Of a stretch of 64,000 nt of DNA, positions 1-64,000 are shown one piece after another. Below the pieces are notes generated by a model. It saw only the letters and a program-made list of their open reading frames with translations, was not told the DNA's origin and searched no databases. The position numbers were made by a program, and so were the translations under genes. Position 1 is the first letter of the stretch. Each line of letters begins with the position of its first letter. Source of the DNA: Candidatus Omnitrophota bacterium. Its GTDB lineage: Bacteria > Omnitrophota > Gorgyraeia > Zapsychrales > Aceulaceae. The stretch is from contig JAQUUP010000009.1 in assembly GCA_028693815.1 (NCBI GenBank), forward strand, positions 1,779 to 65,778, written 5' to 3'.

Positions 1-1447
1 GATAGTTTTCAAGCAGCGTATAGCGAGCACCATTGCTTGATGGATAAAGAGCTTCTGCAGAGCCTCCTAAAAATAAATGCCGTGTCCCATAGTGATTTTC
101 GCCTTGCGGAGGATTGTTTTCAAACGAAAGTGTTTTGTTGATGATGGTTGATAGTTCCGTTTCATCCTTAATAGGAAATCTGCCAATCAAAAGCTCAGGG
201 ATATCATCGTTACCGATAAGACATCCGTATTTATTATCCCCTGTAATTCCTGTGGTTTGATTATTGGAATCCCATGTCGGCATAAACCAAGATTGCGCCT
301 CGGATCCATAGTCAGCGTCTCCAATAAGCAAAAGATACGTAATGTCAGCGATGTTCGCGCTTTGTCGCCAATTCTGATAAAGGAAACTAATGCAGTTTTT
401 GATGCGCTGCTGATTGGTTCCGGAAGAATAGGCGCTATAAAGGGTTTCAAGTGATATCACGCCAATGGTATGAGCGCCTCCTGCCTGCAAAACACGATGA
501 TTCAACCAAGAATTAAACGAAGCTGAATTGATAAAGGCTTGTGAACGAATAACGAGGTAATCCGGAAAGAACTGGGTATTAGTATCATAAGCTGGATCAA
601 GGATTTGCTGGGCTGTCAAGACGCGGTATTCTCCTTGTGTTTTAGGCTTATTCTTGCCCTCTAGAATGGCAGTATCTTTTTTCCATTGATAGTTAAGAAA
701 TTGGCTCTGATAGATTTTGTGAAAGACATTCTTTTCAGGGTTTTTGATTTTTACGGTGTTGTCTGAAGCTCGTGTTTGAAAGCTTAAATTAAACTGTATC
801 CCTTGTGTTTGAGTAATTATATGGTTTGAAGAGTTGTAATCTACAGGAAAAATTTGAAGTGTTAAAAATGTGATATCCCGAAATTGAGATGTGCCGAGTA
901 TTTTGACATTTGATGATTTTTGCTCTCTGTTTGTTTTAGCAGATTTGTTCTTTTCTTCGGCTTGTTCAAAAGTCAGGGGTTGATTAATTTCTTTTTGAAT
1001 TTCTTTTGTTTTGATATTAGAAATTTTAAAGTCTTTTGCATCCTTAGGCACGACAATGTTAAGCGTGTAGTAAGGAACAGGTGTTTTTCCGTTATGATTA
1101 GTTAAGAGGTATTCATGATTCTCTGCAAATTGAATCTTTTGAGATCCTCCTTCGCTAAGTGAGATAACAGGAAATTCTTCAGGGAATTTAATAGAAACTT
1201 GAAGCTGTCCCTTCCCTTGATTAGCAATGGATGGATTTATTTCAAGGGAACGTGAAAAATTATGTAGATTAGATTCAATGATTTTTTGAGAAGATATCTT
1301 TGGAGGAAAATCTTGTTTTTCTGCAGAATAACTGATGTTGTTAATAGTTAAAAGAATTGTGAGAATTGAAACTGTGGTAAGAAGACTTCTTTTTTTAATT
1401 TGAAAAAAACGCGAAAATAAATAATTCTTCAACCAAGATTCGCACAT
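1..1447 (-). CDS. Peptidase C25 (gingipain-family) secreted protein, N-terminal ~480 aa. Partial: continues past the window start.
   Basis: Hand translation of the minus strand from ATG at 1445-1447 is open to position 1 (MCESWLKNYLFSRFFQIKKRSLLTTVSILTILLTINN..., signal/TM). Near the end is ITYLLLIGDADYG...YGCLIGNDDIPELLIGRFP...ELSTIINKTLSFE. This matches the conserved LTYVLLIGDHKDIP...YGQIVGNDHYNEVFIGRF block I recall from the RgpB pro/catalytic domain junction. The ORF track missed it because it is truncated by the window edge. Confidence 0.55.
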   Translation of the reverse strand, partial: MCESWLKNYLFSRFFQIKKRSLLTTVSILTILLTINNISYSAEKQDFPPKISSQKIIESNLHNFSRSLEINPSIANQGKGQLQVSIKFPEEFPVISLSEGGSQKIQFAENHEYLLTNHNGKTPVPYYTLNIVVPKDAKDFKISNIKTKEIQKEINQPLTFEQAEEKNKSAKTNREQKSSNVKILGTSQFRDITFLTLQIFPVDYNSSNHIITQTQGIQFNLSFQTRASDNTVKIKNPEKNVFHKIYQSQFLNYQWKKDTAILEGKNKPKTQGEYRVLTAQQILDPAYDTNTQFFPDYLVIRSQAFINSASFNSWLNHRVLQAGGAHTIGVISLETLYSAYSSGTNQQRIKNCISFLYQNWRQSANIADITYLLLIGDADYGSEAQSWFMPTWDSNNQTTGITGDNKYGCLIGNDDIPELLIGRFPIKDETELSTIINKTLSFENNPPQGENHYGTRHLFLGGSAEALYPSSNGARYTLLENY

Positions 1448-1689
1448 AATTCATGTCTTTCTCCGTGGCGAGAATATTTTAAAAATACTACAGGATCTAA
1501 GAAGTAAAAACTAAGGATGAAAAAATGATATAAAAGAAAGCGCTTTCTTTAGTAAAGGGTAGCATGCAGATTATGAAATGTCAAGGTCGAGACAAAAAAA
1601 ATTTTTCAAAATAAATATTTTCTAATTATTTGTCCTAGATTCCAACTCTTTTTATATCAACAGTTTAAGACTTTGCCTAAAATATCAGA

Positions 1690-2256
1690 CTACTTTTTGA
1701 GATAAGCTCGGATAATCGTTTGGTCCTCAATAGGCTTATCTTGAAGCCCTGTTTGGGTGTTATCAATCTTTTCGATAACATCATAGCCATTGATAACTTC
1801 ACCAAATATTGTGTGTTTCATATTTAACCATGGTGTTGGAACGGTTGTAATAAAGAACTGACTTCCATTTGTATTAGGCCCAGCATTAGCCATCGCTAGA
1901 AGGCCTTTGCGGTCAAAGGCAAGAGTTTCCACAACTTCATCTTGAAATGGGAATCCCCAAAGGCTTTCTCCGCCGCGACCGGTTCGCGTTGGATCGCCAC
2001 CTTGAATCATAAAATTCTTGATGACGCGATGAAATACGGTCCCATCGTAATATTTTTTTTCGATTAAGCCGATCATGTTTTCACATGCTTTAGGTGCGAT
2101 TTCTGGAAAAAGTTGGATTTCAATATTGCCTTGGTTTGTTTCAAAAACAATAATTGGATTAGACATTTTTTCAACCTCCTCTTGCGCGTAAGTATTTTTG
2201 GATAGGATTATTATGGATGTAAGAAAAAATAAACACAATAAAAGTTTTTTTATCAT
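1690..2256 (-). CDS. Cyclophilin-type peptidyl-prolyl cis-trans isomerase with an N-terminal signal peptide.
   Basis: FHRVIKNFMIQGGDPTRTGRGGESLWG and ANAGPNTNGSQFFITT are cyclophilin signatures. Start moved to ATG 2254-2256 (MIKKLLLCLFFL), preceded by AGGAG, because the track ORF overlaps the upstream gene. Confidence 0.85.
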   Translation of the reverse strand: MIKKLLLCLFFLTSIIILSKNTYAQEEVEKMSNPIIVFETNQGNIEIQLFPEIAPKACENMIGLIEKKYYDGTVFHRVIKNFMIQGGDPTRTGRGGESLWGFPFQDEVVETLAFDRKGLLAMANAGPNTNGSQFFITTVPTPWLNMKHTIFGEVINGYDVIEKIDNTQTGLQDKPIEDQTIIRAYLKK

Positions 2257-2281
2257 TATGTACTCCTTAGGGTAAATATTT

Positions 2282-3355
2282 TTAAAAGTTCTTATTTTCA
2301 GGCGTATCTTCTTTGCTCTCTTTAGTTTGCGTCTGATTAAAGACGCTTGGCCCTTCATGGGAAGATAGCTTTATTTCTTCTGGTTCGAGTTTAGATGCTA
2401 GATCTACATTAGGCTTAGGTGTAGGTTGAGAAATAGGTTCTGATTTTGATTCAGGTTCTGATGCAGCAGTCGGGTTAATTTCAGTTTCTGTCGGAGCGCT
2501 TAGATCAAGCATTGCACTCTTTTCAGGGTTTTCTATTCCAGAATTATTGCTGATTATTCTAAAGTCATCTGAGGGCGGCGCAATTGGTTCTGGTTGTCGA
2601 ATAGGTTCTCGAATAGGTTCCGGTTCTGGAGGAGTTGGCTCTGGCTCAGACTTGAAGTTGCGAGATGTGAGATCGATTTCAGTATTTTCTGTTTGAGGTT
2701 CGTTGCTTATTATTTTAAAGTTATCTGAAGGTGGCGGGATAGGTTCTCGCTCTGGTTCTGGCTTTGGCTCTGGTTTGAGTTCTGGCTTTGGCTCTGGTTT
2801 GAGTTCCGGCTTTGGATCAGGTTCTGGTTTTCGAATAGGTTCTTGAATAGGTTCCGGTTCTGGAGGAGTTGGCTCTGGAATAGGCTCTGGTTCTGGAACA
2901 GGTTCTGGTTCTTGAACAGGCTCTGGTTCTGGAACAGGTTCTGGTTCTGGAACAGGTTCTGGTTTTCGAATAGGTTCTTGAATGGGTTCTGGTTCTGGAG
3001 TTGGCTCTGGAATAGGCTCTGGTTCTGGTTCAGCAGCAGGCTCTGGTTTGGGTTCTGATTTTTCAATTTCCTGAACAGCTTCTTCTGCGATAATAGGTTT
3101 TTCTTCAGGTTTTGGTGCTTGAGATTCTTGTTCTTTTGATTTGTTTTCGGCTAGACGTAAGCGATCTAAAAAACTTGAGGTTGCGCTCATTTTGCTTGCA
3201 TCCTGATTTGACGCAACATCATCTGTTGGTTCGTCAATTTCAAGACTTTCAAGAAGCTCAGATGGCTTTGGTTTTCGGCTACCTTTCTCGCTCAGTAAAA
3301 GAAAAATAATTGCGATAATTCCGACTGCTAAAATTCCTAAATAAATTGTTAACAC
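2282..3355 (-). CDS. N-terminally TM-anchored, intrinsically disordered (PEPEP/PEPKP)n proline-glutamate repeat protein, resembling the TonB spacer.
   Basis: RBS AAAGGAG sits 6 nt before GTG at 3353-3355. The N-terminus [20 protein letters not shown] is a single TM helix. This is followed by ~300 aa of [15 protein letters not shown]... and [10 protein letters not shown] repeats with two longer repeat units. No folded TonB C-terminal domain is recognisable. Confidence 0.6.
2560..3060. repeat. In-frame tandem DNA repeats (ggttctgg-type units, plus ~75-135 bp higher-order repeats) that encode the PEPEP region.
   Basis: The block ggttttcgaataggttcttgaataggttccggttctggaggagttggctctggaataggctctggttctgg appears twice (~2822-2895 and ~2958-3035). 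ggttctggaacaggttctgg is iterated. Confidence 0.8.
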
Positions 3356-3394
3356 GAAAATCTCCTTTAAATGAGCACACAACTTAAACGATTT

Positions 3395-3560
3395 AAAAGA
3401 GTTTTAAGTTGTTTGTGCGAATTTACCCCGCACACGAAGTGTGCTGGGGTTAATGATTTATTTGACCCCATGAATTTACCCCTAAGATATTTTTTGAGGG
3501 GTTTCATTAATGTTTAATATTCTTTTTCCGAAGTTGACAAAAAATCAAAACTTTTTATAA
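3395..3560. promoter_or_regulatory. Divergent promoter region between the PEPEP gene and the mocA-like gene, with two CCCC/GGGG palindromes.
   Basis: CCCCGCACAC-gaa-GTGTGCTGGGG is an imperfect 10-bp inverted repeat. ACCCCT-N13-AGGGGT is a second one. The motif aatttacccc is directly repeated. Confidence 0.4.
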
Positions 3561-3567
3561 TGATTTT

Positions 3568-4152
3568 ATGATTTCTTGTATCGTGCTTTCTGCGGGATTA
3601 AGCTCCCGATTTGGTTCTCCTAAAGCTTTGGCAAGTTTAAATGGTCAAACTGTTATCGAGCATTTATTGCACAACCTCGTGCTTTCTTGTCTTGATGAAA
3701 TTATTATTGTTTTAGGCGCCGAAGCTGAAAGAATTGAACCTTATATATTAAAGCATAAAAAGGCTAAGGTTGTCTACAACAAAGATTATAATTTTGGTCA
3801 AACATCTTCTTTTCAAGTCGGACTTCAATCGCTCGATAAGAATGTTAACGGGTTTATGCTTTTGCCCGTAGACTATCCTTTGGTTCGATCAGAGACCATT
3901 GATTTTCTTATTTCAAAATTCCTAAAAGATTCAGAAAAAATTACAATTCCAGTTTTTGAAAATAAAAAAGGCCACCCTCCTATTTTTCCAGTGAGTCTTA
4001 AGAATGAATTTTTATTGCTTTCAGCTGATAAGGGTTTGAATGCAGTTGCTCATCGTTATCCAGAGAAAATAAAATTAGAAGAAGTTTTGGACTTCGGTGT
4101 AACGCAAACGTTTAATACAAGCGAAGAATTTAAGAATTTAACTAGTAGCTAG
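3568..4152 (+). CDS. MobA-like NTP-transferase family protein, likely molybdenum cofactor cytidylyltransferase (MocA-like).
   Basis: The N-terminal LSAGLSSRFG-PK motif belongs to the MobA/MocA nucleotidyltransferase family. It lies next to a xanthine-dehydrogenase-family operon. The start is uncertain (TTG in the track). Confidence 0.6.
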   Translation: MISCIVLSAGLSSRFGSPKALASLNGQTVIEHLLHNLVLSCLDEIIIVLGAEAERIEPYILKHKKAKVVYNKDYNFGQTSSFQVGLQSLDKNVNGFMLLPVDYPLVRSETIDFLISKFLKDSEKITIPVFENKKGHPPIFPVSLKNEFLLLSADKGLNAVAHRYPEKIKLEEVLDFGVTQTFNTSEEFKNLTSS

Positions 4153-4158
4153 AATTTG

Positions 4159-4223
4159 GTACGTGTCCTCGGAATCGCGGAATCGGATTTTATGTTTTTA
4201 GAATTTTTGCTAAGGACACGTAC
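4159..4223. terminator. Inverted repeat between convergent genes; putative bidirectional terminator.
   Basis: GTACGTGTCCT (4159-4169) and AGGACACGTAC (4213-4223) form a perfect 11-bp inverted repeat. The ~43-nt loop contains cggaatcg repeated directly. Confidence 0.45.
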
Positions 4224-4860
4224 AATTTGGAAGATCTCCCCCGCAAGGATACATGTTGTCTGTGTGGATATCATTGCAAACAGGATAATCTTTATGATAA
4301 TTTCCATGATAATCAACACTTCCGACATCAACACATTTTGAAGTGGCGCTCCAGCTCACAAGATTCAAATCGTTACCTGAGGGTGAGATTGTTTGAAGCT
4401 TATAATCGATTCGCCACATCTGTTCACAGCCAGCTGGTTCAGCTTCTGCGCAGCGAAAGGCAAAGCAGTAAATCGCATTTTTCTGTCTGCGGCAGCGATA
4501 ACGGATATCGCCACCGTTAGTAATTGTCATCGCAGGAAGTCCGGAAGGAAAGTTTGTATCAAGATCAGCGCTTGACCCAATAATTGATGATGAATTCCAG
4601 CAAACATCTGATCCTCTTGTGCAACTAGTGGTGAAATATTCTTCTGGTGGCTTATAACTGTCACACTGCGTTGGAAGGATCGAACACGCAAGGTATTGTA
4701 ATCTGGTGACCGCTTGCGCAAAATTATTTCCTTCGTTATACTTGCTTGATGGGTGGGCATCGGCTTTTGTATCTTGAATATTGAGAAGAGAAAAAATTAA
4801 AATTAGAAAAGAAAGAGTAGAAATTATTATTTTTCTTGTTTTATTTCTTTGAGATTTCAT
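4210..4860 (-). CDS. Secreted cysteine-rich protein of unknown function (13 Cys, signal peptide).
   Basis: MKSQRNKTRKIIISTLSFLILIFSLLNIQDTKA looks like a signal peptide. The mature part has many Cys (…YPCGGDLPNCTCP). The start is 4 nt after the stop of the molybdoenzyme large subunit. Confidence 0.6.
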   Translation of the reverse strand: MKSQRNKTRKIIISTLSFLILIFSLLNIQDTKADAHPSSKYNEGNNFAQAVTRLQYLACSILPTQCDSYKPPEEYFTTSCTRGSDVCWNSSSIIGSSADLDTNFPSGLPAMTITNGGDIRYRCRRQKNAIYCFAFRCAEAEPAGCEQMWRIDYKLQTISPSGNDLNLVSWSATSKCVDVGSVDYHGNYHKDYPVCNDIHTDNMYPCGGDLPNCTCP

Positions 4861-4863
4861 TTC

Positions 4864-7179
4864 TTATTCCTGATTGTTTTTCGTTTTAAGCGCGTTTAGA
4901 ATCTTTTCCGGGGTAATCGGAAGCTCTTTAATGCGCACACCGACGGCATCGTGAATCGCATTGGCAATCGCGGCTGCTGTTGGCAATAGGGCGGCTTCTC
5001 CCATTCCCTTGGCTCCAAAAGGTCCTTGTGGGTCGTTGGTCTCAATCAAAATTGATTCGACTGGACATGTGTTAACTGAGCGCGGAAGTCTATAATTTGC
5101 AAAGTTAGGGTTAACAACGCGACCGTTTTTAAATTCTAGATTTTCAGATAAAGTATAACCAATCCCCATAAACAATGATCCTTCAATTTGACCTTTGACG
5201 GATTGTGGGTTAATCGCTTTTCCAATATCGTGCGCATCCCACATTCTTAATACTTTGACTTCGCCTGTTTCGGTGTTGACTTCCACCTCGGCAATTTGTG
5301 CTTCAAACCCATAGCTTCCTGAAACGTTGCCCTCTCCTGTCCGAAAATCAACAGGCGTTGTTTTGGGGTTATAGCTGCCACGGCCAATGATTTGTTGGCC
5401 GTAATTAAATGAATAGCAAAGTTCAATGGCTTTTTCAAAAGTCATAATAACTGAAGAAGTTTTTTTGTTAATAACTTCTTCGGCGACAATATCTAGGTCT
5501 TCAACGGGAATATTTCTTTCTTTTGAAATCACTTTTAGGATTTGTTTTTTCGCATCTAAGGCCGCTAGCTTTGTCGCATTGCCAGAGATAAATGTGACGC
5601 GAGAGGCAAAGCTTCCTGTATCAAATGGAGTGATGCCTGTATCGGCAGCTGTAATTTTAATTCTTTCGTAGCTAACGCCAAGCTCTTGAGCGGCAATTTG
5701 CGAAAGAGCTGTGTTGGATCCTTGCCCGGTATCCGCGGCCCCTGTTAAAAAACATATGGAGGCATCTTCTTCAATTTTAATGATTGACCCCGCGGACTCA
5801 TGCGATTTGTACATTTTTGATCCCATCACGTCAGCGGCGATGCCAATACCAAGACCTCGCTTGATATTTTTTTGTTTGCCTTTTTTATTTTTCCAATCAC
5901 AGGCGACTGCAGCTTTTTCGATGCATTCTTTTAAGCCGTTAGAAGTTAAAAGCATTTTGTTGGTTGTGACCATATTTGGAGTTGTGATATTTTTAAGTCT
6001 AAACTCAACGGGATCCATTCCGATATTTTCGGCAAGCATATCCATATGCGATTCAACAGCAAATCCTGATTGAACGCCACCAAAGCCTCGAATAGCGCCA
6101 CTAATGGGATTGTTGGTATAAACGCGGTAGCCTGTAATGCGAAAGTTGCTGATTTTGTAAACCATAAAAATACGCATCATCGCAGCCGCTAGTACTGTTG
6201 GCCCATAACTGCAGTATCCGCCGCCATCTGCGTAAACTTCTCCGGAGATAGCCATTAAGGTGCCGTCTTTCTTGACGCCAGATTTTAATTTGTAAATCAT
6301 GGGATGTTTTCGACGAGAAAACGAAAACTCTTCTTCTCTGGAATAAGTAATTTTGACCGGGTAGCCTCCTGCTTTCTTTGATAAAAGACAAGATGCAAAA
6401 TCCATCGGTAACATTTCTAATTTTCCGCCAAATCCGCCACCAACAGCCAATTTGATTACCCGCACATCGTTAAGGTTCATTTTTAAGCATTTTGCTAATG
6501 TCTCGCGTATCTTAAACGGAGCTTGCGTTGAAGTCCAGAGTGTAATTTTTTCAGAAAAGTCTTCGAATTGACCAACGCAAACATGGGGTTCCATGCACGT
6601 GTGAGCTGCCGAAGGCAAATAAAAAGTATCTTCACGGACATAGTCGGATTCTTTTAAGGCACGTTCGACATTGCCGAAATTTGTTGGTAAAATTAATGCA
6701 ATATTGTTTCGCGCATTATGGATTTGAGGTGCACCAGGTTTGATGGCTTCTATCATATCAAAAACTGCGGGTAAAACTTCGTATTGAACATCAATAAGTT
6801 TTAAGGCTTTGTCCGCAGTTTCTTCATCAATGGCGGCGACTGCTCCAATCTCATCCCCGATATAGCGAACTTTATCGGCTTCGAGTGCTTGCTGATCTGC
6901 TGTTTGTGGAAAAAAGAATTCATTGGATCCAAACTTGATGCCAAGGGTATCTTTTGCGGTAATGATGGCTTTGACTCCTGGGAGTTTTTCAGCCTCAGAT
7001 GTGTCGATGCTAATAATCTTAGCATGAGGATGTGGTGAGCGTAGCATTTTTCCAATGAGCATACCAGGAAGTTTTAGATCGAAGACATATTTGGTCTGAC
7101 CCGTTACCAGTCCTCTGCCATCAATGCGTGGAACGCTTTTTCCTACAGGATTTAAGAAATTATTATTCTTTGTTGTCAT
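4864..7179 (-). CDS. Xanthine dehydrogenase / aldehyde oxidoreductase family molybdopterin-binding large subunit (CoxL/XdhA-like).
   Basis: 771 aa; contains GGGFGGK and shows typical large-subunit similarity throughout. Confidence 0.85.
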   Translation of the reverse strand: MTTKNNNFLNPVGKSVPRIDGRGLVTGQTKYVFDLKLPGMLIGKMLRSPHPHAKIISIDTSEAEKLPGVKAIITAKDTLGIKFGSNEFFFPQTADQQALEADKVRYIGDEIGAVAAIDEETADKALKLIDVQYEVLPAVFDMIEAIKPGAPQIHNARNNIALILPTNFGNVERALKESDYVREDTFYLPSAAHTCMEPHVCVGQFEDFSEKITLWTSTQAPFKIRETLAKCLKMNLNDVRVIKLAVGGGFGGKLEMLPMDFASCLLSKKAGGYPVKITYSREEEFSFSRRKHPMIYKLKSGVKKDGTLMAISGEVYADGGGYCSYGPTVLAAAMMRIFMVYKISNFRITGYRVYTNNPISGAIRGFGGVQSGFAVESHMDMLAENIGMDPVEFRLKNITTPNMVTTNKMLLTSNGLKECIEKAAVACDWKNKKGKQKNIKRGLGIGIAADVMGSKMYKSHESAGSIIKIEEDASICFLTGAADTGQGSNTALSQIAAQELGVSYERIKITAADTGITPFDTGSFASRVTFISGNATKLAALDAKKQILKVISKERNIPVEDLDIVAEEVINKKTSSVIMTFEKAIELCYSFNYGQQIIGRGSYNPKTTPVDFRTGEGNVSGSYGFEAQIAEVEVNTETGEVKVLRMWDAHDIGKAINPQSVKGQIEGSLFMGIGYTLSENLEFKNGRVVNPNFANYRLPRSVNTCPVESILIETNDPQGPFGAKGMGEAALLPTAAAIANAIHDAVGVRIKELPITPEKILNALKTKNNQE

Positions 7180-7639
7180 GATTATTCAACTTCTGGGATG
7201 CATCTTTGACGGCATCAAATATTTTTAAGTAGCCACCGCATCGGCAGATGTGGCCGTCGAGTGATTTCTTTATTTCATCAAGGTTTGGCTTTGGATTTCT
7301 ATTTAAAAGAGATTTTGTTGATAAGATAAATCCAGGTGCGCAAAAGCCACATTGCACAGCGCCATTGTCTAAGAATGCCTGTTGAATGGGATGAAGCTCT
7401 TCGCCGCGGCTTAAGCCCTCGATAGTTAAAATTTTACACCCTTCAACATTTTTGGCAAGAGTAATGCATGCTAAAACAGATTTGTCATCAACAAGAACTG
7501 TACAGGCTCCACATTCGGCTTCATTGCAGGCTGTTTTTGTTCCTGTGAGTCCGAGCGTATCGCGCAAGACTTCTAGAAGAGTTTCGTGCCCTTTGAGATC
7601 TAGAGAATATTCTTTTTCATTAATATTAAGTATTGTCAT
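7163..7639 (-). CDS. (2Fe-2S)-binding small subunit of the molybdoenzyme (CoxS-like).
   Basis: Cysteine motifs CNEAECGACTV, CGFCAPGF and CRCGGY. Confidence 0.85.
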   Translation of the reverse strand: MTILNINEKEYSLDLKGHETLLEVLRDTLGLTGTKTACNEAECGACTVLVDDKSVLACITLAKNVEGCKILTIEGLSRGEELHPIQQAFLDNGAVQCGFCAPGFILSTKSLLNRNPKPNLDEIKKSLDGHICRCGGYLKIFDAVKDASQKLNNHDNKE

Positions 7640-8540
7640 TGATTTGAGCCAGTAATTTCTGAATTGCGTATTTGCTATGAACTTTTAACAATTCTTTTTT
7701 GTATTCTGTATTAAGCTTGTATTTTTCAGGATCAAGGCTTGTTAGAATTTTTTCTTCTATTTTTTCATCAAGATGAGATTTTTCTAATGCTTTTTCAATA
7801 GATGCATCTCTTTTTGAGAAGGATGCGCCGTCATTTATAATGAATCGGACATTGGAAATTCTCTCTTTTTCTACAGAAGCCTTGATGCAAATTGTTAGCA
7901 TTGGAAGATCTATCCCGGAAGTTTTGGCAACGCGTTCGTAAATAATAGCTGTATTTTTTTGAGTTGAGATCAAGATAGAAATCAATAGTCCTTCAGATTT
8001 TGCATTATTCTTAAAAAAGTCTTCAGCGGGTATTTCTTTTATTTCGTTGTTTTTGGCAAATTTTAATGTTGCTTCTAAAGCAATAAGACAGCTTGCAAAC
8101 TCTGCCCAACCATAGCGGCAGGCAACGTTGCCTCCAATGGTTGCCATGTTTCGAATTTGTGTTGAGGCGATATTTTCTGCGACAACTTTTAGGATCGGAC
8201 AGTTTTTCTTAATATCGTTATTTTGGATAATATCATCAAGTGTTGTCATCGCGCCGATGGTAATTGCCCCTGTCTTTATTTCGATACCTTTGATTTCGGA
8301 AATTCTTTGAAGGCTGATAATGTCATCAGGAGTTTTTAGCCCTTTTCGCTTTAATGATTTTAAAGTGTTAATTAGAAAAGTCCCTCCTGCTAAAACCCGA
8401 GCATTTTTAAGGGTGCTTAGAAGATGGCAGGCTTCTTTGAGAGTTTTTGGACTGTGGTAGTTAAATGGATTTAGTAACATTTTTAATATTATAGTTGAGT
8501 ATTGTTCTTTTTCAACTTTCTTTTTTTTCAAGAAGCTCAA
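7626..8540 (-). CDS. FAD-binding medium subunit of the molybdoenzyme (CoxM-like).
   Basis: ARVLAGGTFL and CO-dehydrogenase-flavoprotein-like sequence. The start is uncertain; Met at 8480 is an alternative that would remove the overlap with the upstream gene. Confidence 0.75.
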   Translation of the reverse strand: MSFLKKKKVEKEQYSTIILKMLLNPFNYHSPKTLKEACHLLSTLKNARVLAGGTFLINTLKSLKRKGLKTPDDIISLQRISEIKGIEIKTGAITIGAMTTLDDIIQNNDIKKNCPILKVVAENIASTQIRNMATIGGNVACRYGWAEFASCLIALEATLKFAKNNEIKEIPAEDFFKNNAKSEGLLISILISTQKNTAIIYERVAKTSGIDLPMLTICIKASVEKERISNVRFIINDGASFSKRDASIEKALEKSHLDEKIEEKILTSLDPEKYKLNTEYKKELLKVHSKYAIQKLLAQINDNT

Positions 8541-10341
8541 GTGCCTTGTCGATGATTAAGGCATCCCATCCATGGGCTAGAAGTTTTTGTTTGATCTGTT
8601 CTTTTGAGTTCTGATCCCAGTTGATCGGGGTGCTTAGAAAATTCTTTAGAATTCTAAGATTATATTCTTGGTGCTGATTCAATTTTAAAGGAATTTCTTT
8701 ATTTTCTAATTTATTTATAAAAAATGCGAAAAGTCCCCAAAGCAAAGGAATAAACAAAACAAAAAGACATGTAATAAAGTCAAAGGGTTGACTTTTTCCA
8801 AGAATAAATCCTGCCCCACCCCAAAAAGCATCAAAAAGATAATGGCTGACGACAACAGGAATAATGCCAAATCGAAGATAAATAAAAGATAAAAAGAACC
8901 CGAGAATAGAAACCTCGATACCTCGAAACCACATTGGAAAGATTGGATAATGAGTGTGTCCAAATCCCCAGATGATAGATGATAAAATGACGGCGAGAAG
9001 AACGTTTTTGAGAATTTTTGTTCCAAAGTGGATGCCAAAAAGACGAAACATAATCTCTTCGCTTAAGCTTGCTCGAATGGCGATAATAAAAATTGTCAAA
9101 AATGGCCAATAATTTGAGGAAAGCTGCGGGATTTGTAGCCGTTCAATCCAAACATTAAAATATTGTTGGCCGATATAAAAAGCAGCAGACTGGATGCCAA
9201 GCATAATGATTGCACCTAAATAGCCAATGAGTACCAAGAAAAAGATTTCTCGTGATAAGAATCTTGATGAAAGATAAGGAAGAAAACCTTTTTGTTTTTT
9301 TGGAGATTCGCAAGCCATTGATTCGCCAGCAAGTCCTGGTAGAACTAGACTTATGGCGGATAAAAACGCACCGATGACTAAATAAAGGGCCAGTTCCGAG
9401 AAAAAAATCTTTAATGTAGAGGCTGTTGAGTAGTCAAAAAGAAAATTTTGAATATTGTTTAAATGGAAAACAATGAGAAGCACAAATACTACTCCAGCTA
9501 GTATTGCGTAAAAGTTTTTTGTTGCATGCATGGCAATACTATTTTTTTGGATAACGACAAAGAAAATAGCTGCCATTAGCAACAAATAATAAAGGAGCAT
9601 AAAAATTCCAGAGAAAACTCGACCAGATTGTTTGCTATTTTCAATCATGCGAGAGAATTGATCTGGGACATCAAGGTGATTTTTAGAGAAATATAAAATT
9701 TCGTTTCCAGAAATTGTCAGACTTGTAATAAGTTTGGCGGTTCCTGAATTCGGAGTTTTGCTCCAGGGGATTTCGATGCCATTTTTTTGCCAGGCGAAAT
9801 AATAATCTGTTCGGTTGTCACGTTTTTCTGTTGACTCTTCTTTGAAGGTATATCTGGAGAAATCAAAATTAAAATTATCTTTTAAAAAGTTTTTAGCAAG
9901 GAGCTGGGAGTTTTTAGATCCAATCTCTTCTCTTTTGGCGGTGTCAGAAATAATATGTCTAAAAGATATGATGTCTCCGTTTTTGGGATCAATTGAGACT
10001 AAGAATTCTTCTTTTTCATTTTCTTTAAAGAAACGAACTTTCCAATAAAAAAGATTAAAGTCATTCTTTTTGATAAATTCTAGTTCTTTATTAAATCCGA
10101 TGGTTTTTTGAAGATATCGATCAGCGCTTGTTCTTGATTTTAAAATAACAGCATGTTGAAAGTTAGCAAAATCAACATTTTGTTTTTGAGCGATATATTC
10201 TTGAGCAATTTGTAATGCTTGTTTTTTTCCGATGGAAAGATTGAGAAATGAAATTTGCTTGTAGCTTGTTTGTTTCCAAATTAAAAAACTAATGATGGCA
10301 AATAATGATAATACAATCCATGTTTGTTTTTTAATGTTCAT
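8512..10341 (-). CDS. CPBP-family intramembrane glutamic protease (CAAX protease/Abi domain) with a large N-terminal extracytoplasmic domain.
   Basis: The C-terminal multi-TM region carries the three CPBP motifs: SEEIMFR (EExxxR), FGHTH (FxxxH) and HYLFDAF (HxxxD). The N-terminus has a signal/TM segment then a ~200 aa soluble domain. Confidence 0.7.
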   Translation of the reverse strand: MNIKKQTWIVLSLFAIISFLIWKQTSYKQISFLNLSIGKKQALQIAQEYIAQKQNVDFANFQHAVILKSRTSADRYLQKTIGFNKELEFIKKNDFNLFYWKVRFFKENEKEEFLVSIDPKNGDIISFRHIISDTAKREEIGSKNSQLLAKNFLKDNFNFDFSRYTFKEESTEKRDNRTDYYFAWQKNGIEIPWSKTPNSGTAKLITSLTISGNEILYFSKNHLDVPDQFSRMIENSKQSGRVFSGIFMLLYYLLLMAAIFFVVIQKNSIAMHATKNFYAILAGVVFVLLIVFHLNNIQNFLFDYSTASTLKIFFSELALYLVIGAFLSAISLVLPGLAGESMACESPKKQKGFLPYLSSRFLSREIFFLVLIGYLGAIIMLGIQSAAFYIGQQYFNVWIERLQIPQLSSNYWPFLTIFIIAIRASLSEEIMFRLFGIHFGTKILKNVLLAVILSSIIWGFGHTHYPIFPMWFRGIEVSILGFFLSFIYLRFGIIPVVVSHYLFDAFWGGAGFILGKSQPFDFITCLFVLFIPLLWGLFAFFINKLENKEIPLKLNQHQEYNLRILKNFLSTPINWDQNSKEQIKQKLLAHGWDALIIDKALELLEKKES

Positions 10342-10361
10342 AGCGTTTTAAGCCTCGATGA

Positions 10362-11027
10362 TTAAAATAAATGCAGCGTCTCTGGAGGAAGTCTTTTGAG
10401 TTCTTGGTTGCCAAGAATCTTTATAGACCAGCGAAGCAATTCAATTTTTTGTTTTAGTCGTTCATTTGGTTCTGTGATATTACGTATTTTCTTTCGGGAT
10501 AAGAATAATATTTTTCGAAGTGTATTGAAAATAATGCGAGCCTCTCTGGCTCTGTTTTGACCGGATGAAATAATGTTATTGATATAAGTGAATGAGAGCT
10601 CGTTTGCGGTTGTGTTGTAATGATCAAGGTCTCGGATTAAATTTGGGACCATTGATTTAAAATATTTATATCGGTCCATTTCACAAAGGGTATACATGAT
10701 CTCAATTTCTACGAAGATTGAGTCCGTTCGGCTAAGTCGACGAATTAGAGATCGAATGGCTAGTTTTTTTTCTCTAGAAAAGATAACTTGAGCGAATTTT
10801 TCTCTAAAAATACGCACAGCAGCAGCAGTTTTGTACTGGGAAAGCGTTTCATCATCAACCATGGCAAGAAGGACATTTTTAGGTTCGTTGGCGTATTGCT
10901 TAGAATACTCTTCTAAAAGGTTTTTGTCGTTAAAAATCCCATGCTGAGTTTGTGCGTAAGTAAGCGTTGATTGTAGTGTACAGAATGAGACAAGTAAAAT
11001 AAACAATGAATAAAAAATAGTTTTCAT
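10362..11027 (-). CDS. Hypothetical secreted protein.
   Basis: MKTIFYSLFILLVSFCTLQSTLTYA is a signal peptide. No recognisable domain. Confidence 0.45.
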   Translation of the reverse strand: MKTIFYSLFILLVSFCTLQSTLTYAQTQHGIFNDKNLLEEYSKQYANEPKNVLLAMVDDETLSQYKTAAAVRIFREKFAQVIFSREKKLAIRSLIRRLSRTDSIFVEIEIMYTLCEMDRYKYFKSMVPNLIRDLDHYNTTANELSFTYINNIISSGQNRAREARIIFNTLRKILFLSRKKIRNITEPNERLKQKIELLRWSIKILGNQELKRLPPETLHLF

Positions 11028-11028
11028 T

Positions 11029-11880
11029 TTATTGGGTAATCTCCATTGAAACATTGATTGATTTTTTCGTATGAGTTAATGCGCCGATTGAAATACGGTC
11101 AACGCCAGTTTGAGCATACGACCTGACATTCTCTAGATTGACCCCTCCTGAAACTTCTAGCTCAGGGTTTCCTTTTTTGTGCTTATTTTCTTTGCTAAAG
11201 GCGACGGCTTTTTTGATTTGTGCTAAATTCATGTTGTCAAGTAGGATGATGTCAGGACCAGCTAGCCAAGCTTCCTTAAAATGATCGAGGTCCTCTATTT
11301 CAATTGTAATCAATTTTTTCGTCTTTTTTCGTGCTGCTGTTAGCATGTCTTTAACAGGCATTTGCGGGCAGGCAATATGGTGATTGTCCTTAATGAGCAC
11401 CATTTCGCCTAAATTAAGACGATGATTCGTGCCTCCTGCTTTTTTGACGGCGAGTTTTTCTAGGAAGCGTAATCCTGGTGTTGTTTTTCTCGTATCAAGT
11501 ATTTTAGCCTTGTAGGGTTTAATCGCATTTACAAACTCCGTTGTATTTGTTGCAATGGCAGAAAGATGGCTTAAGAAATTTAACGCAATTCTCTCCCCTG
11601 TTAAAAGGGCGCGCGTTTTTCCTCGTAATTTTATAATACGTGTTTCAGCTTTAACAATATCGCCGTCTTTAAAAAATGTTTTTATTTTAATGTTTTTATC
11701 TAGTTTCTTAAAAACAGCTTTTACGACATCGAATCCAACAAATGTTGCTTTTTGATGCGTTACAATATATGCATCGCAGATCATATTTTTTGGAATAAAA
11801 ATATTGGTTGTGATATCTTGCTGTCCGATATCCTCTTTAAGGGCGATATTAATGAGTTGTTCGATTTGTTTTTTGCTCAT
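11029..11880 (-). CDS. nadC: Nicotinate-nucleotide pyrophosphorylase, carboxylating (quinolinate phosphoribosyltransferase).
   Basis: QPRTase-family similarity, including the LLDNM region. Confidence 0.85.
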   Translation of the reverse strand: MSKKQIEQLINIALKEDIGQQDITTNIFIPKNMICDAYIVTHQKATFVGFDVVKAVFKKLDKNIKIKTFFKDGDIVKAETRIIKLRGKTRALLTGERIALNFLSHLSAIATNTTEFVNAIKPYKAKILDTRKTTPGLRFLEKLAVKKAGGTNHRLNLGEMVLIKDNHHIACPQMPVKDMLTAARKKTKKLITIEIEDLDHFKEAWLAGPDIILLDNMNLAQIKKAVAFSKENKHKKGNPELEVSGGVNLENVRSYAQTGVDRISIGALTHTKKSINVSMEITQ

Positions 11881-11884
11881 ATCG

Positions 11885-14518
11885 TTAAGATAAATCCTTT
11901 ATAATAGAGGTTAGCTCGCTAATATTATTTGTAATTTCTTTAAGGCGCACGGTCTCTTTTTCGATTACGTCTTTGGGTGCTTTCTTTAAGAAATCTTTGT
12001 TTTTAAGTCGGGCAGAGAGTCCTTTGAGAGCCGATTGACTCTGAAAAAGCTGTTCTTTAATTCTATTCTTTTCTCGACCAATATCAATAATTCCAGAAAG
12101 TGGAATATAAAACTTTATTTCTCCAGAAATTCCAGCGGCAGCGTCTTTTGAAGAGAAATCATTGCCAAATTTAAGATTTTCGATGCTTGAAAGTGAGCGT
12201 ATGATTTCAGCGTTCTCTTTAAAGCTTTTAAGAATTTTATTAGTTCCAATCAAAACGCAATCACTTTTTGTTGAAGGCTGGATGCGCCATTGTGCTCTGA
12301 CGTTACGGACAGACACAATAAGATCAAAAATATTTTTCATATCTGATTCAATTGAAGTGTTGATAAGTTTTTTGTTTGTTTTCGGCCAGGATTGCTTTGC
12401 TAAAGACTTGTCTTCAGGATGGATGTTGTGCCATATTTCTTCGCTTACAAAAGGCATAAATGGGTGGATCATTCGAAGAATTTGTTCTAAAACAAAAAGT
12501 GTTACAACTTTAACGTTTTTGTTTTCAAAGTTGTTTTTAATCATTTCAAGATACCAATCACAGAAATTCTTCCAAATAAAATCATAAATAATGTTTTCGG
12601 CCTCTGAGAATTTGTATTTCTCGATTGCATCTTCAAGCTCTAAAAGCGTTATTTGCATCCGAGAGAGAATCCATTGGCAAGGCATGACAAGATCTTCTTT
12701 TTTAATATCCGCAAAATCTTGGTCTAGATGCGCTGTGTTTAAGTCAGCTGTATTCATGAAAATAAGACGAGATGCATTCCAGATTTTATTTGCAAAATTT
12801 CTTCCAATTTCAAATTTTTCTTTAGAGATAAATAGATCTTGGCCGGAATTCATAATTAAGCTAAAGCGAAGAGCATCGGCCCCATATTCTTTGATGATTT
12901 CTAGTGGGTCAATGGCGTTCCCAAGTGACTTTGACATCTTTTTTCCTTCAGCATCTCTAACGGTTCCATGAAGATAAACATCGGAAAAAGGAATATCTCC
13001 CATGAATTCAAGGCCGGCCATGATCATGCGCGCAACCCAGAAAAAAATAATTTCTGGAGCGGTGAAAAGCGATTTTGTAGGATAAAAATACTTTAGGTCA
13101 TCATTTTTTTCTGGCCACCCCAACGTGGCAAATGGCCAAAGCCATGAAGAAAACCAAGTGTCTAAAACATCGGGATCTTGATAGAGATCCTCCTTTTTAC
13201 ATTCTGGGCAACATTTTGGTGTTTCTTCAGAAACAATGAATTTTTCATCGCCGCAAGATTTGCAGTACCAAACCGGAATGCGGTGCCCCCACCATATTTG
13301 CCTTGAAATACACCAGTCTCGAATGCCTTCCATCCAGTTGACGTAAACTTTTGTCCAGCGATCAGGGTAAAATTTGACTTTTCCTTTTTTGACGACATCA
13401 AGTGCTGGCTTAGCTAAAGGTTTCATTTTGACAAACCATTGCTTTGATAGATATGGTTCAACAACGGTATGGCAACGATAGCAGTGTCCAACCGCATGTT
13501 GGTGTTGATCGATTTTAACAAGTAAGTTTTGCTGTTTTAGTTTTTCGATGATAATCTTACGTGCTTCGAAGCGATCTAGATTTTTAAATTCTTTTGTATT
13601 TTCGTTTAAAGTCGCATCCGCATTAAGAATGTTAATGAATTCTAGGTTGTGGCGTTTTCCCATATTAAAATCATTGGGATCATGAGCCGGCGTTACTTTA
13701 ACCGCGCCTGTTCCAAATGTAGGATCCACAAAATCATCGGCAATAATTTTTATTTCACGATTCATTAAAGGCAAAATGAGGATTTTGCCAATAAGATTTT
13801 TGTATCGTTTGTCTTTTGGATTAACAGCTACTGCTGTGTCGCCAAGCATAGTTTCTGGGCGGGTTGTGGCAACAGTGACGTATTGGTTGGGGTTATCTTT
13901 AAAAGGATATTGGATATGATAAAGTGACCCTTGCGTATCTTGATGCTCGGCCTCTTCATCCGAAAGGGCCGTGTGGCATCGTGGACACCAATTAATAATG
14001 TATTGTCCTCTGTAGATCAGGCCTTTTTTATAAAGCTTAACAAATACGGTATTAACGGATTTTGAATATGAGCCATCCATTGTAAAGCGTGTACGCTCCC
14101 AGTCACATGATGAGCCAAGTTTTTTTAGCTGATGGATGATTGTATCGCCATATTGTTTTTTCCATGCCCAAAGTCTATCTAGAAAATCTTCGCGACTAAT
14201 ATCGTGACGTGTTTTTCCTTCTTTAGCGAGTTGTTTTTCAACGACATTTTGTGTAGCAATTCCTGCATGGTCTGTGCCAGGCATCCAGAGCGTCTCAAAG
14301 CCTTTCATTCGCTTGTATCGAATGATGATATCTTGCAGCGTATTGTTGAGCGCGTGGCCCATATGTAAAATCCCGGTGACATTCGGCGGTGGAATGACAA
14401 TAGAATATGGTTTTTTATCTTTATTGTACTGGGCATGAAAAATGTTATTTTCTTCCCAGCTTTGGCCCCATTTGTCTTCAACTTCTTGAGGCGTGTAGCG
14501 TGCAGGTATTTCGTTCAT
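11885..14518 (-). CDS. valS: Valine--tRNA ligase.
   Basis: HMGH (HIGH) and KMSKS motifs; 877 aa with a C-terminal coiled coil. Confidence 0.95.
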   Translation of the reverse strand: MNEIPARYTPQEVEDKWGQSWEENNIFHAQYNKDKKPYSIVIPPPNVTGILHMGHALNNTLQDIIIRYKRMKGFETLWMPGTDHAGIATQNVVEKQLAKEGKTRHDISREDFLDRLWAWKKQYGDTIIHQLKKLGSSCDWERTRFTMDGSYSKSVNTVFVKLYKKGLIYRGQYIINWCPRCHTALSDEEAEHQDTQGSLYHIQYPFKDNPNQYVTVATTRPETMLGDTAVAVNPKDKRYKNLIGKILILPLMNREIKIIADDFVDPTFGTGAVKVTPAHDPNDFNMGKRHNLEFINILNADATLNENTKEFKNLDRFEARKIIIEKLKQQNLLVKIDQHQHAVGHCYRCHTVVEPYLSKQWFVKMKPLAKPALDVVKKGKVKFYPDRWTKVYVNWMEGIRDWCISRQIWWGHRIPVWYCKSCGDEKFIVSEETPKCCPECKKEDLYQDPDVLDTWFSSWLWPFATLGWPEKNDDLKYFYPTKSLFTAPEIIFFWVARMIMAGLEFMGDIPFSDVYLHGTVRDAEGKKMSKSLGNAIDPLEIIKEYGADALRFSLIMNSGQDLFISKEKFEIGRNFANKIWNASRLIFMNTADLNTAHLDQDFADIKKEDLVMPCQWILSRMQITLLELEDAIEKYKFSEAENIIYDFIWKNFCDWYLEMIKNNFENKNVKVVTLFVLEQILRMIHPFMPFVSEEIWHNIHPEDKSLAKQSWPKTNKKLINTSIESDMKNIFDLIVSVRNVRAQWRIQPSTKSDCVLIGTNKILKSFKENAEIIRSLSSIENLKFGNDFSSKDAAAGISGEIKFYIPLSGIIDIGREKNRIKEQLFQSQSALKGLSARLKNKDFLKKAPKDVIEKETVRLKEITNNISELTSIIKDLS

Positions 14519-14519
14519 T

Positions 14520-16088
14520 TTATTTTTTGGAATCTTTCAGTAATTTATATTCAATGCTGTCGATTAAGGCTTCCCAGCTGGCTTCGATAATATTTTCATG
14601 AACACCAACTGTTGTCCAACAATCAGTTTCATCTTGAGATTCGATTAAAACACGGACTTTCGCTGCTGTTGCCGATTTTGAATCAATGACTCTAACCTTG
14701 TAGTCTGTTAGGTGCATTTTAGAAAGTCCGGGATAGAATTTTGTTAAAACTTTTCGCAAGGCGCAGTCAAGTGCATCGACGGGCCCATCGCCATCAGAAG
14801 CACTAAAAACTTCTTCTCCTTTAACTTTGATACGAACAGAGGCTTCGGCAAAAACTTTTCCATCGTATCGCTTTTCAGTTGTTACCTTAAAACCTTCAAG
14901 GATAAAAAATGGCGTATATTTTTTTAATTCTCTTTTCATAAAAATTTCAAATGAAGCATCCGCAGCCTCAAATTGATAGCCTTTATGCTCTTTTGCCTGA
15001 AGGCTTTTTAGCATTTTTTTAGCGGCAGAAGATTTTTTATCAAGAGTGACATTCATTGATTGAGCTTTGAGTATGATTGGCATTTTGCCTGCAAGTTCTG
15101 ATGTGACAAATCGTCTGTGATTTCCGATAACTTGAGGATCGATGTGTTCGTATGCGGACGTATTTTTTAGCATGGCATCAATATGAACGCCGCCTTTATG
15201 CGCAAAAGCAGAGTGCCCAACAAACGCATGGTTATCAGGAAGTTTAACATTGCTAATTTCGCTAATAAAATATGACGTTTCTGTTAGGTGTTTTATTTTT
15301 GATGCTGGAATTGATTTATGTTTTGTTTTTGTGTGTAAAATTCCAACAATGGTCGTTAGGTCGGCATTGCCACAGCGCTCCCCTAGACCGTTAAAAGTTC
15401 CTTGGATTTGTGTGCATCCACATTCAACTGCCATAAGGCTATTGGCGGCTGCTAAATCAAGATCATTGTGGCAGTGGATTCCTAGAGGAATTTTTATTTC
15501 TGTTTTAATTTTAGAAATAATTTCTTTTATTTCACCGGGAAGTGTTCCGCCATTTGTATCACAGAGGATGATGCAATCAGCTTTGGCTGATTGTGCAGCT
15601 AATAATGTTTTAAGCGCGTATTCAGGATTTCTTTTATATGCATCAAAGAAATGTTCTGCATCGTAAAAGACTTCTCTTTTCTTTTTCTTTAAGAATGTGA
15701 TCGAATCTGAAATCATAGCTAGATTTTCTTCTAGCGTTGTTTTTAAAACATCTAGAACATGAAAATCTGAGCTTTTTCCAAAGATAGTGATTGTTTTAGC
15801 TTGGGATTTGATTAGTTCTTTTAAATTGTGATCCTCAGATGGCTTGATTTTAGCGCGACGCGTTGAACCAAAGGCCGCAATAATGGAGTTTTTTAATTTC
15901 CGTGTTTGAATAATTTTAAAGAATTCTTTATCTTTTGGATTTGAGCCTGGCCAACCACCTTCAATGTAGTGAACGCCAAGTTCATCAAGCTTTTCAGCAA
16001 TTCGTACTTTATCATTTGCAGAGAAAGAAACACCTTCAGTTTGCGATCCATCTCGCAGTGTTGTGTCATAGATCGTGATGGTCGACAT
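14520..16088 (-). CDS. cimA: (R)-citramalate synthase (LeuA-related, CimA type).
   Basis: YDTTLRDGSQ...HYIEGGWPGSNPKD matches the CimA (TIGR00977-like) N-terminus as I recall it. Start at ATG 16086-16088 (MSTITIY), preceded by GGAAAGGA. Confidence 0.75.
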   Translation of the reverse strand: MSTITIYDTTLRDGSQTEGVSFSANDKVRIAEKLDELGVHYIEGGWPGSNPKDKEFFKIIQTRKLKNSIIAAFGSTRRAKIKPSEDHNLKELIKSQAKTITIFGKSSDFHVLDVLKTTLEENLAMISDSITFLKKKKREVFYDAEHFFDAYKRNPEYALKTLLAAQSAKADCIILCDTNGGTLPGEIKEIISKIKTEIKIPLGIHCHNDLDLAAANSLMAVECGCTQIQGTFNGLGERCGNADLTTIVGILHTKTKHKSIPASKIKHLTETSYFISEISNVKLPDNHAFVGHSAFAHKGGVHIDAMLKNTSAYEHIDPQVIGNHRRFVTSELAGKMPIILKAQSMNVTLDKKSSAAKKMLKSLQAKEHKGYQFEAADASFEIFMKRELKKYTPFFILEGFKVTTEKRYDGKVFAEASVRIKVKGEEVFSASDGDGPVDALDCALRKVLTKFYPGLSKMHLTDYKVRVIDSKSATAAKVRVLIESQDETDCWTTVGVHENIIEASWEALIDSIEYKLLKDSKK

Positions 16089-16089
16089 A

Positions 16090-17316
16090 TTATCCGATCC
16101 TTTCCAAATTAAATTTTTTATGTAAAATACGAACAGCCTTATCAACAAATTTACGATTAATAATACAGGATATGCTAATTTCAGATGTTGTAATCATTTC
16201 GATATTGACTTTATTGTCTGCGAGTGCTTGAAACATTTGTGCTGCAACGCCTTTGTGAGAACGCATGCCAGAACCAACCACAGAAACACGTGCAATGTCT
16301 TTGTCTGAAAGAACATCGCCAATTTTTATTTTTTGGGAGAGGTCTTTTATTGTTTTAAGAGCCTTGCTTAATTCTGTTTTTGGGACAGTAAACGAAATAT
16401 CTGTTTGCCTGGTATGACTTATGTTTTGTACGATGGTATCAACATTAACACCAGCTTTTGAAATTTCTGTAAATATTCTAGCCGCAACGCCTGGCTTATC
16501 TGGAACGTTACAGATTGTTACTTTTGCTTCTGATTTGTTGCACGTAACGCCTCTAACCGAGACACTTTCCATTTTTTCATTTTTTTTAATAATCATGGTT
16601 CCTTCCTCCTTGGAAAAACTAGATCGAACATGCATTGGAATGTTATATTTTTTTGCAACCTCAATAGAGCGCGATTGCATAACTTGGGCACCTAAAGCAG
16701 CCATTTCAAGCATTTCTTCATAGGTAATTCTTGAAATCTTTTTTGCTTTCTTTTCTATTCTTGGGTCTGTTGTGTAGATTCCTTTAACGTCGGTATAAAT
16801 TTCGCAAACATTGGCATCCAGAGCTTTGGCTAGAGCTACGGCTGTTAAGTCAGAGCCGCCTCTTCCAAGCGTTGTTATCTCAAGATCAGACGTAATGCCT
16901 TGAAATCCTGCAACAATAACAATTTTTCTTTTTTCTAGAGCTTTTCGAATTCTTTTGGCATCGATTTTTATGATTTTAGCTTTTGTGTGTGATTTATCTG
17001 TTCTAATGCCGACTTGCCCACCTGTAAATGAAATGGCATCATGTCCAAGTTTTTTAACAGCCATTGCTAAAAGAGCACACGAAATTTGTTCTCCTGTTGA
17101 TATAAGCATATCCATTTCGCGTTCAGGAGGCGTTTTATCGATTGAAAATGCTAATTCTTCAAGCTCATCAGTTGTGTCTCCTAGCGCGGAAACAACAACG
17201 ACAACGTCTTGATTATGTTTTTTATAGGAAACAATCCTTTTGGCGACTTCTTTGATACGGTCAATGTTAGCGACTGATGAACCGCCAAATTTTTGCACAA
17301 TAATTCTTCTTTCCAT
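16090..17316 (-). CDS. lysC: Aspartate kinase with C-terminal ACT domains.
   Basis: IVQKFGGSSV is the aspartokinase N-terminus. Start ATG 17314-17316, with AAGAGGAA as RBS. Confidence 0.9.
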   Translation of the reverse strand: MERRIIVQKFGGSSVANIDRIKEVAKRIVSYKKHNQDVVVVVSALGDTTDELEELAFSIDKTPPEREMDMLISTGEQISCALLAMAVKKLGHDAISFTGGQVGIRTDKSHTKAKIIKIDAKRIRKALEKRKIVIVAGFQGITSDLEITTLGRGGSDLTAVALAKALDANVCEIYTDVKGIYTTDPRIEKKAKKISRITYEEMLEMAALGAQVMQSRSIEVAKKYNIPMHVRSSFSKEEGTMIIKKNEKMESVSVRGVTCNKSEAKVTICNVPDKPGVAARIFTEISKAGVNVDTIVQNISHTRQTDISFTVPKTELSKALKTIKDLSQKIKIGDVLSDKDIARVSVVGSGMRSHKGVAAQMFQALADNKVNIEMITTSEISISCIINRKFVDKAVRILHKKFNLERIG

Positions 17317-17453
17317 CGTATTCCTCTTTTTTGTTAAAATTTTCTTTAAATTTTTCAAAATAAGCAGAAATGTTATTATAAGAACTATAGAAATAAATAC
17401 AAGTAAAAAATATTTATATAATACTTAAAAACAGTATAAAAAGTTGATATTAG

Positions 17454-18656
17454 CTATAAATATTTGTTGATAAAACAATCCATCAGCTGCTCTCCTGTTT
17501 CAAATGAAAGTCCTGATTGATCAGATGTTTTTTCACAAAAAGAAATATTGTCATTTTTAGGGATGCCTTTGCCGAACATTTCAAAACAAACTGATTCGCT
17601 TGTGTGCGTTCTCTTTTCAACTGGTGTTCTATGGTCAGGTAGAACGAGAATACGAAAATCATCATTTAGGTTAAAATGATTTAGAATGGCTCCAATAATC
17701 TCTTTATCGATTCGTTCGATAGACTCAATTTTCATCTTCAGGTCACCATTATGGCTTGCTTCGTCAGGTGCTTCAATGTGAATAAAAACAAAATCTTTTG
17801 TTTTTAAAGAATCAAGAGCGTATTGAGCTTTTCCTGAGAAATTAGTATCATAATATCCCGTGACGCCTGGAACATTAATCACCTCAAGGCCAGCTAGCTT
17901 TCCAATGCCGTTGACAAGATCCACAGCAGAAATTACAGAGCCTGTTAGTTCAAATTTTTCTTTGAACAGAGGAAGATCAGGTTTGATGCCTTGCCCCCAG
18001 AGCCAAATGTTATTTGCTGGATTTTGTTTTAAATCAATGCGGATTTCATTGATATGATGTTTTTGAAGAATGTCCTTTGCTTTTTCCATAATTGCCAAAA
18101 GCGTTTGCGCATGCATCCCGTTTGGTAGATGTGAATTAATGTTTTGATTTGAAATATCATGCGGAGGTGTGCAGTTAATTTTTGCAAGAGCCTTTGGGTC
18201 TCGACATTTAATGACCACAAGATGTCGATAGCTTTTTCCAGGATAAAATGTAACATTGGGGATGTTTATTTCTTTGTTTAGAGAATCAATGATGGTTCCG
18301 GCTTCTTTCGATGTAATATGCCCAGCGCTATAGTCAATCATGACATTATTTTCAATAGTGACAAGATTACATCGAAATGCAATTTCATCGTTTGCTAGAT
18401 TAATTCCAAGATTAGCAGCTTCAAGCGGCGCTCTTCCAGAAAAGAATTTTCTTGGATCATATCCAAGGGTAGAAAGATTTCCAACATCAGATCCAGCAGG
18501 CAGACCCTTAGGAATAGTGTAAACAGAGCCAATTAGCCCATTTCGTGCAATAAAATCCATATTGACAGTATTGGCATGTTCTAGCGGAGTTTTTCCTCCG
18601 AGCTCTTTAATGGGATAATCAGCCATCCCATCAGGCACAACGACAATGTATTTCAA
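17454..18656 (-). CDS. Cofactor-independent phosphoglycerate mutase homologue (archaeal ApgM type). Context suggests the 'proposed homoserine kinase' family.
   Basis: MKYIVVVPDGMADYP belongs to the ApgM/iPGM-like metalloenzyme family. The gene sits between lysC and coaB-thrC-hom, and no thrB is present in the cluster. Confidence 0.7.
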   Translation of the reverse strand: MKYIVVVPDGMADYPIKELGGKTPLEHANTVNMDFIARNGLIGSVYTIPKGLPAGSDVGNLSTLGYDPRKFFSGRAPLEAANLGINLANDEIAFRCNLVTIENNVMIDYSAGHITSKEAGTIIDSLNKEINIPNVTFYPGKSYRHLVVIKCRDPKALAKINCTPPHDISNQNINSHLPNGMHAQTLLAIMEKAKDILQKHHINEIRIDLKQNPANNIWLWGQGIKPDLPLFKEKFELTGSVISAVDLVNGIGKLAGLEVINVPGVTGYYDTNFSGKAQYALDSLKTKDFVFIHIEAPDEASHNGDLKMKIESIERIDKEIIGAILNHFNLNDDFRILVLPDHRTPVEKRTHTSESVCFEMFGKGIPKNDNISFCEKTSDQSGLSFETGEQLMDCFINKYL

Positions 18657-19306
18657 AGTTTTTTCCTTATGTGTTCAATGAGATCTTTAGCCATGTGTTC
18701 TTTTGAATGTTGATTTGATAAAACGTCGCCCTTTTCATCAACAATAAAGCTTGTGTATGATTTTTGCGAAGCGACATTAACAACAACAAGATTGCATTTG
18801 GCTTTTTGAATCAGTGTTTCAGATCGAGCGATGAGAAATTCTTTTTTAGCATCTGATTCAAGCTTAAATCCGACAAGAAAAGTTTTTGGAGAAATTTTTT
18901 TTATTTTTTGAATTAATTTTTGTGTTGGAACTAGATCTAATTTAAATTCAGAAAGATTCGAGTTGATTTTTTTAGTATAAGGTTTGCGAAGCTTGTAATC
19001 TGAAACAGCAGCTGCATGAATAACAACATCATAGGATGTTTTTTTTAGTTCTGACAAAAGTATTCGCGAAAGTTCATCAAAAAATCGAAAATTTAGAATG
19101 CGATTCGGCATATGTCGAAGAGGATGTGTGACGGGTCCTTGGACCAGAGTCGTGTTTGCTCCTTCTCGAGATAAAAGGTGGGAAATGCGATGTCCGATCT
19201 CTCCTGTTGACGCGTTACTGATGACGCGCATTTGATCAATCGGAACCCATGTGGGTCCGCAGGTAATAAGTATTTTTTTATTTTTTAGGGGTCTATTTAA
19301 ATCCAA
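18653..19306 (-). CDS. coaB: Stand-alone phosphopantothenate--cysteine ligase (CoaB domain).
   Basis: ILITCGPTWVPIDQMRVISNASTGEIG matches the DFP/CoaB motif ILITAGPTxEPIDPVRxIxNxSSG. Confidence 0.7.
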   Translation of the reverse strand: MDLNRPLKNKKILITCGPTWVPIDQMRVISNASTGEIGHRISHLLSREGANTTLVQGPVTHPLRHMPNRILNFRFFDELSRILLSELKKTSYDVVIHAAAVSDYKLRKPYTKKINSNLSEFKLDLVPTQKLIQKIKKISPKTFLVGFKLESDAKKEFLIARSETLIQKAKCNLVVVNVASQKSYTSFIVDEKGDVLSNQHSKEHMAKDLIEHIRKKL

Positions 19307-20348
19307 TTTTCTTCAAGATCGCTTTCAAGTCAGGTTCAATAACAGATGGTTTTTGCACGTTTTCAATGGCGAGATTTGGATCTTTTAATCCGTGGCCTGT
19401 TAACGTACATACGATGGTTCCTTTTTGATTCTCAAAAAAGTTTGCTTGATGCAGTTTTAAAATTCCAGCAACAGAAGCCGCTGATGCGGGCTCTGCAAAA
19501 ATGCCTTCTTCTTGAGCTAATATTTTGTAAGCTTGTAAAATTTCTTGATCCGTTACTTTGTCGATGATTCCCCCGGATTCGTCACGTGCTTGTTCGGCAG
19601 TTTTCCAGCTAGCAGGATTTCCGATGCGGATAGCAGTTGCAAGTGTTTCTGGATTTTCAATAATGTGTCCATCGACAATTGGTGCTGATTTTGCAGCTTG
19701 AAATCCAAGCATTCTAGGGAGATGGGTTGTTTTTCCTGCATGTTTATACTCTTTGTAGGCTTTCCAGTATGCGGTGATATTTCCGGCATTGCCGACAGGA
19801 ATAGCATGGAAAACAGGCGCATTAGATAGAAAGTCGCAAATTTCAAAGGCCGCTGATTTTTGTCCTTCAATCCGAAATGGATTCAGTGAATTGACGAGCT
19901 CGATAGGATAGTTTGATGTAATTTCCTTTACTAGCGTTAGGGCTTGATCGAAATTACCATTGATGGCAATAACTTGTGCGTTGTGAATCATGGCTTGTGC
20001 AAGTTTTCCAAGTGCGATATTCCCATCTGGAATTAAAACAATACATTTTAGTCCACACCGAGCTGAATATGCGGCTGCTGATGCAGATGTATTTCCGGTC
20101 GAGGCACACATGACCGCAGTGGCATTATTTTCTTTTGCTTTTGATATTGCCATCGTCATGCCGCGATCTTTAAACGATCCTGTTGGATTGGCTCCATCAT
20201 ATTTTAAATAAACATCAAGACCAATTTTCTTACTTAAGAAATTTGATAAAATTAAAGGAGTGTTTCCTTCTTGAAGAGAAACAATTGGTGTTTTATCCGT
20301 GACAGGTAAAAAGTCACGATATTTTTTAATGATGCCTTCCCATTTCAT
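19293..20348 (-). CDS. thrC: Threonine synthase.
   Basis: The PLP-lysine region GNTPL...GANPTGSFKDRGMT. Confidence 0.9.
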   Translation of the reverse strand: MKWEGIIKKYRDFLPVTDKTPIVSLQEGNTPLILSNFLSKKIGLDVYLKYDGANPTGSFKDRGMTMAISKAKENNATAVMCASTGNTSASAAAYSARCGLKCIVLIPDGNIALGKLAQAMIHNAQVIAINGNFDQALTLVKEITSNYPIELVNSLNPFRIEGQKSAAFEICDFLSNAPVFHAIPVGNAGNITAYWKAYKEYKHAGKTTHLPRMLGFQAAKSAPIVDGHIIENPETLATAIRIGNPASWKTAEQARDESGGIIDKVTDQEILQAYKILAQEEGIFAEPASAASVAGILKLHQANFFENQKGTIVCTLTGHGLKDPNLAIENVQKPSVIEPDLKAILKKIGFK

Positions 20349-20349
20349 T

Positions 20350-21645
20350 TTACAGATTCTCCATTCGAATAGCCACAGGCTTGCTTTTTACAAGAGCTAG
20401 CTTTGAGATTTTTTCTAAGGCAATCCGAAGCTTTTTCTCTTTAGCTAAATCTGTTAGCATGACAAGAGGGGCCACAGACGCTTTCTTTTGAGTTTTTTGA
20501 TTGACAGATCCAATGCTAATGCCATGTTTTCCGAGAATGCCAGAAATTTTGGATAAGACACCCGGTTTATTGGTAACAAGTAAACGGATATAAAATTTTG
20601 TTTCGATTTGATCAATTTGTTTTAGTTTAATTGAGCGATTTTCATATGCAATATTTTTCATGCGTGTTCTGGCAATGTTCTTGCCTTTTGTCGCAAGGTT
20701 GATGAGATCACTGACAACGCCAGAGGCAGCGGCAAGCTGCCCTGCTCCCTGCCCGTAGAGTAAGATGTCGCCCAGCGGATCAGTTTCAAGAAAGATTGCA
20801 TTAAAAACACCGTTTACAGATGCAAGTGGATGGTCTTCATCGATGAGCGTTGGATGAACGCGAAGCTCAAGTGCGTTATTTACCATTTTCGCAATTGCTA
20901 AAGGCTTGATCACAAGACCTAAATCTTTCGCATATTTGATATCGTCATGAGAAATTTGAGTAATGCCCTCTACATGAATATTTTTAAGATTAATAACTTT
21001 TCCAAACGCGAGATGAACTAAGATACTAAGTTTGTGTGCAGCATCCATGCCATTGACATCGAGCGTTGGATTGCTTTCGGCATATCCATTTTTTTGAGCT
21101 TTTATTAAAGCATCGGCAAAGGTGCATAGGGTTTGCGTCATTTCGCTTAAGATAAAGTTTGAAGTTCCGTTGATAATTCCATAAAGACTTGTAAAATTGT
21201 TGCCTGCTAGCCCTTCGGTGATGGCATTGATAATTGGAACGCCTGCTCCAACGGATGACTCAAAATAAATATTTTTCTTTTGTTTGATTGCTTCTTTAAA
21301 AAGTTCAGGCCCGTATTTTGCAATAACAGCTTTGTTTGCGGTGATCACGTGTTTTTTAGATCGAAGCGCTTGTAAGATAAATTCTTTGGCAGGATGTGTC
21401 CCTCCAATAAGTTCGATGATAACATCAATATTCTCATCATCTAATACATCGTTTGCTTTGGTTGTGAAAAGATTCTTTGATAGTTTTATTTTTTTTGCAA
21501 TCGCAGAATTCTTGTCGCAGATTTTTTTAACGACAAATTCTGTTTGAAATCTTTTTAAAAAAGTTTTATTTTGGTTTTTAAGAATTTTAATAACACCGGC
21601 TCCTACAGTACCGCAACCAATTAAACCAATATTAATTTTACTCAT
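20350..21645 (-). CDS. hom: Homoserine dehydrogenase with a C-terminal ACT domain.
   Basis: N-terminal NAD-binding IGLIGCGTVG and the Hom catalytic region. Confidence 0.9.
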   Translation of the reverse strand: MSKINIGLIGCGTVGAGVIKILKNQNKTFLKRFQTEFVVKKICDKNSAIAKKIKLSKNLFTTKANDVLDDENIDVIIELIGGTHPAKEFILQALRSKKHVITANKAVIAKYGPELFKEAIKQKKNIYFESSVGAGVPIINAITEGLAGNNFTSLYGIINGTSNFILSEMTQTLCTFADALIKAQKNGYAESNPTLDVNGMDAAHKLSILVHLAFGKVINLKNIHVEGITQISHDDIKYAKDLGLVIKPLAIAKMVNNALELRVHPTLIDEDHPLASVNGVFNAIFLETDPLGDILLYGQGAGQLAAASGVVSDLINLATKGKNIARTRMKNIAYENRSIKLKQIDQIETKFYIRLLVTNKPGVLSKISGILGKHGISIGSVNQKTQKKASVAPLVMLTDLAKEKKLRIALEKISKLALVKSKPVAIRMENL

Positions 21646-21666
21646 ATCAAAAATTCCTTTTGTTAA

Positions 21667-22050
21667 TTAATAATCTTGTTGAGATTTTAAAAAAGCTTCT
21701 TCAATTTTCTTAAAAATCGCATCCGCATCAGCATCGAGATCTTTAATTTCAACGCGGATTTCATAGATCACTCCAGGGATTCTTTCCTTGCATTCTAGAA
21801 CTGTTCCCTGAACGCTAAGGGTACTTGCCATATAAGGTGTCTTGATCATGATCTGAAGTTTTTTACCAGGGGCGTGTATAACGCTACTTGAAAACAGAAC
21901 CCCACCACGGCTAATATTTCTTAGTTGTGAAATGCTATGCTCTGCATCTTGTTTATCAGCTTCAAAGAAAGTAACAATAAAATGTTTTTCAACGCGAGGA
22001 TATTTTCGACGGTCTTCTCTTTCGTTTGGATTTATTGGACTATCTGTCAT
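21667..22050 (-). CDS. Single-domain PilZ (c-di-GMP-binding) protein.
   Basis: RRKYPRVE (RxxxR) and NISRGG (D/NxSxxG) motifs; 127 aa. Confidence 0.6.
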   Translation of the reverse strand: MTDSPINPNEREDRRKYPRVEKHFIVTFFEADKQDAEHSISQLRNISRGGVLFSSSVIHAPGKKLQIMIKTPYMASTLSVQGTVLECKERIPGVIYEIRVEIKDLDADADAIFKKIEEAFLKSQQDY

Positions 22051-22074
22051 GATATCTCCTCTTTTCTTTAGAAT

Positions 22075-22153
22075 TGGTCGGAGCGGTGAGACTCGAACTC
22101 ACGACCTCTTGAACCCCATTCAAGTGCGCTAATCCAGACTGCGCTACGCTCCG
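22075..22153 (-). tRNA. tRNA-Pro (anticodon GGG), CCA encoded.
   Basis: Hand-folded cloverleaf: acceptor CGGAGCG/CGCTCCG, anticodon stem CTTGA/TCAAG, loop AUGGGGU, T-loop TTCGAGT. Confidence 0.8.
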
Positions 22154-22160
22154 AATAATT

Positions 22161-23156
22161 TTATTCAGATTTCATTCTTCGATTCATCAAGTCTCTGACA
22201 GCAATAGAAGCTTTTTTATTTTTATAAAGAATATTAAAAACTTCTGCTGTAATTGGCATTGAAATGTTGCATTTTTGGCTTAATCGATAAACCCCTTTGG
22301 CGGTTGGGACTCCTTCAGCAACCATTGCCATTGACGACATAATATTTTTTAAGGTCTTTCCTTTTCCTAGCTGTTCTCCAACAAAACGGTTGCGACTTTT
22401 AGGGCTAAAGCATGTTGTTGTTAGATCTCCTAGACCGCTAAGGCCTGAAAATGTTTTTGATTTTGCGCCAAGCGCTTTTCCAAGCCGAGACATTTCTGCG
22501 AGGCCGCGAGATAAAATGGCAGCTTTTGTATTCGTTCCTAATCCTAGTCCATCACAAACACCACAAGCAATGGCAATAATATTTTTGATACTGCCGCCTA
22601 GCTCTACTCCTATAATATCAGAATTTGTATAAATGCGAAAGGTTGGAGAGTTAAAAACTTTCTGGAGTTTCTTCGCAAGCGGCGCATTATGAGAGGCAAT
22701 AACAGCTGTTGACGGAATGCCTTTGGCCACTTCAATGGCGATTGTTGGCCCTGATAAAACAGCAAATTTAACGGCCCCTAGCTCTTCATGGATAAGTTCT
22801 GACATTCTTTTAAGCGACGAAGTATTGATTCCTTTAACAACGCTTAAAAATATTTTTTTAGAGATATCGTTCTTTTTAATTTCCTTTAAAGTCGATCTTA
22901 AGAATTCTGAAGGAACTGCAAGGACAATAACATCAGAATAATTAAGCGCATCTTTAAGAGATTCTAGGAGCATTATTTTTTTAGGGATATCAATGCCGGG
23001 TAGAAATTTTTGGTTTTTTCTAGTTTTTTGCATTTTTTTGATATATTCAGGAAAAGCTCCCCATAGACAGACAGAATGACCATTTTTGCATAAAAGAATG
23101 GCTAGAGTTGTTCCCCAGCCGCCATCGCCAATAACTGAAATCTTTGTTTGTTTCAT
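22161..23156 (-). CDS. gpsA: NAD(P)H-dependent glycerol-3-phosphate dehydrogenase.
   Basis: KISVIGDGGWGTTLA N-terminus and GpsA similarity. Confidence 0.9.
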   Translation of the reverse strand: MKQTKISVIGDGGWGTTLAILLCKNGHSVCLWGAFPEYIKKMQKTRKNQKFLPGIDIPKKIMLLESLKDALNYSDVIVLAVPSEFLRSTLKEIKKNDISKKIFLSVVKGINTSSLKRMSELIHEELGAVKFAVLSGPTIAIEVAKGIPSTAVIASHNAPLAKKLQKVFNSPTFRIYTNSDIIGVELGGSIKNIIAIACGVCDGLGLGTNTKAAILSRGLAEMSRLGKALGAKSKTFSGLSGLGDLTTTCFSPKSRNRFVGEQLGKGKTLKNIMSSMAMVAEGVPTAKGVYRLSQKCNISMPITAEVFNILYKNKKASIAVRDLMNRRMKSE

Positions 23157-23272
23157 AGAATTTTCCTATTAATATGAATATATTTACTTAATTATATTAT
23201 ATTCTAATGGTCTTGCAAGGGAAATGTCGTAATTTTAGGATAAGAAAAAGGACGAGAATAAGCGCTATTCGA

Positions 23273-23977
23273 TTATTTCCAGACAAAAATTTCTCTGAAA
23301 ACTTCGTACATGTAAGCTGAGCCCCAGCGGATAATTTGAAGTTTACGTTCTCCGCCTTCTCTTGCTGGTTCGTCACCTGGAATATCTGCAACGCTTAGTT
23401 TTCTTTTGGCGGCTCGGATTGATAAAAGTGGCTCCCAGCTAACATCTGTATGAAAAAGCTTCTCTTCTGTTTCATAACTGCTATGTTTGTGCAAGTCTAG
23501 GTCGTAAATGAGTTTTGTTTTGTAGGCACGAAACATTACCATAGCATCTGTATAGTGTCCACCATGGAAAAGGTTAATGAAAGTTGTAAACATTTTATTT
23601 CCGAAAGCGGTGACGATGTCATCATCATAGCTTTTAGCCTTACCGGCGTATCGTGAAACAATGACCATGTCATGGCCTTCTTTCATTTTATTGATGCAGT
23701 CAGGGATAAGTTCTGGAATGCTGTTTCCATCTGGGCTAAAGGTAAGAAGAACATCGCCTTCAATGTGCGGAAGTGCTTCAATATAGGCATGGCGCAATCC
23801 TTTTCGTTTTTGGATAATTAACGGCCAGCCTTGTTCTTTCACGTATTCAATTGTTCCATCCTTTGATTGGCCGTCTACGATTAAAAGTTGATCGTACCAC
23901 TCTTTTTTAATGCGTGGCATGATTGCTTTTAATCCTTGGATTTCATTTAACGTTGGAAGAAATAGGGTGACTTTCAT
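23273..23977 (-). CDS. Family 2 glycosyltransferase (dolichyl/polyprenyl-phosphate sugar transferase-like).
   Basis: GT-A fold motifs (LPTLNE...DGQSKDGT...). No TM segment seen. Confidence 0.7.
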   Translation of the reverse strand: MKVTLFLPTLNEIQGLKAIMPRIKKEWYDQLLIVDGQSKDGTIEYVKEQGWPLIIQKRKGLRHAYIEALPHIEGDVLLTFSPDGNSIPELIPDCINKMKEGHDMVIVSRYAGKAKSYDDDIVTAFGNKMFTTFINLFHGGHYTDAMVMFRAYKTKLIYDLDLHKHSSYETEEKLFHTDVSWEPLLSIRAAKRKLSVADIPGDEPAREGGERKLQIIRWGSAYMYEVFREIFVWK

Positions 23978-24004
23978 CGTTTCGCAGCTCCTTTAAGTAA
24001 AAAA

Positions 24005-24078
24005 TGGAGCGAGAGAAGGGAATCGAACCCTCGTATCAAGCTTGGAAGGCTTGTGTTCTGCCACTGAACTACTCTCGC
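24005..24078 (-). tRNA. tRNA-Gly (anticodon UCC), CCA encoded.
   Basis: Hand-folded: GCGAGAG acceptor, anticodon loop CUUCCAA, T-loop TTCGATT. Confidence 0.85.
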
Positions 24079-24087
24079 AAAAATTAC

Positions 24088-24173
24088 TGGTGGGCAGAGA
24101 AGGATTCGAACCTCCGTAGCGCAGGCGCAGCAGATTTACAGTCTGCCCTCGTTGACCGCTTGAGTATCTGCCC
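24088..24173 (-). tRNA. tRNA-Tyr (anticodon GUA), long variable arm, CCA encoded.
   Basis: Hand-folded: anticodon stem GCAGA/TCTGC, loop CUGUAAA; 86 nt. Confidence 0.85.
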
Positions 24174-24182
24174 ATAAAGAAA

Positions 24183-24258
<76 letters not shown>

Positions 24259-24490
24259 AATTTTCCTTAGTTTAAAATTAAGAAAGAATTGCGCTATACT
24301 TGCTTTTCATAATTTGATTATTAGAAAAACATGGTACAGCAAACTTATCTTTATATTTGATACTTTATAAATAATATTCTTTAAAACGAGATTTACTTAT
24401 AACAGATTTCTTTATCGCTGTAAAGTATGTTTTTATATTAATGCAAGCCTGCTCTTTTTTCGGCCTCTCTTCCTTGCTTATTTTAATATT

Positions 24491-24520
24491 TTACAATTGA
24501 TTTTAAACAGTGAATATGAT
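24491..24520 (+). promoter_or_regulatory. Candidate sigma70-like promoter for pfk.
   Basis: TTACAA-N18-TATGAT. It lies ~145 nt upstream of the start codon, so it implies a long 5' leader. Confidence 0.25.
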
Positions 24521-24665
24521 ACGCTAGCTTCTGTTCGTTGTAAGGGTTGATTCAACTTATTAATTAGAAATCCCGATACGCTGCACGTACGGGATAAATT
24601 CGCGCAGATAACTTAGCGTTTCTGCTAGTCACGTAAGTTATGCGCTCATTTAAAGGAGATTTTTG

Positions 24666-25871
24666 ATGAAGAAAATTGGAATTATCACAAGCGGTGGAGA
24701 TTGCGGAGGGCTTAATGCTGTTGTTAAAGGTGTTGCACAAATGGCAAATCGAAAAGGTGTTTCTTGCCATGTAATACCAAATGGTTACGCAGGACTTTAT
24801 AATTTATCTGATTTTGATAGTCTTGTGGAACTTACTCCAGAAAGAATTGATTCAGTTAGTTCAGCTTTGGCTGGCTCTGAGGCTGGGCATTCACGTGTTA
24901 AGATTAAGAAAATTAAAGATGATAAAAAATATGATCGCATTAAAGAAGGTCTTAAGAAATTCGGTATTGATGGCCTTGTTATTAGCGGTGGTGATGACAC
25001 CGGAAGTGTTATTGTTGACCTGTCTGAGCATGGGATTAAATGTGTCCATGCGCCAAAAACCATGGATCTTGATCTTCAGACATATTCTGTTGGAGCGGAT
25101 TCAACTATTAGTCGCATAGCCACTTTTGCGCAGGATTTAAAGACAACGGGAAGAACACATAACCGCATTATTGTTATGGAAGTTTTTGGTCGATATGCAG
25201 GTCATACAGCTTTTCGTGGTGGAGTGGCAGCTGATGCAGACGCTATTCTTATTCCAGAGATTCCTGTTGATTTTGATGTGCTTTATCATCATGTTAAGAA
25301 ACGTTTTTCAAGACGCATCGAACAAAGCGATGTTCGCGCTGGAACATATTTAATTGTTGTTGCTGAGGGTTTAAGAAATTCGAATGGTGAAGAATTAGTT
25401 GATGAATCTGCTGGAGTTGATGCGTTTGGACATAAAAAACTCACTGGATCTGGAAAATATGTTTGCCAAGAACTTACAAAGCGTTTTAAAAAAGATGCTG
25501 AAATTAAGAAATTTATGGAAAAACAAAAGATGTATGTGGAAGGTTTGTATGAAATACCAGAAGTGCGTTCAGTTGCACCAGGACATCTGGTTCGATGCGG
25601 ACAATCCTCTGCTTATGATGCAAATTTTGGTAAAGAAGCTGGAGCCGCAGCGGTCCTTCTTCTTTGTGAAGGTATTGATGGCGTTACCGTTGTTGGCGTT
25701 AGCGGAAAGAAAATTCGCTACATGGAAACAAAGAAAGCTATTGAACAGCGTCACGTTGATTTAGATGTTGCTTCATTGCACGAAACATTGGGTATTTGTT
25801 TCGGACGTCCGCGTCCAGAAATTAAACCTATTTTTGAGAAAACTGAAGGACCGATCGAACGACATTTGTAA
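24666..25871 (+). CDS. pfk: 6-phosphofructokinase (PfkA family; ATP- or PPi-dependent not resolvable by eye).
   Basis: IGIITSGGDCGGLNA and ISGGDDTGS motifs. AGGAGA sits 6 nt before ATG at 24666. Confidence 0.85.
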   Translation: MKKIGIITSGGDCGGLNAVVKGVAQMANRKGVSCHVIPNGYAGLYNLSDFDSLVELTPERIDSVSSALAGSEAGHSRVKIKKIKDDKKYDRIKEGLKKFGIDGLVISGGDDTGSVIVDLSEHGIKCVHAPKTMDLDLQTYSVGADSTISRIATFAQDLKTTGRTHNRIIVMEVFGRYAGHTAFRGGVAADADAILIPEIPVDFDVLYHHVKKRFSRRIEQSDVRAGTYLIVVAEGLRNSNGEELVDESAGVDAFGHKKLTGSGKYVCQELTKRFKKDAEIKKFMEKQKMYVEGLYEIPEVRSVAPGHLVRCGQSSAYDANFGKEAGAAAVLLLCEGIDGVTVVGVSGKKIRYMETKKAIEQRHVDLDVASLHETLGICFGRPRPEIKPIFEKTEGPIERHL

Positions 25872-25888
25872 GAATAAAAAAGTTGATA

Positions 25889-25928
25889 AAAAAGGGCTCA
25901 TGGAAATATTTCCATGAGCCCTTTTTAG
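25889..25928. terminator. Bidirectional rho-independent terminator between convergent pfk and nnrD.
   Basis: AAAAAA-GGGCTCATGGAAATATTTCCATGAGCCC-TTTTT: perfect GC-containing stem with an A-run before and a T-run after. Confidence 0.75.
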
Positions 25929-25938
25929 TTTTAAGATC

Positions 25939-26826
25939 TTAATCTTGAAGTGCTTTTTTAAAAGCAGCGGGAATGTTATCAATTAAATCTGTTGCAATAA
26001 GTGAAACCTTAGTTTTTTTCTTTGCTGCAATATCTCCTGCTTTTCCATGCAAAAAAGTTGCATATTTAGAAGCATCAAAACCTGAAAGCCCTTGTGCTAA
26101 GAATGCAGTAATCATTCCCGTTAGGACGTCTCCAGTTCCAGCTGTTGCAAGCCCAGAATTTCCAGTTTTGTTGACATAGATTTTTCCCCAAGAAGATGCA
26201 ACGACAGTACGAGATCCCTTTAAGACAAGAATGCAATCATATTTCTTTGCAAAAGTTTTGGCTACGGATTCCCGGTTTGATTCAACATATGTTTTTGTTT
26301 TTCCAGTTAGCCTGGCCATTTCTCCTAAGTGCGGAGTAAGAACGCGCACGCCTCCCTTTGTTTCTAGAATAGAGATATTTTCTGATAAAGCATTTAGAGC
26401 ATCGGCATCAATAACCATGGGGTTCTTTATCGATGAAATTGCTTTTAAGATAAAACGTTTCGTTTCTTTGTTCTGCGAGAGCCCTGGGCCGATTGCAACG
26501 GATTGATATTTTGAGAGTTCTTTTTTGATATCGTTTAAAGCAGAGCATGAAATTGTTTGCTCTTTTGTTTCTTTTAGAGGCCAGGTCATGATGACTGGAG
26601 AAATCTTTTTTTGTGCGATGGCGTTAAGGCTTTTTGGAATGCCGAGAGTAACAAGACCTGCTCCAGAGCGGATAGCGGAAAGACTGCTAAGGACACCTGC
26701 CCCTAGCATACGTTTTGACCCGGCAATAACAAGGACATGGCCAAAAGTATTTTTGTGTGATTTTGAATTACATCGTAATAATGGCGTTGGCAACCGCATA
26801 GTTTTTTGTATGGGATAACGAGACAA
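25939..26826 (-). CDS. nnrD: ADP-dependent (S)-NAD(P)H-hydrate dehydratase (YjeF C-terminal domain family).
   Basis: HKNTFGHVLVIAGS...GAG motif of the YjeF_C/carbohydrate-kinase family. The start is uncertain because it overlaps acpS. Confidence 0.75.
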   Translation of the reverse strand: MSRYPIQKTMRLPTPLLRCNSKSHKNTFGHVLVIAGSKRMLGAGVLSSLSAIRSGAGLVTLGIPKSLNAIAQKKISPVIMTWPLKETKEQTISCSALNDIKKELSKYQSVAIGPGLSQNKETKRFILKAISSIKNPMVIDADALNALSENISILETKGGVRVLTPHLGEMARLTGKTKTYVESNRESVAKTFAKKYDCILVLKGSRTVVASSWGKIYVNKTGNSGLATAGTGDVLTGMITAFLAQGLSGFDASKYATFLHGKAGDIAAKKKTKVSLIATDLIDNIPAAFKKALQD

Positions 26827-27118
26827 AGATTTTTTTGTTAAATTCTTTTATATGAAAAATACAAGATGGCTTGCCATTATGTTGGTTTATAATTTCGATG
26901 TCCTTCCATCCGACGTGTGCATTTTCACCTAACGCTTTCAAAACAGCTTCTTTAGCAGCGAAACGCGCAGCGAGGTGTTGCTCTGGGTATCGTCTTTTTT
27001 TTGCATAGGCAATCTCTTGATCTGTAAAGACGTGCTTTAGAAAATCATCGCCCCATCTTTTGATGGCTCTTGAGATGCGTTCGACTTCAACAATATCTGT
27101 TCCGTGACCTAGAATCAT
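26768..27118 (-). CDS. acpS: Holo-[acyl-carrier-protein] synthase.
   Basis: MILGHGTDIVEVERI and 4'-phosphopantetheinyl transferase similarity. Confidence 0.85.
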   Translation of the reverse strand: MILGHGTDIVEVERISRAIKRWGDDFLKHVFTDQEIAYAKKRRYPEQHLAARFAAKEAVLKALGENAHVGWKDIEIINQHNGKPSCIFHIKEFNKKIFVSLSHTKNYAVANAIITM

Positions 27119-27119
27119 T

Positions 27120-27833
27120 TTATTTCACCAGTTTCATCATATCTTTTACAGCTTTTTTAAGGCCGACAAAAATCGAATGAGCAATGATAGAGTGCCCGAT
27201 ATTAAGCTCATTTATTTCTTTGATTTTTGCAATTGGTTTTGTGTTTTGATAGTTTAGTCCGTGGCCGGCATTAACAATGATGCCGATTTCTTTTCCAAAT
27301 TTTGCAGCGTTTTTTATTTTCTTAAGTTCTCGTTCTTTGTTTAGCTTTGTTTTTGCATTGGCGTATTGTCCGGTATGAAGTTCGATGGAATTTGCGCCAA
27401 GTTCTTTTGATCTTAAAATTTGTTTTTTTTCTGCATCAATAAAAAGACTTACAGCAATACCTTTTTGGCTGAGACGCTTGATCACTTGTTTTAGCCGATA
27501 GGAATGTCGAATCACATCAAGGCCCCCTTCGGTCGTGAGCTCCTTACGTTTTTCCGGGACAAGCGTTACTTGATCAGGTTTTAGTTGGCATGCAATTTTT
27601 ACAATATCTTCGTTCGCAGACATTTCAAGATTAAAGCGAGTTTTGACTTCTTTTCTCAGCTGCCAAACGTCTTTATCATTTATATGTCGTCGATCTTCTC
27701 GTAAATGCGCAACAATGCTATGCGCCCCTGCTTGTTCACAAATTTTTGCTGCATTTACAGGACAAGGAAGAAGTTCTCCTCTTGCCTGGCGAATTGTGGC
27801 GACATGATCAATATTGACTCCTAGCTTTGGCAT
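27120..27833 (-). CDS. pdxJ: Pyridoxine 5'-phosphate synthase.
   Basis: MPKLGVNIDHVATIRQARG N-terminus. Confidence 0.9.
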   Translation of the reverse strand: MPKLGVNIDHVATIRQARGELLPCPVNAAKICEQAGAHSIVAHLREDRRHINDKDVWQLRKEVKTRFNLEMSANEDIVKIACQLKPDQVTLVPEKRKELTTEGGLDVIRHSYRLKQVIKRLSQKGIAVSLFIDAEKKQILRSKELGANSIELHTGQYANAKTKLNKERELKKIKNAAKFGKEIGIIVNAGHGLNYQNTKPIAKIKEINELNIGHSIIAHSIFVGLKKAVKDMMKLVK

Positions 27834-27854
27834 GGTAAATTTTTTGCGTAAAAA

Positions 27855-27956
27855 TTAAGTTTGGACTAAAGCCCCATTGACATAAAGCCATGTGATAATG
27901 GCTAAGCCTAAAGCAATGAGTTTTAGAGCTAGGTTGTGTGTCAGCCACTTTTTCAT
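27855..27956 (-). CDS. Candidate 33-aa single-TM micro-protein, translationally coupled to cdaA.
   Basis: ATG at 27954-27956 lies 1 nt after the cdaA stop codon. The ORF MKKWLTHNLALKLIALGLAIITWLYVNGALVQT* is hydrophobic and ends at TAA 27855-27857. It was not in the ORF track because it is below 60 aa. Confidence 0.3.
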   Translation of the reverse strand: MKKWLTHNLALKLIALGLAIITWLYVNGALVQT

Positions 27957-27957
27957 T

Positions 27958-28725
27958 TTATTTCTTATGTCCTAATAATAAATTTTTTAAAATACTAGCA
28001 AATCGTTCTTTGTTGACAACAGGAATAAATCGTCCATCTGCAACAATAGAAATGTCACCTGTTTCTTCTGATGCAATAACGCCAATGGCGTCAGTTTGTT
28101 CTGTGACGCCTAAAGCGGCACGATGTCTCGTTCCAATGATTTTACTTAAATTGGAATTCTCAGATAGCGGAAAAAGACAAGCAGCCGCTAAAATTCGTTC
28201 GTTTCGAATAATAACACCACCATCGTGAAGTGGTGACGTTGGGACAAAAATACTTTGTAAAAGTTCTGATGAAACTTTCCCATCTATAGAAACTCCGCTA
28301 TCGATGAAAGTTTTAAGTTTGGTTTCTTTTTCGATGGCGATAATGCAGCCGATTTTTCTTTGAGCTAGTTTGTAGACAGCTGTTGTAATTTTTTCAATAA
28401 GGGCGATGACTTCTGACTCTTCTAGACTTATATTAAAAAGATGTTGCTGACCTAAGCGTGCAAGCCCCTGCCGTAATTCTTGTTGAAAAATAATTAAGAC
28501 AGCAAGAATCGATATTGCAAAAAAGTTTTTTAAAAGCCAGTTTAAGGTGGTCAAACCTAATAGTTGAGAAATGAGAAAGGCGATCAAAAGATAGATGAGG
28601 CCTTTAAGAACTTGAAAAGCGCGTGTTCCTTCAAAAAAAACAAGAATCTGATAGAAAACAACCCATAAGACAAAAATTTCAACAATAGGCTTGACGAGTG
28701 ACCAAATTGTAAGGATTGTTAGCAT
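27958..28725 (-). CDS. cdaA: Diadenylate cyclase CdaA (three N-terminal TM helices plus a DAC domain).
   Basis: DAC motifs LHDGGVIIR and GTRHRAALG, with N-terminal TM helices. Confidence 0.85.
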   Translation of the reverse strand: MLTILTIWSLVKPIVEIFVLWVVFYQILVFFEGTRAFQVLKGLIYLLIAFLISQLLGLTTLNWLLKNFFAISILAVLIIFQQELRQGLARLGQQHLFNISLEESEVIALIEKITTAVYKLAQRKIGCIIAIEKETKLKTFIDSGVSIDGKVSSELLQSIFVPTSPLHDGGVIIRNERILAAACLFPLSENSNLSKIIGTRHRAALGVTEQTDAIGVIASEETGDISIVADGRFIPVVNKERFASILKNLLLGHKK

Positions 28726-29624
28726 TATTTTGCTCGATTGTTTTTTACATTAATAATAGCGTCTGTTAAGTCGGCGACTTCACGCATTTGTTTAACATCG
28801 TGGACGCGAACAATGTGTGCACCATTCAGAATAGACGCACTCACGGATGCAGCACTACCCATTAGGCGATCGGAAACATCTTTTTTAAGAGTTTTCCCGA
28901 TGAAAGATTTTCGAGACGTCCCGATTAAAATGGTTTTTTTGAGGGCTTTAAATTCAGATAGACGCTGAATGATTTCTAAATTATCCTCTACCGTTTTGCC
29001 GAACCCAATTCCTGGATCTACTATTATTCTATCTGATTTTATTCCAATTTCCAAGCATTTTTCAATTGATTTCTTTAGGTCCAAGACTATTTCTTGGACG
29101 AGATTTTTATATGAAATGCGTTTTTGCATTGTTCTCGGCGTCCCTCGAATATGCATGAGTATAATAGCGGCGTCGTTTTCTTTTATAACCTTTAGCATAG
29201 ATTTTGTTAGTTTTGATCCCATGACATTGTTAACAATGCTTGCGCCTGCTTCTAAGGCTGCTTGTGCGATTTCAGGCTTGTAAGTGTCGATCGAAATCGG
29301 GATATTTGTTTTTTTAGATAAAGTCTCAATGATTGGAATTACGCGCAATAATTCCTCTTTTATACTAATTTTTTTTGCGCCAGGACGAGTAGATTCGCCG
29401 CCAATATCAATAATATCAGCGCCATCTTTGATTAATTTTAAAGCATAGGATACTGCGCGGTTTGGTTTTTTATTTAATAAGCCGTCTGCGCTGAAAGAAT
29501 CGGGCGTCGCATTGACGATGCCCATAATTTTTGTTTCTTGCCCAAGGACAAGATGTAAATTCTTGGCGCGCACAACAAATTTATTTCGTGTGCGCCTAGA
29601 AGGGTTTTTTGTCTTAGGCGTCAT
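28725..29624 (-). CDS. folP: Dihydropteroate synthase.
   Basis: IMGIVNATPDSFSADG and pterin-binding domain similarity. Confidence 0.85.
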   Translation of the reverse strand: MTPKTKNPSRRTRNKFVVRAKNLHLVLGQETKIMGIVNATPDSFSADGLLNKKPNRAVSYALKLIKDGADIIDIGGESTRPGAKKISIKEELLRVIPIIETLSKKTNIPISIDTYKPEIAQAALEAGASIVNNVMGSKLTKSMLKVIKENDAAIILMHIRGTPRTMQKRISYKNLVQEIVLDLKKSIEKCLEIGIKSDRIIVDPGIGFGKTVEDNLEIIQRLSEFKALKKTILIGTSRKSFIGKTLKKDVSDRLMGSAASVSASILNGAHIVRVHDVKQMREVADLTDAIINVKNNRAK

Positions 29625-31551
29625 TGGTTTTTAAGTTGTTGTTACTAGAATTGACTGGTATTTCTGGATTTGTTTCAGTCTTTTCTGTGTTCATACCAAG
29701 GAGTATTTTGGCGTCATCGACATCAAGGATTTCTTTTTCTTTTAGTTTGGCAACCAAAGAAATAACATTTTCTTTGTTATCGGATAATATTTTTTTTGCT
29801 TCTTGATAGGCAGAATCTATCATTAGCCGAATTTCTGTATCAATGGCTTTTGCAGTATCTTCGCTATAATTTTTTTGCTCCATCATATCTCGACCGAGAA
29901 AAACTTGTCCATGATGATTTCCGAGGGTTAATGTGCCAATTGTTTCGCTCATTCCGTATTCGCAAATCATTGCGCGTGAAATTGAAGTTGCTTGCATAAG
30001 ATCATTTTGCGCACCGGTTGTAATGTCATCCAAGAAGATTTCTTCTGCCGCTCGTCCGCCAAGGGCGACAATAATTTTTGCGATAAGCTCTTTTTTGCCC
30101 CAATTATGCTTGTCTTCCATTGGAGGTGTGATTGTGTATCCCCCTGCCATTCCTCGAGGAATAATGGAAACTTTTGTGAAAGGATCAGCCCCATTAACTA
30201 GCAGAGATAAAAGTGCATGACCTGCTTCATGATAGGCTGTTATTTCTTTTTCTTTTTTTGAGACAATGTGGCTCTTTTTTTCTGGTCCCATTGTGACGCG
30301 TTCAATCGCTTCTTGCATTTCCTCTTGCTCAACAGAATCTTTATTTTTTCGGGCAGCCAACAGAGCTGCTTCATTGCAAGCGTTGGCTAAGTCTGCGCCA
30401 GAAAAATAAACGGTTTGCTGAGCGATTTTTTTAAAGTCAACATTCTTTGAAAGTTTTATATTTTTTGTGTGCACTTTTAAAATAGCTTCACGTCCTAGAA
30501 TATCCGGAAGAGAAACAACGATCTGGCGATCAAAGCGTCCTGGTCTTAAAAGTGCTGGATCGAGTGTGTCGGGCCGATTGGTTGCTGCCATGACGATAAG
30601 ACCACCGTGTGTATCGAATCCATCCATTTCAACAAGTAAGGCGTTTAGTGTTTGTTCGCGCTCATCGTTTCCTCCCCCTATTCCAGAGAAGCGTAGGCGG
30701 CCAACCGCATCAATCTCATCGATAAAAATAATGCACCCTTTGCCTGATGCTTTTGATGCTTTGCGTGCTTGTTCAAAAAGATCGCGAACACGTGAAGCGC
30801 CTACGCCAACAAACATTTCAACGAAGTCTGAACCGCTTAAAGAAAAAAAAGGAACATCGGCTTCTCCTGCGACAGCTTTGGCAAGAAGTGTTTTTCCTGT
30901 GCCGGGCCTTCCAACTAAAAGAACGCCTTTCGGAATTTTCCCACCGAGTTTTTCAAATCGCTTAGGATCTTTTAGAAATTGAATAACCTCTTGTAGCTCT
31001 TCTTTCGCTTCCTCAACGCCAGCGGCATCATCGAAGGTAATCTTTTTATTCTTTCCATCGTTTATTTTTGCTCGAGACTTACCAAAAGACCATAACTTGT
31101 TTCCCATTTGAGCGCCACGATTGGATAAAAACCAAAAGAATAAAATTAAAATTAAAATTGGTCCCAAGGAAAAAAATAGACTTGACCATAGTGTGTTTGG
31201 CCTGAGAACTTTAAAGTCAGAAACATTTTTTCGGATAAGGCCTAAAATAACTTCATCATCTAGAGGAAGAATAACTTTAAATTTTGAATCATCTGAAAAT
31301 GTTCCATCAATTTGGTTGTCAGTCATTTCTAAAGAACGAATTTTCGATGTTTGTTTATTTTCTTGGAGAATGCTGTAAAATTCACTATACGATATTTCTT
31401 GCGGTACATGGGCATTGCTAAAATTTGATTGGCTTGATAAAACAATAAGAACGAAAATTAGCCCTAGCCAGAGCCAGAAATTGCTATTCGGCGGACGCTT
31501 TTTTTGATTTTCTTTGGAATTCTTTTTTGGTAATTTTAATTTTTTTTGCAT
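29614..31551 (-). CDS. ftsH: ATP-dependent zinc metalloprotease FtsH.
   Basis: GRPGTGKT Walker A, HEAGHA zinc motif, N-terminal TM helices. Confidence 0.95.
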
Positions 31552-31671
31552 GCAAAACCCCTTTATATATCTATATTATGAAAAGTTCTATTATATCCTT
31601 GGCTTTGTTTCCAAATCTAGGTTAGAGCTATTATAACGGCTTTTAGGATTTTATCAAGGTTTCCCTAAGGC

Positions 31672-32673
31672 TTATCTTATTTTCTTTTTTTGAGAAAAAA
31701 TAAGAACTAATTCTTTTTTTTGAATTGCGATAGATTTGGGTAAATGAACAATCGATTTACTTGGACGATTGTTTATAAGGCATTCTATCTCTTTGATATG
31801 GGAAAAAGTCAGCGCTTTCATGTTGCCACTTAGATGCTGAATCGCGAGTCTAATGACAATTCTTTGTATTGCAGGATGGTGTTGGGCAAGTTTTTTTAGA
31901 TCTAGAGAAATATTTCTCGATTGTTTTGGATGATTTGAAATTTTCAAGAAAATAGTTTCTGCTTCAGATTTAAGAAAATCATAATCAGTGGCCGCTTGAA
32001 TAGAAAGATGCGCCAAAACGTCCTTAATATTAGGGTTGTATTCTTTTTCCAGTAATGGAATAAGATCCATGCGAATTTTGTTGCGTGTAAAAATCTTACT
32101 ACGATTTGTTAAATCGGTACAAAATTTTATATTATTTTCTTTAAGAAAATGAACAACATTTATTCGGCTCAAAGTCAGCATCGGCCGGATAAAGGCCATT
32201 TGATAGATTTCTCGTTTTGGTAAAATACTTCGCATGCCAGATAGGCCTGTGCCACGTAATAATCTCATTAAAATTGTTTCAGCAAGATCATCTTTTGTGT
32301 GGCCTAGTGCGATTGTTTTTGCTTTGTGTGTTTTTGCGACTTTGATAAGAAAGCGAAAACGTTCTTCTCGAGCAGCTTCTTCAAGAGATTGAGCTTTTTT
32401 CTTTAAGCAGATTTTTTTAGAAGTGCAAGGGATTTTGAGTTGGTCGCAAAGCTGTTCAACGAACGTCTGGTCGCGGACTGCTTCTTTTCTGATTCCATGA
32501 TTAAGATGCGCTACATGCAGGTTAATGCTAAAATCGTGACGTAACGCATAAAGCCCATGTAGAAGAGCAACGGAATCTGGTCCACCGGAGACACCAACAA
32601 TAATTTTTTCGCCAGATGCAAAAAGATTATTATCATGTGAAAATGTTTTAAGTTCTTTTAAGAATGTTCTCAT
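31672..32673 (-). CDS. tilS: tRNA(Ile)-lysidine synthase.
   Basis: PP-loop GVSGGPDS; the tilS-ftsH adjacency is conserved. Confidence 0.85.
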   Translation of the reverse strand: MRTFLKELKTFSHDNNLFASGEKIIVGVSGGPDSVALLHGLYALRHDFSINLHVAHLNHGIRKEAVRDQTFVEQLCDQLKIPCTSKKICLKKKAQSLEEAAREERFRFLIKVAKTHKAKTIALGHTKDDLAETILMRLLRGTGLSGMRSILPKREIYQMAFIRPMLTLSRINVVHFLKENNIKFCTDLTNRSKIFTRNKIRMDLIPLLEKEYNPNIKDVLAHLSIQAATDYDFLKSEAETIFLKISNHPKQSRNISLDLKKLAQHHPAIQRIVIRLAIQHLSGNMKALTFSHIKEIECLINNRPSKSIVHLPKSIAIQKKELVLIFSQKKKIR

Positions 32674-32767
32674 TTAGTGATTAATTTTTTAATACGTAAA
32701 GCGATATTTAGGATTCATGGCAAGCAATAAAATTAAGATAAGTTAAGCTTGGAATAGGACAGCATGC

Positions 32768-33319
32768 CTAATCTCCTTGGATCCCTCGCTTTTCTTTTCT
32801 TGCTTCAAGATAGGCTTCTCTTAGCTCAGTTTCGTATTTTGTATTTGGAGGAGTGATGCTAAGATCAGCGAATCCTTGACGTAAGATTTCAGCGTTAACC
32901 AGCGTTCCATCTGCAAGAAAAATATATCCTAGAAGATGACCTTGCTTGTCTCGATATTCTCTATCGAACTCTATTTTGACTTGCTTTCCTTTTAAGAGAT
33001 CATTTGCATACTCATAAGCTTTTTCTTCAGTTTCAATAGTAGGGTTTTCTTTTTCTTCAATAAGAATATTAAATTCATTATAGTTTAGCTTTTTTCGTTT
33101 AGGTGGATCGACTGGTTTTAAACCTATAAGTTTGATACGTCTTTTATCGGTTAAAAGAATTAATCCTGGGTTTGTGATTTCTTCGACGGTTGCTTTTTTA
33201 TTTTCTGAGGAAAGGCTTAAGAACAAAGAGTTTGATTTCTTTTCGGCATTCGCAGCTTGTGTTGCGGAGCATATGAAAAGGAATAAAAATAATAATTTAA
33301 TAAATCTTATTCGTATCAT
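32768..33319 (-). CDS. Secreted thermonuclease (SNase-like) family protein.
   Basis: Signal peptide, then GYIFLADGTLVNAEILRQGFADL, which is SNase-like. Confidence 0.65.
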   Translation of the reverse strand: MIRIRFIKLLFLFLFICSATQAANAEKKSNSLFLSLSSENKKATVEEITNPGLILLTDKRRIKLIGLKPVDPPKRKKLNYNEFNILIEEKENPTIETEEKAYEYANDLLKGKQVKIEFDREYRDKQGHLLGYIFLADGTLVNAEILRQGFADLSITPPNTKYETELREAYLEARKEKRGIQGD

Positions 33320-33873
33320 TTTGATAAAAAGACTTTAACTTCATCAAATTCTTTTTTGGCTTTTTTTGTATTTTCTTTGGATTTTTCGTATTTTTTTTCT
33401 TTTTGCGTAATTTCTTTTTTTAATTTTTCTTCTTTGTTTTGAAGTTTATCTTTAAATTTCGTTATTTCAAAATCAAAGTTTTTCTTGCTTTCATTGAGCT
33501 TATTTTCAGCGTTCTCAAGGTTTTTCTTGCAGAAATCTACTTTTTTTTGTGCTCTTTTAATTCTTTGTTCTAATTTTTCAGTTTCTTTAGAAATTTCATC
33601 TTTTCTTGAAAGATTAAAATCGGCTAGTTGATTTTTAGATTGCACTAATTCTTTATTCGCATTTTTTTCTTTTTCTTTTATTTCATCGTATTTTTCAATA
33701 GCACGATCCAAGTCTTTTCGACTTTCTTTAGAAAGATTTTGCTTTTTTAAGCGCCAGATTTCAAGCTCTTCAGAGCTAGCGAGTGTTTTGTCCGAATTGT
33801 TTTTGGCAAGGACAGTTGTGGACAAAGGACTAGTGACAAAATAAATTAGTAATAAAAATATATAAATATGCAT
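33316..33873 (-). CDS. Secreted Lys/Glu-rich coiled-coil protein (possibly a Skp/OmpH-like chaperone).
   Basis: Signal peptide followed by a highly charged heptad-like sequence. Assignment to the Skp family is tentative. Confidence 0.4.
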   Translation of the reverse strand: MHIYIFLLLIYFVTSPLSTTVLAKNNSDKTLASSEELEIWRLKKQNLSKESRKDLDRAIEKYDEIKEKEKNANKELVQSKNQLADFNLSRKDEISKETEKLEQRIKRAQKKVDFCKKNLENAENKLNESKKNFDFEITKFKDKLQNKEEKLKKEITQKEKKYEKSKENTKKAKKEFDEVKVFLSK

Positions 33874-33959
33874 TAAAAATAACCTTATTTGTTTATTATA
33901 CTGGAACTTGAAAATCTAGCAAGCGTTTCGAAGAAATTGATCTTGATTATTTGAAGAAA

Positions 33960-34036
33960 TGGTGGCGGCGACTGGATTTAAACCAGTGACAAATCGGGTA
34001 TGAGCCGAGTGCTCTATCAGGCTGAGCTACGCCGCC
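33960..34036 (-). tRNA. tRNA with a CAU anticodon (elongator Met or Ile2/lysidine type); non-canonical D- and T-loops.
   Basis: Hand-folded: GGCGGCG acceptor with G1:C72, so not an initiator. Anticodon loop CUCAUAC. The D-loop AGCCTGATA lacks G18 and the T-loop TTTAAAT lacks C56. Confidence 0.65.
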
Positions 34037-34097
34037 GTAAAAAATGCATTCTACGGTAAAGAGAGTAAAATATCAAGAGTTTTCTCGAAAAGATAAT

Positions 34098-34400
34098 TTA
34101 TGAATTGCGAAAAATGATATATAAAAAGAAAAAGACAACACCAATTGAAATTAGATAAAAATCATTAAAATAAAAAAAGTCTTGGATGCGTTCTGTTGGG
34201 GTGTATTCATAGTGAGTATTTTCAGCAATAATTGATCCTGCATTCTTTATGGCAAGCACGTCACTTTTCTTAAAGCGAATAAATTGCCCAGCGATTCGAT
34301 AGACTTTAAGTTTTTCCTCATCGGAAAGTTCCATAATCTTTTTTTCAGAAACCCCTAGTAGCTGCCCTGCTTCTCTAACAGAAATAAATTGATCAGACAT
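34098..34400 (-). CDS. Small protein with an N-terminal excisionase/MerR-type HTH (HTH_17-like) and a C-terminal TM helix.
   Basis: ISVREAGQLLGVSEKKIMELSDEEKLKVYRIAGQFIRFKKSDV fits the HTH_17 pattern. The C-terminus YLISIGVVFFFLYIIF is hydrophobic. Confidence 0.6.
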   Translation of the reverse strand: MSDQFISVREAGQLLGVSEKKIMELSDEEKLKVYRIAGQFIRFKKSDVLAIKNAGSIIAENTHYEYTPTERIQDFFYFNDFYLISIGVVFFFLYIIFRNS

Positions 34401-34402
34401 TT

Positions 34403-34921
34403 TTACCCTTTAGCTTTTTCGAGTGTAATCCATCGATCTACTTTTGCTCGTTCAAATCTCCAATTTTCTCCGTCACGGATGGCTGGAATGTTACCAGCAT
34501 TTGCCATTTCAACAACAGATTGAATATCAATATCGAGATAGTTAGAGACTTCATCAATCGTTAAGCTTTCGCTAAGCATTTGGCATTTTCCTTGAAAAAT
34601 GGCACCTTCAACAATGTTTAATTTTGGTGTTGAGATGTTGCCTTCTAGTTCTGAGCCGGGCATAAGAACAAGCATCGTTTTGGCAGTGACGTCTCCCTTG
34701 ACTTTTCCAGCAACAATAATACTTTCTCCTGTGATACGTGCATCAACATTGGCATTTTCTCCAATGGTCAATGTTCCTTTTGTTTGAAGCGTTCCCTGAA
34801 AGTTTCCATTAATTCTTAAATTGACAGGATCTGTAAAAGAAAGCGTTCCTTGCATTTCTGCGTTTATTTCAATAGCTTTTTGTTCATCATCTTTTTTGTT
34901 TCGTTTATCCCGAATAGCCAT
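34403..34921 (-). CDS. Bactofilin (DUF583/CcmA-like beta-helical) domain fused to a C-terminal excisionase-type HTH (HTH_17-like).
   Basis: The N-terminal ~115 aa have bactofilin-like repeats (GTLQTKGTLTIGENANVDARITGESIIVAGKVKGDV...). The C-terminus LTIDEVSNYLDIDIQSVVEMANAGNIPAIRDGENWRFERAKVDRWI matches the HTH_17 consensus (EVAxxLxVSxxTVxxLxxxGxIPAxRxGxxWRFxxxxVDxWL). Confidence 0.65.
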   Translation of the reverse strand: MAIRDKRNKKDDEQKAIEINAEMQGTLSFTDPVNLRINGNFQGTLQTKGTLTIGENANVDARITGESIIVAGKVKGDVTAKTMLVLMPGSELEGNISTPKLNIVEGAIFQGKCQMLSESLTIDEVSNYLDIDIQSVVEMANAGNIPAIRDGENWRFERAKVDRWITLEKAKG

Positions 34922-34935
34922 TTTTTCCTCCGATT

Positions 34936-35391
34936 TTAGGGCCGAAATATTTTTTCAATCTTTTTTTCAATAGAACGAAGTCCAATCAATGTTAAAAAAA
35001 CAACAAATGTTACTATAACGGCAGCTCCGTATTGTCCTGCGGCAACCGCCATGCCAATTCCGGAAACCACCCACATACTAGCTGCGGTTGTCAGCCCGGT
35101 GATTTCAGTGCCACCGCGAATAATTGTTCCAGCGCATAAAAATCCAACGCCAGTTACGATTCCAGCAATAATTCGCGTTGGGTCAACGATATTTGCTTCC
35201 TTATATATATCAAAAAGATGAAATGAAGTCAATACGAGGAGTGCTGATCCAACGCCAATTAAAATGTGTGTTCTTAAGCCGGCCCCTTTGTGGCGAATGA
35301 ATCGCTCAATGCCGATGATGCTAGATAATAGAATGGTTAAAAGAATTTTAAATAATACGTTACCTGCTTGAGAAAGAATTTGTTCAATCAC
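34936..35391 (-). CDS. mgtC: MgtC/SapB family membrane protein.
   Basis: GIERFIRHKGAGLRTHILIGVGSAL is the MgtC N-terminal domain signature. Confidence 0.75.
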   Translation of the reverse strand: MIEQILSQAGNVLFKILLTILLSSIIGIERFIRHKGAGLRTHILIGVGSALLVLTSFHLFDIYKEANIVDPTRIIAGIVTGVGFLCAGTIIRGGTEITGLTTAASMWVVSGIGMAVAAGQYGAAVIVTFVVFLTLIGLRSIEKKIEKIFRP

Positions 35392-35405
35392 TTAAGTGGC
35401 CTCCT

Positions 35406-36377
35406 CTATTTTTTTATTAGGTGATACCCAAGTCCTGCAATCATCGCGGCGTTATCCATGCATAAGTCAATATCAGGAAAAAAGACATTGATATTTTTCT
35501 TTTTTGCCTGAGAATGAAGTTCTTTTCGAAGTTCTGAGTTAGCGGCAACGCCTCCTCCGACGACAAGGGTTTTAATATGTTTTGATTCGCAGGCCAGAAT
35601 TGTTTTCTTAACAAGTGCTCCAACGACGCTTTTTTGAAATGCGTATGCAATTTCTTGAATACCTGAAGAGCTTAATTCTTTTTGTTTTTTGACATGGTAA
35701 TAGACTGAGGTCTTAATACCGCTAAAACTAAAATCAAAACTATTGGATAGATTTGCACAAGGAAAGTGAATTTTTTTATTTATTCCTTTTTTTGAAATTC
35801 GATCAATAACAGGTCCACCAGGATATCCTAGCTTGAGAATTCGTGCAACTTTATCGTATGCTTCACCTGCCGCATCGTCGCGTGTTTGGCCCAATAGTAA
35901 AAAATTTTCAAAGTTCTTTATATGAAAAATGCTCGAATGTCCACCAGAGACAACAAGACCAATTGCCGGGAGCCTAGGAAGCTCTTTTATCTTATTTTCT
36001 TGTTTTATTTTTCTTAAGAAATTTGCATAAAGATGTGCTGTGATATGGTTGACTTCAACAAGCGGCTTTTTTAAAGCATAGGATAGAGATTGCGCAAAGG
36101 AAATGCCTACTAGAAGTGAGCCAATTAGGCCTGGGTTTGATGTAACCGCAATCGCATCGATTTGTTTTAATGGAACTCTTGCTGTTTCCAAAGCCCGGTG
36201 TGTTACCGTATTAATAAGCTCTAATTGTTTACGTGAAGCGATTTCCGGGATGATACCACCGTATTTTTGGTGATCTTTTAAGCTTGTCGCAATAACGTTC
36301 GACAGGATTAACTGTCCGTTTTTAACAACGGATACGGATGTTTCATCGCAGGATGTTTCTATGCCTAAAATTTTCAT
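35406..36377 (-). CDS. tsaD: tRNA N6-adenosine threonylcarbamoyltransferase.
   Basis: MKILGIETSCDETSVSVV N-terminus and Kae1/TsaD similarity. Confidence 0.9.
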   Translation of the reverse strand: MKILGIETSCDETSVSVVKNGQLILSNVIATSLKDHQKYGGIIPEIASRKQLELINTVTHRALETARVPLKQIDAIAVTSNPGLIGSLLVGISFAQSLSYALKKPLVEVNHITAHLYANFLRKIKQENKIKELPRLPAIGLVVSGGHSSIFHIKNFENFLLLGQTRDDAAGEAYDKVARILKLGYPGGPVIDRISKKGINKKIHFPCANLSNSFDFSFSGIKTSVYYHVKKQKELSSSGIQEIAYAFQKSVVGALVKKTILACESKHIKTLVVGGGVAANSELRKELHSQAKKKNINVFFPDIDLCMDNAAMIAGLGYHLIKK

Positions 36378-36381
36378 TTTA

Positions 36382-37191
36382 TTAATAGCCAGTAAGTGTT
36401 TTTACGGTAACAAATTCAAACCCTTGTTCTTTGAGTTTTTGACTTTGCTCTTGAATAACTTTAAGTGTTGAAGGTCGATTATGGGCAATGCCAATGGCAT
36501 AACCTTGTTTTTTGGCAATATTGGCAAGTTTTTTGATTTGATTTCTAATGTATTCTTCATTTGAAAGATTGTCTAAAAAGACGTCGCGTTGTGCAAAAGG
36601 AATTCGTACTTCAGCGGCTGCTTCCTTACAGATTGAGTCTGAAGTTACTCGACTATCAACAAAAAATAATTTTTTATTTTTAAGATAACGAAGAATGATT
36701 TTCATAAAGGCTTTATCTTGAACGGCCTTTGATCCCATGTGATTATTGATCCCCTCGGCGTAAGGCACAGACTCTAGATAATCATCAATTGTTTGCTCTA
36801 TTTTTTTTGCGTCCATGTTGGTCGTGATGATATAATTTGGTGGATAGACTTCAGTAAATTTATGTGGCTCTAGAGGAAGATGAAGCATGACTTCTTTGTT
36901 ATTTTCGTGAGCGCATTGCGCCGAAAGTTTACTATAAGGAAGATTCGGCAAAACAGAGATGGCAATAGGAATGTCGATGTTTTTTAAGAAATCGCAGTTT
37001 TTATTATATCCCCAATCGTCAATAATGATTGCAATGCGTCCTGTGTCAGGTCTTCCAAACATTTTTCGAATGACAGGTCTGTGCTTTTCAAAAGGCTTAT
37101 TAAGATAAATGTAAAATAAACCTCCTAAAGATGAAATGATAAGGAAGGCGCATGAAGCGATTGCTAAAAGGTTTCGTTGCTTTTCATTCAT
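36382..37191 (-). CDS. Divergent polysaccharide deacetylase family protein (YibQ-like).
   Basis: IAIIIDDWGYN motif. Confidence 0.7.
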   Translation of the reverse strand: MNEKQRNLLAIASCAFLIISSLGGLFYIYLNKPFEKHRPVIRKMFGRPDTGRIAIIIDDWGYNKNCDFLKNIDIPIAISVLPNLPYSKLSAQCAHENNKEVMLHLPLEPHKFTEVYPPNYIITTNMDAKKIEQTIDDYLESVPYAEGINNHMGSKAVQDKAFMKIILRYLKNKKLFFVDSRVTSDSICKEAAAEVRIPFAQRDVFLDNLSNEEYIRNQIKKLANIAKKQGYAIGIAHNRPSTLKVIQEQSQKLKEQGFEFVTVKTLTGY

Positions 37192-37192
37192 T

Positions 37193-38488
37193 CTAAAGCT
37201 CTTTGCGGTAAACTTTTATTCCTTTTAGAACGCTTATAGCCGACTTTACTTGATCATCCGCTAATAAACGTTTTTTAGCTTTTTGGTCTTTGATTGCGTT
37301 TACATCTAATTCTTTGTCGCCATTTTCAACATCATCAAAAATCTTTTTGGCGGCATCTTCGCTCTCATCATTTTTCGACACGTTGATTGATTCGTATTCA
37401 ACGATAATATCAGGCGTGATGCCGATTCCATGAATTGAAATATCTGAAGGTGTAAAGTATTTGCTTGTTGTTAATTTGAGACCTGCCCCATCTGGCAGAG
37501 GAATTACGGATTGTACAGAGCCTTTTCCAAAGGACTGCGTTCCAATGATAACTCCTCTTTTATTGTCTTTGAGTGCGCCGGCTAGAATTTCGCTTGCTGA
37601 AGCGCTTCCTTCGTTTATCAAAACAGCAATTGGCCAATTAATAAATTCTCCATTTGAGTTTTTTGATTTTTCAACGCTATTTTGGGATGGGTTTCTGGAT
37701 TTTGTTATGACAATAATTTGTCCTTCAGGAAGAAATTCTTCTGTAATATCGATTGCAACATTAAGAAGACCGCCAGGATTGTTGCGTAAATCTAAAATAA
37801 GGCTATCGGCATTTTTGCTCTTAAGGGTATTGAGAGCTTTCTTAAATTCTTTGTAGGAATCTTCACGAAATTCTGTTAGACGAATATATCCAATTGTGTC
37901 ATCAAGGATCATAACATCTTTAACATCTTGAATATGAATTAACTCGCGTGTAATTGTAAAATCAAGAATTTTTCCTTCGCTTTCACGAAATATGGTTATG
38001 TCAATTTTTGTGCCCGGACTGCCTCTCAATTTTTTAACAGCTTCGCTTAAGGTAATATCTTTTGTTGATTCTGTATCAATTTTTACAATTTTATCTTTGG
38101 CTTTGACACCAGCCTTCCAAGCTGGCGTTCCTTCTAGGGGAGTGATTACTGTCAAAAGGTTATCTCGGATTGAAATTTCAATGCCGAGTCCTCCAAATTT
38201 GCCTTCTGTTTCGGTCTTTAGATCTTTAAAATCTTCAGGTGTCAAGAATTGACTGTGTGGATCAAGTGAGCTTAGCATTCCTTTTAATGATCCATAAATA
38301 AGTTCTTTGGCGGATGGTTCTTCCGTGTAAGCTGCTTGCACAGTTGTTAGCGCATAGCTAAAAAGTTCGATTTGAGAATAAAGATCGTCGGGTAGCGTGT
38401 CTTTTTTATCGATTTCAGATGTTGCAATTTTCGTTAGCGTTAAAACAGAAAAAAGACAAATAATAATAATAAGAATTTTTTTAGTCAT
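37193..38488 (-). CDS. ctpA: Carboxyl-terminal processing protease (S41 family).
   Basis: PDZ region GGLGIEI and the S41 catalytic region GTQSFGKGSVQ. Confidence 0.85.
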   Translation of the reverse strand: MTKKILIIIICLFSVLTLTKIATSEIDKKDTLPDDLYSQIELFSYALTTVQAAYTEEPSAKELIYGSLKGMLSSLDPHSQFLTPEDFKDLKTETEGKFGGLGIEISIRDNLLTVITPLEGTPAWKAGVKAKDKIVKIDTESTKDITLSEAVKKLRGSPGTKIDITIFRESEGKILDFTITRELIHIQDVKDVMILDDTIGYIRLTEFREDSYKEFKKALNTLKSKNADSLILDLRNNPGGLLNVAIDITEEFLPEGQIIVITKSRNPSQNSVEKSKNSNGEFINWPIAVLINEGSASASEILAGALKDNKRGVIIGTQSFGKGSVQSVIPLPDGAGLKLTTSKYFTPSDISIHGIGITPDIIVEYESINVSKNDESEDAAKKIFDDVENGDKELDVNAIKDQKAKKRLLADDQVKSAISVLKGIKVYRKEL

Positions 38489-39941
38489 TGAGGATTCTCC
38501 TTTTGATCATCTCACCAATTTTTTTAGGGTTTGCTTTTCCTTGTGTTTTTTTCATAGATTGTCCTACAAGAAAGCCAACAGCGCTTTCTTTTCCAGATTT
38601 AATTTGTTCGATTATTGAAGGATTTTCATCGATCACTTCTTTGATAACTTTTTCAAGAGTCTCGTCATCTGAAACTTGCGCGAATCCGTGATCATTAATA
38701 ATTTGATCGATAGTTTTTCCTGTATCAAATTTGATTTTTAAAACATCTTTACCGGCTAAATTGCTTAATACGCCTGTTTCAACTTTGTCAATTAAGGCGA
38801 TGAGATCATCTGAGGATAGTTTTGCTTTTAAAAGATCGATTTTGCGTGTATTTAATTCTTGCTTAAGTGCGCCCGTAACCCAGTTGCAAACTTTTTTTGG
38901 TGAATTGTATTTTTTTGTGCATTCTTCAAAGAAATCAGCAATTTCTTTATCCTGAACAAGTACGTTGGCATCATAATCGGACAATTCGTAATTTGCAATG
39001 AAGCGATTTTGTTTTTTTGATGGTGACTCTGGAAGATTTTTTTTTGTTTTTTCGACCTCTTCTTTTTCAACCATAAATGGAACAAGGTCAGGTTCTGGAA
39101 AATAGCGATAATCGTGGGCCTCTTCTTTGCTGCGCATTGAGACAGTGATTTGTTTGTGTTCATCCCATAGCCTTGTTTCTTGAATGATACGTTCGCCTGA
39201 TTCAACAAGCTTGATTTGACGAGCGACTTCAAATTCCAGAGAACTTTTAACTGCTTTAAAAGAGTTTAGATTTTTTAACTCTGTTTTTGTTCCGAGTTCT
39301 GTTTGGCCTTTTTCTCGGATTGATACGTTGGCATCACAACGCAGGCTTCCTTTTTCCATGTCACAATCTGAAACATCTAAATATTGCAGGCAAAGTTTGA
39401 GTGTTGTTAAGTAATTATAAGCTTCTTGAGCGGATCGCATGTCGGGTTCGCTTACAATTTCAACCAAAGGTGTGCCTGTTCGATTGTAATCAACGAGGCT
39501 GCTTTTAATTTTTGGATCATGAATAAGTTTGCCGGCATCCTCTTCCATGTGAGCACGCGTAATACCGATTTTCTTAATTTCGTTTCCTGTTTTAACATTC
39601 AGATATCCTGTGTGTGCAATTGGAAAATCATATTGCGAAATTTGATACGCTTTGGGAAGATCAGGATAATAGTAATTTTTTCGATCAAACTTAACAAGCG
39701 AGTTAATCTCACAATTAAGGGCAAGGCCGATTTTCATGGCATACTCGAGGACTTTTTTATTTAGCACCGGTAGCGTGCCCGGAAGTCCTAAGCAGATCGG
39801 GCAGGTTTGACTATTTGGATTTTTCCCAAATTCAGTTGAGCATCCGCAAAATATTTTTGTTTTTGTATTTAACTGAAGATGAACTTCAAGACCTATCACG
39901 GTTTCGTATTGTTTCATAACGTGACTTTCTTTTTGTGCCAA
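38481..39941 (-). CDS. gatB: Asp-tRNA(Asn)/Glu-tRNA(Gln) amidotransferase subunit B.
   Basis: YETVIGLEVHLQL N-terminus. Confidence 0.95.
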   Translation of the reverse strand: MAQKESHVMKQYETVIGLEVHLQLNTKTKIFCGCSTEFGKNPNSQTCPICLGLPGTLPVLNKKVLEYAMKIGLALNCEINSLVKFDRKNYYYPDLPKAYQISQYDFPIAHTGYLNVKTGNEIKKIGITRAHMEEDAGKLIHDPKIKSSLVDYNRTGTPLVEIVSEPDMRSAQEAYNYLTTLKLCLQYLDVSDCDMEKGSLRCDANVSIREKGQTELGTKTELKNLNSFKAVKSSLEFEVARQIKLVESGERIIQETRLWDEHKQITVSMRSKEEAHDYRYFPEPDLVPFMVEKEEVEKTKKNLPESPSKKQNRFIANYELSDYDANVLVQDKEIADFFEECTKKYNSPKKVCNWVTGALKQELNTRKIDLLKAKLSSDDLIALIDKVETGVLSNLAGKDVLKIKFDTGKTIDQIINDHGFAQVSDDETLEKVIKEVIDENPSIIEQIKSGKESAVGFLVGQSMKKTQGKANPKKIGEMIKRRILND

Positions 39942-41350
39942 TCTGTATTTTGTTCATATGTATGAGCAATGCGAAAAATCATTTCTTCATCAAATGGTTT
40001 TGTCATAATTTGTAGACCAATCGGAAGTCCATCATTTGAAAATCCACAAGGCAATGAAAGCGCTGGAATACCTGCTAAATTTGCAGAAATCGTATAAATA
40101 TCTGAAAGATACATGGACAGCGGGTCAGATGCTTTTTCTCCAAGTTTAAATGCAGTTGTTGGAGATGTTGGCGTCAGGATAGCGTCGAATTCTTTAAAGG
40201 CTTCATCAAAATCGTTTTTGATTAGGGTTCTTACTTTTTGTGCTCGTAAATAATAGGCATCATAATAACCAGAAGATAGTGAATACGTTCCTAACATAAT
40301 GCGTCTCTTGGCTTCTTGTCCAAAGCCTTGGTTTCGAGTTTCTTCATACATATCGATAATGGGTGTTCGTCTCTTATCTTTTGGATAACAACGTAATCCG
40401 TATTGAGCGCCATCAAAGCGTGCGAGATTAGAGCTGGCTTCTGCTGTTGCTAAAATATAATATGTGGCCACGGCATATTCTGTATGCGGCAACGAAATTT
40501 CTTTAAATTGAGCACCTTTCTTTTTTAAGACCTCAATAGCTGTTATAATTTTTTCTTTTACTTCAGGATCAATGCCTTCAACAAAGTATTCTTTTGGAAT
40601 TCCAATTTTAAGATTTTTGATGTCACCGGTTAATGCTTTGGTATAGTCAGGAACAGGCAAGTTAGCGGAAGTTGAGTCCATCTCATCATGGCCAGCAATA
40701 AGATTTAACAATAATGCTGAATCTTCAACGTCTTTAGTCAAAGGGCCGATTTGATCAAGGCTAGAGGCAAAGGCGATAAGACCATAGCGAGAAACTCGCC
40801 CATAGGTTGGTTTAAGGCCAACAATGCCACAAAAAGAAGCTGGTTGACGAATCGATCCTCCGGTGTCAGATCCTAGGGCCCAAATCGCTTCGTGTGCCGC
40901 AACAGACGCTGCAGATCCACCGCTTGATCCGCCAGGGACACATTCTAAATTCCAGGGATTTCGTGTTGGGCCAAAAAAAGATGTTTCAGTGGATGATCCA
41001 AACGCAAATTCATCCATATTGGCATGTCCGGTTATACGAGCGCCAGATTCTAAAAGTTTATCAACAACAGTTGCATTGTATGGCGGTCTAAAGCCTTCAA
41101 GTATATGCGATGAGCAAGTGGTTGGATAATCTTTAATGCAGATATTATCTTTGATTGCGATTGGGACAGGAAATTCTTTAGTAGAGCTTTCTGATTTAAT
41201 TGGTTTTTCTGAAATATGAGCGTATGCATTGATTCTTTTGTCAAAGGCATCAATTGCTTGTTTTACGGCTAAAAAAACAGATTCGGCCGTTTCTTTTTTT
41301 TCTTTAATTAAACTTATAATTTTATGCGCGGTGAGTTCGTTTAGCTTCAT
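39914..41350 (-). CDS. gatA: Glutamyl-tRNA(Gln) amidotransferase subunit A.
   Basis: Amidase signature GGSSGGSAA. Confidence 0.95.
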   Translation of the reverse strand: MKLNELTAHKIISLIKEKKETAESVFLAVKQAIDAFDKRINAYAHISEKPIKSESSTKEFPVPIAIKDNICIKDYPTTCSSHILEGFRPPYNATVVDKLLESGARITGHANMDEFAFGSSTETSFFGPTRNPWNLECVPGGSSGGSAASVAAHEAIWALGSDTGGSIRQPASFCGIVGLKPTYGRVSRYGLIAFASSLDQIGPLTKDVEDSALLLNLIAGHDEMDSTSANLPVPDYTKALTGDIKNLKIGIPKEYFVEGIDPEVKEKIITAIEVLKKKGAQFKEISLPHTEYAVATYYILATAEASSNLARFDGAQYGLRCYPKDKRRTPIIDMYEETRNQGFGQEAKRRIMLGTYSLSSGYYDAYYLRAQKVRTLIKNDFDEAFKEFDAILTPTSPTTAFKLGEKASDPLSMYLSDIYTISANLAGIPALSLPCGFSNDGLPIGLQIMTKPFDEEMIFRIAHTYEQNTDWHKKKVTL

Positions 41351-41631
41351 TCGATCACCTGAGGAACCTTAAAAGAGCCATTTTCACTTTCAACAGCAAT
41401 TTTTATTGCCGCTTGTTGTCCAAGTGATTTTCTCAAAATATCATCTCTAAAAACGTTTTTTAAAGGCAAAACATGGCTTGTTGGCTTAACATTGGTGATA
41501 TCAAGTTTTTTTAGTTTCTCAATGTAGGTCAAGATATCTTCTAGATTTTTTGCAAGTGCTTCTGCCTCTTGATCATCCGTATAGATTCTTGAAAGGTGCG
41601 AAATGTACTGAACATCTTTTTTGCTGACCAT
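41347..41631 (-). CDS. gatC: Glu-tRNA(Gln) amidotransferase subunit C.
   Basis: 94 aa, GatC-like, translationally coupled to gatA. Confidence 0.8.
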   Translation of the reverse strand: MVSKKDVQYISHLSRIYTDDQEAEALAKNLEDILTYIEKLKKLDITNVKPTSHVLPLKNVFRDDILRKSLGQQAAIKIAVESENGSFKVPQVIE

Positions 41632-41751
41632 AACTGTATCCTATTAATAAAAATTTATATATGAAGATATGTATATTATCATCAAAGAGAATTTGTGACA
41701 AGATAAAACTAGAAAATATAATTGATAAAATGAGATAAATATAGATTATTT

Positions 41752-42150
41752 TTAGACGTTTTTAATCTTTGGCTCAAGAACTTGCCGGAGATTTTCAGGG
41801 ATTTGGCTTGGTTTAAAGTCTGTTGTTAGGCAGACAAGCGTGATTTCCGATATGACTATAAGGCGCCCAGATTTTTCTTCTGTAACCTGTTGGTCAAAAA
41901 TGAGTTGAGCAGCTGTCATTTTCTTCAGAGAGGCAGTGCAAATAAGCGTTTCACCATAACGTGCAGGACTTTTGTAAGAAATGGTGCAGTTGCGGACAGC
42001 ATACATGTAGCCTTGTTTTTGGAATTCGGATACGCTTAACCCTAAGTCTTCTAAAAATTCTGTTCGGGCTTCTTCAAGATAATTTAAATATGTTCCATAG
42101 TAAACGACTCCTCCTGCATCCGTGTCATGATAATAGATTTTCTTTTTCAC
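41752..42150 (-). CDS. Hotdog-fold acyl-CoA thioesterase (YbgC/4HBT family).
   Basis: YYHDTDAGGVVYYGTYLNY N-terminus; AAGAGG RBS. Confidence 0.75.
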   Translation of the reverse strand: MKKKIYYHDTDAGGVVYYGTYLNYLEEARTEFLEDLGLSVSEFQKQGYMYAVRNCTISYKSPARYGETLICTASLKKMTAAQLIFDQQVTEEKSGRLIVISEITLVCLTTDFKPSQIPENLRQVLEPKIKNV

Positions 42151-42307
42151 TCAGGACCTCTTTTGTTTTTATAAAATGATTTTAAATATGTTATTTTCTT
42201 AATCCTTTATTTTCTAGCACTTTTGGTTAATGCTGTCAAGGAAACACGGGAAACAAAAATATATTTTATGAGTCTTGTAAAGTAAAAATTAATATGGTAT
42301 ATTTAAT

Positions 42308-42346
42308 CTAGCCACGGAAACCGGCAACGGTTGCGTGGCTTTTTTC
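42308..42346 (+). terminator. Orphan rho-independent terminator-like hairpin in the leader region upstream of the PilZ gene.
   Basis: AGCCACG-gaaaccggcaacggtt-CGTGGCT followed by TTTTTTC. No plus-strand CDS lies upstream of it. Confidence 0.45.
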
Positions 42347-42387
42347 TTATTATCTTATATAAATTTTATTCACAAAGGATTTATCTT

Positions 42388-42774
42388 ATGGATTCAAAGC
42401 AAGATAAGTGTCGTCTCGACGACGACAATCGTTATTTTCCTCGCTGGGAAGTTTCAAACAAGGTCACCTATAAACATGAAAGTGGTATTAATTTTCACGA
42501 AGGCGTCAGCAGAGATATTAGTAATACGGGTGTTTGTCTGAGAACATACGAAAAGATTCAGCCCCAGGAAAAACTTTTCATGACCATTGAGTTATCCGAT
42601 GGAATTTCAATTCAAGCTCAAGGTCGCGCTTTGTGGGAAAAAGTAGGTGAAAAAGATTTCTTAGTGGGTGTGCGTTTCGAGGATATTAGTGAAAAAGTGC
42701 AAGAAATGATTTTTAATTGCGCTTTTGAATGTCAAAAAGGTCAGTTTCAAGAAAAATGGTATGAAGGCGTTTGA
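42388..42774 (+). CDS. Single-domain PilZ (c-di-GMP-binding) protein.
   Basis: RYFPRWE (RxxxR) and DISNTGV (DxSxxG) motifs. AAAGGAT sits 6 nt before ATG at 42388. Confidence 0.6.
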   Translation: MDSKQDKCRLDDDNRYFPRWEVSNKVTYKHESGINFHEGVSRDISNTGVCLRTYEKIQPQEKLFMTIELSDGISIQAQGRALWEKVGEKDFLVGVRFEDISEKVQEMIFNCAFECQKGQFQEKWYEGV

Positions 42775-42790
42775 TCTAACGCCTTTTTTG
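42766..42790 (+). terminator. Rho-independent terminator overlapping the PilZ stop codon.
   Basis: GGCGTT-tgatct-AACGCC followed by TTTTTT. Confidence 0.6.
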
Positions 42791-42812
42791 TCTCCCCTGT
42801 ATTAAATTTATA

Positions 42813-43613
42813 TTACAATTGATTAAAATAATTCGAGATATTGATAAAATCGTTTAAGGTAAGATTTTCAGCTCTCGATGTTGGGCTAACATTGCATTTT
42901 TCTAAAATAGTTTTAATTTGTGATTTGTTATATTCGTTTGGCAGTGAATTTAGAATTGTTTTTCGTCTTTGCTGAAAAGTTTGGCGAATAGTTTTAAAAA
43001 GCAAATCCTCATTCTCGGCTTTTATAGGTGAAGCTTTTTCGAAATTTAAGCAGACAAAAGCAGATTCAACTTTTGGTATGGGTTTAAAGCAAGAATTCTT
43101 AATTTTAAATAAAAGGCGTGGCTCGCAGTGATATTGCATAAAACATGTTAGTGATCCGTATTCTTTATTCCCTGGTTTAGCAATCAATCGTTTAGCAAAT
43201 TCTAATTGAACAGTAATGAACGCTGACGATATATGCTGTGAGTTTTCGATCAGCTTTTCAATAATAGATGATGAGATATAGTACGGAAGATTTCCGATTA
43301 GTTTTATTTTTTTATTTAATTTGAGAAAGTCAAATGTTAGAATATCGTCATTGTAAATCTTTACATGAGAATCAGAAATTTTCTTGGAAAGTTCTTCAGC
43401 CAAAGTACGATCCTTCTCGACGCCAATAAGCGCCTTGACTTCAGGTGCAATTTTTCGCGTTAAAGCTCCAAGTCCTGGCCCGACCTCGAGAACACAATCA
43501 GTGCTTTTGAGATTAGATGCAGAAATAATTTTATTGATAATATTGGGATCGATTAAGAAATTCTGCCCGAGATATTTTTTAGGGTGAATTGGTTTCTTTG
43601 TTTTTTGTTTCAT
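42813..43613 (-). CDS. rsmA: 16S rRNA (adenine1518/1519-N6)-dimethyltransferase.
   Basis: LGQNFLIDPNIINKI and SAM motif EVGPGLGALT. Confidence 0.9.
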   Translation of the reverse strand: MKQKTKKPIHPKKYLGQNFLIDPNIINKIISASNLKSTDCVLEVGPGLGALTRKIAPEVKALIGVEKDRTLAEELSKKISDSHVKIYNDDILTFDFLKLNKKIKLIGNLPYYISSSIIEKLIENSQHISSAFITVQLEFAKRLIAKPGNKEYGSLTCFMQYHCEPRLLFKIKNSCFKPIPKVESAFVCLNFEKASPIKAENEDLLFKTIRQTFQQRRKTILNSLPNEYNKSQIKTILEKCNVSPTSRAENLTLNDFINISNYFNQL

Positions 43614-44572
43614 TGAGATAAATGTGCTGCTAATCGAATAGATTCAATCATCGATGACGGATCGGCTTTATTTTTTCCAACAATATCAAAGGCTGTCCCG
43701 TGAGCTGGAGATGTGCGAATGATTGGAAGTCCGATTGTTAGATTGACGAGACTGTTAAAATCAGATGCCTTAATTGGGATTAGTCCTTGGTCATGATACA
43801 TAGCAATAATGGCGTCATATTTTTTTATGTTAAATGGGCAAAATAGAGTATCGGCAGCAAATGGACCATCGATATTTCTTGAAATTTTTCTAATTCTTTT
43901 GATGACTGGAATAATAGTTTTTTGTTCTTCTTTTCCGATTTTTCCGCCTTCTCCTGCATGTGGATTAAGCCCACAGACTCCAATTCTTGGTTCTTTAATT
44001 TTGAATTGTTTTTGAAGAGAGTTCAGCGTAAGGTGAATTGTTTGATAAAGATTTTCTTGCGTAATCGAAGAACTTACCTCGTTAAGTGGAGTGTGTCGAG
44101 TTGCAATGATGACTTTTAGATTTTTTGTAACAAACATCATATCGAACTTTTTTACTTTAAAGAAATTGGCTAGATATTCTGTGTGTCCTTTAAAGTTAGG
44201 ATCAAGCATTTGAATGGCTTCTTTGCAAACTGGTCCAGTAACCAGTGCAGATATTTTCTTGATTTTCAGAAGGCTTAAAGCTGTATCAAGATAAGCCAAG
44301 GAGGCCTCTCCTGCTTTTTTATTGGGCCCTGTAAATTTGTTTTTAGAAACATCAAAATTTTTTAAATCAATAAATGAGCAATTTTTTAAAGGGCTTTTAA
44401 AATATTTCCGAAAAACTTCAAAATCTCCAATAATTTGAAATCCTCCAATGTTGCGGATAGAAGGATCGACAAGAGCTTTTGCGATAATCTCTGGACCGAT
44501 TCCGCAAGGATCACCCATTGTGATTCCAATGACAGAATTCTTATTGTTATTTGATTTCAATGTAGGCTTCAT
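43610..44572 (-). CDS. pdxA: 4-hydroxythreonine-4-phosphate dehydrogenase.
   Basis: ITMGDPCGIGPEI N-terminus. The order surA-like, pdxA, ksgA matches the E. coli arrangement. Confidence 0.9.
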   Translation of the reverse strand: MKPTLKSNNNKNSVIGITMGDPCGIGPEIIAKALVDPSIRNIGGFQIIGDFEVFRKYFKSPLKNCSFIDLKNFDVSKNKFTGPNKKAGEASLAYLDTALSLLKIKKISALVTGPVCKEAIQMLDPNFKGHTEYLANFFKVKKFDMMFVTKNLKVIIATRHTPLNEVSSSITQENLYQTIHLTLNSLQKQFKIKEPRIGVCGLNPHAGEGGKIGKEEQKTIIPVIKRIRKISRNIDGPFAADTLFCPFNIKKYDAIIAMYHDQGLIPIKASDFNSLVNLTIGLPIIRTSPAHGTAFDIVGKNKADPSSMIESIRLAAHLSQ

Positions 44573-45500
44573 TTCTTAGTTTTTTTAACCATGCTTCTCG
44601 AAGTTCGTTAGTTTGTTTTTGAGTTAAAATATTTTGGATATATTCTTTTGCTTCTTCTAGGGAGGGGATGCTTTCAGGAGTTTTTTTCTTAACTTGAAAA
44701 ATATATATTCCAGTTTCGACAGGGACAATAGAAGAAACTTCGCCTTCTTTCAAATTGAATACTACATCTTCAATTTCTGGGATTGCTTCGCCTCTTGCGA
44801 TAGTTCCGATCGCAGGCGAATCAGAAAAATTTTTAGCAACTTCTGCAAAAGTTTTATTGGTTTCTTTGTTATTTAAGAGTTCTAAGGCTTTTTTTGCTTC
44901 TCGTTCAACATCTTTTGGATCTCTCCCCTCGTTTGGTATAAATATTGAGTCGAGCTCAACTGTTTCTGGTTTTTTGAATTTATCAATATTTTCTTCGTAA
45001 AATGTTGTAACCTCTTGAGGGCTAACAAAAACTTTTGATGAAACTTCGGAATTTTCCATGTAGCGTATTTTTAGATCTTCGAGAATCCGTTCTCGAACCT
45101 CAGAGACTGTTAGTCCTTGTGAGGTGAGATCGTCTAAGAATTCTTTTTCAGTTTGAAACTTTGATTTGATTTCATCAATCCGCTTATCAACTCCTTCTGG
45201 CCTGATTATAAGTTCTTTTTGATCGGCAGCATCTACAATTAGCTTGTTGTCAATAAGCCTTGATAAGCCGTTAGCTTGGTAATAAGACATGATTTCTTTA
45301 ATTTCTTCTTTGCTTCGCCCTGTTGATGCGAGATTGATATAAAGCATCGATAGAAATTGTTTGAGGTCTTGCATTGTAATCGCATTGTCGTTTACAACGG
45401 CAAGAATTCTATCGGAAAATTGGCAGTATCCTTTGCTTGCACCAGAGAGAAGCAATATTATGATTAATAAAAATTGTGCTGTTTTCTTAAAATGTGTCAT
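44547..45500 (-). CDS. SurA-like periplasmic chaperone / parvulin-type PPIase.
   Basis: Signal peptide, SurA N-terminal-like region and a PpiC-type rotamase region. Confidence 0.7.
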   Translation of the reverse strand: MTHFKKTAQFLLIIILLLSGASKGYCQFSDRILAVVNDNAITMQDLKQFLSMLYINLASTGRSKEEIKEIMSYYQANGLSRLIDNKLIVDAADQKELIIRPEGVDKRIDEIKSKFQTEKEFLDDLTSQGLTVSEVRERILEDLKIRYMENSEVSSKVFVSPQEVTTFYEENIDKFKKPETVELDSIFIPNEGRDPKDVEREAKKALELLNNKETNKTFAEVAKNFSDSPAIGTIARGEAIPEIEDVVFNLKEGEVSSIVPVETGIYIFQVKKKTPESIPSLEEAKEYIQNILTQKQTNELREAWLKKLRNEAYIEIK

Positions 45501-47383
45501 TTGGTATCTCCAGATTCTTTTTTCATGTTTTCAATAGATTCTTTTAGTAATCGACAATATAGATCAAATCCGATAGATGAAATATATCCGTGTTGCTGTT
45601 CTCCAAGTAGGTTTCCGGCGCCTCGAATTTGTAAGTCTTCAAAGGCGATATTAAATCCTGATCCTAGGCCACTGTGCTTTTCAATCGCTTCAAGTCTTGA
45701 CTTTGATTGTGACGATAGCGATTGTTTTGGTGGCGCAATAAAATAGGCATATGCTTTATGATTGAATCGTCCGACTCTTCCTCTGAGTTGATGTAGGTCA
45801 GCTAAGCCGAATCGGTCTGCACGATTGACAATAAGTGTGTTGGCATTTGGAATATCAATGCCAGATTCAATAATGGTTGTGCACACCAGAATATCAATCT
45901 CACCGCTTAAGAATTGTAGCATAATTTTTTCTAAAAGGCGACCAGACATTTGCCCGTGAGCAGTACAAACGCGTGCGCGCGGAACGAGTTTTTTGATAAT
46001 ATTGCCAATTTTGTCAATATCATCAACTCGGTTATGGAGAAAAAAGACTTGCCCTTTTCTTCTGAGTTCACGGTTAACTGCATCTTTTATTAAGTCTTCA
46101 TCAAATTCAACAATATGCGTTGATATCGGAACTCGATTTTCCGGGGGCGTGTTAATTGCTGACATATCTTTTGCGCCGGACAACGACATGTAAAGTGTTC
46201 GCGGAATAGGAGTTGCCGTAAGCGTTAAGACCTCGACGAGGAATCGAAGGTGTTTAAGGTGTTCTTTGGCTCTGACACCAAAGCGCTGCTCTTCATCAAT
46301 AATGACAAGTCCCAGGTCTTTAAACGCTATATCTTTTGAAAGAAGCCGGTGTGTGCCGATTACAACATCAGCTTTTCCAGCTTTAAGATCCTTGATGATT
46401 TCGAGCTGTTCGCCTTTTGTTCGAAATCGATTGAGCATTACAACTTTAACAGGAAAATCTTTAAGTCGTTTTGAAAAATTATAATAATGTTGTTCTGCTA
46501 AAATTGTTGTTGGGACTAAAATAGCAACTTGCTTGTTGTTCATAACTGCTTTGAAGCTTGCGCGCATGGCAATTTCGGTTTTTCCGTATCCAACATCTCC
46601 ACAGATGAGTCTATCCATGGGAGTTTTTGATTCCATGTCGATTTTAGTTTCTTCCCAGGCTTTGATTTGATCAGGGGTTTCTTTGAAGGGAAAGTTTTTA
46701 TCGAATTCTGTTTGCCAAGAGGTATTCTTTGAAAACTGAAAGCCTTGTAAGCTTGCGCGCATAGCCTGCACATGGAGAAGTTCGCCAGCAAATAGTTGAA
46801 TTCGTTTTTGAATGCGGGCTTTTATTTTTTTCCATTCTCCTGTTCCGAGCTTGTAAAGGCGAGGAGGTTTTTTGCTAAAACCGATATATTTTTGGACGAG
46901 ATGCATATCTGCTTTTGGAACAAAAAGCTTGTCCCCTCCTTTGTATTCGACGATAAGATGTTCTTTTTTTTCTTTGCCGAAATCAAACTCCTCAATTCCG
47001 AGGAATTTTCCAACACCGTGATTGTGATGAACGAGATAGTCTCCTTTTTCAATATCGACAAAATTGTTAAGCGGTGTTTCGTTGGAGAATAATTGTTTTT
47101 TGGATTTCTTTTTTGGGAGAATAATGACGATATTATGTTGCCATATTGATTTTCCAGTTTTTAGATTGAGACTGGAAATGTGGCGGATTTTATCATCGTC
47201 GAGATCAACGCGAATAGGCGAGTCAAAGTTTGTTGGAAAAATATCTACAATTCCGCCGCGTTGACTAAAATCTCCCTCTTCGAGACAAAAGTCTACGCGT
47301 GTATAACCGAAAGAATCAAGATGGACAAGGACGGAATCAACAAAAATATGCTGGCCAACAAAGAATTTTAAAGATTTAAACAT
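45497..47383 (-). CDS. mfd: Transcription-repair coupling factor, compact form (628 aa; lacks the UvrB-homology D1a/D2 and D3 regions).
   Basis: GDFSQRGGIVDIFP (E. coli ~residue 160 region), RID-like GDYLVHHNHGVGKF, helicase motif I GDVGYGKTE, DEEQRFG, and a TRG-type C-terminus ...QLRGRVGR. Confidence 0.8.
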   Translation of the reverse strand: MFKSLKFFVGQHIFVDSVLVHLDSFGYTRVDFCLEEGDFSQRGGIVDIFPTNFDSPIRVDLDDDKIRHISSLNLKTGKSIWQHNIVIILPKKKSKKQLFSNETPLNNFVDIEKGDYLVHHNHGVGKFLGIEEFDFGKEKKEHLIVEYKGGDKLFVPKADMHLVQKYIGFSKKPPRLYKLGTGEWKKIKARIQKRIQLFAGELLHVQAMRASLQGFQFSKNTSWQTEFDKNFPFKETPDQIKAWEETKIDMESKTPMDRLICGDVGYGKTEIAMRASFKAVMNNKQVAILVPTTILAEQHYYNFSKRLKDFPVKVVMLNRFRTKGEQLEIIKDLKAGKADVVIGTHRLLSKDIAFKDLGLVIIDEEQRFGVRAKEHLKHLRFLVEVLTLTATPIPRTLYMSLSGAKDMSAINTPPENRVPISTHIVEFDEDLIKDAVNRELRRKGQVFFLHNRVDDIDKIGNIIKKLVPRARVCTAHGQMSGRLLEKIMLQFLSGEIDILVCTTIIESGIDIPNANTLIVNRADRFGLADLHQLRGRVGRFNHKAYAYFIAPPKQSLSSQSKSRLEAIEKHSGLGSGFNIAFEDLQIRGAGNLLGEQQHGYISSIGFDLYCRLLKESIENMKKESGDTK

Positions 47384-47419
47384 CCCTTGATCTGCTTTTT
47401 AAGGAAAAGACTTGCAAAA

Positions 47420-49621
47420 TTATTTTTTATTTTTTTGCCAAGCCAAAACAAGTGGCGCAGCAATAAAGATGGTGGAATAGGTTCCAGAAACAAATCCGAC
47501 CATTAAACAAAAGGCAAATGTATTTAAAACATCTCCACCCAGAAAGTAAAGAGCGACAACAACTAAGAGTGTTGTTACTGTTGTTAGTATTGTTCGTCCT
47601 AATGTTTGGTTGATGCTTAAATTGATAACATCTTTGAGCGTCGTCTTCCTTGTTGCTAGAAGATTTTCTCTAACACGGTCATAGATAACAATCGTATCGT
47701 TGATTGAATAACCAGCGATTGTCAACAGGGCCGTAATAACTAAAAGGTCAATTTGGCGTCCGGCAAGGATTAAAAGCCCTAGCGTTAAAAGAACGTCATG
47801 CAGAATTGCGATAACACCGGCTGCGGCAAAATCAAAGTGCTTAAAACGAAAACCAACAAAAACAAGAATACCGCCCAATGCAAAAAGTATTGCGAGAAGG
47901 GCGCGTTTGCGAAGCGCTTGGCCAACTACAGGACCAACTTTTTCCAAGCGCATGATTTCAAATCGATTGTCTGGAAAATTTTTGCCAAAGGCCTCGACAG
48001 CTTTGTCATAGACATCTTCTGCCGATCGAAGAATGATTGTTTCAGGATTTTTATCAAATTGCTGGATGACAAAGTTTTGGAGTCCTTCTTCTTGCAAGGT
48101 TTGACGTAGTTCTTGAGCGTCGACAGGTTTTTCAAATTTGTATTCTTGAATCTGGCCTCCTGCAAAATCAATGCCATAGGCGTTATCTTTTTTTTGCCAG
48201 AGCGCCACCATTCCAATGATAATTAAGATTGCAGAAAGAGCATAACAAAGATATCTTTTTGAAACAAAGTCAATTTTTGTGTTTTGAAAGAAATTAAGAC
48301 TGGGCAAGGATTTTAGAATTTTGGCTTGAATTAAAATGTCAAATAATGTTCGTGTGACAACAAGCGCGGTAAATAAACTTGCAATTAAACCAATGGAAAG
48401 AGTAACGGCAAATCCTTTGATGGGTCCAGATCCAAACTGAAAAAGCATAAAAGCTGCAATCAGTGTTGTGATGTTAGAGTCCACAATGGCCTTAAAAGCC
48501 TTACTAAATCCATTGCTAACAGCTGCTTGAAGGGGTCTGCCGTTTGCGATTTCTTCTCGAATTCGCTCATTGATTAGAACGTTGGCATCCACAGCCATGC
48601 CAAGCGTTAAAATGATACCGGCAATGCCGGGAAGCGTTAAGGTTGCTTGCGCATCTGGCATCATGGTGTTTAAAAATCCCATCGCGCCAACGATCAGTAA
48701 AAAATTTAAAATCAAAGCCAAATTGGCAATAAGGCCAGAAATAAAATAGTATAAGAACATAAAAACTAAAACTAAAATTCCGCCGACAATGGTTGCTTTG
48801 ATTCCTGCGTTGATCGAGTCTTTTCCTAGAAGAGGACCGACTGTTCTCTCTTCTTCGATGTGCATTGGCGCTGGAAGCGCACCCGATCGAAGCGATAATG
48901 CCAAAAGGTTTGCTTCTTCAAAAGTAAATAGACCGGAAATTTCGGCACTGCCTGTTAGAATTGGTTCTTTGATATTCGGCGCAGATAAAACTTCACCGTC
49001 TAAAACGATCGCAAGACGTTTGCCGACATTTTCTCGTGTCAATGTCGCAAAAGCTTTTGCTCCTTCTCCATTTAGAGAAAGCGAGATGTGCGGTTGTCCA
49101 AATCCTGTCTGGTTAAAATCAACGCGGGCATCGGACACCGCTTCCCCGCTTAAAGCAGTTTTTTCTTCGAGTAAAATAGGTCTTTTTTGTTCGTCTTTGG
49201 TATATTTTAAAACGTATCCCGTTTCAACTTCTCCAGCTAATGCTTTGCTTAAAAGTGTTGGATCATCACTGACGAGTTTAAATGCAAGTTGGGCGACTTT
49301 TCCAATTATTGCAAGAGCAGAATCGCGATCGGTTACACCGGGAAGCTGAACAAGAATTTGGTTCTCGCCTTGACGCTGGATAACCGTTTCACCGACACCG
49401 AGCCCATCAATACGATTGCGTAAAATTTCCATGGCGCGCACGACAGCATCTTTGCGTGCCTCTTCAGAAATTTTATCGGTTTCGACTTTCAAGATAAGGT
49501 GCATACCTCCTTTAAGATCGAGCCCAAGATTGATGCGTTTTTCAAAAGGCAATGCGAAAAAAAGTGATGCAGCCGTAACGGCCAAAATCAAAAGAATGCG
49601 TGTCTTTAAATTCTTTTTCAT
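47420..49621 (-). CDS. secDF: Fused protein-export membrane protein SecDF.
   Basis: 733 aa, 12-TM, with SecD then SecF similarity. Confidence 0.9.
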   Translation of the reverse strand: MKKNLKTRILLILAVTAASLFFALPFEKRINLGLDLKGGMHLILKVETDKISEEARKDAVVRAMEILRNRIDGLGVGETVIQRQGENQILVQLPGVTDRDSALAIIGKVAQLAFKLVSDDPTLLSKALAGEVETGYVLKYTKDEQKRPILLEEKTALSGEAVSDARVDFNQTGFGQPHISLSLNGEGAKAFATLTRENVGKRLAIVLDGEVLSAPNIKEPILTGSAEISGLFTFEEANLLALSLRSGALPAPMHIEEERTVGPLLGKDSINAGIKATIVGGILVLVFMFLYYFISGLIANLALILNFLLIVGAMGFLNTMMPDAQATLTLPGIAGIILTLGMAVDANVLINERIREEIANGRPLQAAVSNGFSKAFKAIVDSNITTLIAAFMLFQFGSGPIKGFAVTLSIGLIASLFTALVVTRTLFDILIQAKILKSLPSLNFFQNTKIDFVSKRYLCYALSAILIIIGMVALWQKKDNAYGIDFAGGQIQEYKFEKPVDAQELRQTLQEEGLQNFVIQQFDKNPETIILRSAEDVYDKAVEAFGKNFPDNRFEIMRLEKVGPVVGQALRKRALLAILFALGGILVFVGFRFKHFDFAAAGVIAILHDVLLTLGLLILAGRQIDLLVITALLTIAGYSINDTIVIYDRVRENLLATRKTTLKDVINLSINQTLGRTILTTVTTLLVVVALYFLGGDVLNTFAFCLMVGFVSGTYSTIFIAAPLVLAWQKNKK

Positions 49622-49663
49622 AGAAGTCCTTTTTTATTATTTGATCTTTCTAATATAGATACA

Positions 49664-49942
49664 TTAATTTTTTTGAACGCGCAAAATAGCGCCTCGATCA
49701 ATCTCAACTTTAACATTGTCGTCAATTCGAACCACAACACTAGATTCTTTAAGGCTAACAATGGTCCCGTGAAGGCCACCACTCGTGACAATCTCATCAT
49801 TTTTCTTGAGATTATCTAGCATTAGCTTTTGTTCTTTTTGTTTTTCCTTTTGCGGCTTAATGACTAGAAAATAAAAAACAGCAAAAATAAGCGCGTATGG
49901 CACTAAAGCCATGATTGGATTAATGGTTTGTTCATTGCCCAT
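49664..49942 (-). CDS. yajC: Preprotein translocase subunit YajC.
   Basis: 92 aa, one TM helix, then VTSGGLHGTIVS. Confidence 0.8.
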   Translation of the reverse strand: MGNEQTINPIMALVPYALIFAVFYFLVIKPQKEKQKEQKLMLDNLKKNDEIVTSGGLHGTIVSLKESSVVVRIDDNVKVEIDRGAILRVQKN

Positions 49943-49966
49943 TTGACGTCCTTTCGTAATTTCTTT

Positions 49967-50215
49967 TTAAGATTTTTTTGTCTTTTTGACTAAAGATCGG
50001 ACCGTATCGCTCATCTGAGCCCCTTTTTTAATCCATTGCGCTAACTTGTCATGGTCAATAGAAAAAGATACAGGTTTTTCAGATGGATCATAGTGTCCTA
50101 AAATTTCGAGATTGCGAGAATCACGCTTTACATCTTTTTTAATAGCAACAATGCGATAATTGTATCGTTTTTTAGCTGACTTTCCAATTCTTTGTAATCG
50201 AATACGTACTTCCAT
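49967..50215 (-). CDS. rpsP: 30S ribosomal protein S16.
   Basis: MEVRIRLQRIGKSAKKRYNYRIV. Confidence 0.9.
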   Translation of the reverse strand: MEVRIRLQRIGKSAKKRYNYRIVAIKKDVKRDSRNLEILGHYDPSEKPVSFSIDHDKLAQWIKKGAQMSDTVRSLVKKTKKS

Positions 50216-50359
50216 GGGTTGCTCCTCTTTCTTTTTTGATGGCTTTGCCTGTTAAAATCTAGAAATAGGTTAATTAAATATATTAATATACTATCGTGAT
50301 TTTTATTTATTTCAACTCAAATTTGCATTAAAAGCAATTCTTCGCAAATTTAGCTCTTT

Positions 50360-51865
50360 TTATACAAAGTTGTTGTTCGCCATTTCAATGGCCATTATTT
50401 GCGCTTTTGCCTTATTCCGTGTTTCAATGTATTCCTTTTTAGGGTTGGAGTCAGCAACAATGCCAGCGCCCGCTTGAACATAGGCTGTTTTGCCCTTAAT
50501 CACAATTGTGCGAATGGTAATGCATGTGTCTAGATTTCCAGAAAAACTTAAGTATCCAATACAGCCAGCGTATGGCCCGCGTGAAACAGGTTCAAGTTCA
50601 TCAATAATTTCCATGGCGCGAATTTTTGGGGCTCCAGAAACCGTTCCTGCTGGAAAACAAGCTTCGATGACATCAAAAGCATTTTTGTTATTTTTAAGCG
50701 CCCCTTTAACATTGCTAACAATGTGCATGACATGTGAATAATGTTCAATGCTCATAAACTCAGAAAGTTTCACGCTTCCTTTCTTGCAAACTCGACCAAG
50801 ATCATTGCGCCCAAGATCAACAAGCATAATATGCTCGGCGCGCTCCTTTGGATCTCGCAAAAGATCTCGAGCAAGCTGAAAATCATGTTTTTCATCTTTT
50901 CCTCTTGGACGTGTTCCTGCGATAGGACGTGTTTCAACAATGCCATTTTCGCATCGCACTAAGAGCTCAGGTGAAGATCCAACAATATAAATATCGTCAA
51001 ATCGAAGCAAATACATATAGGGTGAGGGATTCACTGTGCGTAGCGTTCGATAAACGTTCAGAGGGCTGGTTGTTGTTTCCGTTTTAAATCTTTGTGAAAG
51101 CACAACCTGAATGATCTCGCCCGCGCGAATTTTCTTCTTTGCCTCATTAACGGCTTTTTTAAATTTGGATTCATTAAATGTCGATTGAACTTTAGATGAC
51201 ATTTTCTTTGATGTTTTTGTTTTCGGTTTTATTACCGGTTTTTGTAGGCGATTAATCGTTTGGTAAATTGTTTTTTGAGCTGCTTTGTAGGCCAAGAGCT
51301 TTTTTTGAGCTGAATCTTTGGGATCAATTTTAACGCAGGATATAATCTTAATTTTATGATTAAAGTGATCAAAAATAATGAGATTTTTTGCTAGAGACAA
51401 AAGAATGTCTGGAAATTTTAGATCGTCTTTGGGTTTATTAGGTAGATGCTCAAAAAAGCGAACGGCATCATATCCAATATAACCTAAAAATCCTCCGCAA
51501 AATCTTGGAAGTCCTTTGACTTCAACAAATTTATAGCGGGACATAATTTTCTGAACTTCTTTGAGTGGCGATAGGTCTACTGTAAAAGTTTGCTTTGTTG
51601 CTTTTGTTCCTTTAAAAGAAATAATCTCAGCTTTATTGCCAGTGGACTTAAATACAAGCTCTGGTTTCTCAGCTAGAAAAGAATAACGCGATACCTTTTC
51701 TCCTCCTTCAACGGACTCGAGCAAGAATGAATAGCGAGAATCTTTCGCAATCTTTAAATAAGCAGATGCCGGAGTTTCTAAATCGCCTAGAATCTCTTGA
51801 TAAACGGGTATTAAATTTCCTTTTTTTGTAAGCTTAACAAACTCTTTTTCTGACGGATAAAACAT
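50360..51865 (-). CDS. Chorismate-utilising enzyme: anthranilate synthase component I or aminodeoxychorismate synthase component I family (TrpE/PabB).
   Basis: LLESVEGGEKVSRYSF and the C-terminal chorismate-binding domain. No trpG or trpD is adjacent, so the TrpE versus PabB choice is unresolved. Confidence 0.8.
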   Translation of the reverse strand: MFYPSEKEFVKLTKKGNLIPVYQEILGDLETPASAYLKIAKDSRYSFLLESVEGGEKVSRYSFLAEKPELVFKSTGNKAEIISFKGTKATKQTFTVDLSPLKEVQKIMSRYKFVEVKGLPRFCGGFLGYIGYDAVRFFEHLPNKPKDDLKFPDILLSLAKNLIIFDHFNHKIKIISCVKIDPKDSAQKKLLAYKAAQKTIYQTINRLQKPVIKPKTKTSKKMSSKVQSTFNESKFKKAVNEAKKKIRAGEIIQVVLSQRFKTETTTSPLNVYRTLRTVNPSPYMYLLRFDDIYIVGSSPELLVRCENGIVETRPIAGTRPRGKDEKHDFQLARDLLRDPKERAEHIMLVDLGRNDLGRVCKKGSVKLSEFMSIEHYSHVMHIVSNVKGALKNNKNAFDVIEACFPAGTVSGAPKIRAMEIIDELEPVSRGPYAGCIGYLSFSGNLDTCITIRTIVIKGKTAYVQAGAGIVADSNPKKEYIETRNKAKAQIMAIEMANNNFV

Positions 51866-51867
51866 GA

Positions 51868-52215
51868 CTAGTTAATCTTTCTGTAAAAACAACTCGTTTT
51901 TCCTGTGTGGCATGCGCCGCCAATTTGGCGAACAGTAACTAAAAGCGTGTCACAGTCACAATCGTAATAAATTCCTTTAACAAATTGAAAATGACCAGAT
52001 GTCATGCCTTTCGTCCAATATTCTTTGCGTGATCTTGACCAGAAACAAGTTTTTTTGTCTTTAATAGTTTTTTTTAATGATTCTATGTTCATGTATGCAA
52101 GCATAAGAACATCTTTTGTTTTGTAGTCTTGAACAATAGTTGGAATAAGGCCATCGTTATTGAATTTTAGTTTTTTTAATGTTTGTGGTGTAATTTTTAT
52201 TTTTTCTGGGATCAT
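51868..52215 (-). CDS. hisI: Phosphoribosyl-AMP cyclohydrolase.
   Basis: Zn-binding C...CDCD motif. Confidence 0.85.
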
Positions 52216-52967
52216 GATCGTACCTCGATTGATTTTGTGTTTAAATATTTTTTTACTTCTGGAATTGGAATTTCGCCATAGTGAAATATCGATGCTGCCA
52301 AAGCGGCATCAGCTGTTGTTTTAGTAAAAACATCATAAAAATGTTCTAATTTTCCAGCACCACCGGAAGCAATGACAGGAATGTTAACAGCATTGCAAAT
52401 TGCTTTTGTCAATCCTAAGTCATAACCGTTTTTTGTTCCATCGCAATCCATGCTGGTTAGAAGGATTTCTCCGGCACCAAGGTTTTCTGCCTGTTTAGCC
52501 CATTGAATGGCATCTTTTCCTGTCGGCGTTCGCCCTCCGTGAGTATAGATTTCCCAGCTGTCTTTGTTCTTTTTGGCATCAATGGCAACGACAATGCATT
52601 GGCTGCCAAATTTCTCTGATGATATTTTGATAAGATTTGGATTTTCAACAGCTGATGTATTCATTGACACTTTGTCAGCGCCGGCGTTTAGCAAGTCTCG
52701 AATATCATCAATAGAATTAATGCCTCCGCCAACTGTTAGTGGCATAAAAACTTGCTCGGCTGTATTTCGAACGACATCAAGAAAAATAGGGCGCTTTTCA
52801 TGACTTGCCGTAATGTCTAGAAATACAATTTCGTCAGCTTGTGTTTGATCGTATGTTTTGGCGCATTCCACAGGATCGCCGGCGTCGCGCAGTTCAATAA
52901 AATTAATACCTTTGACAACGCGGCCATCTTTAACATCTAGACATGGAATTATACGTTTTGTGAGCAT
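52212..52967 (-). CDS. hisF: Imidazole glycerol phosphate synthase cyclase subunit.
   Basis: [20 protein letters not shown]. Confidence 0.95.
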
Positions 52968-53680
52968 AGTGCAATCGCTTCTTTCAAATCAAATTTATTT
53001 TCATATAGTGCTTTTCCAATGATAACGCCGTAAAGATTTTTTGCTTTGATTGACAAAATATTTTTAATGTCATCAAGACTTGATATTCCACCGGAAGCAA
53101 TCACTGAAAGGTTGACCGTATTTAAGATTTCTTGTATTTGTTTAATATTGGGCCCAACAAGAGCGCCATCGCGTGCAATATCTGTGTAAATAAGAGTTTT
53201 AAGCCCAGCTTGCTCAAGCTTTTGGGCAAGGTCTTTTCCTTGGATAGATGAAACTTCAGCCCATCCTTTGGTTGCGACCATTCCATTAGCGCAATCAAGG
53301 CTAACGGCGATTTGATTATCCCACTTTGAAAGAACGTCTTTGATAAAATCGAAATCTTCAACCGCCTTTGTCCCTAAGATAATACGAGAAATTCCAATGT
53401 CTGCAAAACGTTGAATTGTTTCTTTGTTGCGGATGCCGCCTCCGACTTCAATCGGAACATCGATTGATTCTTTAATTTTCTTGATAATATCAAAATTAGT
53501 TGAAATACCTTTTTCGGCTCCATCTAAATCAACAATATGAATCAATTGGGCTCCACAGCTTTGCCATTTTTGAGCAATTGATACTGGATCGTGATTATAT
53601 TCTGTTTTTTGATCAAATTTACCTTGCGTGAGACGGACAACTTTTTGATCTTTTAAGTCGATAGCGGGTATAATAATCAT
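52949..53680 (-). CDS. hisA: ProFAR isomerase.
   Basis: [17 protein letters not shown]. Confidence 0.9.
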
Positions 53681-54279
53681 TTTAATTCGTTAAAGTTTTT
53701 TAAGATCTTTAATCCTATTTCTTGACTTTTTTCAGGGTGAAACTGAACTCCAAAAATATTATTCTTTGAGATTGAAGATGTAAAATCTAGACCATAGTTC
53801 GTTGTTGTTGCACTGACTTCATTGTTTTTTGGTTTTACAAAAAACGAATGACAAAAATACGCATTAGAGTTCTCTTCAATCCCTTTAAATAAAGGGCAAT
53901 TTTTTTGTTTAATATTAAGCTGGTTCCATCCCATGTGAGGGATTTTAAGATCAGTAAACCTAACAACAGATCCTGGAATAATGCCGAGAGTTTCAACAGT
54001 ACCGCCTTCATCGCTTTGGTCGAATAAAAGTTGAAGACCTAAGCAGATACCTAAAAATGGTTTTCCATTTTTGATGGCGTTTTTTATTATTTCAATAAGC
54101 TTAAGACTTTTAAGTTTATCCATGGCAGGCGCGATGGCGCCAACACCAGGTAAAACAATCTTTTCAGATGTGCTGATAATGTCAGGATTGTCTGTGACAA
54201 TGGCGGTTGCGCCAACTTTTTCAAGTGCTTTTTGGACGCTTCTTAAATTCCCCATTCCGTAATCAACAATAGAAATCAT
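53677..54279 (-). CDS. hisH: Imidazole glycerol phosphate synthase glutaminase subunit.
   Basis: Class I glutamine amidotransferase GICLGLQ. Confidence 0.9.
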   Translation of the reverse strand: MISIVDYGMGNLRSVQKALEKVGATAIVTDNPDIISTSEKIVLPGVGAIAPAMDKLKSLKLIEIIKNAIKNGKPFLGICLGLQLLFDQSDEGGTVETLGIIPGSVVRFTDLKIPHMGWNQLNIKQKNCPLFKGIEENSNAYFCHSFFVKPKNNEVSATTTNYGLDFTSSISKNNIFGVQFHPEKSQEIGLKILKNFNELK

Positions 54280-54896
54280 TAGTCAATAATTCCTTTTGTT
54301 GAAGGAACGCCCTTGCGTCGAGTTTCAATGCGAACAGCATCACATAGAGCAAGCCCCAACGCCTTAAAAGCTGTCTCGAGAGTTGTGTGCAAGTCTTCGC
54401 TGACATTTTTAACATTGACAATAAGATTGACTCCAAGATTATTCGCAAAAGACTCGAGAAAGTGCTCGAGATAAGTTAGAGCGTATCCGTCTTGCATATT
54501 TGTTCCAGAGGCACCTTCAAAACTAAGCTTGAGGTAACCACGTCCGCCAATATCCAGAATAACTTCAGAAAATGTCGATTCCATTGGTGCTGCAGCAAAG
54601 CCAAAGCGTTTAATGCCATTCATGTCGCCTAAAGCTTTTTTGAAAATTTTTCCGAGTACAATACCAATGTCTTCGTTAGTGTGATGGATATCAATTTCTG
54701 TATCTGCTTTTTGAACTTCAAGGTTTAAATCGAATAATCCATGAAAAGCAAAAAGTTCAAGCATGTGGTCAAGAATGCCTATGCCGGTTTTGATTTTTGC
54801 TGACCCTTTTCCGTCGAGATTAAGTTCGGCTATGATTTCGGTTTCAGTACTTTTGCGTTCAAATGTTGCTTTTCGATCTTTTTTTAAGTTTAGCAT
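54279..54896 (-). CDS. hisB: Imidazoleglycerol-phosphate dehydratase.
   Basis: RKSTETEI. Confidence 0.9.
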   Translation of the reverse strand: MLNLKKDRKATFERKSTETEIIAELNLDGKGSAKIKTGIGILDHMLELFAFHGLFDLNLEVQKADTEIDIHHTNEDIGIVLGKIFKKALGDMNGIKRFGFAAAPMESTFSEVILDIGGRGYLKLSFEGASGTNMQDGYALTYLEHFLESFANNLGVNLIVNVKNVSEDLHTTLETAFKALGLALCDAVRIETRRKGVPSTKGIID

Positions 54897-54908
54897 ATTT
54901 TGCCTTTC

Positions 54909-56135
54909 TTATTGTTTGAAACGTATCTGGACAGATTCATTGTGCTTTGTCAGTCCTTCTAGAAGAGCGATTTTTTCAAGCGCTCCTTTTGCCTTTTCGA
55001 GTGCTTTTCGTGAATATGAGATCATATGACTTGTCTTTGTAAAATCAGATAAAGATAATCCTGAAAAAAAGCGAGCTGTTCCAAGTGTTGGCAAGACATG
55101 GCTTGGTCCTGCGATGTAGTCTCCAATGGATGTTGGGCTGTTAGGACCTAAGAAAATGGCACCGGCGTTATCGATTTTGTTAGCAATGCTGGAGGCATTG
55201 TTTGTCATGATTTGCAAATGTTCAGGGGCTATCCGATTGGCGATAACAATCGCTTCTTGCATATTTTTTGCATAGATTGCATATCCATTTGGAATTCGAT
55301 TTTTAAACATCTTTATAAATTTCTTAGTTGTTGTAATCAAGATTGCAAGCCCGTCTAGATGTTCTGCTTGAGATTCAAGATCTGCCAAAATATAATCTGG
55401 ATTGCTGTGACGATTGGCAATAATGGCAAGTTCGCTTGGACCGGCGAGCATATCAATATCCACATATCCAAAAAGTTGCCTTTTTGCTTCTGTGACATAC
55501 ATATTTCCCGGGCCGATAATTTTATCGACTTTTGGAATTGTTTTTGTTCCAAACGCAAGGGCTGCAATGGCTTGTGCACCACCTGCTTTATAGATTTCAT
55601 TGACTTTCAAAAGATTAGCCACGGCTAAAATATATGGATTAATATTTCCATCTTTGTCTGGTGGTGAGACTAAAACAATGCGTTTAACCCCAGCAATTTT
55701 AGCTGGGATTGTTGTCATATAAACGGAAGATACTAAAGGTGCCGTGCCGGCTGGAATATAAATTCCGACAGATTCTAAAGGGGTAATTTTTTCCTTGAGC
55801 ATCACCCCTTCGTCATTTTTAACGCGGCTTGGTTTTTTAATTTGTTTTTTATAAAACGTCGATACGTTGTTGATAATCATTTTTAGTGTTGAGACAAAAT
55901 CGCTTGTGATGTTTTGAAAAGCGCTACTAATTTCTGCCTCATCGACTTTGATCTTTTTTGGATTAAGTTTGACTTTATCAAAACGCTTTGTGTACTTGAG
56001 AAGTGCGTCATCGCCATTTTGACGAATATCCTCGATAATGTGGCGTACTTTTTCTTCAACATGTTTTTTGCGTGCATGTAAGTTGCGATCATATAATTTT
56101 TGTAGTCCTGGTCCTGTTGGTTTTAAAACTTTCAT
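54909..56135 (-). CDS. hisD: Histidinol dehydrogenase.
   Basis: HisD similarity throughout. Confidence 0.9.
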   Translation of the reverse strand: MKVLKPTGPGLQKLYDRNLHARKKHVEEKVRHIIEDIRQNGDDALLKYTKRFDKVKLNPKKIKVDEAEISSAFQNITSDFVSTLKMIINNVSTFYKKQIKKPSRVKNDEGVMLKEKITPLESVGIYIPAGTAPLVSSVYMTTIPAKIAGVKRIVLVSPPDKDGNINPYILAVANLLKVNEIYKAGGAQAIAALAFGTKTIPKVDKIIGPGNMYVTEAKRQLFGYVDIDMLAGPSELAIIANRHSNPDYILADLESQAEHLDGLAILITTTKKFIKMFKNRIPNGYAIYAKNMQEAIVIANRIAPEHLQIMTNNASSIANKIDNAGAIFLGPNSPTSIGDYIAGPSHVLPTLGTARFFSGLSLSDFTKTSHMISYSRKALEKAKGALEKIALLEGLTKHNESVQIRFKQ

Positions 56136-56139
56136 AGCG

Positions 56140-58758
56140 TTAAATCCCCTTTATGTAATCTTTGATGCATGACAAAATTTTTTCGACTTGAATTGTTTCT
56201 TTGCTTCCGGCTTGTGCGAGCTGAGGACGGCCCCCTCCACTTCCTTTGATCTCAGATACAATTTTTTCAATAAGGTCGTTTGCTTTTATATTTCTTAGAA
56301 TTAGATCATCGCTAACAGAGACAATAACAGCATTGTTTCCTTCTTCTTTCGAGCAAAGAATAATAATCCCGCTTTTTGTTTTTTGTTTGATCAGATCAAT
56401 AACACGTCTCAAGGTAGCCAGATCGACATTGTTAAATGAAGATGAGATTATTTTTGTGTCGTTAATATTTTCAGATTTCTTGATAATGTCGTCAATATTT
56501 AATTTAATTTTTTCGACTTGGGATTCGGCAACTTCTTTTTCAAGTCGTTTAATTTTTTTTGATTGTAAATTTAATCGTTCGACAAATTCAGAAATTGGAG
56601 CTTTCAGTAGCGCGGCGGCGGCTTTAAGAGTTTGTTCATTTTGATGAACAACATCCAATGCTTTTAATCCGGTTGTCGCTTCAATGCGGCGAATGCCTTG
56701 GGCAATCGCACTTTCTGATAGAATCTTAAATAATCCAATCTGTCCTGTGTTGTCAAGATGTGCTCCGCCACAGAGCTCTTTTGAAATATCACCAATATCA
56801 ACAACGCGTACTGTTTTGGAATATTTTTCTGCAAAAAAAGCAAGAGCTCCTTTTTTTTGTGCATCAGATAGCGACATCTCTTTTTTGCTTACGGGTGCGC
56901 ATTGCAAAACGTTTTCGTTAACAGTGCGCTCAATTTCTATAATTTCTTCATCGTTAAGTGCTTTGGGATGCGTGAAATCAAAGCGAAGCCTCTCTTCATC
57001 GACAAGAGAGCCTTGTTGTTGAACGTGATTGCCCAAAACTTTTCTTAAAGCTGCTTGAAGCAAATGTGTGGCCGTATGATTGCGCATAATCGAAAGCCTT
57101 CTTTCTTTGTCAATTTTAGCGGTCAGGGAATCTTTGAGATTTAATGATCCGGATTCTATGATTCCAATATGAATAAAAATATCGGAAATTTTTTGTGTTT
57201 GTGTGATTTTACAAATGTTACTATCTTTTTCAAGCAGTCCTGTGTCACCGATTTGACCACCCGATTCTGCATAAAAAGGTGTTTTGTCCAAAATAATTTT
57301 TACGTTGTCCCCTTGTTTAGCCTTAGAAACTGATTCTGTTCCGATAAAAATTTGAAGGATTTTTGCTTTGCATTCATTTTGTTTGTAACCTAAGAATTCT
57401 GTTTTAGGTGCAGTTATGTTGATATTATTGCTTGCAAAAACATCACCTGTCATTTTGCTAGAGGCACGTGATTTTTCGCGTTGTACGTTCATGAGTTCTT
57501 CAGCCTTTTTGCTTGCTTTTTCAATCTCGAGATCAGAGATTCCAAGGGTTTTTGCTGTTGTGCAGGCCGCAGTTAATGTCAAGCCGTAGGTATCTTTGTA
57601 TTTAAAAATAAGTTCGCCTAATGAATTTGGATTTCTTTGAATCTCATTTTTAAGCTCTGGAATTCGTTGCTTGCGCACTTTTTTGTACGCATCTTCTGTT
57701 TTTTTAATCCAGGCGATGATATTATCTTTTTTCTTTAAAAGATCCTCATAAGGGTCATTCATCGCTTCGATGACAGAACCAACAAGCTTGTGAATAAAAG
57801 AATTTTCATTTTTTTCAAGAATAATATCGGTGATATCGGTAATTAGTTTTTTCATCACATAACCACGATTTTCGTTTGATGGGACAACGCCATCAGCAAT
57901 TCCAAAAACAATGGCACGCATATGATCAGCAATGATATTTCGCTCTTTTTGATTAAGTGAAATATTTATTTTTTGTGCCTCATGATCAATGGCTTTAAAA
58001 ATCGGCTCAAAAAGATCAATATCAAAGTTTGTTGACTTGCCTTGAATAACGGCAGCTAAGCGTTCTAGACCCATGCCAGTATCAATATTTTTATTCGGTA
58101 ATGGCTCAAGCTCTCCGCCTTCTTTGCGATTAAATTGCGTAAAAACAAGATTCCATATTTCAGCGAAACGTCCACAATCACAGCTTGGATCGCAATCAGG
58201 GCGTTTGCAGCCCACTTTAGGGCCGTAATCAAAGAAAATTTCTGAGCAGGGTCCACATGGTCCATTTGGCCCATTTTTCTTAGCGTCAGATGGCCAGAAA
58301 TTGCTTTTGTCTCCCAGCGCAACAACTTTTTTTGGATCAATTTTAATTTTATTAATCCAGATATCCTTGGCCTCGCTATCGTCTTTGTAAATAGAGACCC
58401 AAAGCCGATCCTTTTCAAGCTTAACAACTTCGGTTAAGAATTCCCATGCCCAGGCAATGGCTTCTTTTTTAAAATAATCGCCAAAAGAAAAGTTGCCTAA
58501 CATTTCAAAGAATGTATGATGAAACGCTGTTTTTCCAACTTCGGTTAAATCATCTGTGCGTAAGCATTTTTGAGATGTTGTAGCCCTGGTAAACTCATCA
58601 ATTTGTCCTAAAAATTGTTTTTTAAACTGCTGCATCCCTGCGGTTGTAAAAAGAACAGTCGGGTCTTCCTTAGGCACAAGCGAATCGCTTGTCACGATGG
58701 TATGTTTTTTGGAGGCAAAAAAGCTTAAGAATTTCTGTCTGATTTCTTTTGTTGTCAT
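56140..58758 (-). CDS. alaS: Alanine--tRNA ligase.
   Basis: 872 aa, class II AlaRS. Confidence 0.95.
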   Translation of the reverse strand: MTTKEIRQKFLSFFASKKHTIVTSDSLVPKEDPTVLFTTAGMQQFKKQFLGQIDEFTRATTSQKCLRTDDLTEVGKTAFHHTFFEMLGNFSFGDYFKKEAIAWAWEFLTEVVKLEKDRLWVSIYKDDSEAKDIWINKIKIDPKKVVALGDKSNFWPSDAKKNGPNGPCGPCSEIFFDYGPKVGCKRPDCDPSCDCGRFAEIWNLVFTQFNRKEGGELEPLPNKNIDTGMGLERLAAVIQGKSTNFDIDLFEPIFKAIDHEAQKINISLNQKERNIIADHMRAIVFGIADGVVPSNENRGYVMKKLITDITDIILEKNENSFIHKLVGSVIEAMNDPYEDLLKKKDNIIAWIKKTEDAYKKVRKQRIPELKNEIQRNPNSLGELIFKYKDTYGLTLTAACTTAKTLGISDLEIEKASKKAEELMNVQREKSRASSKMTGDVFASNNINITAPKTEFLGYKQNECKAKILQIFIGTESVSKAKQGDNVKIILDKTPFYAESGGQIGDTGLLEKDSNICKITQTQKISDIFIHIGIIESGSLNLKDSLTAKIDKERRLSIMRNHTATHLLQAALRKVLGNHVQQQGSLVDEERLRFDFTHPKALNDEEIIEIERTVNENVLQCAPVSKKEMSLSDAQKKGALAFFAEKYSKTVRVVDIGDISKELCGGAHLDNTGQIGLFKILSESAIAQGIRRIEATTGLKALDVVHQNEQTLKAAAALLKAPISEFVERLNLQSKKIKRLEKEVAESQVEKIKLNIDDIIKKSENINDTKIISSSFNNVDLATLRRVIDLIKQKTKSGIIILCSKEEGNNAVIVSVSDDLILRNIKANDLIEKIVSEIKGSGGGRPQLAQAGSKETIQVEKILSCIKDYIKGI

Positions 58759-59225
58759 AACGCTTTAATTTCTTTTAGTACGGCATCCATGGAGAACCCT
58801 CGACGGAGAAGAAAGCCGTAAATACGTCTTTGTGCTACAGAGCGCTCTAGACTCGTATATCGTTTTATTCGTTGCTGTGTTAATTCATGGATCATTGAAG
58901 CGGGTGAATAGTTTTTTTCAATATCACAAGCTTGCTTTTCAATAATATTTGGCGAGATCCCCTTTTGTCTAAGTTCTAAAATAATGCGTCTTTTGCCAAA
59001 TCCTTTATTGATACGTGAACGAACCCAGTTTTTTGCAAAATCTATATCGTTGATTAACCCGATTCGTTTAAATTCTTTAATAACTACAGAGATGATTCTT
59101 GAAGAAAATTTTTTTTGTTTTAAACGCAACCTCAGTTCTTGTTCGCTACGAGTGCGTACTTTTAAAAGCCGATAGCTAGCGGTTTTAGCCTTTACAAGTT
59201 CTTTGTTGAAATCGTTGATGCCCAT
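58755..59225 (-). CDS. recX: Recombination regulator RecX.
   Basis: 156 aa helical repeat protein immediately downstream of recA. Confidence 0.8.
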   Translation of the reverse strand: MGINDFNKELVKAKTASYRLLKVRTRSEQELRLRLKQKKFSSRIISVVIKEFKRIGLINDIDFAKNWVRSRINKGFGKRRIILELRQKGISPNIIEKQACDIEKNYSPASMIHELTQQRIKRYTSLERSVAQRRIYGFLLRRGFSMDAVLKEIKAL

Positions 59226-59293
59226 AAAAAAGGTTTATCCTGCTAGAAAAATTTACTTATTTTAGCTTTCTAAAAATTTTATTTCTAACGGGT

Positions 59294-60316
59294 TTATTTT
59301 TTTTCTTTTATTTTCTCGAGAACTTTTTTCTCGATTTGGGCAAATGTTTTTGGATTTTCTCTTAAAAATGCCCTGGCGCTTTCTCGACCTTGGCCGATTT
59401 TTTCTTCCCCATACGAAAACCATGAGCCGGCTTTATTGATGATATCATGCTCAATACCAAGATCTAGCACATCGCTTGTTCTCGAGATTCCTTCATTAAA
59501 ATGAATTTCAAATAGTGCTTCACGAAATGGTGGGGCGACCTTGTTTTTGACGATTTTGGCTCGAACGCGGCTACCGATGATCTCGTCGCCTTTTTTAAGT
59601 GTTTCAATTTTTCTTAAATCAATGCGCACAGACGAATAAAATTTTAGCGCACGTCCACCCGTTGTTGTTTCTGGAGAACCAAACATAACGCCGATTTTCA
59701 TACGGATTTGATTGATGAATATAACGCATGTCTTTGATTTGCTAATCGACCCGGTTAGCTTGCGCAGCGCTTGAGACATCAAACGGGCTTGTAAGCCCAT
59801 ATGAGAATCTCCCATATCGCCTTCAATTTCTGCTCTTGGGGTAAGTGCGGCAACAGAGTCAACAACAACTAAATCAACGGCATTGGATCGAACTAATGTT
59901 TCGGCAATTTCCAGTGCTTGTTCGCCTGTATCTGGCTGGGAAATCAAAAGATCATCTAAATTAACTCCTAATAGTTTTGCGTATGAAGCGTCAAATGCGT
60001 GTTCAGCATCGATAAATGCAGCCACGCCACCTCTTTTTTGGATTTCGCTAATAATGCTAAGAGTTAATGTTGTTTTTCCGGAAGATTCTGGACCATATAT
60101 TTCAATGACGCGTCCTTTGGGAACACCGCCTACTCCTAGCGCTGTGTCTAAGGTGATTGATCCCGTTGGAATTGATTCGATATTTAGGACGGTGTCTTGC
60201 CCGAGCTTCATGATCGATCCTTTGCCAAATTGCTTTTCAATTTGGGCTAAAGCAAGGTCTAGGGCTTTTAGCTTGTTTGCGCTTGCAGTTGTGTCCTGTT
60301 TCTTTTCGTCTTTCAT
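59294..60316 (-). CDS. recA: Recombinase A.
   Basis: GPESSGKTT Walker A; AGGAG RBS. Confidence 0.97.
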
Positions 60317-60420
60317 ACAATCTCCTATTCTATGGTTTTGGCGACAGCATTTTCACGTTTTTGTCTAAGAAATATTTATTTACTCGAGGTGCTTTTTAAA
60401 ACTCTAAACCGAAGATCCTG

Positions 60421-60725
60421 AATAAACAATATACAAAATCCAAATTACAAACAATAGACAATTAAGAAAACAGACAATAAGCAAAATCCCAAATTCAAAC
60501 TTCCAAATAAATTCCAAATCCAAAATCACAAAATCAACTTTTATTAATAGATGCCTTTGAAAATTTCAACGTTCTTTCTTCTAGGTTATAAGGCTTTTCC
60601 ATTGTTTATTGTCTATTGTAATTTGTTTGTCATTTGTCTATTGTCATTTGTCTATTTTTAAAATGTGCTTTGATTCTTGATTTTTGGATTTGTTTTGGTT
60701 TTTGGTTCTTGGATCTTGATTTTAT
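60421..60725. repeat. Strand-asymmetric low-complexity repeat region: a CA-rich array (60421-60540), then a ~60 bp spacer, then a TG-rich array (60601-60725).
   Basis: Left arm: acagacaat-type and ccaaat-type degenerate repeats. Right arm: their complements (attgtctattgt x3, ttggatttg-type x4-5), e.g. 60445-60463 versus 60608-60629. The gtcatttgtctatt unit is tandemly duplicated. Confidence 0.7.
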
Positions 60726-60908
60726 GTTCATTTTATTGTAATTCGTTTTAGGATTTTCTTCTTATCTTACTTTTTGTGCAAGAGATGAATTATACATGAG
60801 CTTTGGATGATTGTCAATTGTTTCGACTTTGAGGAAAGTATTGCAAATCATTTTGTTTCAGCAGGTTATGTCCCTTATCTGATTTGCACAAGTATACTAT
60901 TAATATAT

Positions 60909-61652
60909 TTATGTATTAATAATGAAGTTCGCGAAAGCAACGACGCCAATGGCAGCAGTATCAACTTTGAGAGTGGTTTTTCCTAAAGAAATTGGGATGC
61001 AGTGAGATTTTATAGCGAGAGCAATTTCATCAGGTGTAAAATCTCCTTCCGGCCCGATAAAGAAAACAATCTTTTTCTTTAATTTTAAATCTTTGGTTAT
61101 AGCATTTCTTAGTTCTTGCCTTTTGCCTCCTAAAGAGCCAATAAATCCAATGCAGTTTTCTTCAAGATGTTTTAGTGCATCGTTTAAAGTGCTAATTCGG
61201 TGAATTTTAGGAAGGATATTTCGTTTGGATTGTTTGGAAGCATTGATGCAAACGCTTTGGAATCGTTTTAGTTTTTTTTCTGATTTTTCGTCTGAGAGCT
61301 TGATTTCAGTTCGTTTTGTTTTTAAAGGAATAATTTCATCAACTCCAAGCTCTGTACACTTCTCAATAATTGTTTCAAATTTGGATTTCTTAGGGATTGC
61401 ACAAGCAAGAACAATGCATGTTTTTTGGGCTTGCTCTGTTTTTTTAGAGAGAATTTTAACTTCAATAGATTCTTTTGATATTTTCAGGATTTCTCCGGAA
61501 GCTTCGGTCCCTTGACCGTTAAACAAAGTAATATTTGCTCCTTTTTTTAAGCGTAAGACATCGATAAGATGATGGATTTCGTCTTTATTTAAAAGGGTAA
61601 TATTTTTCTGGTTTTTGGTAAGGTGTGAGCAATAAAAACGGTGTTGTGACAT
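60909..61652 (-). CDS. rsmE: 16S rRNA (uracil1498-N3)-methyltransferase.
   Basis: RFYCSHLTKNQK... and the PUA-like plus SPOUT organisation. Confidence 0.8.
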   Translation of the reverse strand: MSQHRFYCSHLTKNQKNITLLNKDEIHHLIDVLRLKKGANITLFNGQGTEASGEILKISKESIEVKILSKKTEQAQKTCIVLACAIPKKSKFETIIEKCTELGVDEIIPLKTKRTEIKLSDEKSEKKLKRFQSVCINASKQSKRNILPKIHRISTLNDALKHLEENCIGFIGSLGGKRQELRNAITKDLKLKKKIVFFIGPEGDFTPDEIALAIKSHCIPISLGKTTLKVDTAAIGVVAFANFIINT

Positions 61653-61729
61653 TCTTACATGTAGGTGACTTATTTTGAGTTAGTAATAAATAAAATAAAG
61701 CTACTGACGATTCAATTAGATTTATTCTT

Positions 61730-62269
61730 TTATTTTAAAGGTAGTTTTTTAACTGGTTCTGGTTTTGGTTCTGGCTCTGGCGTTGGTTCTGAGGTCGCAG
61801 TAACATCTGTGCTTGTGCCAGTGTCTTGTATTTCTGTTTCGTTCGTTGTTGTTGACATGCTGATTTCTTGACATCCACCTCCCTGGCATACAAGATCTCC
61901 ATCGGCAGTGATTCGCAAAGAATAGCTGTTGTCGTCTCGCTGTAAAGTTGCAACCCGAGTTGTGTTCGAGCTGACTACTAAAGGTTTAAACCCAGTAAGA
62001 GCACTTACGGCGATATCAAGATCTGCTAAATTTGATGCATAATTATTGTTGTTATCGATAGAATATCTCCTTTGCGACATGTAGACGGTTTTTAGTGTGT
62101 TTTTTGCTGTGTTAGCTCGTTGGTTTTCGATTGCGTTTGTGAACGCTGGAATAGCGACTGTGGCAAAAATGCTTGCAGTGACAATGAAAATACCTGTTTC
62201 CAGCAAAGTAAATCCAGATAGGGATCCTATTCTTTTGTTGATTTTCTTTAGAAATAATGACTTTTTCAT
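61730..62269 (-). CDS. Type IV pilin/pseudopilin-like protein with a C-terminal [12 protein letters not shown] tail.
   Basis: Prepilin peptidase motif SG|FTLLE followed by a hydrophobic helix. Pro/Glu-rich C-terminus. Confidence 0.65.
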   Translation of the reverse strand: MKKSLFLKKINKRIGSLSGFTLLETGIFIVTASIFATVAIPAFTNAIENQRANTAKNTLKTVYMSQRRYSIDNNNNYASNLADLDIAVSALTGFKPLVVSSNTTRVATLQRDDNSYSLRITADGDLVCQGGGCQEISMSTTTNETEIQDTGTSTDVTATSEPTPEPEPKPEPVKKLPLK

Positions 62270-62378
62270 ACAGCCTCCTTGTGCAAGTACTTTATACTTC
62301 TTTTTCTACTTAAAGTATAGCATTGGTATTAGTAAATTGCTAAAAGATATTGTTAAATATTCTTATTTTTATGAAAAA

Positions 62379-62451
62379 TGGACCGAGGGGGAGTCGAACC
62401 CCCGACCTTCTGATTGCGAACCAGACATTCTCCCAGCTGAACTACCGGCCC
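62379..62451 (-). tRNA. tRNA-Ala (anticodon CGC), with the G3:U70 identity pair; CCA not encoded.
   Basis: Hand-folded: GGGCCGG acceptor pairing with TCGGTCC gives G3:U70. Anticodon loop UUCGCAA. The 3' end is followed by TTTT. Confidence 0.7.
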
Positions 62452-62476
62452 ATATTGTCAAAACAATCAAAAAAAT

Positions 62477-63127
62477 CTATATAGAAGGTCCGCCCTTTGA
62501 GGGCACAGAAATAGTTGTTGATACTGTAAAAATGTCAGCTGCTACGCATGTGGCAGGATCAGCGCAGGATTCAATAGTAATATTAATTTGGTTGTCTAAG
62601 GCTGCGGGGCCACTATCTTCTGTGAAACTAGCTGTAAAACTGAGGATTTTTCCTGATCCAAGAGTGGTCAATAAGGATCCACACGCACCTGTGTTGTCAT
62701 TACAAAAAAGAATATTATTATCTGCTGAAAGACTATAAGAAACCCATTCGTCATCGCTGTAGTCTGAGGGTGTTTGCGGGCTGTTGCGATCTTGGCGAAT
62801 AGCTAGCTGCGAGGAGCCATTATTGATCAAAATTCCAGAATTTCCGGCAGCGGTTTCAACGGCATCGCCTACTGTAGCTTGAATATTGCGGGAGATATGT
62901 TGCATGATGGCGGTTGTTTCTGCGGCAAGCAGCGATCGTGGTCCAATGCCTTTGTACATCATGCGGACAGAATAATCAATGGATGCCAGACTTGCTAAAA
63001 CCATAACGGCTACAAGAGATGCGACAATAACTTCAATTAAGGTGATGCCTCTTTTGGATGTTATTTTTGATATATTTTTCGCTGGCTTGGAAGAAAAAAG
63101 TAATTTTATAAAAAATTTGTTTTTCAC
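62477..63127 (-). CDS. Type IV pilin/pseudopilin-like protein (long N-terminal leader).
   Basis: KRG|ITLIEVIVASLVAVMVL prepilin-type motif. The leader is ~27 aa if the annotated Met is used. Confidence 0.55.
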   Translation of the reverse strand: MKNKFFIKLLFSSKPAKNISKITSKRGITLIEVIVASLVAVMVLASLASIDYSVRMMYKGIGPRSLLAAETTAIMQHISRNIQATVGDAVETAAGNSGILINNGSSQLAIRQDRNSPQTPSDYSDDEWVSYSLSADNNILFCNDNTGACGSLLTTLGSGKILSFTASFTEDSGPAALDNQINITIESCADPATCVAADIFTVSTTISVPSKGGPSI

Positions 63128-63128
63128 G

Positions 63129-63521
63129 TTAATCGTCCCATTCTACTGTGAGTGTGACTTGGCGCGCTCCAGATGTGTGATCGGAGCAAGAGTAAACAAT
63201 AGGTTTTCCATCAAAGCTTTCGCCATTTGGCCATGAATGTGCAGCGCCATTACACGTTAGATTCCAGGCGTTTGGAGTGCGAGTGTCAACCCTCGCGCGC
63301 ATATCTTCTAGAAGTGCTCGGCCTTTGTTGGCAGCCATGAGTTTTTTGTTTGAAATACGCGTATCTTTGGAGGCAAAAGAAAAAGCAGCGAGAATGCCTA
63401 AAATTCCAACGGAAAATAGAATAACAGTTGCGATGATCTCAACAAGACTATAGGCTTTTTTGGTTTGTAGCGTTTTTAGCATTTGCGTTTTTTTCTTAAA
63501 GAAGCCTGGGTTAGTTAACAA
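63129..63521 (-). CDS. Pilin-like protein (atypical: Ala at -1 of the prepilin motif).
   Basis: KKA|YSLVEIIATVILFSVGILGI. Confidence 0.45.
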   Translation of the reverse strand: MLTNPGFFKKKTQMLKTLQTKKAYSLVEIIATVILFSVGILGILAAFSFASKDTRISNKKLMAANKGRALLEDMRARVDTRTPNAWNLTCNGAAHSWPNGESFDGKPIVYSCSDHTSGARQVTLTVEWDD

Positions 63522-63861
63522 CTGGAGTTGCAGCGGCTATGTCAATCCGTAGGCCGAATCCAGTGCCAGATGCTCTACATTCTTCTGATGCGCTGTCGCA
63601 GGTATAAAGGGTGTCTCCGGGAATAATGCCAGTATTTAGAGCAGTGTTTAGTGCTGCTGCACCGTTAGCACTGACATATGATCCATTTTCATTATGGTAA
63701 ATTCTTTGCGCTGTATAGAGAATTAGAAGGTTTGTGGATGCATCTTTGATTCGAGTGTCTTTTATAACATTTTGAAAACTAGGGATTCCTATGGAGGCGA
63801 GAACGCCTAAAATAACAATTGTTATGACTACCTCTGTTAAGGTAAAACCTTTTTTTTTCAT
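63511..63861 (-). CDS. Type IV major pilin / GspG-like pseudopilin.
   Basis: MKKKG|FTLTEVVITIVILGVLASIGIPSF is a canonical class III signal and N-terminal helix. Confidence 0.75.
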   Translation of the reverse strand: MKKKGFTLTEVVITIVILGVLASIGIPSFQNVIKDTRIKDASTNLLILYTAQRIYHNENGSYVSANGAAALNTALNTGIIPGDTLYTCDSASEECRASGTGFGLRIDIAAATPVVN

Positions 63862-63894
63862 CTTAACCTCTTATATTAAGAAATTTTATATATT

Positions 63895-63930
63895 AAAAAA
63901 GACCAAGGCTTTAAAGCCTTGGTCTTTTTT
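63895..63930. terminator. Bidirectional rho-independent terminator upstream of the pilin cluster.
   Basis: AAAAAA-GACCAAGGCTTTAAAGCCTTGGTC-TTTTTT. Confidence 0.65.
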
Positions 63931-63941
63931 GAGTCTTTATT

Positions 63942-64000
63942 TTATTTTACCCATTCGCATTCTGAATTTTGAGGAGTTTGACCGCTACCTACAACAATCG
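63942..64000 (-). CDS. 3' end of an unidentified minus-strand CDS (C-terminus ...IVVGSGQTPQNSECEWVK*).
   Basis: Open frame running from the window edge to TAA (forward tta at 63942-63944). Confidence 0.2.
   Translation of the reverse strand, partial: IVVGSGQTPQNSECEWVK

What the first reader, a model, noticed from the sequence alone, without database searches (positions are those of the whole stretch)
34098..35391. Bactofilin fused to a DNA-binding HTH, in a tight cassette with an HTH-plus-TM protein and MgtC
The 172-aa protein at 34403-34921 combines a bactofilin beta-helical polymerisation domain with a C-terminal excisionase/MerR-like HTH (…GNIPAIRDGENWRFERAKVDRWI). Two nucleotides downstream, a 100-aa protein carries the same HTH type at its N-terminus and a single C-terminal TM helix. 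MgtC lies 14 nt upstream. I am not aware of a characterised bactofilin-HTH architecture. One hypothesis is that the pair physically couples DNA to a membrane-proximal cytoskeletal polymer, acting as a chromosome/plasmid anchoring or nucleoid-positioning module. This would be conceptually related to the bactofilin-ParABS positioning known in Myxococcus, but here in a single polypeptide.
Basis: partly seen in the sequence, partly recalled or inferred. Interest (0 to 1): 0.7.

Follow-up and report, generated by a model that had tools for sequence, protein, structure and literature searches.

The report
Omnitrophota bactofilin–HTH and membrane-anchored HTH pair
The window really does encode a cytoskeletal bactofilin fused to a winged-helix domain, followed by a small membrane-anchored winged-helix protein; this uncharacterised gene pair is conserved across the phylum Omnitrophota, and the bactofilin-borne helix-turn-helix looks more like a protein-docking module than a DNA binder.

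Summary
On the minus strand lie MgtC (34936-35391), a 172-aa bactofilin + HTH_17 fusion (34403-34921) and a 100-aa HTH_17 protein with a C-terminal TM helix (34098-34400), spaced by 14 nt and 2 nt.

The window comes from an Omnitrophota genome. The fusion and its partner form a conserved two-gene module, adjacent in 141 of 141 related loci. They sit in a fixed housekeeping neighbourhood: gatB, S41 protease, (YibQ-like), tsaD, (MgtC), fusion, partner … tilS, ftsH. MgtC is optional (106 of 137 loci).

The bactofilin part keeps the polymerisation-interface Phe and an MTS-like N-terminus. Its HTH is consistently acidic (net about -4, never positive). The partner's HTH is basic (about +2 to +3), and a stand-alone HTH_17 from the same phylum is +7.

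I therefore favour a membrane-associated bactofilin scaffold whose acidic winged helix docks onto the tail-anchored partner. Any DNA contact would come from the partner.

The architecture is common within the phylum and annotated only generically. I found no paper on it. I file it as a new variant of a known kind, of moderate interest.

The parts
34403..34921 (-). BacHTH: 172-aa bactofilin fused to a C-terminal HTH_17 winged helix
   Evidence: ORF. Pfam PF04519 and PF12728 are both above their gathering scores. The AF2 model has pLDDT 79. More than 1000 homologues have the same architecture.
34898..34921 (-). N-terminal basic/hydrophobic peptide (MAIRDKRN), MTS-like
   Evidence: A hydrophobic residue at position 2 or 3 plus at least two K/R in positions 4-8 occurs in 124/145 orthologues. 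The global bactofilin MTS consensus is MFSKKKK (PMC12448750). Membrane binding is inferred, not shown.
34580..34873 (-). Bactofilin beta-helix domain (residues 17-114), including the invariant F109
   Evidence: Pfam. The profile aligns to TtBac 6RIA/6RIB and BacA 2N3D, and F109 falls on BacA F130. Foldseek hits 6rib and 2n3d. F109 is invariant in A1.
34427..34564 (-). Acidic HTH_17 winged-helix domain of BacHTH (residues 120-165)
   Evidence: Pfam and NCBIfam. Foldseek matches BldC 6ama (30% identity, rmsd 1.4 Å), Xis 4j2n, RdfS 8dgl, RacA 5i44 and CbpM 3ucs. Net charge is -4.5 ± 1.25.
34098..34400 (-). Tail-anchored partner: 100-aa HTH_17 + linker + C-terminal TM
   Evidence: ORF. Pfam. The homologue family is 97-103 aa and found only in Omnitrophota. 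AF2 model. Adjacent to BacHTH in 141/141 loci.
34242..34385 (-). Basic HTH_17 domain of the partner (residues 6-53)
   Evidence: Pfam. Net charge +2.5, pI 9.45. The profile hits Pukovnik Xis 4j2n at E 0.0013.
34155..34193 (-). Nearly invariant juxtamembrane motif ERIQDFFYFNDFY (residues 70-82)
   Evidence: Conservation. The motif is retained in the remote group. AF2 predicts a helix at 68-78. Its function is unknown.
34104..34169 (-). C-terminal transmembrane helix (about residues 78-99), with 1-4 residues after it
   Evidence: Kyte-Doolittle 19-residue maximum is 1.66-2.96 in 78 orthologues, with a tail of 0-6 aa. AF2 predicts a helix at 80-99.
34936..35391 (-). MgtC-family membrane protein (membrane domain only); a frequent but optional upstream neighbour
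   Evidence: Pfam PF02308, E 1.4e-35. Directly upstream of BacHTH in 106/137 loci.

Best explanation
This is a two-protein, membrane-associated bactofilin scaffold that is a core housekeeping feature of Omnitrophota.

Shown:
- The fusion has a canonical bactofilin beta-helix with the conserved C-terminal interface Phe, a basic/hydrophobic N-terminal peptide, and a C-terminal winged HTH of the excisionase/MerR/BldC type.
- The next gene encodes a tail-anchored protein with a paralogous winged HTH facing the cytoplasm.
- The two genes are always adjacent and often translationally coupled.

Inferred:
- These modules act as protein-docking domains rather than DNA readers. They engage the basic winged helix, or the conserved DFFYFNDFY juxtamembrane segment, of the tail-anchored partner.
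- The result is a firmly membrane-fixed lattice that organises an envelope- or nucleoid-proximal process.
- If the module touches DNA at all, it does so through the basic partner HTH. The bactofilin could then either bridge or compete with that contact, in a BacR-like switch.

MgtC is a frequent co-transcribed neighbour, not a component.
For: Domains and fold.

Polymerisation interface: F109 is invariant and aligns with BacA F130 / TtBac F105. F130R abolishes BacA polymerisation (PMC12448750).

MTS-like N-terminus in 124/145 orthologues, against the consensus MFSKKKK.

Obligate pairing: the partner lies next to the fusion in 141/141 loci. Gaps range from -4 to about 120 nt, with 12/78 overlaps. 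The pairing is kept even in the group with ≤50% identity.

Housekeeping synteny across the phylum. No terminator-like site on the coding (minus) strand lies at any tsaD–MgtC–fusion–partner gene junction; the only minus-strand match falls inside the MgtC ORF.

Charge of the HTH domains:
- Fusion HTH: -4.5 ± 1.25 (n=80) and -4.1 (n=160), never positive.
- Partner HTH: +2.5, pI 9.45.
- The fusion HTH is more acidic than the partner HTH in 96.5% of 143 pairs.
- Stand-alone HTH_17 from the same phylum: +7.
- Pukovnik Xis aligned segment: +4 by my count of the segment printed.
- The Arg/Lys positions around the recognition helix are Glu/Asp in the fusion.

Precedents for HTH folds used as protein adaptors on cytoskeletal or chaperone partners:
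- CbpM is among the fold hits.
- BacR binds the bactofilins BacE/F near its HTH and is recruited to the membrane (PMC13649987).
- RodZ (and my own knowledge of the MreB-RodZ structure).
- A membrane anchor supplied in trans by a membrane-protein client works for BacA (PMC12448750).
Against: No direct test of a fusion–partner contact was possible.

The net charges of the two HTHs show no compensatory covariation: Spearman +0.06, n=143.

In the remote group the partner HTH is only weakly basic (+1.0 to +1.3, range -5 to +6).

An overall acidic domain can still carry a local DNA-binding patch. The wing keeps R158 and a K/R before the wing.

The fusion may not need an anchor if its N-terminus is a functional MTS.

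The cellular process served is unknown.
Confidence: 0.45

Rival explanations
1. DNA-anchoring module. Both winged helices bind DNA, so a membrane-proximal bactofilin polymer and a tail-anchored HTH tether the chromosome or nucleoid to the membrane. This would be a one-polypeptide analogue of RacA-DivIVA or BacNOP-PadC-ParB.
For: Both HTHs are bona fide HTH_17 / excisionase-type domains above their cutoffs.

Their closest solved folds are DNA binders: BldC, Xis, RdfS, MerR-family proteins and the chromosome anchor RacA (PMC4914108).

The partner HTH is basic with invariant R9, K20, K21, R42 and K44.

A tail anchor places it at the membrane.

A divergent paralogous Bac-HTH subfamily sits in a cluster with a ParA/MinD/MipZ-type ATPase.
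Against: The polymer-borne HTH is acidic in every orthologue. It has Glu/Asp where a basic HTH_17 from the same phylum has Arg/Lys around the recognition helix.

No ParB/PadC-like gene lies in the conserved neighbourhood.

No candidate binding-site repeats were sought or found.
Confidence: 0.22
2. BacR-like regulatory switch. The tail-anchored basic HTH is a membrane-tethered DNA-binding regulator. The acidic HTH on the bactofilin acts as a decoy or DNA mimic that sequesters it, so the polymer state controls access of the partner to DNA.
For: In B. subtilis the HTH protein BacR is co-transcribed with bactofilins, binds them near its HTH, loses DNA binding when bound, and is held at the membrane by them (PMC13649987).

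The two HTHs here carry opposite charge.

The coupled translation suggests 1:1 stoichiometry.
Against: A permanently tail-anchored regulator in a tightly packed housekeeping gene string has no obvious operator, and none was examined.

Neither protein hits DUF4004 in Pfam.

There is no charge covariation.

Conservation across the phylum at a fixed locus fits a structural role better than a regulatory one.
Confidence: 0.15
3. Three-gene MgtC functional cassette. The bactofilin pair organises or regulates MgtC (Mg2+ / ATP-synthase-related homeostasis) in the membrane.
For: MgtC lies 14 nt upstream, with no terminator-like site at the junction. It is directly upstream in 106/137 loci.
Against: MgtC is absent from 31/137 loci, where tsaD directly precedes the fusion, and the pair is unchanged there. 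The pairing with the partner is 141/141, much tighter than with MgtC.
Confidence: 0.05
4. Mobile-element excisionase or anti-phage (MADS1-like) genes that happen to carry a bactofilin domain.
For: There are weak sub-threshold matches of both HTHs to MADS1: NCBIfam 41.6 and 19.8 bits against a cutoff of 80, and PADLOC mad1 at 25.9 bits. JGI names the proteins 'excisionase family DNA binding protein'.
Against: The matches cover only the generic HTH_17 fold and are far below the cutoff.

The locus is syntenic with core genes (gatB, tsaD, tilS, ftsH) across the phylum, with no integrase or other defence genes.

A tRNA-Met gene is adjacent, but the flanks are conserved on both sides.
Confidence: 0.02

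Closest known systems
Canonical bactofilins (C. crescentus BacA, T. thermophilus TtBac; PDB 2N3D, 6RIB)
   Same: They share the PF04519 beta-helix. The C-terminal interface Phe is conserved (F109 = BacA F130). A short basic/hydrophobic N-terminal peptide resembles the MTS.
   Different: Canonical bactofilins have disordered, often Pro-rich tails and no folded accessory domain (Deng et al. preprint). Here a folded winged HTH follows the beta-helix after a linker of 5-30 aa. The N-terminal motif is M-A-[LF]-[RK]-x-[RK]-[RK] rather than MFSKKKK.
BacR (YhbD, DUF4004) with BacE/BacF of Bacillus subtilis (PMC13649987)
   Same: An HTH protein is genetically coupled to bactofilins. It physically binds them near the HTH and sits at the membrane because of them. 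DNA binding and bactofilin binding are mutually exclusive.
   Different: BacR is a separate soluble DUF4004 protein. Here one HTH is fused to the bactofilin and a second is tail-anchored. There is no DUF4004 match. The lineages are unrelated (Bacillota against Omnitrophota).
RodZ–MreB
   Same: A membrane-anchored protein uses its cytoplasmic HTH fold to bind a cytoskeletal polymer rather than DNA, as far as is known (the MreB-RodZ co-crystal structure is from my own knowledge).
   Different: RodZ has an XRE-type HTH at the N-terminus, a mid-protein TM and a periplasmic domain, and it partners with actin-like MreB. The protein here has an HTH_17 fold, is tail-anchored with no periplasmic part, and partners genetically with a bactofilin.
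RacA–DivIVA chromosome anchor of B. subtilis (PMC4914108; PDB 5I44)
   Same: A MerR-like winged HTH is joined to a self-associating scaffold that is fixed at the membrane. RacA is among the fold matches of the fusion's HTH.
   Different: RacA's oligomerising part is a coiled coil that binds DivIVA, and its HTH binds GC-rich DNA. Here the scaffold is a bactofilin and the HTH is acidic.
BacNOP–PadC–ParABS of Myxococcus xanthus (PMC5703909)
   Same: A bactofilin scaffold is linked to chromosome organisation through a DNA-binding adaptor.
   Different: In M. xanthus the adaptor is a separate ParB-like protein that binds the long disordered C-tail of BacP and recruits ParA. No ParB/PadC/ParA gene lies in the conserved neighbourhood here. 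Only a divergent paralogous Bac-HTH subfamily lies next to a ParA-type ATPase.
BldC / excisionase (Xis, RdfS) / MerR N-terminal winged HTH; CbpM
   Same: The fold is the same (rmsd 1.4-2 Å, up to 30% identity to BldC). Like BldC and Xis, the domain stands alone without an effector domain.
   Different: BldC, Xis and RdfS are basic DNA binders. The fusion's HTH has net charge about -4. CbpM shows that this fold can serve as a protein binder (of the CbpA J-domain).

Membership tests
Bactofilin (PF04519) | Sequence match to the bactofilin domain above Pfam's gathering score | tested here: met
   86.2 bits against a cutoff of 27.9; residues 17-114 cover profile positions 3-98 of 98.
Bactofilin (PF04519) | Right-handed beta-helix fold like TtBac/BacA | tested here: met
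   The AF2 model has beta-strands at 16-110 with pLDDT about 90. The Foldseek top hits are 6rib_A (E 5.8e-5, TMt 0.77) and 2n3d.
Bactofilin (PF04519) | Conserved Phe in the C-terminal polymerisation interface (BacA F130 / TtBac F105) | tested here: met
   F109 is invariant in A1 and aligns with the F of BacA 'GAFFQGRS' and TtBac 'GAVFVGQS'. Its role is described in PMC12448750.
Bactofilin (PF04519) | N-terminal membrane-targeting sequence (consensus MFSKKKK) | tested here: inconclusive
   The motif is M-A-[LF]-[RK]-x-[RK]-[RK]. A hydrophobic residue at position 2 or 3 plus at least two K/R occurs in 124/145 orthologues, but a hydrophobic residue at position 2 in only 24/145.
Bactofilin (PF04519) | Nucleotide-independent polymer formation | not testable with these tools
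   This needs purified protein (EM, sedimentation).
HTH_17 / excisionase-type winged helix (PF12728, TIGR01764) | Sequence match above the curated cutoffs | tested here: met
   Fusion: 38.6 bits (PF12728, cutoff 27) and 41.3 bits (TIGR01764, cutoff 28.8). Partner: 31.7 and 32.2 bits.
HTH_17 / excisionase-type winged helix (PF12728, TIGR01764) | Helix-helix-hairpin-helix winged fold like BldC/Xis/MerR N-domain | tested here: met
   Secondary structure is H122-129, H133-142, E148-150, E153-157, H158-171. Foldseek matches BldC, Xis, RdfS and MerR-family proteins at rmsd 1.4-3 Å. The partner has H8-15, H19-27, E33-36, E40-44, H45-54.
HTH_17 / excisionase-type winged helix (PF12728, TIGR01764) | Basic DNA-contact surface (recognition helix and wing) | tested here: not met
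   This applies to the fusion's HTH. Its net charge is -4.5 ± 1.25 and never positive. It has Glu/Asp at three columns around the recognition helix where the +7 stand-alone HTH_17 from the same phylum has Arg or Lys. The partner HTH (+2.5, with invariant R9, K20, K21, R42, K44) is inconclusive.
HTH_17 / excisionase-type winged helix (PF12728, TIGR01764) | Excisionase role: association with an integrase or mobile element | tested here: not met
   The conserved flanks are core genes (gatB, S41 protease, tsaD, tilS, ftsH), and no recombinase appears in ±6 kb of 160 loci.
BacR (DUF4004)–bactofilin regulatory pair | DUF4004 domain in the HTH protein | tested here: not met
   No DUF4004 hit for either protein at E ≤ 0.1.
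BacR (DUF4004)–bactofilin regulatory pair | HTH protein co-transcribed with, and binding to, bactofilin | tested here: inconclusive
   Co-transcription is likely: gaps of -4 to about 120 nt, and no terminator-like site on the coding strand at the gene junctions.
RodZ | XRE-type HTH, central TM, periplasmic domain, MreB partner | tested here: not met
   The HTH is HTH_17, not XRE. The TM is at the extreme C-terminus with 0-6 residues after it. The adjacent polymer gene is a bactofilin.
Bactofilin–PadC–ParABS positioning system | ParB-like adaptor (PadC) and ParA encoded with or recruited by the bactofilin | tested here: not met
   No ParB- or ParA-like gene lies in the conserved neighbourhood of the window's module. 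A ParA/MipZ-type ATPase is found only next to a divergent paralogue.
MgtC family | PF02308 membrane domain | tested here: met
   122.7 bits against a cutoff of 31.4. The protein has only the membrane domain (151 aa). It is below the NCBIfam equivalog cutoffs.

The most novel reading that the evidence does not exclude
Omnitrophota build a cytoskeletal lattice of a kind not yet described. A bactofilin polymer carries a folded winged-helix module on every subunit. That module pairs with a tail-anchored winged-helix protein to couple membrane, polymer and possibly nucleoid. On this reading the HTH fold has been repurposed as an acidic/basic heterotypic docking pair, and the module is an essential organiser of these ultra-small cells. 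A paralogous branch would be wired to a ParA-type positioning ATPase.
Probability: 0.25. Interest if true: 0.7.

Novelty: new variant of a known kind. Interest (0 to 1): 0.5.

Why it matters
Bactofilins are widespread scaffolds. How they connect to clients and membranes is known from only a few model organisms, and the tails flanking the beta-helix are normally disordered.

Here a folded domain is fused to the polymerising core, with an obligate membrane-anchored partner of the same fold. The pair is conserved across an uncultivated phylum of mostly tiny, host-dependent bacteria.

If the acidic and basic winged helices do dock, this would be a new and genetically compact way to anchor a bactofilin. 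It would also be a further example of an HTH fold recruited for protein-protein contacts.

If instead they bind DNA, it would be the first cytoskeletal polymer with a built-in DNA-binding domain. Either result can be tested with two small recombinant proteins.

Tried and rejected
- Structure prediction of a fused fusion–linker–partner construct, using a paired alignment from 23 loci.
- Foldseek against afdb50, for an architecture census with organism names. The library was unavailable.
- Charge covariation between the two HTH domains across 143 pairs. There is no compensatory signal: Spearman +0.06 overall and +0.42 in the remote group, which is probably compositional.
- phmmer of the isolated fusion HTH against PDB sequences gave only chance hits. 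The relationship is visible only by profile or fold.
- A metagenome scan with a 17-sequence remote alignment failed because no stretch was conserved enough. It was repeated with 5 sequences.
- Literature searches for Omnitrophota/Omnitrophica + bactofilin, and for bactofilin + HTH_17 / excisionase / domain architecture, found nothing on this architecture.
- The defence-system (MADS1) and excisionase readings were rejected on score and synteny.
- MgtC as an integral component was rejected on occurrence.
- Taxonomic names for the remote representatives could not be obtained by cluster look-up. Their Omnitrophota origin is inferred from the identical synteny and from one named member.
Full report
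**Observation**

The three ORFs are on the minus strand at the stated coordinates: MgtC 34936-35391 (151 aa), the fusion 34403-34921 (172 aa) and the small protein 34098-34400 (100 aa). The intergenic gaps are 14 nt and 2 nt.

Pfam gives the following:
- Fusion: Bactofilin PF04519 over residues 17-114 (E 1.9e-24, 86 bits, cutoff 27.9).
- Fusion: HTH_17 PF12728 over residues 120-165 (E 1.3e-9, 38.6 bits, cutoff 27).
- Small protein: HTH_17 over residues 6-53 (31.7 bits).
- Upstream gene: MgtC PF02308 (E 1.4e-35).

NCBIfam's excisionase-type domain TIGR01764 is above its cutoff for both HTHs. A tRNA-Met gene (33960-34036) follows the small protein.

**Structure**

An AlphaFold2 model of the fusion (14-sequence alignment, pLDDT 79) shows a beta-helix at 16-110 and a helix-helix-hairpin-helix winged HTH at 122-171.

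Foldseek against the PDB matches the beta-helix to Thermus TtBac (6rib) and Caulobacter BacA (2n3d). It matches the HTH to BldC (30% identity, rmsd 1.4 Å), phage and ICE excisionases (4j2n, 8dgl, 8c3t), MerR-family N-domains, the chromosome anchor RacA (5i44) and the protein-binding MerR-like CbpM (3ucs).

A profile of the family aligns to TtBac and BacA so that the invariant F109 falls on BacA F130. F130 is the C-terminal interface residue whose F130R change abolishes polymerisation (PMC12448750).

The partner model shows a winged HTH at 5-54, a low-confidence linker, a helix at 68-78 and a TM helix at 80-99.

**Where it comes from, and how common it is**

The fusion is 100% identical to a protein named 'polymer-forming cytoskeletal protein [Candidatus Omnitrophica bacterium]'. 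More than 1000 clusters at 90% identity share the PF12728+PF04519 architecture at 167-190 aa.

A scan of one genome per GTDB species found 263 loci. The best 80 are Omnitrophota MAGs. Some carry placeholder labels, and the closest is Candidatus Aceula lacicola at 88% (taxonomy).

An exhaustive HMM search of 1.84 billion 50%-identity representatives found 19,853 bactofilin-like proteins but only 31 at E ≤ 1e-30. Going by the lengths and match ranges in the top-150 list, roughly 20 representatives look like full-length two-domain proteins; Pfam checks on six of them (P0147, P0154, P0183, P0200, P0408, P0412) all found both domains.

The most divergent subgroup also contains a named Omnitrophica member. 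The architecture is therefore common inside one phylum and not detectably present outside it. It is annotated only generically, and no paper in the searched library deals with it.

**Gene context**

tblastn of the window's neighbours against the 80 genome loci shows a fixed order (neighbour identities confirmed by Pfam): gatB, S41/PDZ protease, (divergent polysaccharide deacetylase), tsaD, (MgtC), fusion, partner, …, SNase-like, tilS, ftsH.

A second set of 80 metagenome loci was seeded with members at ≤50% identity, which have 10-30 aa inter-domain linkers. It shows the same order.

The partner lies immediately downstream of the fusion in 141 of 141 loci with enough sequence. The one apparent exception, L110, has it overlapping the fusion's stop codon.

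Gaps between the two genes range from -4 to about 120 nt, and 12 of 78 show ATGA-type overlaps. MgtC is directly upstream in only 106 of 137 loci; otherwise tsaD precedes the fusion.

No terminator-like site on the coding strand separates tsaD, MgtC, the fusion and the partner at their junctions. The only minus-strand match lies inside the MgtC ORF. A promoter-like site follows the partner, ahead of the tRNA. The functional unit is the two-gene pair, and MgtC is a frequent passenger.

**The partner**

It is 94-132 aa long (97-103 in the main group). It has an N-terminal HTH_17 and a variable linker.

A nearly invariant aromatic/acidic juxtamembrane motif follows ([ED][RK][IV]xDFFYFNDFY). A hydrophobic helix lies at the extreme C-terminus, with 0-6 residues after it. 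It is thus a tail-anchored protein whose HTH faces the cytoplasm. Its family is also restricted to Omnitrophota.

**Is the bactofilin-borne HTH a DNA binder?**

| HTH domain | Net charge | Source |
|---|---|---|
| Fusion, 80 orthologues | -4.5 ± 1.25 (pI about 4.5, range -7 to -1) | |
| Fusion, 160 domains including the remote group | -4.1 (maximum 0) | |
| Partner | +2.5 (pI 9.45) | |
| Stand-alone HTH_17 encoded a few kb away in some of the same loci | +7 | |
| Aligned segment of Pukovnik Xis | +4 (my count of the printed segment) | |

A column-wise comparison was made. The fusion has conserved Glu/Asp at the turn before the recognition helix, at its first residue and inside it. At those columns the stand-alone protein has Arg, Arg and Lys. 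The fusion's HTH is more acidic than its partner's in 96.5% of 143 pairs.

This pattern argues against canonical DNA binding by the fusion. It is compatible with a protein-docking role, for which the fold has precedents:
- CbpM, among the fold hits.
- BacR, which binds bactofilins near its HTH and loses DNA binding (PMC13649987).
- The RodZ HTH with MreB (plus my own knowledge of the co-crystal structure).

The inference is not proof. The wing keeps an invariant Arg, and I found no compensatory covariation of charge between the two domains.

**Membrane association**

The fusion's N-terminus follows M-A-[LF]-[RK]-x-[RK]-[RK]. In 124 of 145 orthologues it has a hydrophobic residue at position 2 or 3 and at least two K/R in positions 4-8.

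This resembles, but does not equal, the global bactofilin membrane-targeting consensus MFSKKKK (PMC12448750). That paper also shows that MTS affinity is weak and cooperative, and that a membrane anchor can be supplied in trans by a membrane-protein client. A tail-anchored partner would do exactly this.

**Most likely mechanism**

Shown:
- Bactofilin core with the interface Phe retained.
- MTS-like N-terminus.
- Acidic winged HTH on a short or flexible linker.
- Obligate, often translationally coupled tail-anchored partner with a basic paralogous HTH and a conserved juxtamembrane motif.
- Housekeeping synteny across the phylum.

Inferred:
- The fusion polymerises at the inner membrane.
- Its HTH array docks onto the partner, via the HTH or the juxtamembrane motif, producing a firmly anchored scaffold.
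- Any contact with DNA is made by the partner's HTH, and the bactofilin either bridges or competes with it.

I put this at about 0.45. An MgtC-centred cassette is at about 0.05, and a mobile-element or defence origin at about 0.02. The MADS1 matches are sub-threshold and generic.

**Comparison with known systems**

The fusion is a member of the bactofilin family by sequence, fold and interface residue. Both proteins are members of the HTH_17 fold family. The fusion's HTH fails the 'basic DNA-contact surface' feature, and neither protein has an excisionase context.

The module is not a member of the BacR/DUF4004, RodZ, PadC-ParABS or RacA-DivIVA systems. It may nevertheless work like the first two (an HTH fold as adaptor to a polymer at the membrane) or like the last two (a scaffold-linked DNA tether).

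**Side observation**

A very divergent Bac-HTH subfamily (P0183/P0408) lacks the adjacent partner. In three contigs it ends a cluster containing a ParA/MinD/MipZ-type ATPase with a C-terminal CBM48/AMPK1_CBM domain and three unannotated proteins. This hints that the architecture has been used more than once in positioning systems.

**Verdict**

The feature is real, conserved and uncharacterised. It is a new variant of a known kind: a bactofilin scaffold with a fused winged helix and a dedicated tail-anchored winged-helix partner.

Including MgtC is not justified, and the DNA-binding role of the fusion is doubtful. Interest is moderate (0.5): a bactofilin specialist would want to test it, and the experiments are simple. 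The function is inferred only from sequence features and context.

Noticed in passing
L163:150-5168 (MHHD01000054.1, Omnitrophica WOR_2 RIFCSPLOWO2_12_FULL_51_8); also L164, L165: A divergent paralogous Bac+HTH_17 protein (L163:3754-4317; N-terminus MKFFLKRKK, very acidic HTH) has no tail-anchored partner. It closes a cluster made of a 242-aa unknown, a 465-aa ParA/MinD/MipZ-type ATPase with C-terminal CBM48/AMPK1_CBM (L163:866-2263), and two unknowns of 273 and 217 aa. An MscS-like membrane protein follows. This may be a cargo-positioning (glycogen granule?) system.
   Followed up: partly
L161:179-754 and L162:167-742: Another member of the same divergent subfamily (P0412) is followed by a HisKA kinase, a sigma-54 response regulator and a single-domain receiver. 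The upstream side is cut by the contig end.
   Followed up: no
L097:8637-8888, L108:9615-9830, L146:5813-6010 (approximate ORF spans): Small stand-alone HTH_17 proteins (66-84 aa, net charge +7) lie about 4 kb downstream of the pair in several remote-group loci. Their sequence is closer to the fusion's HTH than to the partner's. I used them as a control from the same phylum for a DNA-binding-type domain.
   Followed up: partly
window 34155-34193 (partner residues 70-82): The juxtamembrane motif ERIxDFFYFNDFY is the most conserved part of the partner across about 140 orthologues, including those with very different linkers. Its role is unexplained: a docking site, an interfacial helix, or ion binding next to MgtC.
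   Followed up: partly
window 34580-34585 region (fusion residues 111-115, GxCQM): An invariant Cys (C113) sits at the end of the beta-helix, just after the interface Phe. Canonical BacA and TtBac have Ser/Arg there. Its significance is unknown.
   Followed up: no
window 1-64000: 43 of 45 ORFs of ≥200 aa, and all six tRNA genes, are on the minus strand. This is an unusually strong strand bias over 64 kb.
   Followed up: no
window 32768-33873: Two secreted or lipoprotein-like proteins lie downstream of the tRNA-Met. One is a 185-aa Lys/Glu-rich coiled-coil protein with no Pfam family. The other is a 183-aa SNase-like (PF00565) protein. The SNase-like gene is conserved in the synteny; the coiled-coil gene is conserved only in close relatives.
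   Followed up: partly
L075 (JBLINE010000024.1, labelled Lysobacterales): This contig carries the full Omnitrophota-type synteny (gatB, S41, tsaD, MgtC, fusion, partner, SNase) but is binned as Lysobacterales. It is probably a mis-binned contig.
   Followed up: no
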